Part shown: positions 1 through 64,000 of the stretch, one piece after another
Position numbering within the stretch: the first letter of the stretch is position 1
Layout: each line of letters begins with the position of its first letter
DNA from: Octopus vulgaris
Lineage: Eukaryota
Direction: 5' to 3'
Assembly (NCBI GenBank): GCA_951406725.2
Contig: OX597817.1
Coordinates: 141,856,001 to 141,920,000, forward strand
Length of the DNA stretch: 64,000 bases
Notes under the pieces: model-generated
What the model saw: the letters and a program-made list of their open reading frames with translations, nothing else
The model's database searches: none
What the model was told of the DNA's origin: nothing
Translations under genes and position numbers: made by a program

Positions 1-369
1 CATATATGTTAATTAGCAATAACACAAGCAGTCTGAGACCCCCTTCGGTCATAACACAGACCATGGGATTGCACCTAGAAAGTTACTCTCCCAGGCACGA
101 GTCCGGGCAAGGTTTTTTTATGGAAGACCATCAGTCGCCTATGCACACCGGCCTCCCCTCTCCACGCCACCAGTGTTATCCAAGGGAAAGGCAACAGCAG
201 ATACAGCTTGGCACCTGTGACGTCGAAGCTCATTTCTACTGCTGAGTAAACTGGAGCAACGTGAAATAAAGTGTCTTGCTCAAGAGCACAACATACGGCC
301 CAGTCCTGGATTCGAGCTCATAACCTAACAATCGTAAGCTCGACGCTCTAACCACTGAGCCATGCGCCT
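1..369 (-). mobile_element. tRNA-derived SINE with CORE-like segment (family C in this window)
   Basis: Minus strand reads AGGCGCATGGCTCAGTGGTTAGAGCG (A box)...CTCGAATCC (B box), then CTTGAGCAAGACACTTTATTTCACGTTGCTCCAG; related segments at 31810-32120, 37470-37775 and 60670-60960. Confidence 0.75.
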
Positions 370-669
370 TCACTAAAGGTTCCAGCGAGTTACGAACACA
401 AGCAGTAATGTATTTGAAACCGCTTTGAGTATACGTTATACTATAGTGTTACCCGTTTTATGACGGGTAACTTTGGTAATATCATTTTGCCAACATGTAG
501 AATATCAGGAGATATTACTTACAACTTAACTTTTAGCAAATTTCTTGATAATCATAAATACTCTAAAAACAAAATATTTAATTACCCTGTTATTTATTAA
601 TATTTTTCCGCCATCTTAGGTTCTCCCTCTCTCTCTCTCTCTCTCTCTCTCCCTCTCTATCTTTCTCTC

Positions 670-716
<47 letters not shown>

Positions 717-753
717 TCTTTATGTATTGCCTCCCACAAGAGGACGTTTGTCT

Positions 754-2020
754 AAGGTGCTACACAGAGTGACTGAAACCAGAACGTTGTTGTTGGGAAG
801 CAATCTTACCACACGGACACACGTTTCTGGGTTTTACACACCGGGTTGAAATTCTGCCAAGGTGAACAATGGCATTTTTCAGGAATCGATAAAGTTAGTT
901 ACCGGTCAATCAGTGGCGTTAGTGGATGATATCCACTAGCCACCGCCTACAAAAGCTACCGTCCTTCTAACTAAATTAAAAACAATTGCATATCATATGT
1001 GTATTTATGAGACGCGTGACAGGCAAAGCTTTTCGATGTCATACGATTCTCTTCCTTCTCAGTCTAGGTTTCCGTGGCTGCTCTATACGGGAAAAAAGAG
1101 AATGCTTTTACGGAAATAACGTACAGGAAAGTTTTTTCATGCTTCGACGCGGGAAAAGTCTAACTCATACAGTCTCGGCGTTTCGGCCAACCTGTTCAGT
1201 TGAGAGTCGAGCGAACGAGCTCATCCTCAAGGATACTCATCAATCCAACAAAGGACTGACTCAGCATATGGGTTGCTCCCATGATACCGTCGCCTGTAAC
1301 CCTCATGCGAGGGTGTAAAATGTGGATTAAAAAGATGGAAAATAAAATAAATCTAATTTATCGATCAGACCTATATATATATATATATAATTACAAATTG
1401 AGATAGGGGTTGTGAGTGCAACCCAGCATGGGATAATATGTATCCAATATATATTCACTTATACATACTGTACTTATTATATCTTATTACTCATTGATGT
1501 GCATTGTTTTGTTCTATATTATTAATGTTCATATGTGGTGGTTTAATAAATTATGTGATTGGGTATTATCTGGTAGTTGATGATTGATTAAGATGTATTT
1601 CTCCATTTCCTTATTTTGTATATATATATATAGGCGCAGGAGTGGCTGTGTGGTAAGTAACTTGTTTACCAACCACATGGTTCCGGGTTCAGTCCCACTG
1701 CGTGGCACCTTGGGCAAGTGTCTTCTACTATAGCCTCGTGAGTGGATTTGGAAGACGGAAACTGAAAGAAGCCCGTCGTATATATGTATATATATATGCG
1801 TGTGTGTGTTTGTCCCCCTAGCATTGCTTTACAACCGATGCTGGTGTGTTTATGTCCCCGTTACTTAGCGGTTCGGCAAAAGAGACCGATAGAATAAGTA
1901 CTGGGCTTACAAAAGAATAAGTCTCGGGGTCGAGTTGCTCGATTAAAGGCGGTGCTCCAGCATGGCCGCAGTCAAATGACTGAAACAAGTAAAAGAGTAA
2001 AAGAGTATATATATATATAT
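754..2020 (+). repeat. Copy 1 of a ~1.25 kb local duplication (copy 2 at 5541-6790)
   Basis: Colinear from AAGGTGCTACACAG..GACTGAAACCAGAACG to the SINE tail, with scattered substitutions and small indels. Confidence 0.9.
1633..2005 (+). mobile_element. tRNA-derived CORE-type SINE (family A, octopus OR/OK-like)
   Basis: GGCGCAGGAGTGGCTGTGTGG A box, GGTTCAGTCC B box, CCTTGGGCAAGTG CORE-like motif, tail ending (GTAAAAGA)n; many copies in the window. Confidence 0.85.
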
Positions 2021-5000
2021 ACCGAAAACTTTACACAAAAATTTTCCGAAAATTTTCAGCGAAAATTTTCCCCCAAAATTTTTCGAAAATTTCACCCAAA
2101 AATTTCCGAAAATTTTCACCGAAAATTTTTCAAGAATTATTCGAAAATTTTCACTGAAAATTTTACCCAAAAATTTTTCGAAAATTTTCACTGAGAAGTT
2201 TCCCCAAAAATTTTTCGAAAATTTTACCCAAAATTTTTCGAATATTTTACCCAAAAATTTTTTGAAAATGTTCAGCGAAAATTTCACCCAAAAATTTTTG
2301 GAATATTTTCCCCAAAAATGTTTCGAAAATTTTACCGAAAAATTTTTGGAAAATTTTCACCGAAAATGGCCTGCCATACTCTTTCGAAAATTTTTGTCGA
2401 AAATTTTCTCCAAAAATTTTTCGAAAAGTTTCTTTCAAAAATTTTTCGAAAAGTTTCCTCAAAAATTCTTCGAAAATTTTCCCCAAAAATTTTTCGAAAA
2501 TTGGCACCGCTGGCTTTCCAATACTTTGTGATTTGGGCACCGCTGGCCTTCCATACTTTGTGATTTTGGCACCGCTGGCCTTCCATACTTTTTCGAAAAT
2601 TTTTGTCGAAAATTTTCCCCAAAAATTTTTCAAAATTTTTCACTGAAAATTGTTACCAGAAATTATTCGAAAATTGTCACGGAAAATTTTCCCCAAAAAT
2701 TTGTCGACAATTTTCACGGAAACTTTCACGTAAAAAGGTTTAGAAAATTTTCACCGAAAATTTCACCAAAAAATTTTTCGAAAATGTTTACCGAGAATTT
2801 TCCACAAAAATTTTTCAAAAATTTTTCGAAAATTTTCACCGAAAATTTGCCCCAAAAATATTTCGACAATTTTCACCGAAGATTTCACCTAAAAAGTTTT
2901 CTAGAATTTTCCCCAAAAATTTTTAGATGTTCACCGAAAATTTTAGGCAAATAATTTTCGAAAATTTTGCGAAAATTTTACCTAAAAAGTCTTCGAAAAT
3001 TTTCCCGAAAATTTTCCCCAAAAATTTTTCGAAAATTTTCACCAAAAATTTTACCGAAAAATTTTTCCAAAATTTTCACCGAAAATTTTCCACAAAAATT
3101 TTTCGAAAATGTTCACCGAAAATTTTCCCCCAAAATTTTTCGAAAATTTTCACGGAAAATTTCACCTAAAAAGTTTTCGAAAATTTTCGTTGAAAATTTT
3201 CCCCGAAAATTTTTCGAAAATGTTCACCGAAAATTTTACCCAAAATTTTTCGAAATTTTCACCAAAACTTTTTCGAAAGTGTTCACCGAAAATTTTCACA
3301 GACAATTTTCCCAAAAATTTTTAGAAAATGTTCACCCAAAATTTTACCCAAAAGTTTTTCGAAAATTTTTGACTGAAAATTTCACCCAAAAATTTTTGGA
3401 ATATTTTCCCCAAAAATGTTTCGAAAATTTTACCGAAAAACTTTTGGAAAATTTTCACCGAAAGTTTTACCCAAAAATTTTCACCAACAATTTTTCGAAA
3501 ATTTTTGCGGAAAATTTTCCACAAATTTAAAAAAAATTTTTCGAAAATTTACACCGAAAATTTTGTCCAAAATTTTTCGAAAAGTTTTACCGAAAACTTT
3601 CCTAAAAATTTTTCGAAAATGTTCACCGAAAATTTTACGCAAATACTTTTCGAAAATTTTGCGAAATTTTACCTAAAAAGTTTTCGAAAATTTTCACTGA
3701 AAATTTTACTCAAAAATTTTTCGAAAATGTTCACCGAAAATTTTACCCAAAAGTTTTTCGAAAATTTTCACCGAAAATTTTCCCCAAAAATTTTTCGAAA
3801 ATATTCACCGAAAATTCACCTAAAAAGTTTTCGAAATTTTCATTGAAAATTTTCCCAAAAATTTTCGAAAATTTCACCGAAAATTTTGCCCAAAAATTTT
3901 TGGAAATTTTCACCAAAACTTTATCGAAAATGTTCACCGGAAATTTTCACCGAAAATTTTCCGCAAAAATTTTTAGAAAATTTTTACCGAAAACTTCACC
4001 TAAAAAGTTTTCGAAAATTTTCATTGAAAATTTTCCCAAAAATTTTTCGAAAATGTTCACCGAAAATTTTACCCAAAAATTTTTCGAAATTTTCACCAAA
4101 ACTTTTTAGAAAATGTTCACCGAAAATTTTCACAGACAATTTTCCCCAAAAATATTTAGAAAATGTTCACCGAAAATTTTACGCAAATACTTTTCGAAAA
4201 TTTTGTGAAAATTTTACCTAAAAAGTTTTCGAAAACTTTCACAGAAAATTTTACCCAAAAATTTTTCGAAAATGTTCACCCAAAATTTTACCCAAAAGTT
4301 TTTCGAAAATTTTCACTAAAAATTTCACCCAAAAATTTTTGGAATATTTTCCCCAAAAATTTTACCGAAAAACTTTTGGAAAATTTTCACCGAAAGTTTT
4401 ACCCAAAAATTTTCACCAACAATTTTTCGAAATTTTTTGCGGAAAATTTTCCACAAAAATTTTTTAAAAATTTTTCGAAAATTTACACCGAAAATTTTGT
4501 CCAAAAATTTTTCGAAAAGTTTTACCGAAAACTTTCCCTAAAAATTTTTCGAAAATTCTCACCGATAATTTTCCTCAAAAATTCTTCGAAAATTTACAGC
4601 GAAAATTTTCCACAAAAATTTTTCGAAAATTTTCCACAAAGATTTGTCCAAAATTATCACCCAAAATTTTCCCAGAAAATTTGTCGAACATTTGCACCGC
4701 TGGCTTTCCCTACTTTGTGATTTGGGCACCGCTGGCCTTCCATACTTTATGATTTTGGCACCGCTGGCCTTCCATACTTTTCGACAATTTTCACCGAAGA
4801 TTTCACCTAAAGAGTTTTCTAAAATTTTCCCCAAAAATCTTTAGAAAATGTTCACCGAAAATTTTACGCAAATACTTTTGGAAAATTTTCACCGAAAATT
4901 TTACCTAAAATGTTTTCGAAAATTTTCACTGTAAATTTTACTCGTAAATTTTTCGAAAATGTTCACCGAAAATTTTACCCAAAAGTTTTTCGAAAATTTT

Positions 5001-5535
5001 CACCGAATATTTTCCCCAAAAATTTTTCGAAAATATTCACCGAAAATTCACCTAAAAAGTTTTCGAAAATTTTCATTGAAAATTTTCCCCAAAAATTTTC
5101 GAAAATTTTCACCGAAAATTTTGCCCAAAAATTTTTGGAAATTTTCACCAAAACTTTATCGAAAATGTTCACCGGAAATTTTCACCGAAAATTTTCCCCA
5201 AAAATTTTTCGAAAATTTTCCCCAAAAATTTTTCGAAAATTTTCCCCGAAAATTTTTCGAAAATTTTCCCCAAAAATTTTCCACATAAATTTTTCGAAAG
5301 TGTTCACCAAAAATCTTTCCCCTAAATTTCTCGAAAATTTTACCTAAAATTTGTTGAAGGTGCTACACAGAGTGACTGAAACCACAACGTTGTTGTTGGG
5401 AAGCAAAAATTTGCACCAAAATTTTTTCCCAAAAATTTTCCCCAAAAATTTCCCCCGAAAATTTTCCCCCAAAATTTTTCGAAAATGTTCACCAAAAATC
5501 TTTCCCCTAAATTTTTCGAAAATTTTACCTAAAAT
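2021..5535. repeat. Degenerate A4T4-rich satellite (about 12-bp subunits, about 37-bp higher-order unit)
   Basis: Continuous reiteration of TTTTCGAAAA / TTTTCACCGAAAA / TTTTACCCAAAAA. Confidence 0.9.
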
Positions 5536-5540
5536 TTGTT

Positions 5541-6763
5541 GAAGGTGCTACACAGTGACTGAAACCAGAACGTTATTGTTGGGAAGCAATCTTACCACAC
5601 AGCCACGCGTTTCTGGATTTTACACACCGGGTTGAAATTCTGCCAAGGTGAAAGTGGCATTTTTCAGCAATCGATAAAGTTAGTTACCGGTCAATCAGTG
5701 GCGTAAGTGGATTATATCCACTAGCCACCGCCTACAAAAGCTACCGTCCTTCTAACTAAATTAAAAACAATTGCATATCGTATGTGTATTTATGAGACGC
5801 GTGACAGGGAAAGCTTTTCGATGTCATACGATTCTCTTCCTTCTCAGTCTAGGTTTCCGTGGCAGCTCTATACGGGAAAAAAGAGAATGCTTTTACGGAA
5901 TTAACGCACAGGACAGTTTTTTCATGCTCCGACGCGTTTTCGGCGTTTCGGCCAACCTGTTCAGTTGAGAGTCGAGTGAACGAGCTCATCCTCAAGAATA
6001 CTTATCAATCCAACAGGGGAGAGATTCAGTATATGGGATGCTCCCATGATACTGTCGCCTGTAACCCTCATGTGAGGGTGTAAAATGTGGATTAAAAAGA
6101 TGGAAAATAAAAAAAATCTAATTTTTGTGAGTGCAACCCAGCATGGGATAACATGTATCCAATATATATTCACTTATACATACTGTACATATTGTATCTT
6201 ATTACTCATTGATGTGCATTGTTTTGTTCTATATTATTATGTCTGACCTTAATGTTCATATGTGGTGGTTTAATAAATTATGTGATTGGGTATTATCTGG
6301 TAGTTGATGATTGATTAAGATGTTTTTCTCCATTTCCTTATTTTGTATATATATATATATAGGCGCAGGAGTGGCTGTGTGGTAAGTAGCTTGTTTACCA
6401 ACCACATGGTTCCGGGTTCAGTCCCACTGCGTGGCACCTTGGGCAAGTGTCTTCTACTATAGCCTCGTGAGTGGATTTGGTAGACGGAAACTGAAAGAAA
6501 CCCGTCGTATATATGTATATATATATATGCGTGTGTGTGTTTGTGTGTTCGTGTTGTCCCCCTAGCATTGCTTGACAACCGATGCTGGTGTGTTTATGTC
6601 CCCGTTACTTAGCGGTTCTGCAAAAGAGACCGAAAGAATACGTACTGGGCTTACAAAAGAATAAGTCCCGGGGTTGAGTTGCTCGATTAAAGGCGGTGCT
6701 CCAGCATGGCCGCAGTCAACTGACTGAAACAAGTAAAAAAGTAAAAGAGTAAAAGAGTATATA

Positions 6764-6790
<27 letters not shown>
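5541..6790 (+). repeat. Copy 2 of the ~1.25 kb local duplication
   Basis: Colinear with 754-2020. Confidence 0.9.
6362..6757 (+). mobile_element. SINE family A
   Basis: Same head, CORE-like motif and tail as 1633-2005; shares the same internal deletion (GCCTC|GTGAGTGG). Confidence 0.85.
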
Positions 6791-6807
<17 letters not shown>

Positions 6808-6808
<1 letters not shown>

Positions 6809-6970
6809 GACCGCGTGGCAATTCTTTTCCTCCGATTCCCTGGATCTTTCCTTTTCGTAGTTTCTGATGAAGTGCTCCACTTGAAATGTTAAATCCTGCT
6901 TCTTTCTTTCCTTTCCTGAGCGTCCAATAACATTATACTTGTCCCACGTCCTCGCGTTGTTGTGCTTTTT
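6808..6970 (+). mobile_element. PLE terminal-repeat-like fragment with degenerate minimal hammerhead
   Basis: TTT CTGATGA AGTGCTCCACTT GAAA TGTT AAA at 6861-6893; homologous to 10060-10250, 10285-10465 and 32420-32600. Confidence 0.55.
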
Positions 6971-7725
6971 TCAAAATTTTTCCCCAAAATTTTAAAAAAT
7001 TTCTCCTAAATTTTTGAAAATTTTCACCGAAAATTTTACCTAAAAATTTTCACCAACAATTTTTCGAAAATTTTTGCCGAAAATTTTACCCAAAAGTTTT
7101 CCGAAAAAACCGAAATTTTTCCCAAATATTTTTCGAAAATTTTTACCGAAAACTTAACACAAAAATTTTCAACAGCAATTTTTGGAAAATTTTTGCCGAA
7201 AATTTTACCCAAAAATTTTCCGAATATTTTCACGGAATACCCAAAAAGTTTTCGAAAATTTTCACAGAAATCTTTACCCAAAAATTTTCCGAAAATTTTC
7301 AGCGAAAATTTCACCTAAAAATTTTCCGAAAATTTTCACCGAAAATTTTCCCCCAATATTTTTCGAAAATTTCAGCTAAAAAGTTTTCGAAAATTTTCAC
7401 CGAAAATTTTCCCCAGTATTTTTCGAAAATTTTAACCAAAAATTTTTCGAAAATTTTCACCGAAAGTTTTAACAAAAATTTTCACCAACAATTTTTCGAA
7501 AATTTTTGCCAAAAATTTTCCACAAAAATTTAAAAAAAAATTTTTCGAAAATTTTCCTCAATAATTCTTCGAAAATTTATAGTGAAAATTTTCCCCAAAA
7601 ATTTTTCGAAAATTTTCCACAAAAATTTGTCCAAAATTTTCACCCAAAATTTTCCCCAAAAATTTTTCAAAAATTTTCACTGAAAATTTTACCCGAAATC
7701 TTTTCGAAAATTTTCACCGAAAATT
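6971..7725. repeat. Second block of the A4T4-rich satellite
   Basis: Same subunits as 2021-5535. Confidence 0.9.
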
Positions 7726-8020
7726 GCAATGGCCCAGTAGTCAGGGCAGCGGAATCGCGACCGCCGGGTCGCGGTTTCGATTCCCAGATCGGGCTTTGTG
7801 AGTGTTTATTGAGCGAAAACACGTAAAAGGTCCACGAGGCTCCGGCAGGGGGTGGTAATCTCTGCTCTACTCTTTCACCACTCTTTCTCCCACTCTTTTT
7901 TCTGTTGGCCTGCTCGCTTAGCCAGTGGGGTGGCGTCATTCGAAAGCTAAATCAATGCGAACGCATTGTGAAAAGCGATGTGTAACAACATCTGATGGTC
8001 TGGTCGGACACGTAATCACG

Positions 8021-8022
<2 letters not shown>
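7726..8022 (+). mobile_element. tRNA-derived SINE (family B)
   Basis: GCAATGGCCCAGTAG A box, GGTTTCGATTCCC B box; related copies at 32895-33055 (-) and 62760-62922 (+). Confidence 0.8.
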
Positions 8023-8081
<59 letters not shown>

Positions 8082-8740
8082 CATATACATATTCGCATAC
8101 ATACGTAGTGAAACCACTATTTAATATCTGATGTTGCTCAGAGTGGATGAATTTTCAATATGAAAAATTCAGTCTTGTCTCGGTGTTGCCCTTCGCAGTT
8201 CACGAGGACAAGTTTCTATAGCAGGGCTCAGAATAGATTGCTAAGTTTTGGTCTAATAAATATATTTGCCGCTCCCCTTTTTGTTTGTTAGTATTCGTCT
8301 GTAAATACAAAAAGGTTGGATATCTGAAAGTAAATGACCCTGAAACAAAAATAACACATGTAATATTTCCCCCCCGCTTTATATTATATAGTGATTCTAG
8401 AGTACGGTCTCTAAATTTCTTTGAACAGTCCTTGTATGTATAATGCCAGATAAATGTTGGTCGCTGGGCTTTCACTCAGCTTTTCTCTATTTCTGCATGA
8501 AAGAGTCAATGAAATCACCGATCCCGCCCGTAGCGACTTCATCAGGGGAAGAAAGGAGAAACGAATAAGATTCGAGTAAAATGTCCGACAATCGTTTTAT
8601 TTATCGATTATGTTATAATCAGTATAATCTCGTTTAATACACAATTATTGCTTATTTACGGAGTTGCTCCCTTACCAATGTAGATAGCAAGACCAAGAAG
8701 ATTACAGCTGTTTCCTTGCATTCTACTTTTTTTGCGTATT

Positions 8741-9134
8741 TACTCTTTACTCTTTTACTATATTTCTTGTTTCATTCATTTGACTGTGGCGATGCTAGAG
8801 TACCGCCTTTAAGTCGAGCACATTGACCCTAGGATTTATTATTTTTAAGCCTAGTACTTATTCTATCGCTGTCTTTTACCGAACTGCTAAGTTACGGTTG
8901 TCAAGCGGTGTTGGGGAGGCAAACACAGACACACAAACATATACAAACACGCACATATATATATCTATCTACGACGGGCTTCTTTCAGTTTCCGTCTACT
9001 AAATCCACTCACAAGGCTTTGGATGGCCCGAGGCTATAGAAGACGACACCTGCCCAAGATGCCACGCAGTGGGACTCAACCTGGAACCATGTAGTTCGTA
9101 AGCAAGCTACTTACCACAAAGACACTCCTACGCC
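8741..9134 (-). mobile_element. SINE family A
   Basis: Reverse complement of the 1633-2005 family. Confidence 0.85.
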
Positions 9135-9501
9135 TATTTGTACACGTTTCTATGATTTCTGATCTATTGAAAGACTTTATACAATTTCTTAAACGTTTTC
9201 ATATATCGAAGCATTCATACTGGTCATAGCGACAAATCTGATCGTGACAGTGTAGATATTCTAATAATAAACACTGATAAATAGGAGACATTTGGTCGAC
9301 GATTTCACAGAATTATTGCCATAGGCAGGGTAATGTGGTAGGAACAGACATACCTCTATGTTTAAAAGCTTGCTTTGGACTCCATCGTTTCAGATTCAGT
9401 CAGACTTCGTGGCACTGGGTAATTGTCTATATTCACTAACTTGCGAATAAATCTGGAACGCAAAAACTGTGTGGAAGACCACCTAATATTTGTGTGTAAA
9501 T

Positions 9502-9583
<82 letters not shown>

Positions 9584-9587
<4 letters not shown>

Positions 9588-10020
9588 ACAACATTAGGGA
9601 GTATATCCAAACTTACAGGGAAAAATTAGATTTAGGATTAAATCAAATTTCACAGTATAAATATAACTTTATATAAATAAGGATAGCATCGATATTTAAA
9701 ATACCGATCTTATCAGGTGTCCAGCATGGGAATAAAAAACTTTCAAATGTAATAATTATTTAAAATTATAATTTAGGATATATAAGAGATACCTCCACGC
9801 TGGAAATAACAGTCAAATCTTGACTCTAAAACCACATTAAGTGTCCATACAGCACGATACAAAATATACTAGTAATCATCCAGTATTTTTTTGCTAGTTT
9901 ATTTTGTCTCTTTGTCTTCTTTCCTGGTGCTGTATGAACATTTAATGTGGTCTTAGAATCAAATTTTGACTGCTATTTCCAGCGTGGAGATATCTCTTAG
10001 ATACCCTAAATTATAATTTT
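9584..10020. mobile_element. Fold-back element between TA/CA tracts (arms ~9761-9856 and ~9925-10020)
   Basis: Imperfect ~95-bp inverted repeat; same family at 54098-54445. Confidence 0.7.
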
Positions 10021-10330
10021 ATACACACACACACACATATGTGTGTGTGTGTGTATTTCAAAATGTAACCAACAGCGAATCGTAGATTTTCTTTTCTCCG
10101 TCTTCCTTTTCTATTTAACTTTCCTTTGTTTCAGAAGAAGAGCTTTGCTCGAAACATGACACCACCTTTCTTTCCTTCCTTGATCCTCTGCTAATACTTT
10201 ACATGTACCACGTGCTCGCGTTGTTGTCTTTTTTGTGTTCTTGTTTGTTCTTTTTAGTGAGGATTTATATATGAATATATGGCCATTTTTTCTTCCGTCT
10301 TCCCTTCCTTAGATCATTCCTTTTCCTATG

Positions 10331-10363
10331 TTTCTGACGAAGAGCTCCGCTTGAAACGTTAAA
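10331..10363 (+). ncRNA. Minimal hammerhead ribozyme motif in a PLE-like terminal repeat
   Basis: TTT CTGACGA A GAGC-TCC-GCTT GAAAC GTT AAA; palindromic stem III AACGTT; stem I weak. Confidence 0.55.
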
Positions 10364-11158
10364 TCCTTCTTCTTGCCTTTTCTGAGTGTCCAATAACACT
10401 ATACTTGTTCCACGTCTTCGCGTTGTTGTGTTTTCTCCTTGTGTTTTCATGTTTGGATTAACTATATATATATATAATCTTTCCCAAGTGATGCCCCAGC
10501 ACCGTCGCAGTCCAGTATCTGAAAGAACTAAAATACAAGCAGTAAAAGAATATAGTCTGCGATGCGTGTTAGTACCGTCATTTCATATTCCATTCTTGCA
10601 AATAGTAATGTCTACGCAATGCTCATGTGCAGCTAGAATCAAACATTATGTTTCTGCTTATAGCACAGATTATTTCCGCTATTGTTAGCTTTTACACTGG
10701 TTTACTTCCTGTCTAACGAGCTTTGCGAGTTATTGGCCATTGAGTGATTATGTCGGTTCTCTCATGTTTTTAGAAATCGAATTTCACTTTTGTATTTAGT
10801 TTTCCAAATATTTTAGTCTTTATTTTTTTCTCATCTGTATCTCTTATTCCATTGTAGCTGATTTCCTGTTTGTGTTTTGTCGTTTCCTTGTATAAAATAA
10901 ATATTTTTGCAAAAATTGATTCCATATATTTTCATCAGCTTCCGAGCATCATAATAATTCATTTTTTGCAATACATTATGAATCGACTATCGACAGCTAC
11001 AAGTTCGCCACTGCGAAGATGTGAGAAATACTGACGAATGCCAACTTACAGATTCTGAAGAATCCAAATTGTAGAAGGTGTTAAGAGCTGAAGGTGACTA
11101 GTCGGAGCTTCTTCGCCGTGTATTTGAGGAAATCCTATATCTGGCTAGTTTACTGAAC

Positions 11159-11226
<68 letters not shown>

Positions 11227-11342
11227 GTACTGTAAATTCAGGGTGAATACTTGATAAGTGTAAGTACGTCTATATGCCAGATAGTGGCAGAGGTGAGAGA
11301 GAATATATCAAATAAAATGAAAAACAGAATACAAAGGATATC

Positions 11343-11433
11343 GCGGTACACGTGGTTCAAGCTTTATAAACAACCCGTTCTTACATCAGTGTATAATTGA
11401 CATAAAAGATGATTTAAAGCTCTCTTCAGCCGC
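11343..11433 (-). ncRNA. Type I hammerhead motif with long stem II, one core substitution
   Basis: Minus strand: GCGG CTGAAGA GAGCTTTA...TAAAGCTT GAA[C]C ACGT GTA CCGC. Confidence 0.6.
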
Positions 11434-11707
11434 AAACATTGTTATTCCAAAGCGTTACATCACACTATAAAAAATATGAAAAGTATACTCTTACTCTTTT
11501 ACTCTTTTACTTGTTTCAGTCATTTGACTGCGGCCATGCTGGAGCACCGCCTTTAGTCGAGCAAATCGACCCCGGGACTTATTCTTTGTAAGCCCAGTAC
11601 TTATTCTATCGGTCTCTTTTGCCGAACCGCTAAGTGACGGGGACGTAAACACACCAGCATCGGTTGTCAAGCAATGCTAGGGGGACAAACACAAACACAC
11701 ACACATA

Positions 11708-12980
11708 CGAGGGACGTTCAATAAGTAATGCCTCTGACCCACTTGCAGTTGTTGGATCTAGCTGAAATTTTGCATGTGCAATCATTTATATCTCTATAGA
11801 GTAGGTGGCAAATTACAGCTCTGAATTAATTGTGGTTTCTGATTTACAGGTGTTTGAACCGAGTCAAGTGTGAAATGGAGCCTGTTGAGTGTCGAGCAGT
11901 GATCCGGTTTTTGTATTTGAAAGGACGAACACCACAGGAGACTTTTGATGAAATGAAAGTAACTTATGGTGATGATGCACCATCATATGACCTTGTAAAA
12001 CTCTGGCATCGTGAATTCAAACATGGTCGGAACTCTGTGGAAACAGCTCCCGGATCTGGTCGCCCCCTTCTGCCATTGATGAGGCATCTGTCCATCAAGT
12101 TGAGGCTGCCATTTTGGAAGATGGACGCATAATTATTCGCCAAATAGCCCATGAGGTCAAGATTAGTACCGGGTCTGTGGAAACTATCATTCATGACCAT
12201 TTGCATATGAAAAAGGTGTCTGCCAGATGGATTCCCAGGTTGCTCACGCCTTTCCAGAAGCAAGAACGCGTCGAGTGCTCGAGGGTGAATTTGGAGATGT
12301 GCCAAGAAGATGAGTCAAAATTTTTCAAAAGACTGATTACACAGGATGAAACCTGGGTCCATCACGATGATCCAGAGACCAAAGCCCAGTCAATGCAGTG
12401 GAAGCACCGTGACTCACCCCCTCCAAAGAAGGCAAGGGTGCAGCCCTCCGCTGGCAAGGTCATGCTCACAGTCTTCTGGGACCAGGACGGAGTAGTGATG
12501 ACAGATTTCCTGGCAAAGGGTACCACAATTACAGGAACCTATTATGCTTCACTTTTGAGGAAATTAAGAGAAGTTATCAAAATCAAGAGGCGGGGCAAGA
12601 TCAGCAAAGGCATCCTCCTCCTGCAGGACAACGCTCCGGTCCACAACTCGCTTGTCGCCAGATCAGAAGCACAGGTGTATGGCTATGAACTCCTCCCCCA
12701 TCCCCCTACTTTCCTGACCTTGCACCCTCTGATTTTCACCTCTTCCCAGTCATGAAGTTGTTTTTGAAAGGAAAGCGTTTCCCAGATGATGCAGCCTTGA
12801 TTTCTGAAGTCACGTTCGGGTTGGAGGACCAAAAACGGTCTCCAGAGCTGCATCAACCAATGGGAGAAATGCGTAACTCTGGGTGGTTCCTATGTAGAAA
12901 AAGACTAATAACTGTGCCAAGTTTCGTTGCACTACTGCTATGGGAAGTGGGTCAGGGGCATTACTTATTGAACGCCCCTC

Positions 12981-12981
<1 letters not shown>
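11708..12981 (+). mobile_element. Near full-length mariner transposon (DD34D, irritans/Hsmar2-like)
   Basis: TIRs CGAGGGACGTTCAATAAGTAATGCC...GGCATTACTTATTGAACGCCCCTCG, TA target duplication on both sides, ~1.27 kb. Confidence 0.95.
11875..12908 (+). pseudogene. Frameshifted mariner transposase
   Basis: MEPVECRAVIRFL..., WIPRLL, ITQDETWV, SAGKVMLTVFWD, QDNAPVH, (Y)FPDLAPSDF spread over several frames. Confidence 0.92.
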
Positions 12982-13055
<74 letters not shown>

Positions 13056-13723
13056 TGACAGGCTTCTTTCAGTTTCCGTCTACCAAATCCACTCACAAGG
13101 CATTGGTCGACCTGGGGCTATAGCAGAAGACACTCGCCCAAGATGCCACGCAGTGGGACTGAACCCGGAACCATGTGGTTGGTTAGCAAGCTACTTACCA
13201 TACAGCCACACACATATATATTGATAAAAATGGGAAGACAACAAAAGAATGAAAGAAACATTGGTATTATGTAAGTAGAGAAATTTATAAAAGTAATATG
13301 TGACAATTATTCGGTAGCCATGATAAAACACCGAGTTTCGGAGTATATAGAGACGTGTGCGTGTGTGCACGTGCATGCGAGTATGTGCGTATATAGACGC
13401 GTTTTACTCATTGTGTTTTTACATATTTTCATGTATTTTTGCCTTTAGACCTGGTTTTTTGTGTATGTGTGCACATAGACATGTGTATGAACCTTTCTGT
13501 GTGCGTATATAGACGTGTGCGGGTATGCGCTATATAGGCGTGTGTGTGTGTACGTGCATACGGGTATGTGCGTATATAGACGTAGTTTACTCTTTGGTTA
13601 TTTTTATACTCCCTTATACCTATTTTCTCTATTGTTACCCTCAGCCCCGTTTTTTCTTGTGCTCGTGCGTATATAGACGCGTGTATGAACTTTTTTGGTG
13701 CGCGTGCGAGTGTGTGGGATTCT

Positions 13724-13785
<62 letters not shown>

Positions 13786-13786
<1 letters not shown>

Positions 13787-14377
13787 ATCAATAATAAAAG
13801 GGTAAAACTAATTAATTACTAATTAATTTTACCAAGTAGTGTTCAGTATGTAAAAAGACCATTTACGGTATATTAAAAACATTAAGTTATATAATTAGGG
13901 TTCAGTAAAATAATTTACTTTACCACACACCGAACTTTTAGAAATAGCAGCAAAAAAAAAAATATCTTAGCTATTTCTTCTACTATAAGAAAAATCTCCC
14001 AGATAATGCATACTCAAAAATAACTAGTACTAGCTGTCGAAGATGGTTTGTCTGGGATTACTCATATCAGACGGGTATGTTCGATTTTTAGTACTCTCAA
14101 ATCCAAATCAAAAGAAATCTTTGAGCTGACGAAGGAAATGTTGATCTTTATATTCAACTAATCCAGAAACGGCCGTTCTCAAGTAATCTTATGTACGTAT
14201 GATCTTTCGTTATTTTCCCCTCTATACCTGTGTGAGTTATTTTTAAGTATGCATTGTCTGGGAGATTTTTCTTATAGTAGAAGAAATAGCTAAGATTTTT
14301 TGGCTGCTATTTCTAAAAGTTCGGTGTGTAGTAAAGTAAATTATTTTACTGAACCCTAATTATATAACGTAATGTTT

Positions 14378-14380
<3 letters not shown>
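13786..14380. mobile_element. Fold-back element in (TA)n with a hammerhead in the spacer
   Basis: ~150-bp inverted arms 13869-14025 / 14235-14380; related fragment near 47110-47210. Confidence 0.75.
14121..14182 (+). ncRNA. Minimal type I hammerhead ribozyme
   Basis: TTGAG CTGACGA AGGA..GTTGA..TCAAC..TCCA GAAAC GGCC GTT CTCAA; stem I TTGAG/CTCAA, palindromic stem III AACGGCCGTT. Confidence 0.75.
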
Positions 14381-14425
<45 letters not shown>

Positions 14426-14429
<4 letters not shown>

Positions 14430-14870
14430 TCTGTGGTAAGTACCTTGTTTACCAACCACATGGTTCTGGGTTCAGTCCCACTAGGAGTGGCTTGGTGGTA
14501 AGTAGCTTGTTTACCAACCACATGCTTTTGGGTTCAGTCCCACTGCGTGGCACCTTGGCCAAGTGTCTTCTACTATAGCCTCGGGCCGACCAAAGCCTTG
14601 TGAGTGGATTTGGTAGATGGAAACTGAAAATAAGCCCGTCGTAAATATGTATATATATATATGCGCGTGTGTGTCTGTGTGTCTGTGTTTATCCCCCAAG
14701 CATTGCTTGACAATCGATGCTGGTGTGTTTATGTCCCCGTTACTTAGCGGTTCGGCAACAGAGATCGATAGAATAAGTACTAGGCTTACAAAAGAATAAG
14801 TCCCGGGGTCGAGTTGCTCGATTAAAGGCGGTGCTCCAGCATGGCCGCAGTCAAATGACTGAAACAAGTA
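14426..14870 (+). mobile_element. SINE family A with a duplicated tRNA head
   Basis: Partial head 14426-14482 followed by a full copy from 14484. Confidence 0.8.
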
Positions 14871-15799
14871 AAAAAAAAAAAAATATATATATATATATAT
14901 ATATGGCGAATAGTGCGGGTGAGAATATGTACGTTTCATGTGAGGGTGGATGAGTGTATACTTTTAGGCGCATGTACGTGGGTGTGCGGACTCGCATGTG
15001 TAGGTATAGGCATGCGCGCTTACGCGAATACTATGAACGTATTTTACCCCCTTACTTTTATTGCCTCCGCTTACTTAGCGGTCATTCAAATAGCTCTTTT
15101 GTCTTAATAACGGTCAATAACACAGTAATTTCTCTTTGTATAACGGTCATTTTCATAGCATTTTTTCAGATGGTCAGATAACTGAAGAGATGGCGGCGTG
15201 AATTTCCACGCCGACAATTAACAGAAAGACACAAAGACTTACTATTTCATGAAGTTATTGCCGCTATATTTGTGGGTTTATTTTTAGTTTTATTATTTTT
15301 CTGTCTGCTTGATATTTTATTGAGTCTTGTCAAAAAAGCTGACAAGAATATTTTTCTGTCTGTTTTAAGCTTTGCGGACATTAAACTGTATATTTTCACT
15401 GTAAAATATTAGATTATTATTATCATTATTATTGTTTATGTTGTTGTTGCTTTTGTTGTTGTTATCTTATTATTATTTCGGTGGTCATTGCTAACGATTT
15501 GAAAACCGAGAACAAATTATGGTTCTTGAGGTATCTAAATTTTGTTTCCTTCGATAGAATATATACAAGTGTCTAGTGACAATCAGTACTGGCGCCAACA
15601 AAAGAACAGTAATGAGTCTCAAACGTCAACCATTCTTTGGTACATACCTGTCAGGGAGAGACCAAATCAAGTCAAAACAACATGTTTTGTGATTCTTTGG
15701 TGGTATGAGAAAAAGAAAACTGTTTCTCTGAAACAAAATATTATAGCTATTGCTATATACACATTATAAGTATTATCAACGTCCTCATTTGTTCGAGTT

Positions 15800-16377
15800 T
15801 GCTTGAACATATTTAACCTGCACACGCCATCTGCATTTCTCCTGCATGAGTTGTGCGAGAAGCATTATTTCGGAGAGGAATCATGCGTTCTATAGTGAAG
15901 TGATCTACATGCATTGTGTTCAGACGACCTGTTGGAGCACGGCTATGCTTTAGCATCCATAGACGTAGCTCACCTGCCAGATCGTTTAGTTCGCCAGCAA
16001 TGTTTCACAAAGCGTTACTGCCCTTCCTTTATAATGGTGGATACAAGCAAGAGATTTCTATACACCTGTTTCTTGGTGCGATGAGTTCTCCAATATATAT
16101 ACAACAGTATTTTTATCTAAAGCTGTTTCAAGCGTGCATATTTAGGTAATTCCAGTCTGTCTAGTTTTCCTACAATCCCGTAAATGTTTAGTTTACTGCT
16201 ATTCATATTGGAGCAAGAATTTTGGGTAGATCCATCAATAAAAAAAACCCAAACAGGTTGAAATTCTTCGTTTGCCAATGTACTAGCTTTACGAGTGAGA
16301 ACCGGTGTTTTTAACAGATCTATGAGATGTTTCTCTGTCACAAAATATTACGGCCAAAACATGACAACCAACGCAGT

Positions 16378-16380
<3 letters not shown>
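15800..16380 (-). mobile_element. Decayed RTE-type LINE fragment
   Basis: Minus strand gives RFVKHCWR...LAGELRLWMLKHSRAPTGRLNTMHVD, resembling the RTE C-terminal GH-x-x-R / W-x-P / GRP region. Confidence 0.5.
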
Positions 16381-16440
<60 letters not shown>

Positions 16441-17796
16441 TGTGTTAAATATACTGTCGGTTTCATATACAACGATACGTTAATCTAAAGTTGTTTCAAG
16501 TACAATTTTAGAAGTAAGCTTAGTTTCTGTAGGCAGAAGATCGGACAGCTGCAGGTACGGGTTTCAGCCTAAGTATGCGTTACCATCACATGAGTATACT
16601 TGACTTGGCACTAGCACACATAAAACTTAGACAAGCACAAAAGGAATAGAATTTATGAACTTGGACAAAAACGAATAAAGTTCAAATAAATGACACACAC
16701 ACACACACATATATGTATATACTCTTTTACTAAACCCTCCATGATCTTCCAGTATATATCACCGTATACCTCTCTCGTATTCTCTCCAGGGCATAGAAAC
16801 TCAGTTCCTTTAGCCTCTCCCAGTAGCCTATCTTTTGCATCGTGTCAATTTTCTTTATGGATTAGCACTGGATTGCTTCGAGTTCCAGTTTGTTTCACAC
16901 TCTCTGGGGACCATAGTTGGAAGCGGTAGTCCAAGCAGCATGTATATATATATATATGTTTACATACATACAATCATATATATACATATACACATCATAA
17001 ATACACACATATATACATACATACATAATACATACATACATATGTATATAATGATGAAATGTTTCTTAAGAGAGACAGACAGGTGGGTGAGCTAATTTCC
17101 ATATTATTGTTATTTCGACGACTGATAAACATCTGGAAATATTGACTTAAACACTACATATTCGACAATTCTAACCTCTCGACCAAAATCTCATTTTCAT
17201 GCATATTCTATATTCAAGTTTTGAATTAACAATGAATATAATAAATATATTAATTATATTCCGAACGCTGGTCTTTAATTTTAATAGTCTTCCTGAATTA
17301 TTCATCTACTTAAAATATTAATTCGTTTTCATTTTTTCGCATAGATAATATGAGCGTGGCATGTTATTGAACATCTAGGAGTTGATTTACTTTAAATATA
17401 CTTCAACAGTAAACACCGAATTTATTTGTTCCTATTAACGTGTCTTTGTTACTATTAGGGATGTTAAGGTCTTGACGCTGCGAACATTCGACTACAATAT
17501 CAGCCATAGTAACGTGAGTAGCTCTAGAATCCTCGGTCGGACCTAATGATATATGTTCTGTGATAAGATGTTCTGTATTATTTGTTTCGAATGTGGCCGG
17601 AATAAATTATGCATTGAAATTAATTTTGATTAATGCAATTAGAGATAATAATTTATCGATAGCAATTCAGTTGATTATCCCTATATTTTATGTAAATTTA
17701 GTTCTTTACGCCAACTGATGTCGTTGAATTTTGCATAGTAAACAAAGCTGTAGTTTGAACAGTATTGAAACATCATTATGCGCCCTCCATACATTA

Positions 17797-17868
<72 letters not shown>

Positions 17869-17885
17869 ATATATTAGAGCAATTC

Positions 17886-18262
17886 ATGTGGAGCTATGTC
17901 AAGCAGAGTTGAGTGAAGCGAAGCTGAGTCAGGCGAAGCTGAGTCAAGTGAAGCTGAGTCAAGTAGAGCTGATGCAAGTGGATTTGAATCAAGTAGAGTC
18001 AAACGGAGCTGAGTCAAGCGGAGCTGTGTCAGGTGGGTATTAGTCAAGGGAAGCTGAATTAAGTGGAGTTGAATCAAGCGAAGCTAAGTCAAACGGAACT
18101 GAGTCAAGTGGAGTTGAGTCAAGTGAAGCTGAGTCAAGCAGTGTTGAGTCAAGCGGACCTGGATCAAGCGGAGCTGAGTCAAGCGAAGCTGAGTCAAGCA
18201 GAGCTGAGTCAAGCGGAGTTGAGTCAAGCGGAGCTGTGCTACGTGGAATTGAGTCAAGCTAA
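17886..18262 (+). repeat. 15-bp minisatellite, consensus GAGCTGAGTCAAGCG, about 25 units
   Basis: Direct tandem reiteration. Confidence 0.9.
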
Positions 18263-18961
18263 ACTGATTCTTTGACCACTGAGTTTGGAAAGAGAGCGAT
18301 TGTTTGTAAGAATTGTCTGGTATTTTTATACAGTTTAATGAACAGTTTTCTTATATAATGCAATTTTCCCAGCTAATGGATAAATAGAACAGCTTTTTGA
18401 AATTGGATGTGACTAATTCGAAATGTCTATAGCAAATTGTTTATTCGTATTGTTTCGTTATTCCTTGCGCTTTCATTTGTCGTCCGTAATTGCGAGTAGC
18501 AGTAATCTAATGCATTTGTATGCACAGTATCGAACACAGCCTTACTGGCGAATGGTCAATGACTTGAATTCAACATTGTGATTACGTTTTGAAGAGCTTT
18601 TGCTGGGCTGTATCTACTACGTATCGATAGAAATTCTGGATCAATCCTATTGGATCTTAACTTTGTCAAACTAACAACTTACTATCTCCAACATTCAGTC
18701 ATAATTACCTCTTACTTCTTGTCTGTACAATGGTGATTATTAAGGTCATTTGCATATTTTGAATGGAAAATTAAAGGCAAGTTATTGAGGTTGGACAAAT
18801 AGTTTGAACAATGATAACACTTCACTGAATATTAGTTTGAATGCAACCATAGTATCTATACATATTTTCAAGTCTCATGGCTACTTTGGCAAGACGAGCT
18901 TGGAGCAGACGTACTGTTACATGTACGTTAAGTCTTCAACAATTCGATATTCCTAGTATTA

Positions 18962-19144
18962 CAGTTTTATATTAAAGAGATGAGGAATTTTGTACATTAT
19001 TTACATTATTTACATTCGACGGATATTTTTTCTCATCCTGTTTGTTGTTAACACAACGTTTCGGCTGATATACCCACCAGTCTTCATCGGGTGTCTTGGG
19101 GAAATTTCGAAACTGGGTTCTCATTCCTAAGGTAATTTTCAATG

Positions 19145-19199
<55 letters not shown>

Positions 19200-19579
19200 C
19201 ATTCGAGGTCACTGCCTACAATCGAACTCAGACACTTGGGGTTAGTAGCCCGCGCTCTTAACCACTACGCCATATACCTGTGGCATAGTGGTTAAGAGCG
19301 CGGGCTACTAACTCCAAGAGTCCGAGTTCGATTCAAGACAGTGACCTGAATTACAATGCGAAGAAGAAGAAGAAGAAGAAGAAGAAGAAGAAGAAGAAGA
19401 AGAAGAAGAAGAAGACGATGACGACGACGATGACGATGATGATGATCGAAAAATACCTTAGGAATTTCCCCAAGATACCTGATGAAAACCGGAAGGTATA
19501 TCAGCCGAAACGTTGTGTTAACAACAAACAAGATGAGGACAAATATCTGTCAAATGTAAATAATGTAAATAATATTCCT
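18962..19579. mobile_element. Head-to-head pair of a tRNA-headed, hammerhead-containing SINE-like element
   Basis: Axis ~19280. Each arm: TGGCGTAGTGG A box, GTTCGATT B box, trinucleotide tract, GACAC CTGATGA A GGCTG..CAGCC GAAAC GTT GTGTT (consensus across copies), tail. Confidence 0.8.
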
Positions 19580-19738
19580 AGTATTGTTCAAAGGAGTAAG
19601 GTGAGTGGAGGGTATTTTCTGTTGCATAATGCAAAAGTGGTTGATTTCAATATGGAAGCAGTAGACACCAGTGATCATTTAACCTGAATTGATGCTTTAG
19701 AAAAGTGAACCTTTCTGTGAAAGCTTGTTTATTAATCA

Positions 19739-20128
19739 CTAGCAGAATCGCCCGGCGTTGCTCAGGTTTGTTTCGACCCTTTAGATTGAAATTTTTGAAA
19801 AGTAAAACTTTTGCATTATGTAGCTTGTTATTCTCTTTAAGTGAACATTTTTCTGGTTGAAATACACCGAAAAATGGCGACTCAGCAGTCAGAAAATCGT
19901 AAAAAATAGGGATTTTCATAGACAAAAAGCACATTTTGGATGTAAATAATTTTTCGTGTTAACTTGGTCCGATTTGAATTTTTTCTTCTACGGAAGGAAG
20001 AGCAAGCCTTCTTCTATCATATTCTCAATTTTCGTCAACTTGCGTCGCAGGGTCTCGGGGGAGATAGTGTTAGTTGAAGGCTACCAAGCCTGCCATACAC
20101 AGAAAACTTCAGCTTATATATAGAGAGA
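19739..20128 (-). mobile_element. Non-autonomous Helitron
   Basis: Minus strand starts A|TCTCTCTATATATAAG and ends CCTGAGCAACGCCGGG hairpin + CGATTCTGCTAG|T: 5' TC, 3' CTAG, A/T insertion site. Confidence 0.8.
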
Positions 20129-20419
20129 TTAAATGGATTCAACCGCGTTACATCTCTTGTCGAAGTCTATAATGCGTAGACAAGATTTTATTTGTCTGAA
20201 CCAGATTGGCATTTGGGTTAACTTGCGAATAGTTATCGGGATTGCTTTAGTTTCAGTATCAGTTGTCTTTCTTGGCGAAGTAAATGCTACGTATCGAAAG
20301 TTTATTATGTTGTGTACCATGTCCTCTCAAATATTCTGACGCTTGTTCGTTCAGAAACTAGAGCTGTCAGGAAATGAAATGAGAGCGACGCAATTTTCAT
20401 CGTTGCCAAGGGCAAAGCT

Positions 20420-20830
20420 ATTCTTTTATTCTTTTACTTGTTCCAGTCATTTGACTGTGGCCATGCTAGAGCACCAGCTTTAATCGAGCAAATCGACCCC
20501 ACGACTTACTCTTTGTAAGCCTAGTACTTATTCTATCGGTCCCTTTTGCTGATCCGCTAAGTTACGTGGACGTAAACACACCAGCATCAGTTGTCAAGCA
20601 ATGTTGGTGGTACAAACACAGACACACAAACGTATACATACATCTACATATATGTATATACATATATACGACGGGATTCTTTCAGTTTCCGTCTCCCCAA
20701 TCCACTCACAAGGCTTTGATCGGCCCGAGGCTATAGTAGAAGACACTTGCCCAAGTGCCACGCAGTGGGACTGAACCCGCAACCATGTGGTTGGGAAGCA
20801 AGCTACTTGCCTCACAGCCATTCCTACGCC
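20420..20830 (-). mobile_element. SINE family A
   Basis: Reverse complement of family A. Confidence 0.85.
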
Positions 20831-21455
20831 TATACAAACAATAGGTTATGTCATCGGTGATTCTTAACGTTCGGTTGATTTCTGTCTTTATTCCAGCAAA
20901 ATGTGTCTTGGGAAAAACTCAGATATAATTATGCAATTAGTGAACATCTTTGAGAAAATCTGGGAATTACCAAGTGATTTAGAAATTCACTAATCAGAGA
21001 ATAGTATGATTGTCAGACAGGATACGGACGACACTAGAAATCTTTTGTTGATTGTTTGCTTTACATTGTCTTCTTTGCAGACAGACATTTCGTTATGGCG
21101 TTTAATATATTCTGATGTTTAGTTAACAATTAAAATACTACACTGCAAAGGAGAAAAATAATGAAAAAACAAACGATTGAAATGTATGAATTTGTGTTCG
21201 ACTCAAATATACGAACAGGCTATAATTCCAGCTTGGACTTTTAATAACATACAGTGGAAAAGCAGAACCTATAAACTTTTTTTAGTAATAACTATGTGAC
21301 TCTACACACATCTGTGACTTTGGAAGATATATGTGTGTATGTATGTATGTATGTATGTATGTATGTATGTATGTATGTATGTATGTATGTATGTATGTGT
21401 GTGTGTGTATACATAATGCATACATATATCTATATAATTTTATGCGTGTCTGTGC

Positions 21456-21507
<52 letters not shown>

Positions 21508-21508
21508 A

Positions 21509-21690
21509 CGAGGTAATTTCTACTCTTCTCCTCTGGAAGCCATCTGCTCGCGATACCAGAGGGCGCACACTCTCCTACCCTGATGTAATCTCCAGGGATA
21601 CAGGCATGATCGTAATGCTATGATCGACCATGAAGTCTGGTGTAACATAGTAAATTCCATTGTCACGACAACGGTCGAACAATGATGAGT
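21509..21690 (+). mobile_element. RTE-type LINE 3' fragment within a (GTA)n tract
   Basis: Encodes EVISTLLLWKPSARDTRGRTLSYPDVISRDTG, resembling the RTE C-terminus. Confidence 0.5.
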
Positions 21691-21691
21691 T

Positions 21692-21735
<44 letters not shown>

Positions 21736-22251
21736 TTGACTGCTACAAAAGTGACCAAAGACCAGCTGGTATTATCCATACTAACTTAAACGTTCTGCTG
21801 GTTAAGATATAAACAATACATACGTCCATTTGCCAACTCTCTTTTTCTGTTCGTTCTACGAAATACATGGGCAACAAGAATCTACGCACAGTCTCAAAGA
21901 GGGTTGCTCCCATGCTGCTGTGGAGATACTCACAAACCAAAGAGAAAGTGGATAACTACGAACAAATTGCTTCGAAACTTCCTGATTATAAATTTGCATT
22001 TGTAACAATAATAATTCACGTATTAGGTTTTGGGAATAAAAGGTTAAGTGACAATTAGGATAATCTAGGTCGTTCAGAAAAAGAAGTCAATCAACTAACA
22101 CTCTCACTACAGATGCAATCTGTAAGCGGAACAGTAAAAATATGCAAAGCTTTTCTCAAATTCAAAATTTGACATCGTTTTGTATTCTGCATTCAAATGT
22201 TTGAGCATTTTGCCTTTGTCAGAAACGAGCTCATCCCTTGCAAGAAGAACT

Positions 22252-22601
22252 ACATACATGCATACACACATACATACATACATACATACATACATACATA
22301 CATACATACATACATACATACATACATACATACATACATACATACATACATACGAACATACATACATGCATGCACGCACGCATGCTTTCAGTAAAAATAT
22401 GCAAGACTTTTCCCAAGTTATGATTGTGAATTAGTCTGTGTTAACTACATCCCAAAGTTGGAGCTTTGTCTCTTTGTAGGAAACCAGCTCCCTCCTCAGT
22501 GGAAGATTTATAATAAAAACCGGAAGATAGATAGATACAAGCATACATACACACATACATACATACACGCACATACATACATTCATACATACATACATAC
22601 A

Positions 22602-22633
<32 letters not shown>

Positions 22634-22743
22634 CACACATACATATATACAACCATACATACATACAAACATACATACATGCATACATACATACATACAT
22701 ACATACACACATACATACATACATACATACATACATACATACA

Positions 22744-22777
<34 letters not shown>

Positions 22778-22780
22778 CAT
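22252..22780. repeat. (TACA)n microsatellite blocks
   Basis: Direct inspection; similar tracts at 24420-24585, 49900-50185 and 55128-55220. Confidence 0.9.
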
Positions 22781-23904
22781 AGCTTCGACTTGTTTTACCG
22801 AAAGGAAAGACGTAAAATCTAGGCGTGATATATAGGTTGCAGGTTTGGGTACAAAGCCAGGGAATTCCGGGAAGCAGGTAAGTCGATTTCAACGACGCCA
22901 GTGCTTCACCGTTACTTATTTTATCGATCCCGGAAAGCTCACAACTACAGCTTAGAACACTTACTACAGATAACTCCTGGATTTACGCAGGATTGCACCT
23001 AAGGACTTATGGACATATTTCTACAAGATCGGAAAATTGATCTGTGCACTTTTATGCTTCTTTTTCTTTCTCATTCTTCATCTCCTTATTCCTTTTCTCC
23101 TGTCCACTATGTCGTCATTTTATATAGAGAATGATTAAATGAGCAGACAAGATGTCATGGTTGGAACGCTCTTTATTATAGTCTGCTCTTTTTCTCAAAA
23201 TCCTTTTCTAAAGATCTTCCTTTTCTAAAAACTCCTTTCTAAAAATCTTTGGGTTGGAAAAAAGTACCATAAAAAGAAAACAACAAATTTTTTTGGTGAT
23301 GATTGGCAGAGAAGAGTTTTGAAAGAGCAGACCTATGCTTAAAAGCATTAAATTTCAGTCGTTCTTTATGAAAATGGGGTCTAGGTTATTACTGAAATAT
23401 CTTTGCAAAATTGACGCAAGTTGTAATCGTCTGTAGTGAAGATATTAAGTCGTACCAGGGTAGGACATTCAGGAGGGGGTGGGTTTAGAATATTGGAGTG
23501 TTAATATAAATTCTTTGCCCATTCTTCCTCGTTTATATCTTCAATTTGAACGAGTGGCGGATACTGCACGACATTCTGCAAAATTTCGTCTCATTACTGT
23601 ACGTTCCGTGCATGGAACATATACTAGCTCACACACAATTGCTGTGTTTATAAATTACACACACACACACACACACACACACCACACACACATATATGTA
23701 CATATGTATTGACGGGTAGCTCCCAAAGTTTTTTTTTTATATTCTCTCTGTTTATTTCCTAGTGTTCGTTTCTGTTGAAAAGCGTAAGCTCCAAACGCAA
23801 AAGACTTTCTCACCTTCCTGAGCGTTAAACTAATACGCCTGTTTGTTGTTTACACACCTGTATTCGTGTTTTGTTTTTCTAAAAATTCCAACTAAATATA
23901 TATC

Positions 23905-24123
23905 GCTGGTGTTACATCCCGCAATAGGTGAAAATCCGCGGAGTATAAACAGTACCGTACTGTCTATTTTTTATCGATTTTATAATTTGTATATATCTAT
24001 TTTATTATAAATGCAAAACAACACGACGAAGGAATCGACGTAAGCTTAAAAAATAAACCGCGATAGGTGAACCGTGATAGATGAACCGCGACAGTTGAAC
24101 TGCGATATAGCGAGGAATTACTG
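23905..24123. mobile_element. Tigger/pogo-like MITE end
   Basis: Ends GCGATATAGCGAGGAATTACTG|TA (TIR CAGTAATT..CTCGCTATATCGC) with subterminal CCGCGATAGGTGAA repeats; only one end visible. Confidence 0.5.
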
Positions 24124-25251
24124 TATATATCTTTTATATATTATATTTTACTTCTTTCAGACATTAGATTGCGGCCATCCGTTGAAGATTTATTAGTGTA
24201 TTGACTCGGGACCAGTGCTTATATTATTTAAAACCATGCACTTCTAATATCAGTCTTTTTTACCGACGTGCTAATTTATGGGGAAGTAAAAACATCACCA
24301 ACGGTTGTGAAGCATTGGTTTGGGACGAACGCAAACACAAAGACGCGTACGCACACGCACACACACATATATGTATATACGACAGCCTTGTATATATATA
24401 TATATATATAAAGATATATATATATGTATGTATGCATGCATGTATGTATGTATGTATGTATGTATGTATGTATGTATGTATGTATGTGTGTATGTATGTG
24501 TGTATGTATGTGTGTATGTATCTATGTACGTATGTATGCATGTATGTATGTATGCATGTATGTATGTATGCATGTATGTATGTATAGAGTATTATGTGTC
24601 ATGTACAGATATTTAATAGAGAGAAAAAAAGTCGTCAGAATTTTGGAAAAAAATCCTTTCATTTCTTCATTATTATTAACACTTTCGTTCCTTTCTAGAA
24701 CTTGTCAAATAAAATTTTATGAATGTACAAACAACTTGTTCATTTATATAAAACATTTTTTTATGTGGGGTTTATTTAGAAGTGAATATTGTTATTGTTT
24801 TCTGGGTGAGGTTCCATGAAAATGGAGATGGATAGATAGAAATATAGGTAGGTAGGAAATATAGGCTGATAGTTAGATAGATAGATAGATAGATAGGTAG
24901 GTAGACATATACGTAGAGAGAAAGAGAAAGAGAAGAGGTGTCCACCTTCCTATTCACCATTCATACATTTATTCATTTATTTAGTCTCTACCATTGTACT
25001 TGAATAGGTTTAAGGATGGTGACCTCCCCCCACCCCAAAAAAGGTACGATTTGGTCATCACTGAAAGTCATTTCGTTTTCTTTCTCTCTTCACCCTTTTC
25101 CCCCTCTTCCTGCTCTTCTTTCTTTTTTCTATAACTGTTGCTAAATGTGACTAGAGTACTAAAAAGAAACACCTATATTGCTAGAAATAAGAGCTAAAAT
25201 GTTCTAATGGTATATATATATATTATATGAACATGTATATATATGCATATG

Positions 25252-25368
<117 letters not shown>

Positions 25369-25495
25369 TAATAGTTATCGCCAAGCTAACATGGCAGTGC
25401 AGAAAACTAGGATGACGAATCGCCATGTTAGCTTGGTGATAACTATTAATATCCAGTACTGCTGCCGTAGGCTTCTTTAGAGAGATTTAAAAATA

Positions 25496-25502
<7 letters not shown>
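25369..25502. mobile_element. Miniature fold-back relative of the 362-bp hammerhead element
   Basis: 27-bp arms TAATAGTTATCGCCAAGCTAACATGGC / GCCATGTTAGCTTGGTGATAACTATTA, then GCTGCCGT..TTTAGAGAGA as in 28405-28450; flanked by (TA)n. Confidence 0.7.
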
Positions 25503-25530
<28 letters not shown>

Positions 25531-26818
25531 CCTTCAGTTGAAGTAGTATATTTACTATGCAGCAGATATGCTGAAGTACATGCCTGAGGATGTTTGTCAA
25601 ATGCAACTCTTCCTAATATATCGTTTTCTGTATTAAAATCGTAAAGAACTTGCCACAGACATTATAATATGATGCCAAAAAAATATGAAGAAATGAAAGT
25701 ATGACAATAATAGCAATTTCACGCTTGACAATCATTTTATTACCTTTTCCAGTGAAATAGCAAATGACCTAAAAATACAATCGATTTTAGATCATTCTTT
25801 AATATAGTTTCTTCAAGTCAGATATATCGATCACATTGTGTAAGATTGAACTAAGGTGAGATGCATATCGCATAAAATTATCCGCAATGTAAAAACCAAC
25901 ACCGCTGAGTACAATAGTTACTGGTTAACGTCATATTTTTATAAAGAGCCAAGGCAAAACTGCAGATAACCTTTCCTACCTGGGTTAGTGTAGCACACCT
26001 TTGTTTCCTATTGTTTCAGTTAAATCACGTGGACAACATTCGTAAAGATTTTTGAAAGTAATTATAAATAACATTGTGATTCTCATTGGTGTCGCTAAGG
26101 GTTTTGATACCATTATCATTGATAATGGTATCGTCACTATAGCGACGATAACACAGTAACTGACATTATTACAAAAACGTCCATTTTGAATGGGTATTTT
26201 TGTTTATTAAAGAAATAATCTTTCCTAGACAAGGTTGCGATCAGGGAAAATGGTAAAAATTGATGAATTAGATTGCAATTCTAAAAGGTTATCTGAAATC
26301 GATACCCTAGTGCTGTTCTGAGATGATTTGCCTCACCTTGACAACAACTACTGCCGATGCAGTGTATATTAAACCCAGAAACAGCAATGCTCAATATAAG
26401 CCAAGATTAAGGCGGCTAACTAGCAGATTCTTTAGCATGATAGGCAAAACGGTTTGTAGCATTTCGTCCGGCTCTTTACGTTCTGTGATCAAATTCCGAC
26501 GAGGTCCACTTTGCATTTCCTTCTTTCGGGTCTATAAAATTAGTACTAGTTAAGCAATAGGGTCGATGTAATAGATTAAACCAATACTAGATTTTGCAGG
26601 CTTTATGTCAAAATTTGAAACCAATATTAACCACAATTTTCTTCTTCAACGTTCGAAACACAATCAAACTTATATAATCTAAATGGCTGTGTGAGAAGCT
26701 TGCTTCTCAACAATATGGTTCTGAATTCAGTCGCACAAAGTAGCACCTTGGTCAAGTGTTTTCTACTATAGCCTCGGACCGACTAATGCATGGCGAATTG
26801 GTTTTGAAACAAAACATC

Positions 26819-26860
<42 letters not shown>

Positions 26861-27029
26861 ATAATAGTTATCGCCATACTAATATGGCATTCTTATAAAA
26901 ATAAGAATAAAGCTGACCGCTTATTAGCTCCATGAGGCCATCGCCTTAAGTTAGCTATTTGATACACAAACTGTATCCATATAACCTTCGAACAAGGGAG
27001 GTCAGTCGCCCCACACTACTTGACCGACA

Positions 27030-27071
27030 GCTACAGACGCGTTTCGGGGTATTGCCCCTTTTCAATGTAGC
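27030..27071 (-). ncRNA. Hammerhead ribozyme, U3-A8 core variant (unit 1)
   Basis: GCTACA TTGAAAA GGGG-CAATA-CCCC GAAAC GC GTC TGTAGC. Confidence 0.8.
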
Positions 27072-27391
27072 GTAGTCAGACCAGTAGGTGTCGCTTCTGA
27101 CAATCTCTGTTCGAAGGTTTTATTTACCTAGTTTCGGTGGAATACATCCACTTGTTTTCAATAATAGAAATATTAAAATTACTAAGTCTCTCTAAAAGAG
27201 AACACGGCAGCGTTCCCGGAAAATCATAGTTATCGCCATACTAATATGGCATTCTTATAAAAATAAGAATAAAGCTGACCGCTTATTAGCTCCATGAGGC
27301 AATCGCCTTAAGTTAGCTATTTGATACACAAACTGTATCCATATAACCTTCGAACAAGGGAGGTCAGTCGCTCCACACTACTTGACCGACA

Positions 27392-27433
27392 GCTACAAAC
27401 GCGTTTCGGGGTATTGCCCCTTTTCAATGTAGC
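27392..27433 (-). ncRNA. Hammerhead ribozyme, U3-A8 variant (unit 2, GUU triplet)
   Basis: As unit 1 with GTT at the cleavage triplet. Confidence 0.75.
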
Positions 27434-27753
27434 GTAGTCAGACCAGTAGGTGTCGCTTCTGACAATCTCTGTTCGAAGGTTTTATTTACCTAGTTTCGGT
27501 GGAATACATCCACTTGTTTTCAATTATAGAAATATTAAAATTACTAAGTTTCTCTAAAAGAGAACACGGCAGCGTTCCCGGAAAATAATAGTTATCGCCA
27601 TACTAATATGGCATTCTTATAAAAATAAGAATAAAGCTGACCGCTTATTAGCTCCATGAGGCCATCGCCTTAAGTTAGCTATTTGATACACAAACTGTAT
27701 CCATATAACCTTCGAACAAGGGAGGTCAGTCGCTCCACACTACTTGACCGACA

Positions 27754-27793
27754 GCTACAGACGTTTCGGGGTATTGCCCCTTTTCAATGTAGC
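27754..27793 (-). ncRNA. Hammerhead ribozyme, U3-A8 variant (unit 3, shortened stem III)
   Basis: GAAAC GTC; a 2-nt loss leaves the ACGT palindrome. Confidence 0.7.
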
Positions 27794-28183
27794 GTAGTCA
27801 GACCAGTAGGTGTCGCGACAATCTCTGTTCGAAGGTTTTATTTACCTAGTTTCGGTGGAATAATCCACTTGTTTTCAATAATAGAAATATTAAAATTACT
27901 AAGTCTCTCTAAAAGAGAACACGGCAGCGTTCCCTGAAAATAATAGTTATCGCCATACTAATATGGCATTCTTATAAAAATAAGAATAAAGCTGACCGCT
28001 TATTAGCTCCATGAGGCCATCGCCTTAAGTTAGCTATTTGATACACAAACTGTATTCATATAACCTTCGAACAAGGGAGGTCAGTCGCTCCACACTACTT
28101 GACCGACAGCTACATACGCGTTTCGGGGTAAATAAAACCTTCGAACAGAGATTGTCAGAAGCGACACCTACTGGTCTGACTAC

Positions 28184-28225
28184 GCTACATTGAAAAGGGG
28201 CAATACCCCGAAACGCGTCTGTAGC
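28184..28225 (+). ncRNA. Hammerhead ribozyme, U3-A8 variant (inverted unit); predicted cleavage after 28219
   Basis: GCTACA TTGAAAA GGGGCAATACCCC GAAACGCGTC TGTAGC; perfect 6-bp stem I and 4-bp stem II. Confidence 0.8.
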
Positions 28226-28463
28226 TGTCGGTCAAGTAGTGTGGAGCGACTGACCTCCCTTGTTCGAAGGTTATATGGATACAGTTTGTGTATCAAATAG
28301 CTAACTTAAGGCGATGGCCTCATGGAGCTAATAAGCGGCCAGCTTTATTCTTATTTTTATAAGAATGCCATATTAGTATGGCGATAACTATTATTTTCCG
28401 GGAACGCTGTCGTGTTCTCTTTTAGAGAGACTTAGTAATTTTAATATTTCTATTATATATATA

Positions 28464-28511
<48 letters not shown>

Positions 28512-29487
28512 ATTATATATATATATACGGAGCAATTCATTCACAAAAAAATTATTTCTGAAGATATCCTTGACTCTGTTAGTATCTAATGTGGCAATTT
28601 AAAAATGATAATAACAGAAGCAATAATATAGGCGATTGCAGGGCCCAAAGAAACATTAAATAGCTGAAGGATTAAAATTAATCAAAGAACATGCTATTTT
28701 GGCAAATTAAATCTGACTTTTAGCTGTTATTTCCAGCAGGTAGACACACTTAGTATATCTTTTGATTAATTTCAATATATATATACAATTATTTATATGT
28801 GTGTGTATGTATGTATTATGTTATTATTATATTTTAAATAATTATATGTTTATTTCCCATTAATTATTTTAATCTTCATGAATTCTTTCTGACTCAAGCT
28901 TTCTTCGATTTTATACAACGCGACATTTATGTAACATCTTTTTCATTTTTATTTTATATTCCTTTTCTATTTGTATATTTACTGTTTCAACTTGCATGCT
29001 TCTGAAAGATCATTAGTGGAATCAACCAATCAAATTCAAATGTGAAAATGCCAATTTGAATCATAACCAAATATACATTATACGTACAATCACATTTTTT
29101 TTATTCCATTCCTGATCACAACTGCCTAACGAACATGAACGTGAGATTCTGAGTAGAAGTTTGGGGTGGTTTTGCAGCTCCAGTATTCCAGTTACGTTTT
29201 TTCCCACCTTGTTTCACATTTATGTGCTAACTCTGCTATATATATATATATATATATATAATAGTTATCGCCATACTAATATGGCATTATTATAAAAATA
29301 AGAAAAAAGCTGTCTGCTTATTAGGTAAGAGAGTTGGTATGTGAAAGCACCTCGTTGGATGTATGAAAGAGAAAAAAGAGTGAAAAAACTACAGAAGTCT
29401 TGTGTTATATGGTTAAAGAATATATTTAAATCCTTATGTTAGAAAAATATTATAATTTGCGTATAGTAACATAGTTGTTGGAGAAAT

Positions 29488-29594
29488 AAAAATATGGAAC
29501 GCTTCACGAATTTGCGTGTCATCCTCGCGTAGGGGCCATGCTAATCTTCTCTGTATCGTTCCAGTTTTAGAATATGTACCGCCGTAGCTAGTAC
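29488..29594 (-). pseudogene. U6: Full-length (107 nt) U6 snRNA copy, probably a retropseudogene
   Basis: GTACTAGCTACGGCGGTACATATTCTAAAACTGGAACGATACAGAGAAGATTAGCATGGCCCCTACGCGAGGATGACACGCAAATTCGTGAAGCGTTCCATATTTTT; ACAGAGA box intact, several substitutions, no upstream promoter. Confidence 0.95.
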
Positions 29595-29595
29595 A

Positions 29596-29647
29596 ATGCC
29601 CCCGGCGCAAGGATGACACGCAAATTAATGAAGCGTTACATATTTTC
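29596..29647 (+). pseudogene. U6: Partial U6 snRNA (3' half), inverted duplicate
   Basis: ATGCCCCCGGCGCAAGGATGACACGCAAATTAATGAAGCGTTACATATTTT. Confidence 0.85.
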
Positions 29648-29793
29648 ATTTCTCCCAAAACTATGTTACTATAACGCAAATTTTATAACATTTTTCTAAC
29701 AAAACGATTTAAATATATTCTTTAACCAAATATCGCAAGCCTTCTGTAGTTTTTCACTCTTTTTTGTCTTCTATATATATATATATATATATA

Positions 29794-30285
29794 CAGGGTA
29801 TCCCAAAAGTCACTGTGGGTTTCAGTTTTTGTTAGCTTCCTTAACAGTACAAATACATGCATGAACCGTTGATATAATATGAAGGACATAATGGTAATTA
29901 ATATGCAGAAGTCACATTTTGCAACACCACTACATTATATTTGAAATTAGACATCGCTTAAATGGCAGCCATTTTTGTCTTCACACGATTTTTGGTTTTC
30001 AAAAACTTGCACCATAACAACCTCAAGAGTTTCAGACCTCACTTCTCTGACTTCTCTGTTGATGTTCTCCTTCAGTTGAACCAGGATCTCCGGTTTATTA
30101 GCGTAAAAGCTCTCATTCAGGTTTTCCCGTAAGAAAAAATCCGGGTTGGTCTAATCTGAGCAACGTGAAGACCAGTTGACGTTGCCGTAGCGGGAGATTA
30201 TTTTCTCTCCATAGCACTGCCCTAGAAACTGCATTGTTTCTCTTGCAGCATGAGCAGTTGCCCCATCTCGCTGGAAACACGTGTG
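29794..30285 (-). mobile_element. rosa-type (DD41D) Tc1/mariner 3' fragment
   Basis: TA|CAGGGTATCCCAAAA terminus; minus strand FQRDGATAH...NWSSRCSD*TNPDFF with 41 residues between the 2nd and 3rd D. Confidence 0.75.
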
Positions 30286-31148
30286 AAGTCAAATTTAAAT
30301 GGCCTTCACGTTCCCCAGGCTTGACTAACCTGGATTTTTTTCTAGTGGGGGATACCTGAAAGTCACATTCGGACTCTTGGCCTTCAGTTAATATGAAAAC
30401 AGCCGGACGTTTTGAAAACTCCCTATTACACGAAACAAAATTTTACTGAATATTTCCCTTTAATGCCAACTGAATTGTCGTATTCTCGATATCCAAAACT
30501 AGTTTCTGCCTCTAAGTCTTTATTCATAAGTTTCCAAAGAATATATCTATACAGACTATCTTCCAAAACATATTTGTATGTAGACAATTTATCCACAAAT
30601 ATTATTTCATAGAACTGTATAGAAGGTCTTTGGAATATTCTGCAATCAAGATTTTTTTCTCTCTTTTTGTCGTATATGTCACTTGCACATTTAAGGAGAG
30701 AGTAACCCCAAGCAAACTGGTGTTCGATCTTAAAAATAGATTTGTCGCAACGGATATAATATTAAGACACTTTTGAAGATCACAAGGTCAACTATTCAAA
30801 GAAGGAAGAATCGCGTAAGGATTGTTTCACAAACACGCACACGCACACACACATATATACATACACATACACACACAAACACAAACTCACACACAAACAT
30901 ACACATAAACACACACACAAACATACACACACACACAGGCACATACACATACACACGAAAATGCATATGTGTGCATGTGTGCGAGAAAGAGAGAAGACAG
31001 AAAATATTTTTAACACCATCCGAAGATTTTGAATGCAGTGCTTCTGTTCTCTGCCGGAAAGCAGACGACATCACATTCCTGACCGTCCGTAACTTAGGTC
31101 GCTGAACATACACGTACCGACGCGATCTGTTAACAAAGGGGATCTCTA

Positions 31149-31219
<71 letters not shown>

Positions 31220-31809
31220 ATAAATAATATATAAATATATGCATATATACATACATATTTGTTCTTACCTACATATATATGTATATATATATGCATATAT
31301 GGGTACAGGACATCAAAAAAATGTTGAACAATATGAGAAACGAAAACATAAAAACAAAAACATAGAAATGAACGTTTTTCGAACAGCGAAGAAAACTGAG
31401 AAACGAGACTTTCTTAAAATTCCGCTAAACCCAAAAGACTGCCCTTAGTTCGATGACAATTAACAAAGCACAAAAAAAAGTACGTGATGTAAAACGCTTC
31501 AAGTAAGACATAGGGGCCCTAATTCATACTGTAATTAATTGTGATCCCATTTCATGGACTTTTATTTATTACTAACTACTAAATTTGTATTTTAAGAAAT
31601 TTATTTATTACGTAAGTTTCTTAATACTATATCATAAACTGATAACGAAAGTGGTAATTATACATTTTACGCTTATCAACTCGAAAAGACATCTAACTAC
31701 GGGTTAATTCAGCTTAAACCGTTCACAGGAGTGCACCGTTATAATAATTACACCGCCCAAAGGACGGGTGCATTTGCTAGTAAGAATATATATATATAGG
31801 AACACACTA

Positions 31810-32120
31810 TCGGTTACTTCGACGAGGGTCCCAGCTGATACGATCGACGGAAAAGCGTGCACGTGAAATTAACGGGCAAGAGGTTGAGCATTCCACAGAC
31901 ACGTGTACATTTAACATAGTCCTCAGGGAGATTCAGCAAGACACAGAGTTTTACAAGGCTGGCCCTTTGTAATACAGGGACTACTCATTTTAGCCAGCTG
32001 AGTGGTCTGGAGCAACGTTAAAATAAAGTGTCTCGCTCAAGGACACAACGCGTTCTCGGGAATTGAACTCATGACCATACGATCATGAGCCGAATATCTC
32101 AACCATAAAAGTTATCCACA
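31810..32120 (-). mobile_element. SINE family C
   Basis: Shares GGAGCAACG..AAATAAAGTGTCT.GCTCAAGGACAC with 1-369 and 37470-37775. Confidence 0.7.
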
Positions 32121-32732
32121 TCCGGGTTGTAAATTTATTTAATGTTCTTCCTACAGACAAGATTAAATTTTTTATATTCACCTCTGGCAAGCATCTTTGC
32201 CTTTTATATATATATATATATATACATACATATAAACAGCCAACACCAAAAAACACCACATACACAACACACACACACATCCACATCCACACACACACAC
32301 ACACATACACACACAGAGTTGCGAGCACGCACATACTCAAACATACACACAGTACCTCCTTCTCTTACACTCTCCTGTCTTAGAAAGAACTTTTTCTCCA
32401 TACATTTCCTACTGGTCATTTCAAAATGTAACCACATGCGAATCGTTGGCGAATTTCTTTTTCCTCCGTCTTCCTTTTCTCTTGGACTTTCCTCTGTCTC
32501 CTCTTTCGGTAGAAGAACTTTGTTCGAAACGTAAATCCACCTTCCTTTAATTCCCTTAGCGTCTGCTAATTCTTTGTATGTACTACGTCGTTGTGTTTCT
32601 TCTTCGTGTTTTTGTAACCAGTGCGTGTGATAATTATTGGTGTTATTATCTTCCCGAAATACTACGGATACTATTACTTTGTCTGATTGTTGTAAAAGAA
32701 GAGTGTCATTTGATCATGTATATATTACTACG

Positions 32733-33055
32733 GCACTCTTTCGGTGATGTAGAGGAGAGTTCTAGTCGAACCAATCAACGGAACAGCCTACTTGTTAAAT
32801 TAACTTGCAATTAACTCCACAGGCATGTGTACCATTAACGTAGTTCTCGGGGAGATTCAGCATGACACAAAGTGTGACAAGGCTGGCCCTTTGAAACAGG
32901 AAGAAAGAGTGTGAGAAAGTTGTGGTGAAAGAGTACAGCAGGGTTCGCCACCATCCACTGCTGAATCTTCGTGGAGGTTTAAGTGTTTTCGTTCAATAAA
33001 CACTCAGAACGCCCTGTTCGGGAATCGAAACCGCGATCCTATGACCGCGAGTCCG
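32733..33055 (-). mobile_element. Composite SINE: family B head joined to a family C-like body
   Basis: 32895-33055 is the reverse complement of the family B head; 32733-32895 matches 31810-31970. Confidence 0.65.
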
Positions 33056-34329
33056 TCATGTATATATATATATATATATAATAAAAACGATGGCCCTGAC
33101 AATGATCTCATTTCCTTTGCCTTTTTTTGATTTTGCCGATGGATACAAATTTGATCAGGAAATAATTTATTGTACTCAAGTACTAGATTGGCAGATTTAC
33201 TAGTACTTTATTTTATCAAGCTGTGAAGAAGGAAGAGAAATGCTGACGTAGACGGGATTTGAACTCACATTTCAAGCACTTCGAAGTAGTTTTTTTCTGT
33301 CACTTCACTGATTCAGCCGGTCTAACACTCAACAACAGGCAAACAATATAAACCGATGAATAAACTAAAACCTCGTCAATATCTAAACATGCAGAATGTT
33401 ATATAAATAAATGGCTGACGCGTATAGATAACCTCAATGATTTTGGCGGCCATTAACAGTGAAAATTAAGTAATATATATATATCAAGTATTGTAAAAAT
33501 GTCCCAGTAAATCATTTGTATGAAAGTTAGTAACAATGTGAATCGTTTCTTAGAAACTATCTTGGGATGTATACGAAGCTACCTCTTCCATAGAAGCCAT
33601 TGTTAACTATATTTCTTTGTAAGTTCTTGGAAATAATTGCATTAGTCTAACTTATATTCCTTATTTTCCTTCACTCGCTTCCATACATATGTTTTGCATG
33701 TCTATGTACAAAGCTGAATTGTTGCAAGACCATAAATTATTTCCTAGCATCATAGCGTCCTTTGTATGAGAAGTAAAAGTGACACGCGATAAAACAGCCA
33801 TTATGCTGGCCGTCGTAACTGTTGTAAGTCGTTTGTATTCCACCTAAAACTCTGCCAAAAATACTTAACCATTGAATAAGTACAGTAATACGTATTTTCC
33901 ACACATCAACTACCCGTGTATGAGCAGGCTGTTTATAACAATATTAATAAAACATATATTCAATAAACTATATTAGCTCAAACTTTAATGTATCAGACGA
34001 ATATATTTTTGGCAAATATATTAAGTATCATTCTTTCGGAATGGAACGGGATAATGTGACTTTATTCTGAGCATTAGCATATCGAGTTATACTCTAAAAA
34101 TGCTGAACTTGTATATATGAATGCAATTAAAGGAATTTGTACATGAAGAAAAATAGAAAATTATAATAAACATTTCATTCGGTGTTCTAGGAATATGAAT
34201 ATATATTGGTCTGAAAGTTTGGTCGAAGACCAGCAATATCGGGATAGGGTTTCAGTCGATTACCTCAATCCCAGTGCTCGACTGGTACTTATCTCATTTT
34301 ATCGACCTCGAAAGGAGGATGGAAGGCTA

Positions 34330-35670
34330 AGTCGAAGGCTAGTGAAGGCTGTAAATTCTTGGGCAGTATTATTATTTAGGTACTCAGCAGCTTTTATAGA
34401 TTGGACAAAAACTCAACTAGCAAAGCAAGACAGAAAAACTAGGAAAGACTTCAATATGAATGGAGGACTCCACCTAAGGGCAACAGTAGCAAGATTATAC
34501 TTATCTAGAAAGGAAATCTGAAGAGGGTTAATATCAGTTGAAGAGTGCGTGTAATTAGATAGAGCAGATATAGATCTCTACGTAAGTAATACTGAAGAAG
34601 GTTTATCAAAAGCTGCTAGAGTCACATCAAGGAAAAGGGAAAGCAAAAACCCAAACGAAGTTAAAAGCCAGAAAAAAGAACAGAAATTATCTGAGTGATA
34701 GGAGAAGGCGTGGAAGATTCCCCAAAATAGCTGCAGCAAATAGTAGTAGTGAGACATGGTTATGGCTGTAGAAAGGAAAGCTGAAGAGAGAGATGGACAG
34801 AGAGGAAGATAAGACAGACAGAGAAAAAAGATGGCTATGGATGACTAAAAGTGATTTAAAACCGGAAACGGATGCTCGAATCTGTGCTGCTCAAGAGCTA
34901 GCATTAAGAACCAATTACATCAAATACAGAATAGACAATACATCAGAAAGTGATAAGTGCAGAATTTATGGACAAATAGTGAAACGGTATGGCATATTAC
35001 CTAAACGGTATGGCATAAACGGTATGGCATAAACGGTATGGCAATGTACGCCACTAGCCCAGAAAGAATATAAGAGACGTCATGACAACATAACAAAAAT
35101 TGTCCATTGGACTTGACAGAGCAAAAACGTGGGACGAACATAAACCAGAATGCATCATCGAAAATAGAAATGCAAAGATCCTATGGGATTTTATGATTCA
35201 CTGCGATCATGAGATAGAGAATACGAAACCAGACATAGTGTTAAATAAGAAAGGAAGCCAACGATGCCGGATCATAGATATAGCATGCCCAGCTGACAAC
35301 AAGGTATGCGTTAAGGAGGAAAGAAAATTCGATAGATATGACAGGTTAGCTTGGGAGGTTAAGCAGTTGCCAGTGAAAAGGTAGCAGTAGTACCAATAGT
35401 TGTCGGAGCCCTGGGAACAGTGAGTAAAAATCTTGAGAACTACGTGGAACAAATAGGGATCGCAATAAGGATGGAGCACTTGTAGAAACCAGCACTGCTT
35501 GGAACCGCTCGAATACTCCGGATGGTGCCCAAAAAAATGAAGAGTGTTACCTTAGTTCGAATACTCTGGATGATGGTCGAAAAGTAAAGGGTGCTACCTT
35601 AGTTTGCTGGTAGTGAACAGCTGACACCTTAATACATCTCCAGCGCTAGAAGCTGTGCAAAGACAATAAG
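34330..35670 (+). mobile_element. 5'-truncated R4/Dong-clade LINE (restriction-like endonuclease), decayed
   Basis: ARLYLSRKE, AAQELALRTN, KCRI, EYKRRHD, KILWDF..KPDIV..IIDIACP, VPIVVGALG; ends in a TAA/TGA tract. Confidence 0.85.
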
Positions 35671-36963
35671 TAATAATGATGATGATGATGATGATGATGA
35701 CGACGACGATGATGATAATAATAAAAACGTAAAGACAGACGAAATACTGTTCTGCATTTGTCCGGTGTGCCAACAATTATTCCCGCTCGTCATCCTAGCA
35801 TTAATATATAGTAATGTAACATCTGAACGACAGAATGGAATGTTGTAATTGCTTCATCACTGAAACCAAAACTCTGAATGCTTTCTTTGGCTTAAACTAA
35901 AATAATAGGCACAAATGTAAATTTAGTTGGACACTGAATTTGTTTTGTTGCTGGACGCTAGCTTTCACCAAGCAGAATTTCGATCCAAAACAGCCTCAGC
36001 CATGCCCATCCTTATGTCGATAACTTTATATTTTATATTACATTGTTCAAAGTACCTTTTGATTTCTGGCGTATTATAGTTACTCTTGAGTGAAATGTTT
36101 CAGCCATTTATGTCACACACAGCGAAAATATAGAATAATCTTTTGTTTTTGATAATTAGCACGATTATCTAATGAACATTCATTTACGTAATCCATGTTT
36201 AGTTTTATTAAATCAACTATAATAGATAATAGAGATATAACAGCTAATATTTCCAAGCATTGAACAATCTGTAAAGTGCACTTAGATGATTTCCTGGTAG
36301 ATATCTGGTGATGAATCTCTCAACACCAGGTTTGCTTCATTAAATGCAACACTAATAATTCAGATTACGATAATTGGTGTGATGCTATGTGGAATATCAT
36401 GATAAATATTAGACAGGTTTGTGCTGATGTGGGCATTTCATGGTGTCTTTTGGTTTTAGATAACTAATTTAGACAACAATTTTCAAAACAAAATGCAATT
36501 TATGCACATACGTACGTACACAAATATATATATACATGCATTCTCATGCACATACACATACACATGTACATATACATATTTATATATATATATACATATA
36601 TACACACATATATTTCTTTTTTTCTTTATTCTTTTACATGTTTCAGTCATTTTACTATGACCATGCGGGAGCACCACCTTTATATATATACATATATAAA
36701 TATAAAGACACTCACTCACAAAAGAAAATTCACCATTCATTTGAACAACACCCTTTCACCTTCCTATTCTTAAGCCTCTCTTCTCCTACTTCGTTTGAAC
36801 CCTTGAACCTTTAGAACCTTCTAGATTCTTCTACATCCAACCATTTTGACGTCACTCCTTATAAAGGAATTTTTTAAAGAGACACTCATTTTCACTATGG
36901 GCTTCGTGTGAGCAGTCATCTAAAAGTTTTTTGTGCATCTTGATGTTGACATATGTTCCTTGC

Positions 36964-37046
36964 TTTTCCTGATGAGAAAGCGGCATAATATACTCCTTAT
37001 TCCTTCGCAATTAGGAATATGCAGCCTTCGAAACATATGTCGAAAA
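36964..37046 (+). ncRNA. Type I hammerhead ribozyme with long stem II; predicted cleavage after 37041
   Basis: TTTTC CTGATGA GAAAGCGGCATA...TATGCAGCCTTC GAAAC ATAT GTC GAAAA. Confidence 0.8.
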
Positions 37047-37469
37047 TAAAGGAATTTTGTTAATTCGTCGTTCAACTCCATTCTTTCATATATATATATA
37101 TCGTTGATATTATGCAAAAGTATCGTAAGTCCAGAACATTGCGTTTTAAGAAAACGAAAAATTAGTTTCGCTATATATATATACGACGGGCTTCTACAAA
37201 ATTTCAGCCTGACGAATTCCATCCTAAGGCATTGGTCGTTTCGGGTTTACAACAGAAGACAATTGTCCATTATAGGATAGAACCCGAAACTATGTGGTTC
37301 CATTGTGAGCTTCTTAGACATAAAGCCATGTCATGAAGGATTAAGATCTACATCAAGTACTCAATTCTTGCCTATATGATGACGCCATAATTTTCCATTT
37401 TATGCAGTCGTTTGTGAACCGAGGACACATGAATCCAAAACCACCTCAAACGATAATTTAAAACTGGCA

Positions 37470-37775
37470 CCTCGTCTTTCACGACGACAAGGGTACCAGT
37501 TGATCCGATCAACCGAACAGACTGCTTGTGAAAATAACCCGCAAGTGGCTGAGTACTCCGCAGATGCTCATACTCTTAACGTAGTTCTCAGAAAGATTCA
37601 GCGTGACACAGGAATGTACCTGTGCATTACAGGTACAACTCACTTTTGGCAGCTGACTGGATTGGAGCAAGAGGAAATAAAGTGTCTTGCTCAAGGACAC
37701 ATTGCGCCGACGTGTATCGAACTCAAACCTTTAAGAACTCGAGCAGAATACCCAAACCACTAAACCACGAAACTT
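37470..37775 (-). mobile_element. SINE family C
   Basis: Homologous to 31810-32120. Confidence 0.7.
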
Positions 37776-38380
37776 CGCTGGAGAATTTAACACCAAATAA
37801 AATTTGCGATCTTCCAGCGACATGATTTCATTTATAATTTTTTATTTTATCTCAATTCAGGTTCATTTCTATTTGTCTTAATTTTCAATTCACGAATGAA
37901 AGTCACAAGATCTTCTTTGTCCTTAATACGGACATAAAATATTGTGACTGATAACGAAACCTATGTTTATTATATTTATTTGCTGCAGACAAATTTGATG
38001 AAAACGTTGTCCTGTATAACTCTTGTGCGCAATAACGTAGTCGTTAACTAAACAAACTGAAGTTGATTATTTCAGTGTTAATAAAATACATTACCAGAGG
38101 ACACACCCTCGTTCGCTCCACGTGTCCACTCGATGGTTGTCAGCAGGATATAGCAATAATTTAATTATTGGAAATGTTCTGCGAGTATTGTTCACATAAT
38201 TGGGATATTGTCTGTAATACCAAGTTCAAATATACACCAAGAGGAAGCGTTAGATTTTTTTTCTTTTTCATTGATTTTACACGCCCGTAAAAGCAACATG
38301 TTTCTCTAAAATAAACGCAACGTAATATAATTTACAATCTCACACACCCACAACGATATATATGTGTATGTATGTATATA

Positions 38381-38446
<66 letters not shown>

Positions 38447-38643
38447 TACACATACACACACACACACATATATATATATAAATTTAAACACATCCGTATA
38501 GGTAATACATACATGCATACATATTTACACGCACACAAATATATATGTGTATAAATAATATATATATATATATATACACACACTCACACACGCTCACACA
38601 CACACACATATACTACATAGGATTATACCAACACACTAAGGCG

Positions 38644-38742
<99 letters not shown>

Positions 38743-39527
38743 TTCCCTCTCTAGCACTCTCTCTCTTTATATATATATAGAGAGAGTGATAGAGAGGGAA
38801 AGAGAGAGAAATATACATATACATACATATACATGCCCATATACACACACACATATATATATATATATACACACACACTCATACGCACACGTATATACGT
38901 TCATGTCCTTGCTTATTTCATTCAATTCTCTTCATTATTGACTCTGCTATTCACCTCCATACATTCATCCTACTGTTCACTCTGTGGCTTTATTAAGTAA
39001 TCAAATAGCGACTTGCGTTCAATGACCACACACCACCATGCAGTGCTTCTGATTGGCGTCATATGACTGAAAACTGCCAACACAGTAAACCAGCAAAACG
39101 CACGATGATTCATATAAATTACTGCAAATATTCTCGGCAATAAAATAATGACAAATTTGCGTTTTCCTTATATTTTAGCAAATAAGTTCAGTTTTCATTC
39201 TAGCAAAATGTCGAATAGAAAGTCTGCAGAATAATGTTTTGTGTTTTCAGCTCAGCATCCAAAGGACCGGAATTGTATTTCAATGTCCCAACTGATCAAT
39301 ATTATGTAAAATCAGAAAAAAAAGAAAAAAATGTTGTCACAGCGGGTTTTCTCCGATATTGTTGATTTCGCTTCGCAAATATTCTATTGTTGTGGTCTTT
39401 CTCTCTGAGGACATTTCTTCAAAAATAAATAATAATGAAATGAATTAATGAGATTTTTTTGTAAGATCGTACTGGACCGAATGATGTATTATTGTTGTGA
39501 TTATACGTACAGCCATGCATACATATG

Positions 39528-39603
<76 letters not shown>

Positions 39604-41205
39604 CATACTCGCTCACACACACACATATACATATACATACATATATAAATATTCAAACACGTATATCAATGTATATACATATGTGTGTGCGTGTGTGTGT
39701 GTGATATGGGTTATTACAATTCCATTCGTTCGCTATTTTATAACTCTACCGCATACACGCATGAATGTATGAATGTATAAATACAACTTTAATCATTATA
39801 GATTGAAATGCTAAATATTCAATTTTATATTCAGTTTTATAGTCTATTTGCTCCGTGCACGTATGGTGGTTACTTCGTTAGTTAAGTGATATTTTTACTA
39901 CCCATGTCCTTCGGAGATTGTGCGATCATTAACGTAATTACCTATATATCGAATAATATATAAATATAGTTTGCGTCGATAGCAACAAATGACAATCCTC
40001 CCAGTTAGGCCACTCTAGCTAACATTTAAGACGCTCAAATCTTTTATGGTAGTACAACAATTACGGCCCAAGTCCAAAAACATGTAGCCTAGGCAATGCT
40101 GAAAAATATTTCATTCACACTGAAATCACATACACCTGTAGCACATAACCAAAGAGCACAAATGAAGACTTTATGTAAATTCCACATCGGTTCTTTCCAT
40201 TCTGCTTCAGAAAACGATTCAACCATAGGAAGAGGGGAGAAATCATCGTACCAATAGCAGGTTTATTTTAATGGGACATAGATCTTATATATGATTTCTA
40301 ACTTCACTGATGTAAACCCACGATTATCTTTTAGCTTTTAATTTTTCCAGATATTGGCCTACACCTTAAATAGATTTTAATCAAGCAGATCGATCCGAGT
40401 AATTATAATTTTTTTATCCGGGGAATTTGTTCTGACAGCCTGTTTTACGCAACCATTAAGATATGGGTACTTAAGCGGTTACTTAAACCAACGCTAGTTA
40501 TAAAGCGAGGCGGAGGTTTGAAACACAGACATTAAAGCACACACATCGACACACAGGCATATTTTTATTATTCTAGATTATATATAACACAGTTTTGAAA
40601 ATAATTTGAATGTGTGTTACTGATCATTGATTAATCTGCAGTTCATAGTTTTCATGAAATGGTGGCTGATCTGGAGTAAATGAGTAAAAATAATGGTTAA
40701 GAACACGATGGTGTCTCTGTATGCTAAATATATATGGTAATGTCGAGGTTTCGGCTATTTTCGCATGTTGCAGGGAAAACAATTTTGTATAAAATAATAC
40801 ACGAATTAGAAAAGATTAAATTCAGTCTTATAATCGGATAACAGAATCGTATGACAATATGTAAGCGTTGACCTTCAAAGGATAAACAAATTTTCCGAGC
40901 GGTAAATATCAAGTAAAAATGTATTTTCCATGCATATTATAAGTTACGGACAACAACATTTCGATGTAATTTTAATTATTTTAAGGGGGGTTAGCTGGTA
41001 CACTGTTTACACAGTCGGGGAAATGCTTTGTGGATTATCTTTCAGCTTGTACGTTCGGAATTCACACCCCATCGACGTCTGCTTTGCATTGATTCTGTCT
41101 ATAAAATTAAGTACTTTTCCACAATTTGAGGCGATATAACTAAGTAATCTTCATTACCTCTTCATGTAATGCCGGTCATATGTCTAAATTGAAAGTATTA
41201 TTTGC

Positions 41206-41878
<673 letters not shown>

Positions 41879-41892
41879 AATAATAATAATAA

Positions 41893-42204
41893 TATTAGGG
41901 AGTATAACTCCAAACTTACAGGGAAAAAATTCAATTTAATATTAAATCAAATTTCATAGTATAACTATATAAAATATAAAATATAAATTAGATATGAAAC
42001 CACTATTATGCAACTCAAACATTGACAGACATAAACCAAAACATAAATAACAAATAATATATATTTTTACAAAACATTTAATTTATAATTTTTGAAATCC
42101 AGTTATAAGTTGTATGTTTTATAAACATATATATTATTTGTTATTTATGTTTTGGTTTATGTCTGTCACTGTTTGAGTTGAATATTAGTGATTTCATCTC
42201 TAAT

Positions 42205-42210
<6 letters not shown>
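41893..42210. mobile_element. Fold-back element sharing its terminus with 9584-10020
   Basis: TTAGGGAGTATA..CCAAACTTACAGGGAAAAA terminus; arms ~41980-42078 / ~42113-42210. Confidence 0.65.
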
Positions 42211-42236
<26 letters not shown>

Positions 42237-42302
42237 CTTATATATATATGTATATATATATTTATATATATATATATGTATATACATATGTATATATATT
42301 AA

Positions 42303-42695
42303 CGGAGCATAAGCGCAAAGGAATGTTTAGGCACGAGCAGAACTTAGGTAAGTTGAATTCAACTGCTAAAGGCAAATGCGTTGCAGCTACCGTGGAGAAA
42401 AAAATTTCTATGGTTAAAAACGTGTGAAAATACCAAGTTCTCTCTGTGTCGCTATCTCTCGAGAGTTATAGCTTCCTTAGGTTCATCCAGAGTTGCCTCT
42501 CTTACGTATATCTCATTGACAAGAGCCCAAAAACTCAAAATATCGTTGTCTGAGATTCCCGAGAGATGGCGGCACTGAACAAACTGGATGTTTTCACACC
42601 TTTTTACCATAGGAGAGAGATTTTTTCTCCACGGTAACTGCAGCGTATTTGTCTTTAACAGTTGAAATATGTGACAAATATATTTCAACTGACCT
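42303..42695. repeat. Fold-back element between TA tracts
   Basis: Arms ~42357-42440 / ~42582-42667. Confidence 0.65.
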
Positions 42696-42704
42696 ATATA
42701 TAAA

Positions 42705-42775
<71 letters not shown>

Positions 42776-42904
42776 ATATATAAAAATTTAAATAATGGGG
42801 GAGATAAATTGAATATCAATTTAATTAATATTAATTTAAAACCAGTAGCCTAGCATATAGAAAAATCTGAAAAATCAGAAAAAAATTCAATACATGTGTA
42901 TATT

Positions 42905-43062
42905 TAGAGATAAACCATAGGTGGATAACCATACGCTAGAAGATCACATACGACCTAACTAAAAAGAAAAACATGTTCTCCAGAGAACATTTTTTTCTCT
43001 GCAGTTAGATCGTATGCGATCTTCTTCTAGTGTATGGTTATCCACCTAGTGGTTAATCCCTA
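42905..43062. repeat. ~75-bp-arm imperfect palindrome
   Basis: AGGTGGATAACCATAC..ATGTTCTC / GAGAACAT..GTATGGTTATCCACCT. Confidence 0.7.
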
Positions 43063-43086
43063 AATACACACGCACATATATATACA

Positions 43087-43136
<50 letters not shown>

Positions 43137-43157
43137 TATATGTATATATATATATAA

Positions 43158-43235
<78 letters not shown>

Positions 43236-46200
43236 TAAATGTGCCCATATGTGTGCATGTGTTCGTGTATATATATATATATATATATATACACGCACAC
43301 ACAAACACACACATTCACATATATGTATATATATATATATAGCTTTATATTTAACTGAGGCTTTACTCAGTAGTTAACAAGTATTGACAATGACTTGGAG
43401 ACTTTGGCTTTGTAATCTATTATCGGACTGTGGTACATGTTTGTTAACCTTGGCTTTATATAGTCTCCATTAAGTTCAAATTTTCTGATTTAGGTGAATG
43501 ATAAGGTTGTGGAGTGGGTTGTGAGTGGAAGGTATTATGGAAAAGTTTTATTGATTAAATTTCAGTTTGTGTTACTTTTCAGAATTTCTTCATGCATTTA
43601 GAACTTTATAATCAGGTCTGTTTATTTAGGTGAGTCAGTTTTAGGCCAAGCGATTTTTTCTAGGCGTTCTAGTGTGAAAGCAGGTTTAAGGGGTTAGTTG
43701 GTCAATAGATGTGTCACTAGGTTTAGTTGGTGTTAGTTTTTATTTGGATAGGAAAAGGAAATTTTACATTTTGTATTGAAAATGATACGGTTAAAGTTGC
43801 GCTGAGAAGTGTGTTTGTTTAGATGTGTCAGCGTTCTAAAGATTCCGAAAAGAATGTTCGTAGGTGGTAAGCTCCGTCGATATGCAGATTTATTTCCCTT
43901 TTGTTTGCGGTATTTTGGCGATTTCACCTGTTTGTTTTGGGAAGGTAGAGAATATCAGTCTAGCAGATCATGATGTTTTTATAGAAATTTAGATATTTTA
44001 TAATACATTCATAAATAAATTTAAATATATGAAATAGACATAATATAATATCTAACAGCTGATGAATACTGCCTCTGGATTCCCTCCATTTTCTTCTTGC
44101 CATATAGATATTTTATAATATATATTTTCGACTCACGCATATGTGCAAAATTGGGGCCATGTACATATGTATGCACCTAATTATGTATAGCAATAGACTT
44201 CAAAATGAAAATAAAAATTAAAAAAAGAAACTCCGAAGCCACATCTTCCATTTTCTTTGTATGTGTGTGTGTGTGTACGTATGTATGTACATATATATAT
44301 ATATATGTATGTATGCATATATATATATACATATACATAAACACACACGCACACATACACACACACACACATATATATATATAATATTTATAACAATATA
44401 GAGAATTGAAACTGGTAGATATTCGAAATTTATTTCCTTTGATTTTACGATTTTATATAGTATATTTTTTATGGTCGTAATATCAATAAAGCCATACTGT
44501 ATGAAATTGTAAAATAAATGGAGATAAATTTCGAAGATGTGCCAGCCTCCATTTTCTATATCAGTAGTTCTCAAAGTTTTTCAGGCTGCCTCACCCATGG
44601 CACCCGTGCCATATTCCTAGCGCCATCCCCTTTCGCTGCACTCACCATCACACACATAGTCCACCTATCTGTAGAAAATTCAAAACAACGTCAGTTCACA
44701 TATAAATCTATTTCTTTACTACCCACAAGGGGCTAGACACAGAAGGGACGAACAAGGACTGACAAATGGATTAAGTCGATTATATCAACCCCAGTGCGTA
44801 ACTGGTACTTATTTAATCGACCCCAAAAAGATGAAAAGCAAAGTCGACCTCAGGGGAATTTGAACTCAGAACGTAGCGGCAGACGAAATACTGCTAAGTA
44901 TTTTGCCCGGCGTGTTAACATTAAGCTAGTTAACCCATTACTTGAGGTTTTTTTACATCCACTGACCCCTTTTGTTCACACGATTATTTTATGTGCAACA
45001 GTCGAATCACTTTAGCATATATGTGTGTGTGTGTTTGCGTGCGTATGTGTTTGTGTGTTGGTGTATGTGTATGTATATATGCATGAACCAGTATGCACTT
45101 AGAAAGGTTGTTGTGAGAATTTAGGATGAAAGTTGGGAACATGTTAAATAATTTCTAAAGTAGCTGTTTAACGTAACGTTTTAATGCTAGTGTTTATGTA
45201 TATAATAAGGACAGTTCGAGGTGAAGGCGGGGATGTGTTGAAATGGAGTATGATATTTTCTAGTTTAGCCGTTAGAAAAAAAATATCTATTTGAACTGCA
45301 GAAGTGTTTTGAAGATCTTGAGTTCGCAGGAAGAGCCTCAATCAGAGTTTCCGTTCAGAATTTGATTCCTTAAAATGAGAATCAAATCTTGAACCTAAAC
45401 GGCTTCGAGTTCCTCAAAATTTACACTTTTGGAAATCAAAGAAATGAGAAACCGTTGAAGTGTATCAATTTAGATATGAATAAATCTTCATATTCTCTGG
45501 GCACTTTTAACTTCATTTATTTCTTCTATATTCATTCTTGAATGGATTCATAATGATATGTGTGTGTGTCCGTTCATTAAATGCAACTGAATCAGTGTTA
45601 ATTCAACATCAGCATCATTGCATCGTATCAAATGTATAAAAAGTGTCGAAAGATTTTCATCTGAAAGAAATTCTCTTCTTAGATATACTGCATTCAAATT
45701 ACAATATATATGGAGATAGTTTCCCTCAAACAGAAGCAAGCCTTTCTACGGCATTATATAGTTTGATACACACTTGGCTATTCTCTTTTAATGTTATTTC
45801 AATGGCTTTCACGGAGTCATTTTTGTTTGTATATCGGCAAGTTTTTCTCAATGTTATTGAATGTATTCTTCACTATTTCGTATATTATGAAGCACAAAGA
45901 GGTTCTTCGCTCTGCACGAAGCACGGTCATCCAGTCCTCATAGCACTTCAATACCAGTAGAGTTTCTCCAGAAAGTTTAAACCTATCTCAGTAGTACTTC
46001 AACAATAAGAATTACTGCTTTCAAGAATATCGAAAACTTATTGAAGTATGCAGGAAAGAACAATGACTACGTAGGTGTTTCTGTTATAGTTGTGGATACA
46101 CTTCATCAAAAATGATGCATATATACCTTATACGCACTTGTTTATATAAACGTCATGTAGTCCAAAATGTGATAAATATTATATATATATATATATGTAT

Positions 46201-46329
46201 ACACATATGTATATGTATGTATATATATATATGTATATATATATATGTTTATATATATATATATATACATATGTATATGTATGTATGTATATATATATAT
46301 ATAACTTAGAATAACTTAGAAAGGTTTTG

Positions 46330-46912
46330 GCCAGTATTGGCCCAGGCCATGTCTAACTTAATAGCACCACCTGGCGAAGTCTTTCAATTCAGGATTTGGG
46401 CACCAAGGCCCATTCAAGCAGAGAGTTATTGTTTGCGGAGACATATCCGGGTGTGGGTGGATTGTCCGGGACTGTTTGAAGGAATTTGTTCAAAGACGTC
46501 TTGAATTTTGTGTGGTCAGTTTCTTTTTTGACGTGTCCTGGTGTAATGTTGAAGAGAGCGGGTCCAATTGAGGTGAAATAGTTGTGCCGTATTGTCGTTA
46601 TGTGATGCGATTTAGATTTTTGTTGTGGACGGATGGCACGTGGTCCAAGCCTTGGATGTATTTTGAAGGTGATGCCAACATCATTCGGACAGTGCTGATG
46701 GAATATTTTCCACATCATACAGATAATGTAGCGTTCACGGCGTCGTTGGAGTGAATACAGTTTCAGCTTCTCTAGTCTACCCCAGTAGTCAAGGTCTGAC
46801 ATGTCATCTATCTTTTTGTGATTGACCTTTGGGGAGCTTCAATTCTCATAATATTTTGTTTTGTGTAGGGAGACCACAGTGGACAGCAGTATTCAAGGTG
46901 GGGTCGGGCAAA
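46330..46912 (-). mobile_element. CR1-group LINE 3' fragment
   Basis: [14 protein letters not shown]...LDYWGRLEKLKLYSLQRRRER, open to the stop at 46389. Confidence 0.85.
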
Positions 46913-46914
46913 AC

Positions 46915-46974
<60 letters not shown>

Positions 46975-46987
46975 ATGTATATGTATG

Positions 46988-47058
<71 letters not shown>

Positions 47059-47319
47059 CGTGTTGATTCATTGTTTTTTTTTGGGCCGACATAAAAAAGT
47101 CTGTTACTGTCGTGGAGATTCTTACAGTAGAAGAAGAGGAATTTTTAACTCCTATTTCTAAATTCGGTATGTAGTGAAGCAATTAGCTGACCCCTAATTA
47201 TAATTATGTATATAATTGTAGAATATTTGTATAAGTCCTGGGATCGATTTGTTCGACTAAAGGCGGTGCTCATTCATGGTCAAATGACTGAAACCAATAA
47301 AAAATGAAATAAAAAATAA

Positions 47320-47419
<100 letters not shown>

Positions 47420-47459
47420 TTATATATGTGTGTGTGTGTATATATTTATTTTTTATTTC

Positions 47460-47670
47460 ATTTTTTTTATTGGTTTCAGTCATTTGACCATGGATGAGCA
47501 CCGCCTTTAGTCGAACAAATCGATCCCAGGACTTATTCTTTATAAGCTTAGTACCTAGTTTATCGGTCTCTGTTGCCAAACCGCTTTGTTACGGGGATGT
47601 AAACACACCAACATTGCTTGTCAAGCGATGGTGGTGGAACAAACAGAGACACACAAACACACACAAACAC

Positions 47671-47762
<92 letters not shown>

Positions 47763-47890
47763 TACGACGGGCTTCTTGAGCTTCTTTCAGTTTCCGTCTA
47801 CCAAATCCACACACAAGGCTTTGGTCGGTCCGAAGCTAAAGTAGAAGACACTTGCCCAAGGTGCCACGCAGTGGAACTGAACCCGGAGCC

Positions 47891-47891
<1 letters not shown>
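47460..47891 (-). mobile_element. SINE family A, with an inverted duplicate of its tail at 47232-47325
   Basis: Family A homology. Confidence 0.8.
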
Positions 47892-47923
<32 letters not shown>

Positions 47924-48706
47924 TACACTCACATACATATATATATATATACACACACATACACACACATATATATAATACATACATATATACATACATA
48001 CATACATGCATACATACATGCATACATACATTGTTGTATTTCGGGATGGTCATTTTGTTGGACAAAGACGAGGCACCAAAACACAAGTCTAAAAAGAAAA
48101 ATTCATCCAACGGATGCCAAGCGGTTGAATAAATATATTCACCACTCGTCCCTTCTGTATTGAATTAATATGTGAACTGATAGCCGAGTTCGTTGGAGGA
48201 GCTTCCTGTAATAGCCACACGATTTTCTGAATCCATTTATTATACAACAAATATATATTTACCAATATATACGTATATATACACATACATATATACATAT
48301 CTGCCTATATATATGTATAAATACTTTAGATAGATCACAACTAGTATAGTAGAATATGTTTGACTTGTTAATAGCGTACGTATCATCTCTATATTTTCTC
48401 TTCCAATTTCTTTATATCAGAAGTATTTGGAACATAGTTAAACATGGCTAGATTGCCATGACAACGAATGCTAATATTAAATTGGTCTCCATTTTTTTTT
48501 TTACATAAAATATAAGCAATATGTAAATCATGATAGAATTTAAAATGATCTAACAAGTAGAGCGGGTATATATATATATATATGTATGCGTGTGTAAGTG
48601 TGAATGTGTGTCTGCACATATATTTATACATAATATACATAACTATATACATGTACGTATGTATATATATACACACACACACACACTCACATATATATGT
48701 ATGTAT

Positions 48707-48737
<31 letters not shown>

Positions 48738-48754
48738 CATACCTACATACCTAG

Positions 48755-48785
<31 letters not shown>

Positions 48786-49457
48786 CATACATACATACAT
48801 GCATATATACATACATACACATATACATACATACATATAGCAGGCAGCTGGTACTCTCATGATTGCTGATCAGTTTTCATGATATTTGCTTACCTTCAGG
48901 CGAGTTTCTTCAACAGAAAGAATGTGACTTACAACGCGATTGTAGTTGATTTCAGCAATTCATTGTCAATTTATTTTTATACATGTAAAAATCTTTCATG
49001 CCGCCTTATACAAATTAATATATTTCTAAGGGTCCTCTCTGTCAATGGGATGCACTCCTACATACAAACATTTAATATGATGAGGTTTACATACAGATGT
49101 ATTTTCGTTTGAATATCACCATAATGCTCTTTCTCATTCTGCTTTCACTCTCCTGCTTTTGTTATCAACTTTGACTCTCCGCAAATCCCGAATTTCATTT
49201 AACTTGCTTTGCGGGAGCAACTGTTTATACAAAGGCATATATTGCCGTAAATGCTCGAAATGTGGAGTAGATAAAACAGGTAACAACTGATGAATGTTGC
49301 TTGTCTTCTTTTCCATTTGTTTCGTTCGTTGTTCGCCAAATAGTTCGCATTCCTTGCTTTCGTATTTCATGCTGTTTACATTCTGTGACGTCCTGTACGC
49401 ATATATGTATGTCTATATGCATATATATGTAAGTATGTACATATATATATGTAAACA

Positions 49458-49514
<57 letters not shown>

Positions 49515-49589
49515 ATGTGTTATTTATATCATATGATTGAACACCACGCATGTATTTCCAAGTAAATTTTATCTACCTATCTGTCTATA

Positions 49590-50089
49590 TATAGACAGGG
49601 AGCAGGGGAAAGACCCATGTTGTGAGATGGGGTTAGGGAAGAAACTGTGGACCAGTTTGGCATGCAGGTTATAGGCTCGTTTGAAGGAGGGAAGGGGTAG
49701 GTTGAGGAAGATGTGCGAGGTAGAAGGCTCGGAGAATTGTGCGTAGGAGGTGCAGGGTAGAGGGGTGGTAGGTGAGTGGAAACTAGAAACGGCGGGTAAG
49801 CAGGGGCATGGTCCACGGAAGGGGCTCTGACAAGGGCTGAGAGGATTGCGGTGAGGGGAGATCCCCGATCAGCGATCCTGAGTGCACCAGCTGCCTATTA
49901 TATGTATGTATGTATGTATGCGTATGTATGTATGTATGTGTGTATGTATGTATGTATGTATGTATGTATGTATGTATATATGTATGTATGCATGTATGTA
50001 TGTATGTATGTATGTGTGTATGTATGTAGTATGTATGTATGTATGTATGTATGCATGCATGCATGCATGCATGTATGTATGTATGTATG

Positions 50090-50123
<34 letters not shown>

Positions 50124-50985
50124 TGTATGTATGTATGTATGTATGTATGTATGTATATATGTATGTATGTATGTATGTATTTATGTATCTGTTAAGACAG
50201 ATTCTCAAAATCACGGTCATCACTGCCGAACCTGCATAAACACAAGAATTGGGAGTAGGGGTTAGGGAGCTTGGTGGAGGTAGGGTGGGAGGAGGAGAGG
50301 TTATGTTTGTAGTGGATGATGTAGTGTGAGTGGGGAGGTGTATATTGACCGAAATGTCGAGAAATGCAACGGAAGTGTTGGAAATAGAGTAGGAGAATTC
50401 GTGGAATGGATGGAAGGATTGGATAAAAGAGAAGAAAGAGTCTAGTTGTTGGCGGGAGAGTGAGGTCGCACCGATACAGTCATCAATATAATGGCCATAT
50501 AGTTCAGGAGTGGGGCCAGTGAATCGTGAGAATATCTGGGCCTCAACGTAGCCAACGAACAGATACGCATAGTTAGGGCCCATTCTCGTTCCCATGGCCA
50601 CTCCCGAGTACATGCTGTTAAAAATTCCCCGAGAAAGAGAATCAGGTGACGGAGAGAACAATTTCGGCCAGACGACATGTGGAGGTGTCAGGTGGGGATT
50701 GGGTCGAATGTCTAGGAGGTGTTTCAGAGCAAGTAGGTGTTCCTTGTGTAGGATCACCGTATATAGACTCTTGATTTCAAGAGTAAAGAGAAGTTTAGAG
50801 CGGCCAGGAGGGAAGAAGCAAGAGTTGAAAAGACGGAGAGCATGATTAGTGTCGTGGATGTGGGAGGGTAGTGAAGCCACTAGTGGGGCAAGGACACGGT
50901 CGAGGTATTTTGAAATCAATTCTGAGGAGTAGTTACAGGCGGAGGCATTGGGGCAACCAGGGTTGTTGGGCCCACAGATCGGAAA
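49590..50985 (-). mobile_element. Penelope-like element reverse transcriptase remnant
   Basis: LFTLEIKSLYT (motif A), GVAMGTRMGPNYA (B'), YIDDC (C), VAFLDISV; downstream frame SFKRAYNLHAKLVHS..GSFPC resembles the linker before GIY-YIG; interrupted by (TACA)n. Confidence 0.85.
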
Positions 50986-52285
50986 TGGTTGAATACTGCA
51001 CGAGTTCGGGCTAAACGGTTTCGTCGCTCTGACCGCATCTCGAGCAGGACAGCTCCGTGTTTGTCGAGTCATGCCTGTAGAGCTTATCCCGAACGGGTAG
51101 CGCTTCTCGATAGCACTGGCAGGCCAGGGATCTTTGAATGTTGTCCATAGGTCCCGACCCGAAAGACGTCTTGCACAGGCGGTCAGCTATACCTCGTCGG
51201 CTCCCAGGTTCGCCCCGAGATTGTCAACGTGCCTCCCCTCCACCCATTCCTTATATTAGTCCTGTTGCAGTTGCTCAAGGTCGACCCGGGACAGCATAGT
51301 TGCTCGAGAGCAACGCGACACTCGCGGTGTCATTCGTCCTTCCTTGGCCTCTTTTTGATCCACGACTGCAATTCAGTCATGGAGACGAGCTGCGGGAAAT
51401 TTCACCTCACAAACGGCGACCACACCTGTTCACCGGCTTTCTACGTAGATCCGGAGATGTCGCAGTCTCAGCGCATGTCTGGCATTATCAGCCACGGCAT
51501 GCCCAGCCCTCCTTTTAACGAGTTTTAGCAGCAAATGGATCGCCTGACCATCAGAATGCATCCTTCCCACAAGAAGCCGAACAGAATGCGTTCTATTTTG
51601 GTGATGGTAGGGTCGGGACAAGGCACGACGTTCAGGCTGTAGTAGATGACGGACGCGATGTACGTCTTCGCCATTTCCGCCCGACCATTTAGGGACAGCT
51701 TCCTCTCGGCCCATTGCCGGCGAGAGTGACCACCATACTCGTTTTCTCGTTCCAGTTCTTCTCCGTTTGTCGCTCCGCACCAAACTAGACCCCAAACCAC
51801 TCAACCGGACCGTCAGTCCAGCGCCTCACGACGGAGGTGCTATTAGACGACATGGGTTTGACTTCCAAGTGCCGAGCCGCAAGCCCACTGATTTTTCTGG
51901 TTGATTTTCGCTTCGTAGTCTTTCCGTGTCACGCAGACCAGCTCGATGTGCTCCTGGCTAGACACTATGGCGGTGGCGTCGTGTGCGTATGCGGACACGC
52001 CCGTTCCGCATCGCAATTCTTGCGGGATGCCCCTCAGCGTCGCCAGCTTCTGCGGTAGTGGCTCGAGTGTCAATACCTACAAAAGCGACGAGAGAGGTAT
52101 CCTTGACGGACCGAATGTGCAATGTCGAAAGGTCTCGATAGATGTCCATTCACGCGAATTACCGAACGGATGCCTCTGTACAAAGAAGCTACCCAGCCGC
52201 GGGAGACGGGACTGAAACCAGCCGCTATGCGAACAGCCTCCAAGTATCAGTGGTCTACCCTATCGAAAGCTTTGGATTGATTCAG
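50985..52285 (-). mobile_element. Tx1/L1-group LINE RT fragment, decayed
   Basis: SAYAHD (AYADD), AKIN..K, KLSLNGRAEMAKTYIAS, IERILFGFLWEG; GC-rich relative to flanks. Confidence 0.75.
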
Positions 52286-52859
52286 TCACCAACTATACAT
52301 TGTCCTATCATGAACAACCATGATTATATTTTCATGCTTAATTCCTAAGCCTGACCAAACGAGACGACCATGGAACTAAATATATTGGTATTAGTAAATG
52401 AATTACTTCCAGTTTATTACATATTATTTGTCCATTTGTTATGTTTCTCGATCTATTTACACAAATATAATTTGGAACGTTGGTAAACTTGGTGCCATAG
52501 AATCTCTCTCGGTTTTGGTCAACTCTTACTTCTCCCGTTGGTTAGTTTGACATAAATCTTTCGTTCTGAGATTCCTTATTGTGACATTCTAACCACCTGA
52601 TCTTAATTCTACATTCTAACCACGTGATCTTATTTCCTAATGCGGAAAAACTATCGCCTCCACCTAGAGAGACTCGCTGGTCTCCGAGATACACACGCAG
52701 TTGAATAACGTTGCTCCAAAAATCTTTCGGAGGCACTCTTTTTAGACCGCTTGCACTCTTTCGTTCAGTAACCAACATTATTTACCACAAGTGATGAGAG
52801 TTGCAGAAACCAGAATGTAGTTAATAACTTGAACCAGGAAGTTAATGATGAAAGGAGTC

Positions 52860-53290
52860 TACCAATCTTCGCTCGTGTACAAATCACCCCATTTGCGCAT
52901 GCGGTGCACTAAGAGGGTAAAGTTTAAAACGGAGACAGTAAAAGCGCTCAAGGCGAAAGTGTGGAATGATTTGGGGTTTAGCCCAAATCCTTCCACTTCT
53001 GACTTCGAAAGGATTTTGGCAGATCGACCGCAAGTGTGGTACCAAGAATTCCTCATCCTCACCTGCTATTAAAACTCAGTTGGAATTCCCTCTACAGCGA
53101 AAAACATCCTTGAAATGTGGAAAGAATACTTTATTGATTTAAACCTAGTCGCATTGAAATCTTGTGGACAAGACGTGCAGCTAGGGGTGAAGATTAACCT
53201 CACAGAGGTTCAAGTCCTAAGGGCGATCAAAGCACTCAAAGGCGGCAAGGTGAAAATGAAAGTTGGCCTGAGATATTAGAAACCAAAAGA
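52860..53290 (+). mobile_element. RTE-type LINE fragment (EN-RT linker)
   Basis: KAKVWNDLG, ILEMWKEYF, VLRAIKALKGGK motifs. Confidence 0.55.
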
Positions 53291-53383
53291 TAGAAAACCG
53301 TTGAAAATCAAATATCCAATACATTGATAAAATCTAAAGTACATAAAACTATAAATAACCATATGTATATGTGTGTGCGCCTA

Positions 53384-53414
<31 letters not shown>

Positions 53415-53747
53415 CTATATCTACATACACGTGTGTGTGTGTGTGTGTGTGTGAGCGTGAATCTGTGCGTGTTTGTTTGTGTGTAAGTATATATGTATAC
53501 TTGAATGCATGGATTGACGAAACGTTTATGTTCGTCTACAGAGAAAGGTTGAAGATAAGGTTATTGCTTTCAGCTTCATTGAAGATTTATGAAAGTGTGA
53601 AGATAGTTTCACAGTGATCGGTTTGGTAGTTTGCTTTGTAATAATAATACATCGCCGTAGCATTCAAATTCATGTTGACATCATAATTATTATTGCTTCC
53701 TGATTAATATCTATACATCTTGATATCTTGTAATGAATTATATATAT

Positions 53748-53828
<81 letters not shown>

Positions 53829-53965
53829 GGATGGAATGAACGCCAAAAAGCAGACAGAACAAGGGACAGAATAGGGGGAAAAAGTCTTAACAAATGTTGT
53901 ATTTGATTAAAACTGAAAGGGATTCTTGTTGTTCCGACACACACACTCACACACATATACACGTA

Positions 53966-54029
<64 letters not shown>

Positions 54030-54038
54030 TCTAATTTA

Positions 54039-54097
<59 letters not shown>

Positions 54098-54106
<9 letters not shown>

Positions 54107-54442
54107 AGGGCATCTAAGAGATACCACCACGCTGGAAATTGCTGCCAAAACTTAACTCTAAAACCACATAAAATGTTCATTCCAGATCTCGGATTTTACA
54201 GGAATTATCCAGTAATTTTTTGCTAGTTTATTTGTCACTTTGTCTTCTCTCCTGGTGGTGTAATAACATTTAATGTGGTTTTAGAGTCAGGTTTTGGCTG
54301 CTATTTCCAGCATGGTGGTATCTCTTAGATACCATAAATTATAATTTTAATAATAATTTATTACCTTTGAAGGTTTTTATTCCCATGCTGGCCACCTGAT
54401 AAGATCGATATTATAATAACGACTTCATCCTTATTTATATAA

Positions 54443-54445
<3 letters not shown>
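54098..54445. mobile_element. Fold-back element, same family as 9584-10020
   Basis: Arms ~54098-54180 / ~54265-54345; (TA)n flanks. Confidence 0.7.
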
Positions 54446-54504
<59 letters not shown>

Positions 54505-54533
54505 GTGTGGGTGTAAATGAATCTTTGTATATA

Positions 54534-54575
<42 letters not shown>

Positions 54576-54750
54576 AAGATTCATTTACACCCACACCCAC
54601 GCATATATATATGATTATACATGATTATATAAATATATATATATATATACACACGTTCATGTCAAATAATGTATATATGCGTCAGCATGTTTGTATTTGT
54701 GTGTGTGACTGTGTGTCTGTATGTTTGTGTACGTATATATATATATATAT

Positions 54751-54810
<60 letters not shown>

Positions 54811-55126
54811 TGTGTGTGTGTGTGTGTGCGCGGTTTTCTTCGGTTCTGAGCAGGCTACTTATGAGATGGCATCAGTTTAGATGCTTTTGATTTTTCTGCA
54901 TATTTCTTATGTTTTACACAAAATTTTGAATAGCAATTTATTGTCGATGGTCGTTGCCACGGCAACGAGGCTCTCTGTAACCAAGTTTTCCAATGTTCCA
55001 AATTAAATTGAAGTAAATAAATTGGAAGACATAACAAATAGACAGATAATATGTAATAAAATGGAAGTAATCCATTTACCAATACCGATATATTTAGTTC
55101 CATGGAAATATAACGATCTCTAATAC

Positions 55127-55157
<31 letters not shown>

Positions 55158-55329
55158 CATACATACATACATACATACATACATACATACATGCATACAT
55201 ATACAAATCATACATACATACACAAATATATAGTTGTGTGTGTGTGTTTGCGTGTATGTGTGTGCATGCATGTTTGCATTAATTCACTCACAGATACACA
55301 GAGAAACACACACATACATCTATGTATCT

Positions 55330-55695
<366 letters not shown>

Positions 55696-56588
55696 GATGT
55701 ATGGATTGTGTATGTAATATACGACGCTGCCATCGTATCTTGTGTCTTGAAGTGTCTGTGTGGTTTATTAAATTGTTCAGTTGGCAGGAAAGTAAAAAAC
55801 AATATTTGTGTTAAATATCTATGCTTGTAATGTATTTTACATTCCTCCATCAAGCCTCATTAAGTCGTTAATAATCTCGATAAAGTCGTTGACGTAAGAC
55901 TCCTCACCAGATCTACAGATTCTTGTGGTTATCGACAAGCAAAAACCAAAAATTACCTTTATTTGTCAGAAACAAATGTCGAATTCTTAATTTGGTTCAT
56001 AGCATATTAGTTTTCTTTTTATAGACGTGTGTCACTATTGGTTGACTCATCTTTGCTGTATTATAGTTTCTAAAAATCATTTAAAGGCAGCGAGCTAGCA
56101 GATTCATTGCGTCGCCGTACTGAGTTCAAAGTGCCGCGGTGGTCGATTGAGCCTTTCATCATTCCGGGGTCGATAAAGCCGACTAGCGCCTCTTCCAAAA
56201 TTGCTGGCCTTGTGCCAATATTTGAAATCATTATTATTTGCTTAAAAGGCGGTGATCTGACAGAATTGTTACTGCGCCGTGTAAAATACTTAGCGGCGTT
56301 TCGTCCTTCCTTACACTTTTACATCTATTTCTGCCGAGATTGATTATGCCTTTTATCTTTGCATATTCGTTAAAATAGGTAACAGCTGAGCACTGTGGTC
56401 GATGTAACCGACTAATCCGCTTCCACAAAATTGCTGGCCTCGTACCAAAATTTTAAACCAAAATTGCTTGTTTAATATAGTTGACATCCAAAAGCGAACT
56501 CCAATATACCTGTTCTATATTTAAGACATGAGGAATTATGTACATTATTTACATTTGACAGATATTTGTCCTCATCTTGTTTGTTGTT

Positions 56589-56634
56589 ATCACAACGTTT
56601 CGGCTGATATACCCTCTAGCCTTCATCAGGTGTC
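56589..56634 (-). ncRNA. Minimal hammerhead motif
   Basis: GACAC CTGATGA A GGCT..AGCC GAAAC GTT GTG. Confidence 0.65.
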
Positions 56635-56699
56635 TTGGGGAAATTTTGAACCTAGGTTCTCATTCGTGAGATATTTTTCGATGTTATTATTATTATTAT

Positions 56700-57258
56700 T
56701 GAGTGAGAGAGCAGTGCATGCCATCAAAGTGACTCTGGGGTAAAATATACGAAGACCAATATAACCATCATGACTACCCGTCTGAGAAGGGTACACTAGG
56801 CACATGCATCACAAACATATGTGGGCGACATGGTGATCTCATATCAAGATAAACAGCACATGACCTTGTAGGTAGGGCCTAGTTAGAATTTTCTTCTGGT
56901 CGAGTAACCCATCCCGCTCAAAAGGACCCTGAATAAGGGATGTTTAAGGATGTTGAGCGAAACACCCATGTTTCCAGAGGTGAATTATTCAAACCCCAAA
57001 GAATCCCTCTCAACACATGGCTTTGATGCTCCCCCACTACTTCTGCTTGTGGTCAGAGATGCACATATCATCAGCCACTAAGGGACATGGTCAACTGGTT
57101 AAGGTCAAACAACTGACAAGCAAATCTGTGGTATTGAGCAGAATATTTGCTGTAGCCCATCTTTTATACCAAGACAAAACAATTTTCATGATAGCACTTC
57201 CAATCAGTTAAGATCAGAAGCCATGAGAGCCACTGTCTGGTACTGCATCAGGGCATTT
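56700..57258 (-). mobile_element. ~560-bp (TAA)n-inserted element, copy 2
   Basis: Reverse complement of 41318-41878. Confidence 0.8.
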
Positions 57259-57279
57259 GTTATTATTATTATTATTATT

Positions 57280-57830
57280 CTATGTTTGACTGTTGCTTTA
57301 TATTTGTACAAGTTGGCTCCAAGTCTCACCCAGACCTCAAGAGACAACAGGCTGGAAGTTCATGTTGTTGTTATGCCTAGTGTGCCATATATTTGGTTTT
57401 GTATTTAGTGTTGTACTAGTGAATGTCTAAAAAAAAAACGAAAACTAGGTTTGTTTTAAAACTTGGGATACATAGAAAGTATTTTGCGTAAGATATGAGC
57501 AGTTCCCATGAGCACTATCTTTTGTATTTCTGCCAATTTTGGGTTTCCTGGTATCTGAGTTAGGTAGCAATCAGCCCCTTTTGCTATCATTCTCAGGGCA
57601 TCTATGACAACAGGTATTGTTTTAGTCTTCAGGTTCCACATTTTGCTGATTTCTATTTCAAGATTTTTATATTTGCTCAGTTTTTGGTAGGTCTTGACAG
57701 ATACGTTTATATCGATTGGGACAGTCATATCAATGAGGAGGCATGTTCTTTGTCTGAAGTCTTTCAATATGATGTCTGGCCTATTTGCATCTATCTTTCT
57801 GTCAGTTTGAATGGTGAAGTTCCAGAGGAG
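57280..57830 (-). mobile_element. R4/Dong-clade LINE 3' end (restriction-like endonuclease)
   Basis: LWNFTIQTDRKIDANRPDIIL..LIDMTVP..KLSKYKNLEIEI..IPVVIDAL; inserted in (ATT)n. Confidence 0.85.
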
Positions 57831-57856
57831 TGAGATTATTATTAATATCATCATCA

Positions 57857-57946
<90 letters not shown>

Positions 57947-59532
57947 TCCCTGTCTGGAACCGAACTCGGAATCTTGGGGTTAGTAGCCCGCGTTCTAAAT
58001 CCAAGATTCCGAGTTCGATTCCAGGCAGGGACCTGAATAAATAATATTACATCTTGTTTGAGTCATATTAATGCTATCAGAAAACTGAAGTGTAAGGACG
58101 TCTTCAGTTGTATTTGAACCTGGCATGTACCGGAGGAAACCATTTTCTGTAAGACATACAGTTTGCCGCTGTTGTTTATTGAAAATATGATGACAGAATG
58201 TTTTTCCATTTCAATGGAGAAATTTATCGTAGAAGATACAATAAATATCTGCAGATATTTAGTTCGATTCTCCAACAATTTTAATGTTTAACTCAAGAGA
58301 ATTACTAAATATGGAAAGTCCTGACATTATTACAAGCAAAATTGCTTTAAATTCGTTTTATGACTGTGCTAACAAGCTGTCACTTTGCGCTAGTTGCTTG
58401 TAAACCGTGTAGATAAACCACGTTTGCTGTGCCAATGTTTAAAACCGAAATAAGAATCAACGATGTAAAAGAAGACAAATAATTCTAATCATAGTATTTG
58501 TAAACATGGTGATTCTACAGAATGAAACTCATTTCGGTATTTTCAATGATTGGTATTTGTAAGAAATCGAATGTGACTGCGAATGGTTTGAGAAAAAGCA
58601 GTAAATTAGCTTTAATGGAACAGAAAAAGAGATGTGTAAAGCGATGTAAAAGTTGGTGATGAAATAAGTGTGGGAGGAAGACGTCCGTTTACAGAAGAGA
58701 CGCAACGACGTGAATAAGAAATGAAGAATTCCGTTGAAAAATGGCTGTGAAGAAACACATTAACGATTATCTGTACTGAGAATAACCATCTAATTAATGT
58801 GGCAAGACTTAGATGTTGGAATCAGTCCTCACGAGGCACAGAATCAGATTAATTATTGATGTTCAATCGCCAATAACAAATTAGACAAATAATAACAATC
58901 ATAAGAGTAACAACGATAATAATATAACACCAATAAAAATAACCATAACAAGAACAGCACCAATAGATTATTTTGGATGAGACAGGGAGACAGCTGCATT
59001 GTGAAAACTATTTGTGTGATTTAGGTGTAAAAGCAGGTAATATATATTTTGTTACAATTATATCCCAAAAGACTTTGCTCACGTAAAAACTGTTCCTAAT
59101 CATACGAGGACGATTTTAAAAAAATACAGATACTATTTCACAAATGCTTAATAAAATCGACGGAGTAAGCTGATTCAGTTGATATGGTAATTGGGCGTGT
59201 ACAGCCTTTGATGATTTGAAAATTGTTCAATTATCGATTATTGAATTTTCACTTCGTTTCTGCTAAATCCTTAGAAAATTCAACATTACTATCTCCCATG
59301 TTTCTATTCCCGACTGAGGATTAATGCTTTGTCAACAGGAAAACATGATTGCAAATGGAATTATATTTTACATAATGCGCTAAAAAATAATTTTACTTAG
59401 TGCATATGTGCACATGTGTGTATCTATGTATGTATGTATGCATGCATGTATGTATATATATATATGTATGTATGTATGTATCCATAATTCTGTCTGTATC
59501 ACTCACTTCTTCCTGCGTATATGTGTGATTGA

Positions 59533-59568
<36 letters not shown>

Positions 59569-59573
59569 ATATA

Positions 59574-59936
59574 CTCTTTTACTTTTTTACTTGTTTCAGT
59601 CACTTGGCTGCAGCCATGCTGGAGCACCGCCTTTAGTCGAGCAAACCGACCCCAGGACTTATTCTTTGTAAGCCTAGTACTTATACTATCGGTCTCTTTA
59701 GCCAAACCGCTAAGTTACGGAGACGTAAACACACCAGCATCGTTGTCAGGCGATGTTGGGGCGACAAACACAGACACACAAACATATACACACACACATA
59801 TATATACATATATACGACGGGCTTCTTTTAGTTTTCGTCAAACAAATCCACTCACAAGGCTTTGGTCGGCCCGAGGCTATAGTAGAAGACACTTGCCCAA
59901 GGTGCCACGCAGTGGGACTGAACCTGGAACCATGTG
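59574..59936 (-). mobile_element. SINE family A
   Basis: Family A homology. Confidence 0.85.
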
Positions 59937-60111
59937 ATCCGTGGTAGTGAAGAACTCCTTATCTCTTTATTGCTGTGTGAATAACTCTTGCGTTGTTTGT
60001 AGTTGTAACATCCCATATTTTCTTCCTTAGATTATAATCAACTCCACTCTTAATCGTTTGCTGGCTCCAAGCATACAGAAATATATTATCGTTACATATA
60101 CGTATGTGTAT

Positions 60112-60176
<65 letters not shown>

Positions 60177-60390
60177 CAGACCGACAGACAGACGGACGGA
60201 CAGATAGATAGATAGATTGATATAGACAGACAGGCCGATAGACAGACAGACAGATAGATAGATACAGACATACATACATAGAGTCAGACAGATAGACAGG
60301 TAGACAGATAAACAGACGCACAGACGGACAGACAGACAGACTGATAGACAGACAGACAGACAGACATACAGATAGATAGATAGATAGATT

Positions 60391-60437
<47 letters not shown>

Positions 60438-60669
60438 TGATAGATAGATAGACAGCTATTGAGTAACACGCAAGCGCGCACATCTACTCACACACACAGA
60501 TTCACGCACAAACTGAAATGCAGAAGATGTCACGTGACTGGCATTTTACACCCCTGCGGTCTTTAGCGTGAAGAACTCAATGGCACCAAACTGGAGTCAC
60601 GAGATATATTCTCAGTTTCAGTTTCAGTAAAGCAACCACGCGCTATACATCTTGTATTGAGCACTTATT

Positions 60670-60960
60670 CATTCGGCTTGGGTCTCCGTTGGTTACGACG
60701 ACGAGTGTTCCAGTACTCATGAAATTAACATGCAACCACCTGGACAATCCCCACACCCGCGTACCCTAAACATAGTTCTCAAGGGCACGGAATGGGACAA
60801 GCCTGGCCGTTTTGAATTACATTAACGACTCATTTTTACCCACTGAATGAACTGGAAACAACGTGAAATAAAGCGTATTGCTCTAGGACACAGCTACCGC
60901 TGGTATCGAACACAGGATCTTACCATCATAAGCGTAATACCTTAACCACTTAGCCACGTT
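60670..60960 (-). mobile_element. SINE family C, decayed
   Basis: Homologous to 31810-32120. Confidence 0.6.
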
Positions 60961-61830
60961 TATTTGTTCGACTTAAAGTTTCCACCTGTCTAAGTCTACA
61001 AGATCAAACAAGCTAATGGACACTAACGTTTTACCCGTATCCCCAGCAGCAAAATTATAAATTGACTTATGTTACACGCGCTTAAATTTCTGACTTGCTT
61101 TTTTCTTTTCTTCTTAGAACAAATAAAAAAAGTTATTTGATTTACCACTGTTTCAAAATATGACCCAATATCTGATCCTCAATAATAGATATCGCTGCGT
61201 ACGGCAACTTTTATTGTTTGAAGAAACCTGTAGCGACATATAGATCGGTTAAGGTGCAGGACTGAATCAAGCTTTAGCTATGTATCGAGGAAGAATGTCT
61301 AGTTAAGGGGAAGGAATTTTTTTCCATCGACATTTCTGAAACGGCTTAGATCGATCCTCCTATTGACGAATATAGTAAGTCGATTCAAAGTACGTAACGA
61401 TCGATAAGGATACATGCAATAAATTTGCATTGCTGTGCTGGCATAACAATAACAAGAAATGGATATACGGGGTGATCGCAAATTCCCTCTAAGATTTATA
61501 TAAACTGGCCAGCTTCATGATGTAGGCATCCTTTTTCTTGCTCTTTAAATTCTTTTCCATGCCTGCTACCTCAATATCGCAGCCTTCAGTCAATTCGATA
61601 CTGCTTTCGCTTAAACACAGTCACTGCCAAACTGTGGCTGGCCACGGCTCTAGGATTCGATAATAACAGCTCTACTAATTTGTGCGTATGTATGTAAGCT
61701 TGTGTGTGTGCATGTGTGTTTCTTTATGGGTGTGTATCTGTGTAACTGATATGAAAAATAATTACATATGAATAGATATCCGAAAGGAAGTAAAAGAGGC
61801 ATTATTAGAGATATATACAAATATATATAC

Positions 61831-61973
<143 letters not shown>

Positions 61974-62018
61974 CATATGTATATGTATGTATGTATATCT
62001 CTCTCTATATATATATAT

Positions 62019-62155
<137 letters not shown>

Positions 62156-62305
62156 ATATGTGAGGTTTAGTACATTTCTGATCTACCTACGCTGGATTAT
62201 CACCGGAACGGCTGTAAGAAATCAAATTACCCTTATCCTAATTAAATTATTCTAAATGATTTGAGATACCAGTTCTGCCTTGGTTCTGGTTTTTCCTCTA
62301 ATATA

Positions 62306-62339
<34 letters not shown>

Positions 62340-62660
62340 AAGGTTATTTGCCAACATAATGTAGCAGTCCTCGTTTGGAGAAATGTTACTGTTATTTAGC
62401 CCCAGGAAATATCCTCTCCAACTGGCTATACGGCACACTATCTGAATCCTTATATTTTCGAACACGTGAGTTTAAAGTCCCCACTCAGCACAAAGTTATA
62501 TCTGCATACCGTAGTTTCTTGCTTTTTCTCTTCGTCAGCATAGAATAACTGCTTGGCTAGAGATGGCGCTGTGAAATTCCTGTTCGAAATATATAATTTT
62601 CAAAGTGACCCACATCACTGATGTAATGAATAGAATATATATATATATATATATAGATAG

Positions 62661-62691
<31 letters not shown>

Positions 62692-62759
62692 GAATATGTG
62701 AGGTTTAGTACATTTCTGATCTACCTACGCTGGATTATCACCGGAACGGCTTGCGTGGA

Positions 62760-62922
62760 GGCGCAATGGCCCAGTGGTTATGGCAGCGGACTTGCGGTCG
62801 GAGGATCGCGGTTTCGATTCCCAGACCGGGCGTTGTGTGTGTTTATTGAGCGAAAACACCTAAAAGCTCCACGAGGCTCCGGCAGGGGGTGGTGGTGATC
62901 CCTGCTGTACTCTTTCACCACT
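62760..62922 (+). mobile_element. SINE family B head
   Basis: GCGCAATGGCCCAGTGGTTA..GGTTTCGATTCCCAG. Confidence 0.8.
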
Positions 62923-63179
62923 CTAAAAAGGCGGTGCTCCAGCATGGCGGCAGTCAAAAGACTGAAACAAGTACAAAAAAAAAAAAAAAAAAATTATTTC
63001 TAAATATCTAAACGAGAGATTCAGTGACAGTACACCAAAGTAAAACTGATTTGCAAACATAAAATTATACTCCTGGTTAGGACGAATGTTACTGTTATTT
63101 AGCCCCAGGAAACATTCTCCAGCTGGCTGTACGACACACTATATATATAGATATATATATAAATATATATATATAAATA

Positions 63180-64000
63180 CGAGAAGCGTTCAATAAGTAA
63201 TGCCCCTGACCCACTTGCAGTTGTTTGATCTAGCTGAAATTTTGCATGTGCAATTATTCATATCTCTATAGATTAAGTGGCACATTACAGCTCTGAACTA
63301 ATTGTGGTTTCTGATTTACAGGTGTTTGAACTGAGTCAAGTGTGAAATGGAGCCTGTTGAGTGTCGAGCAGTGATCCGGTTTTTGTATTTGAAAGGACGC
63401 ACATCACAGGAGACTTTTCATGAAATGAAAGTAACTTATGGTGATGATGCCCCATCATATGACCTTGTAAAACTCTGGCATCGTGGATTCAAACATGGTT
63501 GGAACTCTGTGGAAACAGCTCCCAGATCTGGTCGCCCCCCTTCTGCCATTGATGAAGCATCTGTCCGTCAAGTTGAGGCTGCCATTTTGGAAGATCGACG
63601 CATAACTATTCGCCAAATAGCCCATGAGGTCAAGATTTGTACCGGGTCTATGGAAACTATCATTCATGACCATTTGCATATGCAAAAGGTGTCTGCCAGA
63701 TGGATTCCCAGGTTGCTCACACATTTCCAGAAGCAAGACGCGTCGAGTGCTTGAGGATGAATTTGGAGATGTGCCAAGAAGATGAGTCAAAATTTTTCAA
63801 AAGACTGATTACACAGGATGAAACCTGGGTCCATCACTATGATCCAGAGACCAAAGCCCAGTCAATGCAGTGGAAGCACTGTGACTCACCTCCTCCAAAG
63901 AAGGCAAGGGTGCAAGCCCTCCGCTGGCAAGGTCATGCTCGCAGTCTTCTGGGACCAGGACGGAGTAGTGATGACAGATTTCCTGGCAAAGGGTACCACA
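63180..64000 (+). mobile_element. Second mariner copy (runs off the window), frameshifted transposase from 63347
   Basis: TA|CGAGAAGCGTTCAATAAGTAATGCC TIR; highly similar to the 11708 copy. Confidence 0.95.

What the first reader, a model, noticed from the sequence alone, without database searches (positions are those of the whole stretch)
29260..29771. U6 snRNA fused to the tail of the hammerhead element and folded back at U6 +1
Seen: the minus strand reads full-length U6 (29594-29488), ~165 nt of linker, then 65 nt matching the 362-bp element terminus (4 mismatches by eye), then (TA)n. Directly at the U6 5' end the strand flips and repeats the U6 3' half plus ~125 nt of linker. No promoter lies upstream. 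Known: mammalian U6/L1 chimeras can form by RtcB ligation of the U6 cyclic phosphate to a 5'-OH RNA, and hammerhead cleavage yields 5'-OH ends. Inference: a U6/PLE-type chimera or U6-headed SINE mobilised by the same machinery. I know of no description of this, but could not search.
Basis: partly seen in the sequence, partly recalled or inferred. Interest (0 to 1): 0.9.

Follow-up and report, generated by a model that had tools for sequence, protein, structure and literature searches.

The report
U6 fused at retrotransposon ribozyme cuts
In this animal genome, copies of the splicing RNA U6 are fused exactly at the predicted self-cutting (hammerhead ribozyme) site of Penelope-type retrotransposons at 20 places, which likely records the ribozyme cutting inside germ-line cells and a cellular RNA ligase joining U6 to the cut end before the RNA was copied into DNA.

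Summary
The 165-nt 'linker' is the 3' end of a second Penelope-like retrotransposon (family B, RT plus GIY-YIG). It starts exactly at that family's predicted hammerhead cut. The 65-nt tail of the 362-bp element is most likely a separate nested insertion.

The pattern recurs. I found 20 loci in 11 Penelope-like families or subfamilies where U6 meets the first base after a predicted cut, with exactly five bases of U tail in 33 of 33 arms. The hammerhead is well supported for 14 loci and weaker for 6. U6–SINE joins scatter over 6–16 nt.

All 13 two-armed loci carry U6 in both arms. In the 9 measured, the arms end at the family's two fixed ends. One further locus joins another hammerhead's 5' product cut-to-cut.

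Best reading (0.6): hammerhead cleavage, RtcB-type ligation of mature U6, then twin-primed insertion into (TA)n. Main rival (0.3): an RT jump onto U6. It is not a U6-headed SINE. I found no report of this in 8 paper searches. It is fossil evidence that these ribozymes cut in vivo, which is an open question.

The parts
29237..29260 (.). (TA)n target microsatellite, left side
   Evidence: sequence
29260..29324 (-). 3'-terminal 65 nt of the 362-bp hammerhead element (family A). Likely a separate 5'-truncated insertion nested at the end of family B; shares 3 nt (CTA) with it
   Evidence: 93.8% to the neighbouring copies; absent from 29 of 29 other B loci; B's usual long end falls here
29325..29487 (-). 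Long arm of Penelope-like family B, from the first base after the predicted hammerhead cut to the family's long 3' end
   Evidence: 1244 candidate copies; hammerhead upstream in other copies; RT and GIY-YIG frames further upstream
29488..29594 (-). Full-length U6 snRNA retrocopy ending in five T, joined with no extra base to the post-cut base of family B
29595..29595 (.). One extra base where the two arms meet
   Evidence: sequence
29596..29647 (+). Second arm: U6 positions 56-107 (90% to U6), with the same five-base join
29648..29771 (+). Second arm: family B from the predicted cut to near its short 3' end (about +125 to +130)
29772..29793 (.). (TA)n target microsatellite, right side
   Evidence: sequence

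Best explanation
U6 is joined, with exactly five tail bases, to the first base after a predicted hammerhead cut of a Penelope-like element; likely the ribozyme cut the element's RNA in the germ line, an RtcB-type ligase joined mature U6 to the 5'-OH end, and the element's own enzyme copied the chimeric RNA into a (TA)n site. Steps. (1) Shown: partner is a Penelope-like 3' end; the join is at the predicted cut; it recurs at 20 loci. (2) Inferred: cleavage leaves a 5'-OH 3' product that still holds the RT start sites. (3) Inferred from human data: mature U6 ends in five U with a 2',3'-cyclic phosphate, and RtcB seals the two ends. (4) Inferred: RT starts at both fixed start sites, on the two nicked target strands, and both copies read through the same junction. 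At this locus one arm reached U6 +1 and the other stopped at U6 56; the arms were then joined head to head. (5) Inferred: a 5'-truncated family A copy later landed in the (TA)n at B's end.
For: Join precision: 33 of 33 arms at 20 loci have exactly 5 bases between U6 A102 and the post-cut base, 29 of them TTTTT. By contrast 37 U6-SINE/tail joins spread over 6-16 nt. The U6 genes have runs of 6-9 T, so five matches the processed RNA described in PMC6789731. A descriptor scan not told the joins put cuts at the join positions of B, D, E and J. Such sites occur at 0.2-0.8 per kb in the window, and once in 1850 nt of element B, at the join. All 13 two-armed loci have U6 in both arms; none of the 7 single-armed loci has a U6-free inverted arm. 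Arms end at two fixed points per family, also in U6-free copies, like the two RT start sites in PMC11167929. Independent rare jumps in both arms would not give 13 of 13. L095 joins the 5' product of a different, intact hammerhead (seen natively in L099) cut-to-cut to family C, a second donor expected to end in a cyclic phosphate. In family F, the only recognisable foreign RNA among 6 arms lacking the native base before the cut was U6. RtcB joins U6>p to 5'-OH RNA (PMC6789731) and circularises hammerhead-cut animal retrozyme RNA (PMC7229834).
Against: No RNA junction evidence was obtained. U6 is also joined in this genome to SINE 5' ends and to another U6's 5' end (two loci). These acceptors should not be 5'-OH ends (recalled: Pol III 5'-triphosphate; methylated U6 cap), so RT jumps onto U6 probably happen here. 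Cleavage of these hammerheads was not tested. Six loci rest on one degenerate hammerhead copy or on homology (H, I, D2, D3), and the C and G cores deviate (GCAA, UAAA). Minimal PLE hammerheads cut poorly in vitro (PMC4209133). In the anole element uncut RNA is the main template and no RNA-seq reads ended at the cut (PMC11167929). RtcB and Usb1 genes and the U6 end chemistry were not checked in this organism.
Confidence: 0.6

Rival explanations
1. The ribozyme cut is real, but the join is made by the reverse transcriptase. It reaches the 5' end of the cut RNA and jumps onto the 3' end of a free U6 molecule. The second arm then copies across the cDNA-splinted pair, or copies the first cDNA.
For: It predicts the same position. 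U6-SINE and U6-U6 joins in this genome are easier to explain by jumps. Template switching to U6 was proposed for L1, L2, RTE and SINE partners in vertebrates (PMC4476161). An unchecked note from another genome (e1-7858584) describes a template switch near a PLE hammerhead site.
Against: No extra or missing base in 33 of 33 arms, against heterogeneous SINE joins. U6 is in both arms at 13 of 13 two-armed loci. The only donors seen at cuts are U6 and a hammerhead 5' product.
Confidence: 0.3
2. A few U6-PLE fusions became master copies (U6-headed SINEs) and were recopied, so the 20 loci are not independent events.
For: Family E has six U6 loci with the same join.
Against: Eleven different partner families or subfamilies. 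The B junction was seen once. The E partners share 42-46 of 50 bases with each other, and one is closest (47 of 50) to a U6-free copy. U6 uses an upstream promoter (PMC4494074) that these copies lack.
Confidence: 0.05
3. The join is a DNA-level event or an RT stall at the palindromic hammerhead stem, with no RNA cleavage.
For: A few family F copies begin within 3-5 nt of the cut without U6, so the site may be a truncation hotspot.
Against: A stall or DNA repair gives no reason for single-base precision across 11 families with different sequences, nor for a five-T U6 end, nor for the cut-to-cut join at L095.
Confidence: 0.05

Closest known systems
U6/LINE-1 chimeric retrocopies formed by RtcB ligation (Moldovan et al. 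2019, PMC6789731; passages read)
   Same: Mature U6 with its T tail joined in sense to the 3' part of a retroelement; proposed 2',3'-cyclic phosphate plus 5'-OH chemistry.
   Different: In L1 the joins fall throughout the RNA with no motif, and the nuclease that makes the 5'-OH is unknown. Here the partner is Penelope-like, and the 5' end falls at one base, the predicted cut of its own ribozyme.
U6 chimeras with L2, RTE and SINEs in lizard, platypus and opossum (PMC4476161; passages read)
   Same: U6 captured by retroelements other than L1. The U6-SINE and U6-LINE joins in this genome are of that kind.
   Different: The text has no occurrence of 'Penelope'. The joins there are ascribed to template switching.
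Minimal hammerheads of Penelope-like elements (PMC4209133, parts 1-2 of 4 read) and the anole Poseidon element in vitro (PMC11167929, parts 1-2 of 4 read)
   Same: Minimal type I motif with palindromic stem III and U3-A8 variant; two RT start sites that define a 30-40 nt tail; AT-rich targets; inverted arms (PMC8557442, passages).
   Different: Those papers report low or protein-assisted cleavage and no in vivo evidence of cutting. No foreign RNA joined at the cut appears in the parts I read.
Animal non-LTR retrozymes circularised by RtcB (PMC7229834, passages; bioRxiv 10.64898/2026.07.22.740005, part 1 of 5)
   Same: Hammerhead-cut ends are RtcB substrates. The 362-bp array in the window looks like such a tandem element.
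   Different: Self-circularisation of one RNA. Here a host snRNA, or another element's cut product, is the donor.
SINEU, SINEs with U1/U2 heads (PMC4494074; passages read)
   Same: snRNA sequence at the head of a retroposed unit.
   Different: SINEU families descend from master copies. These look like independent events, and the partner elements abound without U6.

Membership tests
U6/LINE-1 chimeric retrocopy | U6 ending in the mature T tail, joined in sense to a retroelement 3' part | tested here: met
U6/LINE-1 chimeric retrocopy | Partner is L1 or L1-mobilised, with poly(A) tail and target duplication | tested here: not met
   partner is RT + GIY-YIG family B ending in (TA)n
U6/LINE-1 chimeric retrocopy | Joins scattered along the partner, no motif | tested here: not met
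   fixed at the predicted cut in 20 of 20 assigned loci
U6/LINE-1 chimeric retrocopy | Join made by RtcB at the RNA level | not testable with these tools
   only assembled contigs of runs guessed to be RNA were offered
Penelope-like element (partner, family B) | RT followed by C-terminal GIY-YIG endonuclease | tested here: met
   broken frames in L168. Pfam GIY-YIG E 0.0075, below cut-off, and no Pfam hit on the RT piece. Atlas 0.96 to GIY-YIG clusters (PF01541 on 40-42% of members) and 0.95-0.96 to HTH_animal/RVT_1 clusters
Penelope-like element (partner, family B) | Minimal hammerhead in the pseudo-LTR | tested here: met
   7-bp stem I, UUGAAAA core, 1-bp stem II, GAAA, CCGG, UU cut; predicted only, cleavage untested; not found by Rfam-type models, descriptor match only
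Penelope-like element (partner, family B) | Two 3' ends about 30-40 nt apart, inverted 5' arm, microsatellite target | tested here: met
   ends near +130 and +165; inverted arms in several copies; (TA)n flanks
Penelope-like element (other partner families C-J) | Own RT/GIY-YIG reading frame | not tested
   assigned by hammerhead, two fixed ends, inverted arms and (TA)n only
snRNA-headed SINE (SINEU type) | Many copies of one head-body junction from a master copy | tested here: not met
   U6-B junction at one locus only (40 of 542 candidates scored)
snRNA-headed SINE (SINEU type) | Same test for family E (six loci) | tested here: inconclusive
   only one U6-free E copy was held for comparison
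Functional U6 gene | Upstream and downstream flanks shared with the U6 gene cluster | tested here: not met
   gene cluster on C1 has its own flanks; here the flanks are an inverted arm and family B

The most novel reading that the evidence does not exclude
Penelope hammerheads cut in the germ line and are routinely resealed by the tRNA ligase as part of the element's cycle. Resealing with the element's own piece leaves no trace; the step shows only when U6 or another element's cut piece is sealed on by mistake. U6 retrocopies then act as a natural, base-exact map of which hammerheads were active in vivo, including cores that look broken (A3-U8, G3-C8, GCAA, UAAA), in any genome rich in Penelope-like elements.
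Probability: 0.45. Interest if true: 0.87.

Novelty: new variant of a known kind. Interest (0 to 1): 0.76.

Why it matters
The role of hammerheads in Penelope-like elements is described as unclear (PMC8557442). They cut poorly in vitro (PMC4209133), and no cut ends were seen in anole RNA-seq (PMC11167929). Under both leading readings (0.9 together), these 20 loci are heritable records of cleavage at the exact base in germ-line cells. They also identify a source of the 5'-OH end that U6 chimeras need, which is unknown for L1. They suggest a cheap genome-only assay for active ribozymes, and they support twin priming from two RT start sites as the origin of inverted Penelope arms.

Tried and rejected
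Linker as U6 gene flank: rejected; the true genes form a cluster on C1 with different flanks.

Linker as part of the 362-bp element: rejected.

Assembly fold-back: rejected; the arms differ at 26 of 185 columns.

Rfam: the whole window gave only U6 at the gathering threshold, so the hammerheads rest on a descriptor. The foreign piece at L095 gave only sub-threshold hairpin-type matches before it was recognised as a hammerhead 5' product.

RNA: no RNA holder was listed on record for the family A monomer. Contigs of four runs guessed to be RNA showed no U6-like loose end at the A cut among the rows shown, with 8 loose ends not shown. This is uninformative, because these are contigs and human-like records are filtered.

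Whether related organisms hold this locus without the 65-nt tail was not determined.

U6 joined inside a PLE reading frame: no tblastn hit of family B frames in 19 unassigned loci. Only one family was used as query.

Literature: no paper held U6 snRNA + hammerhead + Penelope. Searches listed none whose title or abstract opening describes this. The library lacks most subscription journals, and I read no supplements.

Earlier scan notes: nothing for this genome or this sequence.

Full report
Observation. On the minus strand: full U6 (29594-29488), 163 nt, 65 nt matching the end of the 362-bp element at 93.8%, then (TA)n. On the plus strand, after one extra base: U6 56-107, about 124 nt of the same linker, then (TA)n. 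The arms agree at 159 of 185 columns. The window lies in a 2.8-Gb animal assembly.

What the linker is. It is a dispersed repeat with 1244 candidates, 40 scored. None of the 29 other loci fetched carries U6 or the 65-nt tail. The copies are 5'-truncated to varying lengths, several have an inverted arm, and they end in (TA)n. The longest copies run about 1 kb or more upstream into broken frames with RT-like and GIY-YIG-like motifs. Pfam gives GIY-YIG at E 0.0075, below cut-off, and nothing for the RT piece. The Atlas places the two pieces at 0.95-0.96 beside GIY-YIG and HTH_animal/RVT_1 clusters. I call this Penelope-like family B. In 27 of the 29 copies the sequence continues upstream of the point where U6 is attached, and it forms a minimal hammerhead there: 7-bp stem I, UUGAAAA core, 1-bp stem II, GAAA, palindromic CCGG, then UU and the cut. 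The U3-A8 core is a described PLE variant (PMC4209133). U6, with five T, meets the first base after that cut.

Is it a one-off? U6 has 802 candidates in the genome. The true genes are a tandem cluster with T runs of 6-9. An exact 16-base U6 end matched 242 places, of which the first 100 were listed. A filter that favours AT-rich partners gave 60, all listed; one search used the same filter and its listing was cut. I fetched 45 loci whose partner did not look like a SINE start. Seventeen were assigned to PLE-type partners; with the window locus and two found earlier this makes 20. The other 28 were LINE or SINE pieces, microsatellite only, a copy of the gene flank, or unresolved. Part of the output was cut. 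The 20 are a lower bound, selected by exact match and by the filter.

For the 20 loci, U6-free copies of the partner were obtained by direct search for C, D, F and G, and by chance among held loci for E, H, I, J and D3. A strict descriptor scan of all held sequence, not told the joins, returned cuts at the join positions for B, D, E and J. F has a canonical CUGAAGA core and a 6-bp stem I read by eye. C (GCAA) and G (A3-U8, UAAA) fit a relaxed descriptor. These seven families cover 14 loci. H (G3-C8 core, 8-bp stem I), I and D3 each rest on one degenerate copy, and D2 on homology to D; these cover 6 loci. In 33 of 33 arms exactly five bases lie between U6 A102 and the post-cut base, 29 of them TTTTT. 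In 37 joins to SINE starts or short LINE-type tails, the distance to the first G of the element ranges from 6 to 16 nt, although 23 of these 37 also have a run of five T. Relaxed-descriptor cuts occur at 0.2-0.8 per kb in the window, and only once in 1850 nt of element B, so the coincidence is not chance. U6-free copies nearly always keep sequence upstream of the cut: B 27 of 29, C 18 of 19, D 17 of 19, G 12 of 12, F 13 of 13. These sets were selected for covering the post-cut part.

Two controls. First, in family F a genome-wide pattern for arms lacking the native base before the cut found six: three U6 arms at two loci, one five-T stub in a duplicate beside one of them, and two abutting AT-rich repeats. 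No other RNA was seen. The numbers are small and only one family was tested. Second, the one non-U6 foreign piece at a cut (L095, family C) is the 5' half of a different hammerhead, ending at its own predicted cut. The intact motif, with a 6-bp stem I, is in L099.

The fold-back. Each measured family has two fixed 3' ends before (TA)n: C 87/119, D 112/156, E 59/90, F 115/198, G 165/208, B about 130/167. In the 9 two-armed U6 loci of families B to G (8 excluding the window) one arm generally ends at each; L136 (E) and the window's long arm were not scored by the script because their ends are not followed directly by (TA)n, and families H, I and D3 were only partly measured. Single-armed copies use either end. 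This matches the two RT start sites, with extension of both nicked strands, reported for an anole PLE (PMC11167929). All 13 two-armed loci have the U6 junction in both arms, and the 7 single-armed loci have no U6-free inverted arm. The simplest reading is two priming events on a template that already held U6.

The 65-nt tail. Family B's long end falls exactly where the tail starts, sharing three bases, and 23 U6-free B arms end there in (TA)n. The tail is the fixed 3' end of family A. A later 5'-truncated A insertion into B's flanking (TA)n is most likely (about 0.85, inference). A single three-part event is not excluded, and the order could not be dated.

Mechanism. Human U6 ends in five U with a 2',3'-cyclic phosphate, and RtcB joins it to 5'-OH RNA (PMC6789731). 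RtcB also seals hammerhead-cut animal retrozyme RNA (PMC7229834). I put cleavage plus ligation at 0.6. The rival, an RT jump from the cut end onto U6, is at 0.3. It gains from U6-SINE and U6-U6 joins in this genome, whose acceptor ends should not be ligatable (recalled), and from earlier template-switch readings (PMC4476161). Both readings need the ribozyme to have cut. Against both stand the low in vitro activity of minimal PLE hammerheads and the lack of cut ends in anole RNA-seq. No RNA-level evidence was obtained here.

Novelty. U6 chimeras with L1, L2, RTE and SINEs are known. Term searches of the full texts on U6 chimeras gave zero occurrences of 'Penelope' in PMC4476161, zero of 'Penelope', 'hammerhead' and 'ribozyme' in PMC11838501 and in PMC13247085, and zero of 'snRNA' in PMC8557442. 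Eight library searches turned up no description of U6 joined at a PLE hammerhead cut. The library is incomplete and no supplements were read. Verdict: a new variant of a known kind, interest 0.76, because it makes in vivo cleavage of PLE hammerheads directly testable.

Noticed in passing
window 26860-28456: Family A: about 3.5 tandem 362-bp units at 97-98% identity plus an inverted arm, each with a U3-A8 hammerhead (cut 28219/28220 on +). A young retrozyme-like PLE array. No U6 join to family A was seen in the listings.
   Followed up: partly
L095:1500-1700 and L099:2499-2560: The 5' product of one hammerhead element is joined cut-to-cut to the 3' product of family C, in both arms of an insertion. 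The intact donor hammerhead (U3-G8 core) lies in L099 and its family is unknown.
   Followed up: partly
L032-L090 (for example L038, L041, L065, L081): Most dispersed U6 copies are fused to tRNA-type SINE starts or to a recurring 50-60 nt LINE-type 3' tail that always begins near the same GGCGG. Why this site is such a hotspot is unexplained; no Rfam ribozyme was found in the window, which holds such SINEs.
   Followed up: partly
L160 and L162: U6 joined directly to the 5' end of another U6; in L160 followed by a LINE-type tail. Suggests RT jumps onto U6.
   Followed up: no
L033-L037, L042, L051 (G000:C1:139.42 Mb): Tandem cluster of seven U6 genes about 1.1-1.4 kb apart. Many retrocopies carry a second U6 5' variant that is not in this cluster.
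   Followed up: no
L047, L193-L196, L114, L209: All four Watson-Crick pairings at hammerhead positions 3 and 8 occur among PLE families of this one genome (G3-C8 from a single copy, A3-U8, U3-A8, C3-G8).
   Followed up: partly
L179, L140, L146, L178: U6 partners left unresolved. L179 is AT-rich and ends in (TA)n, so it may be a further PLE family.
   Followed up: no
L144: A short inverted piece of the U6 5' stem sits directly upstream of U6 +1, unlike the two-armed loci.
   Followed up: no
window 25346-25530: Short two-armed insertion related to family A between (TA)n runs.
   Followed up: no
L047/L087 (G000:C20:43.47 Mb): Two near-full U6 copies facing each other across a (TA)n run, with no partner sequence.
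   Followed up: no
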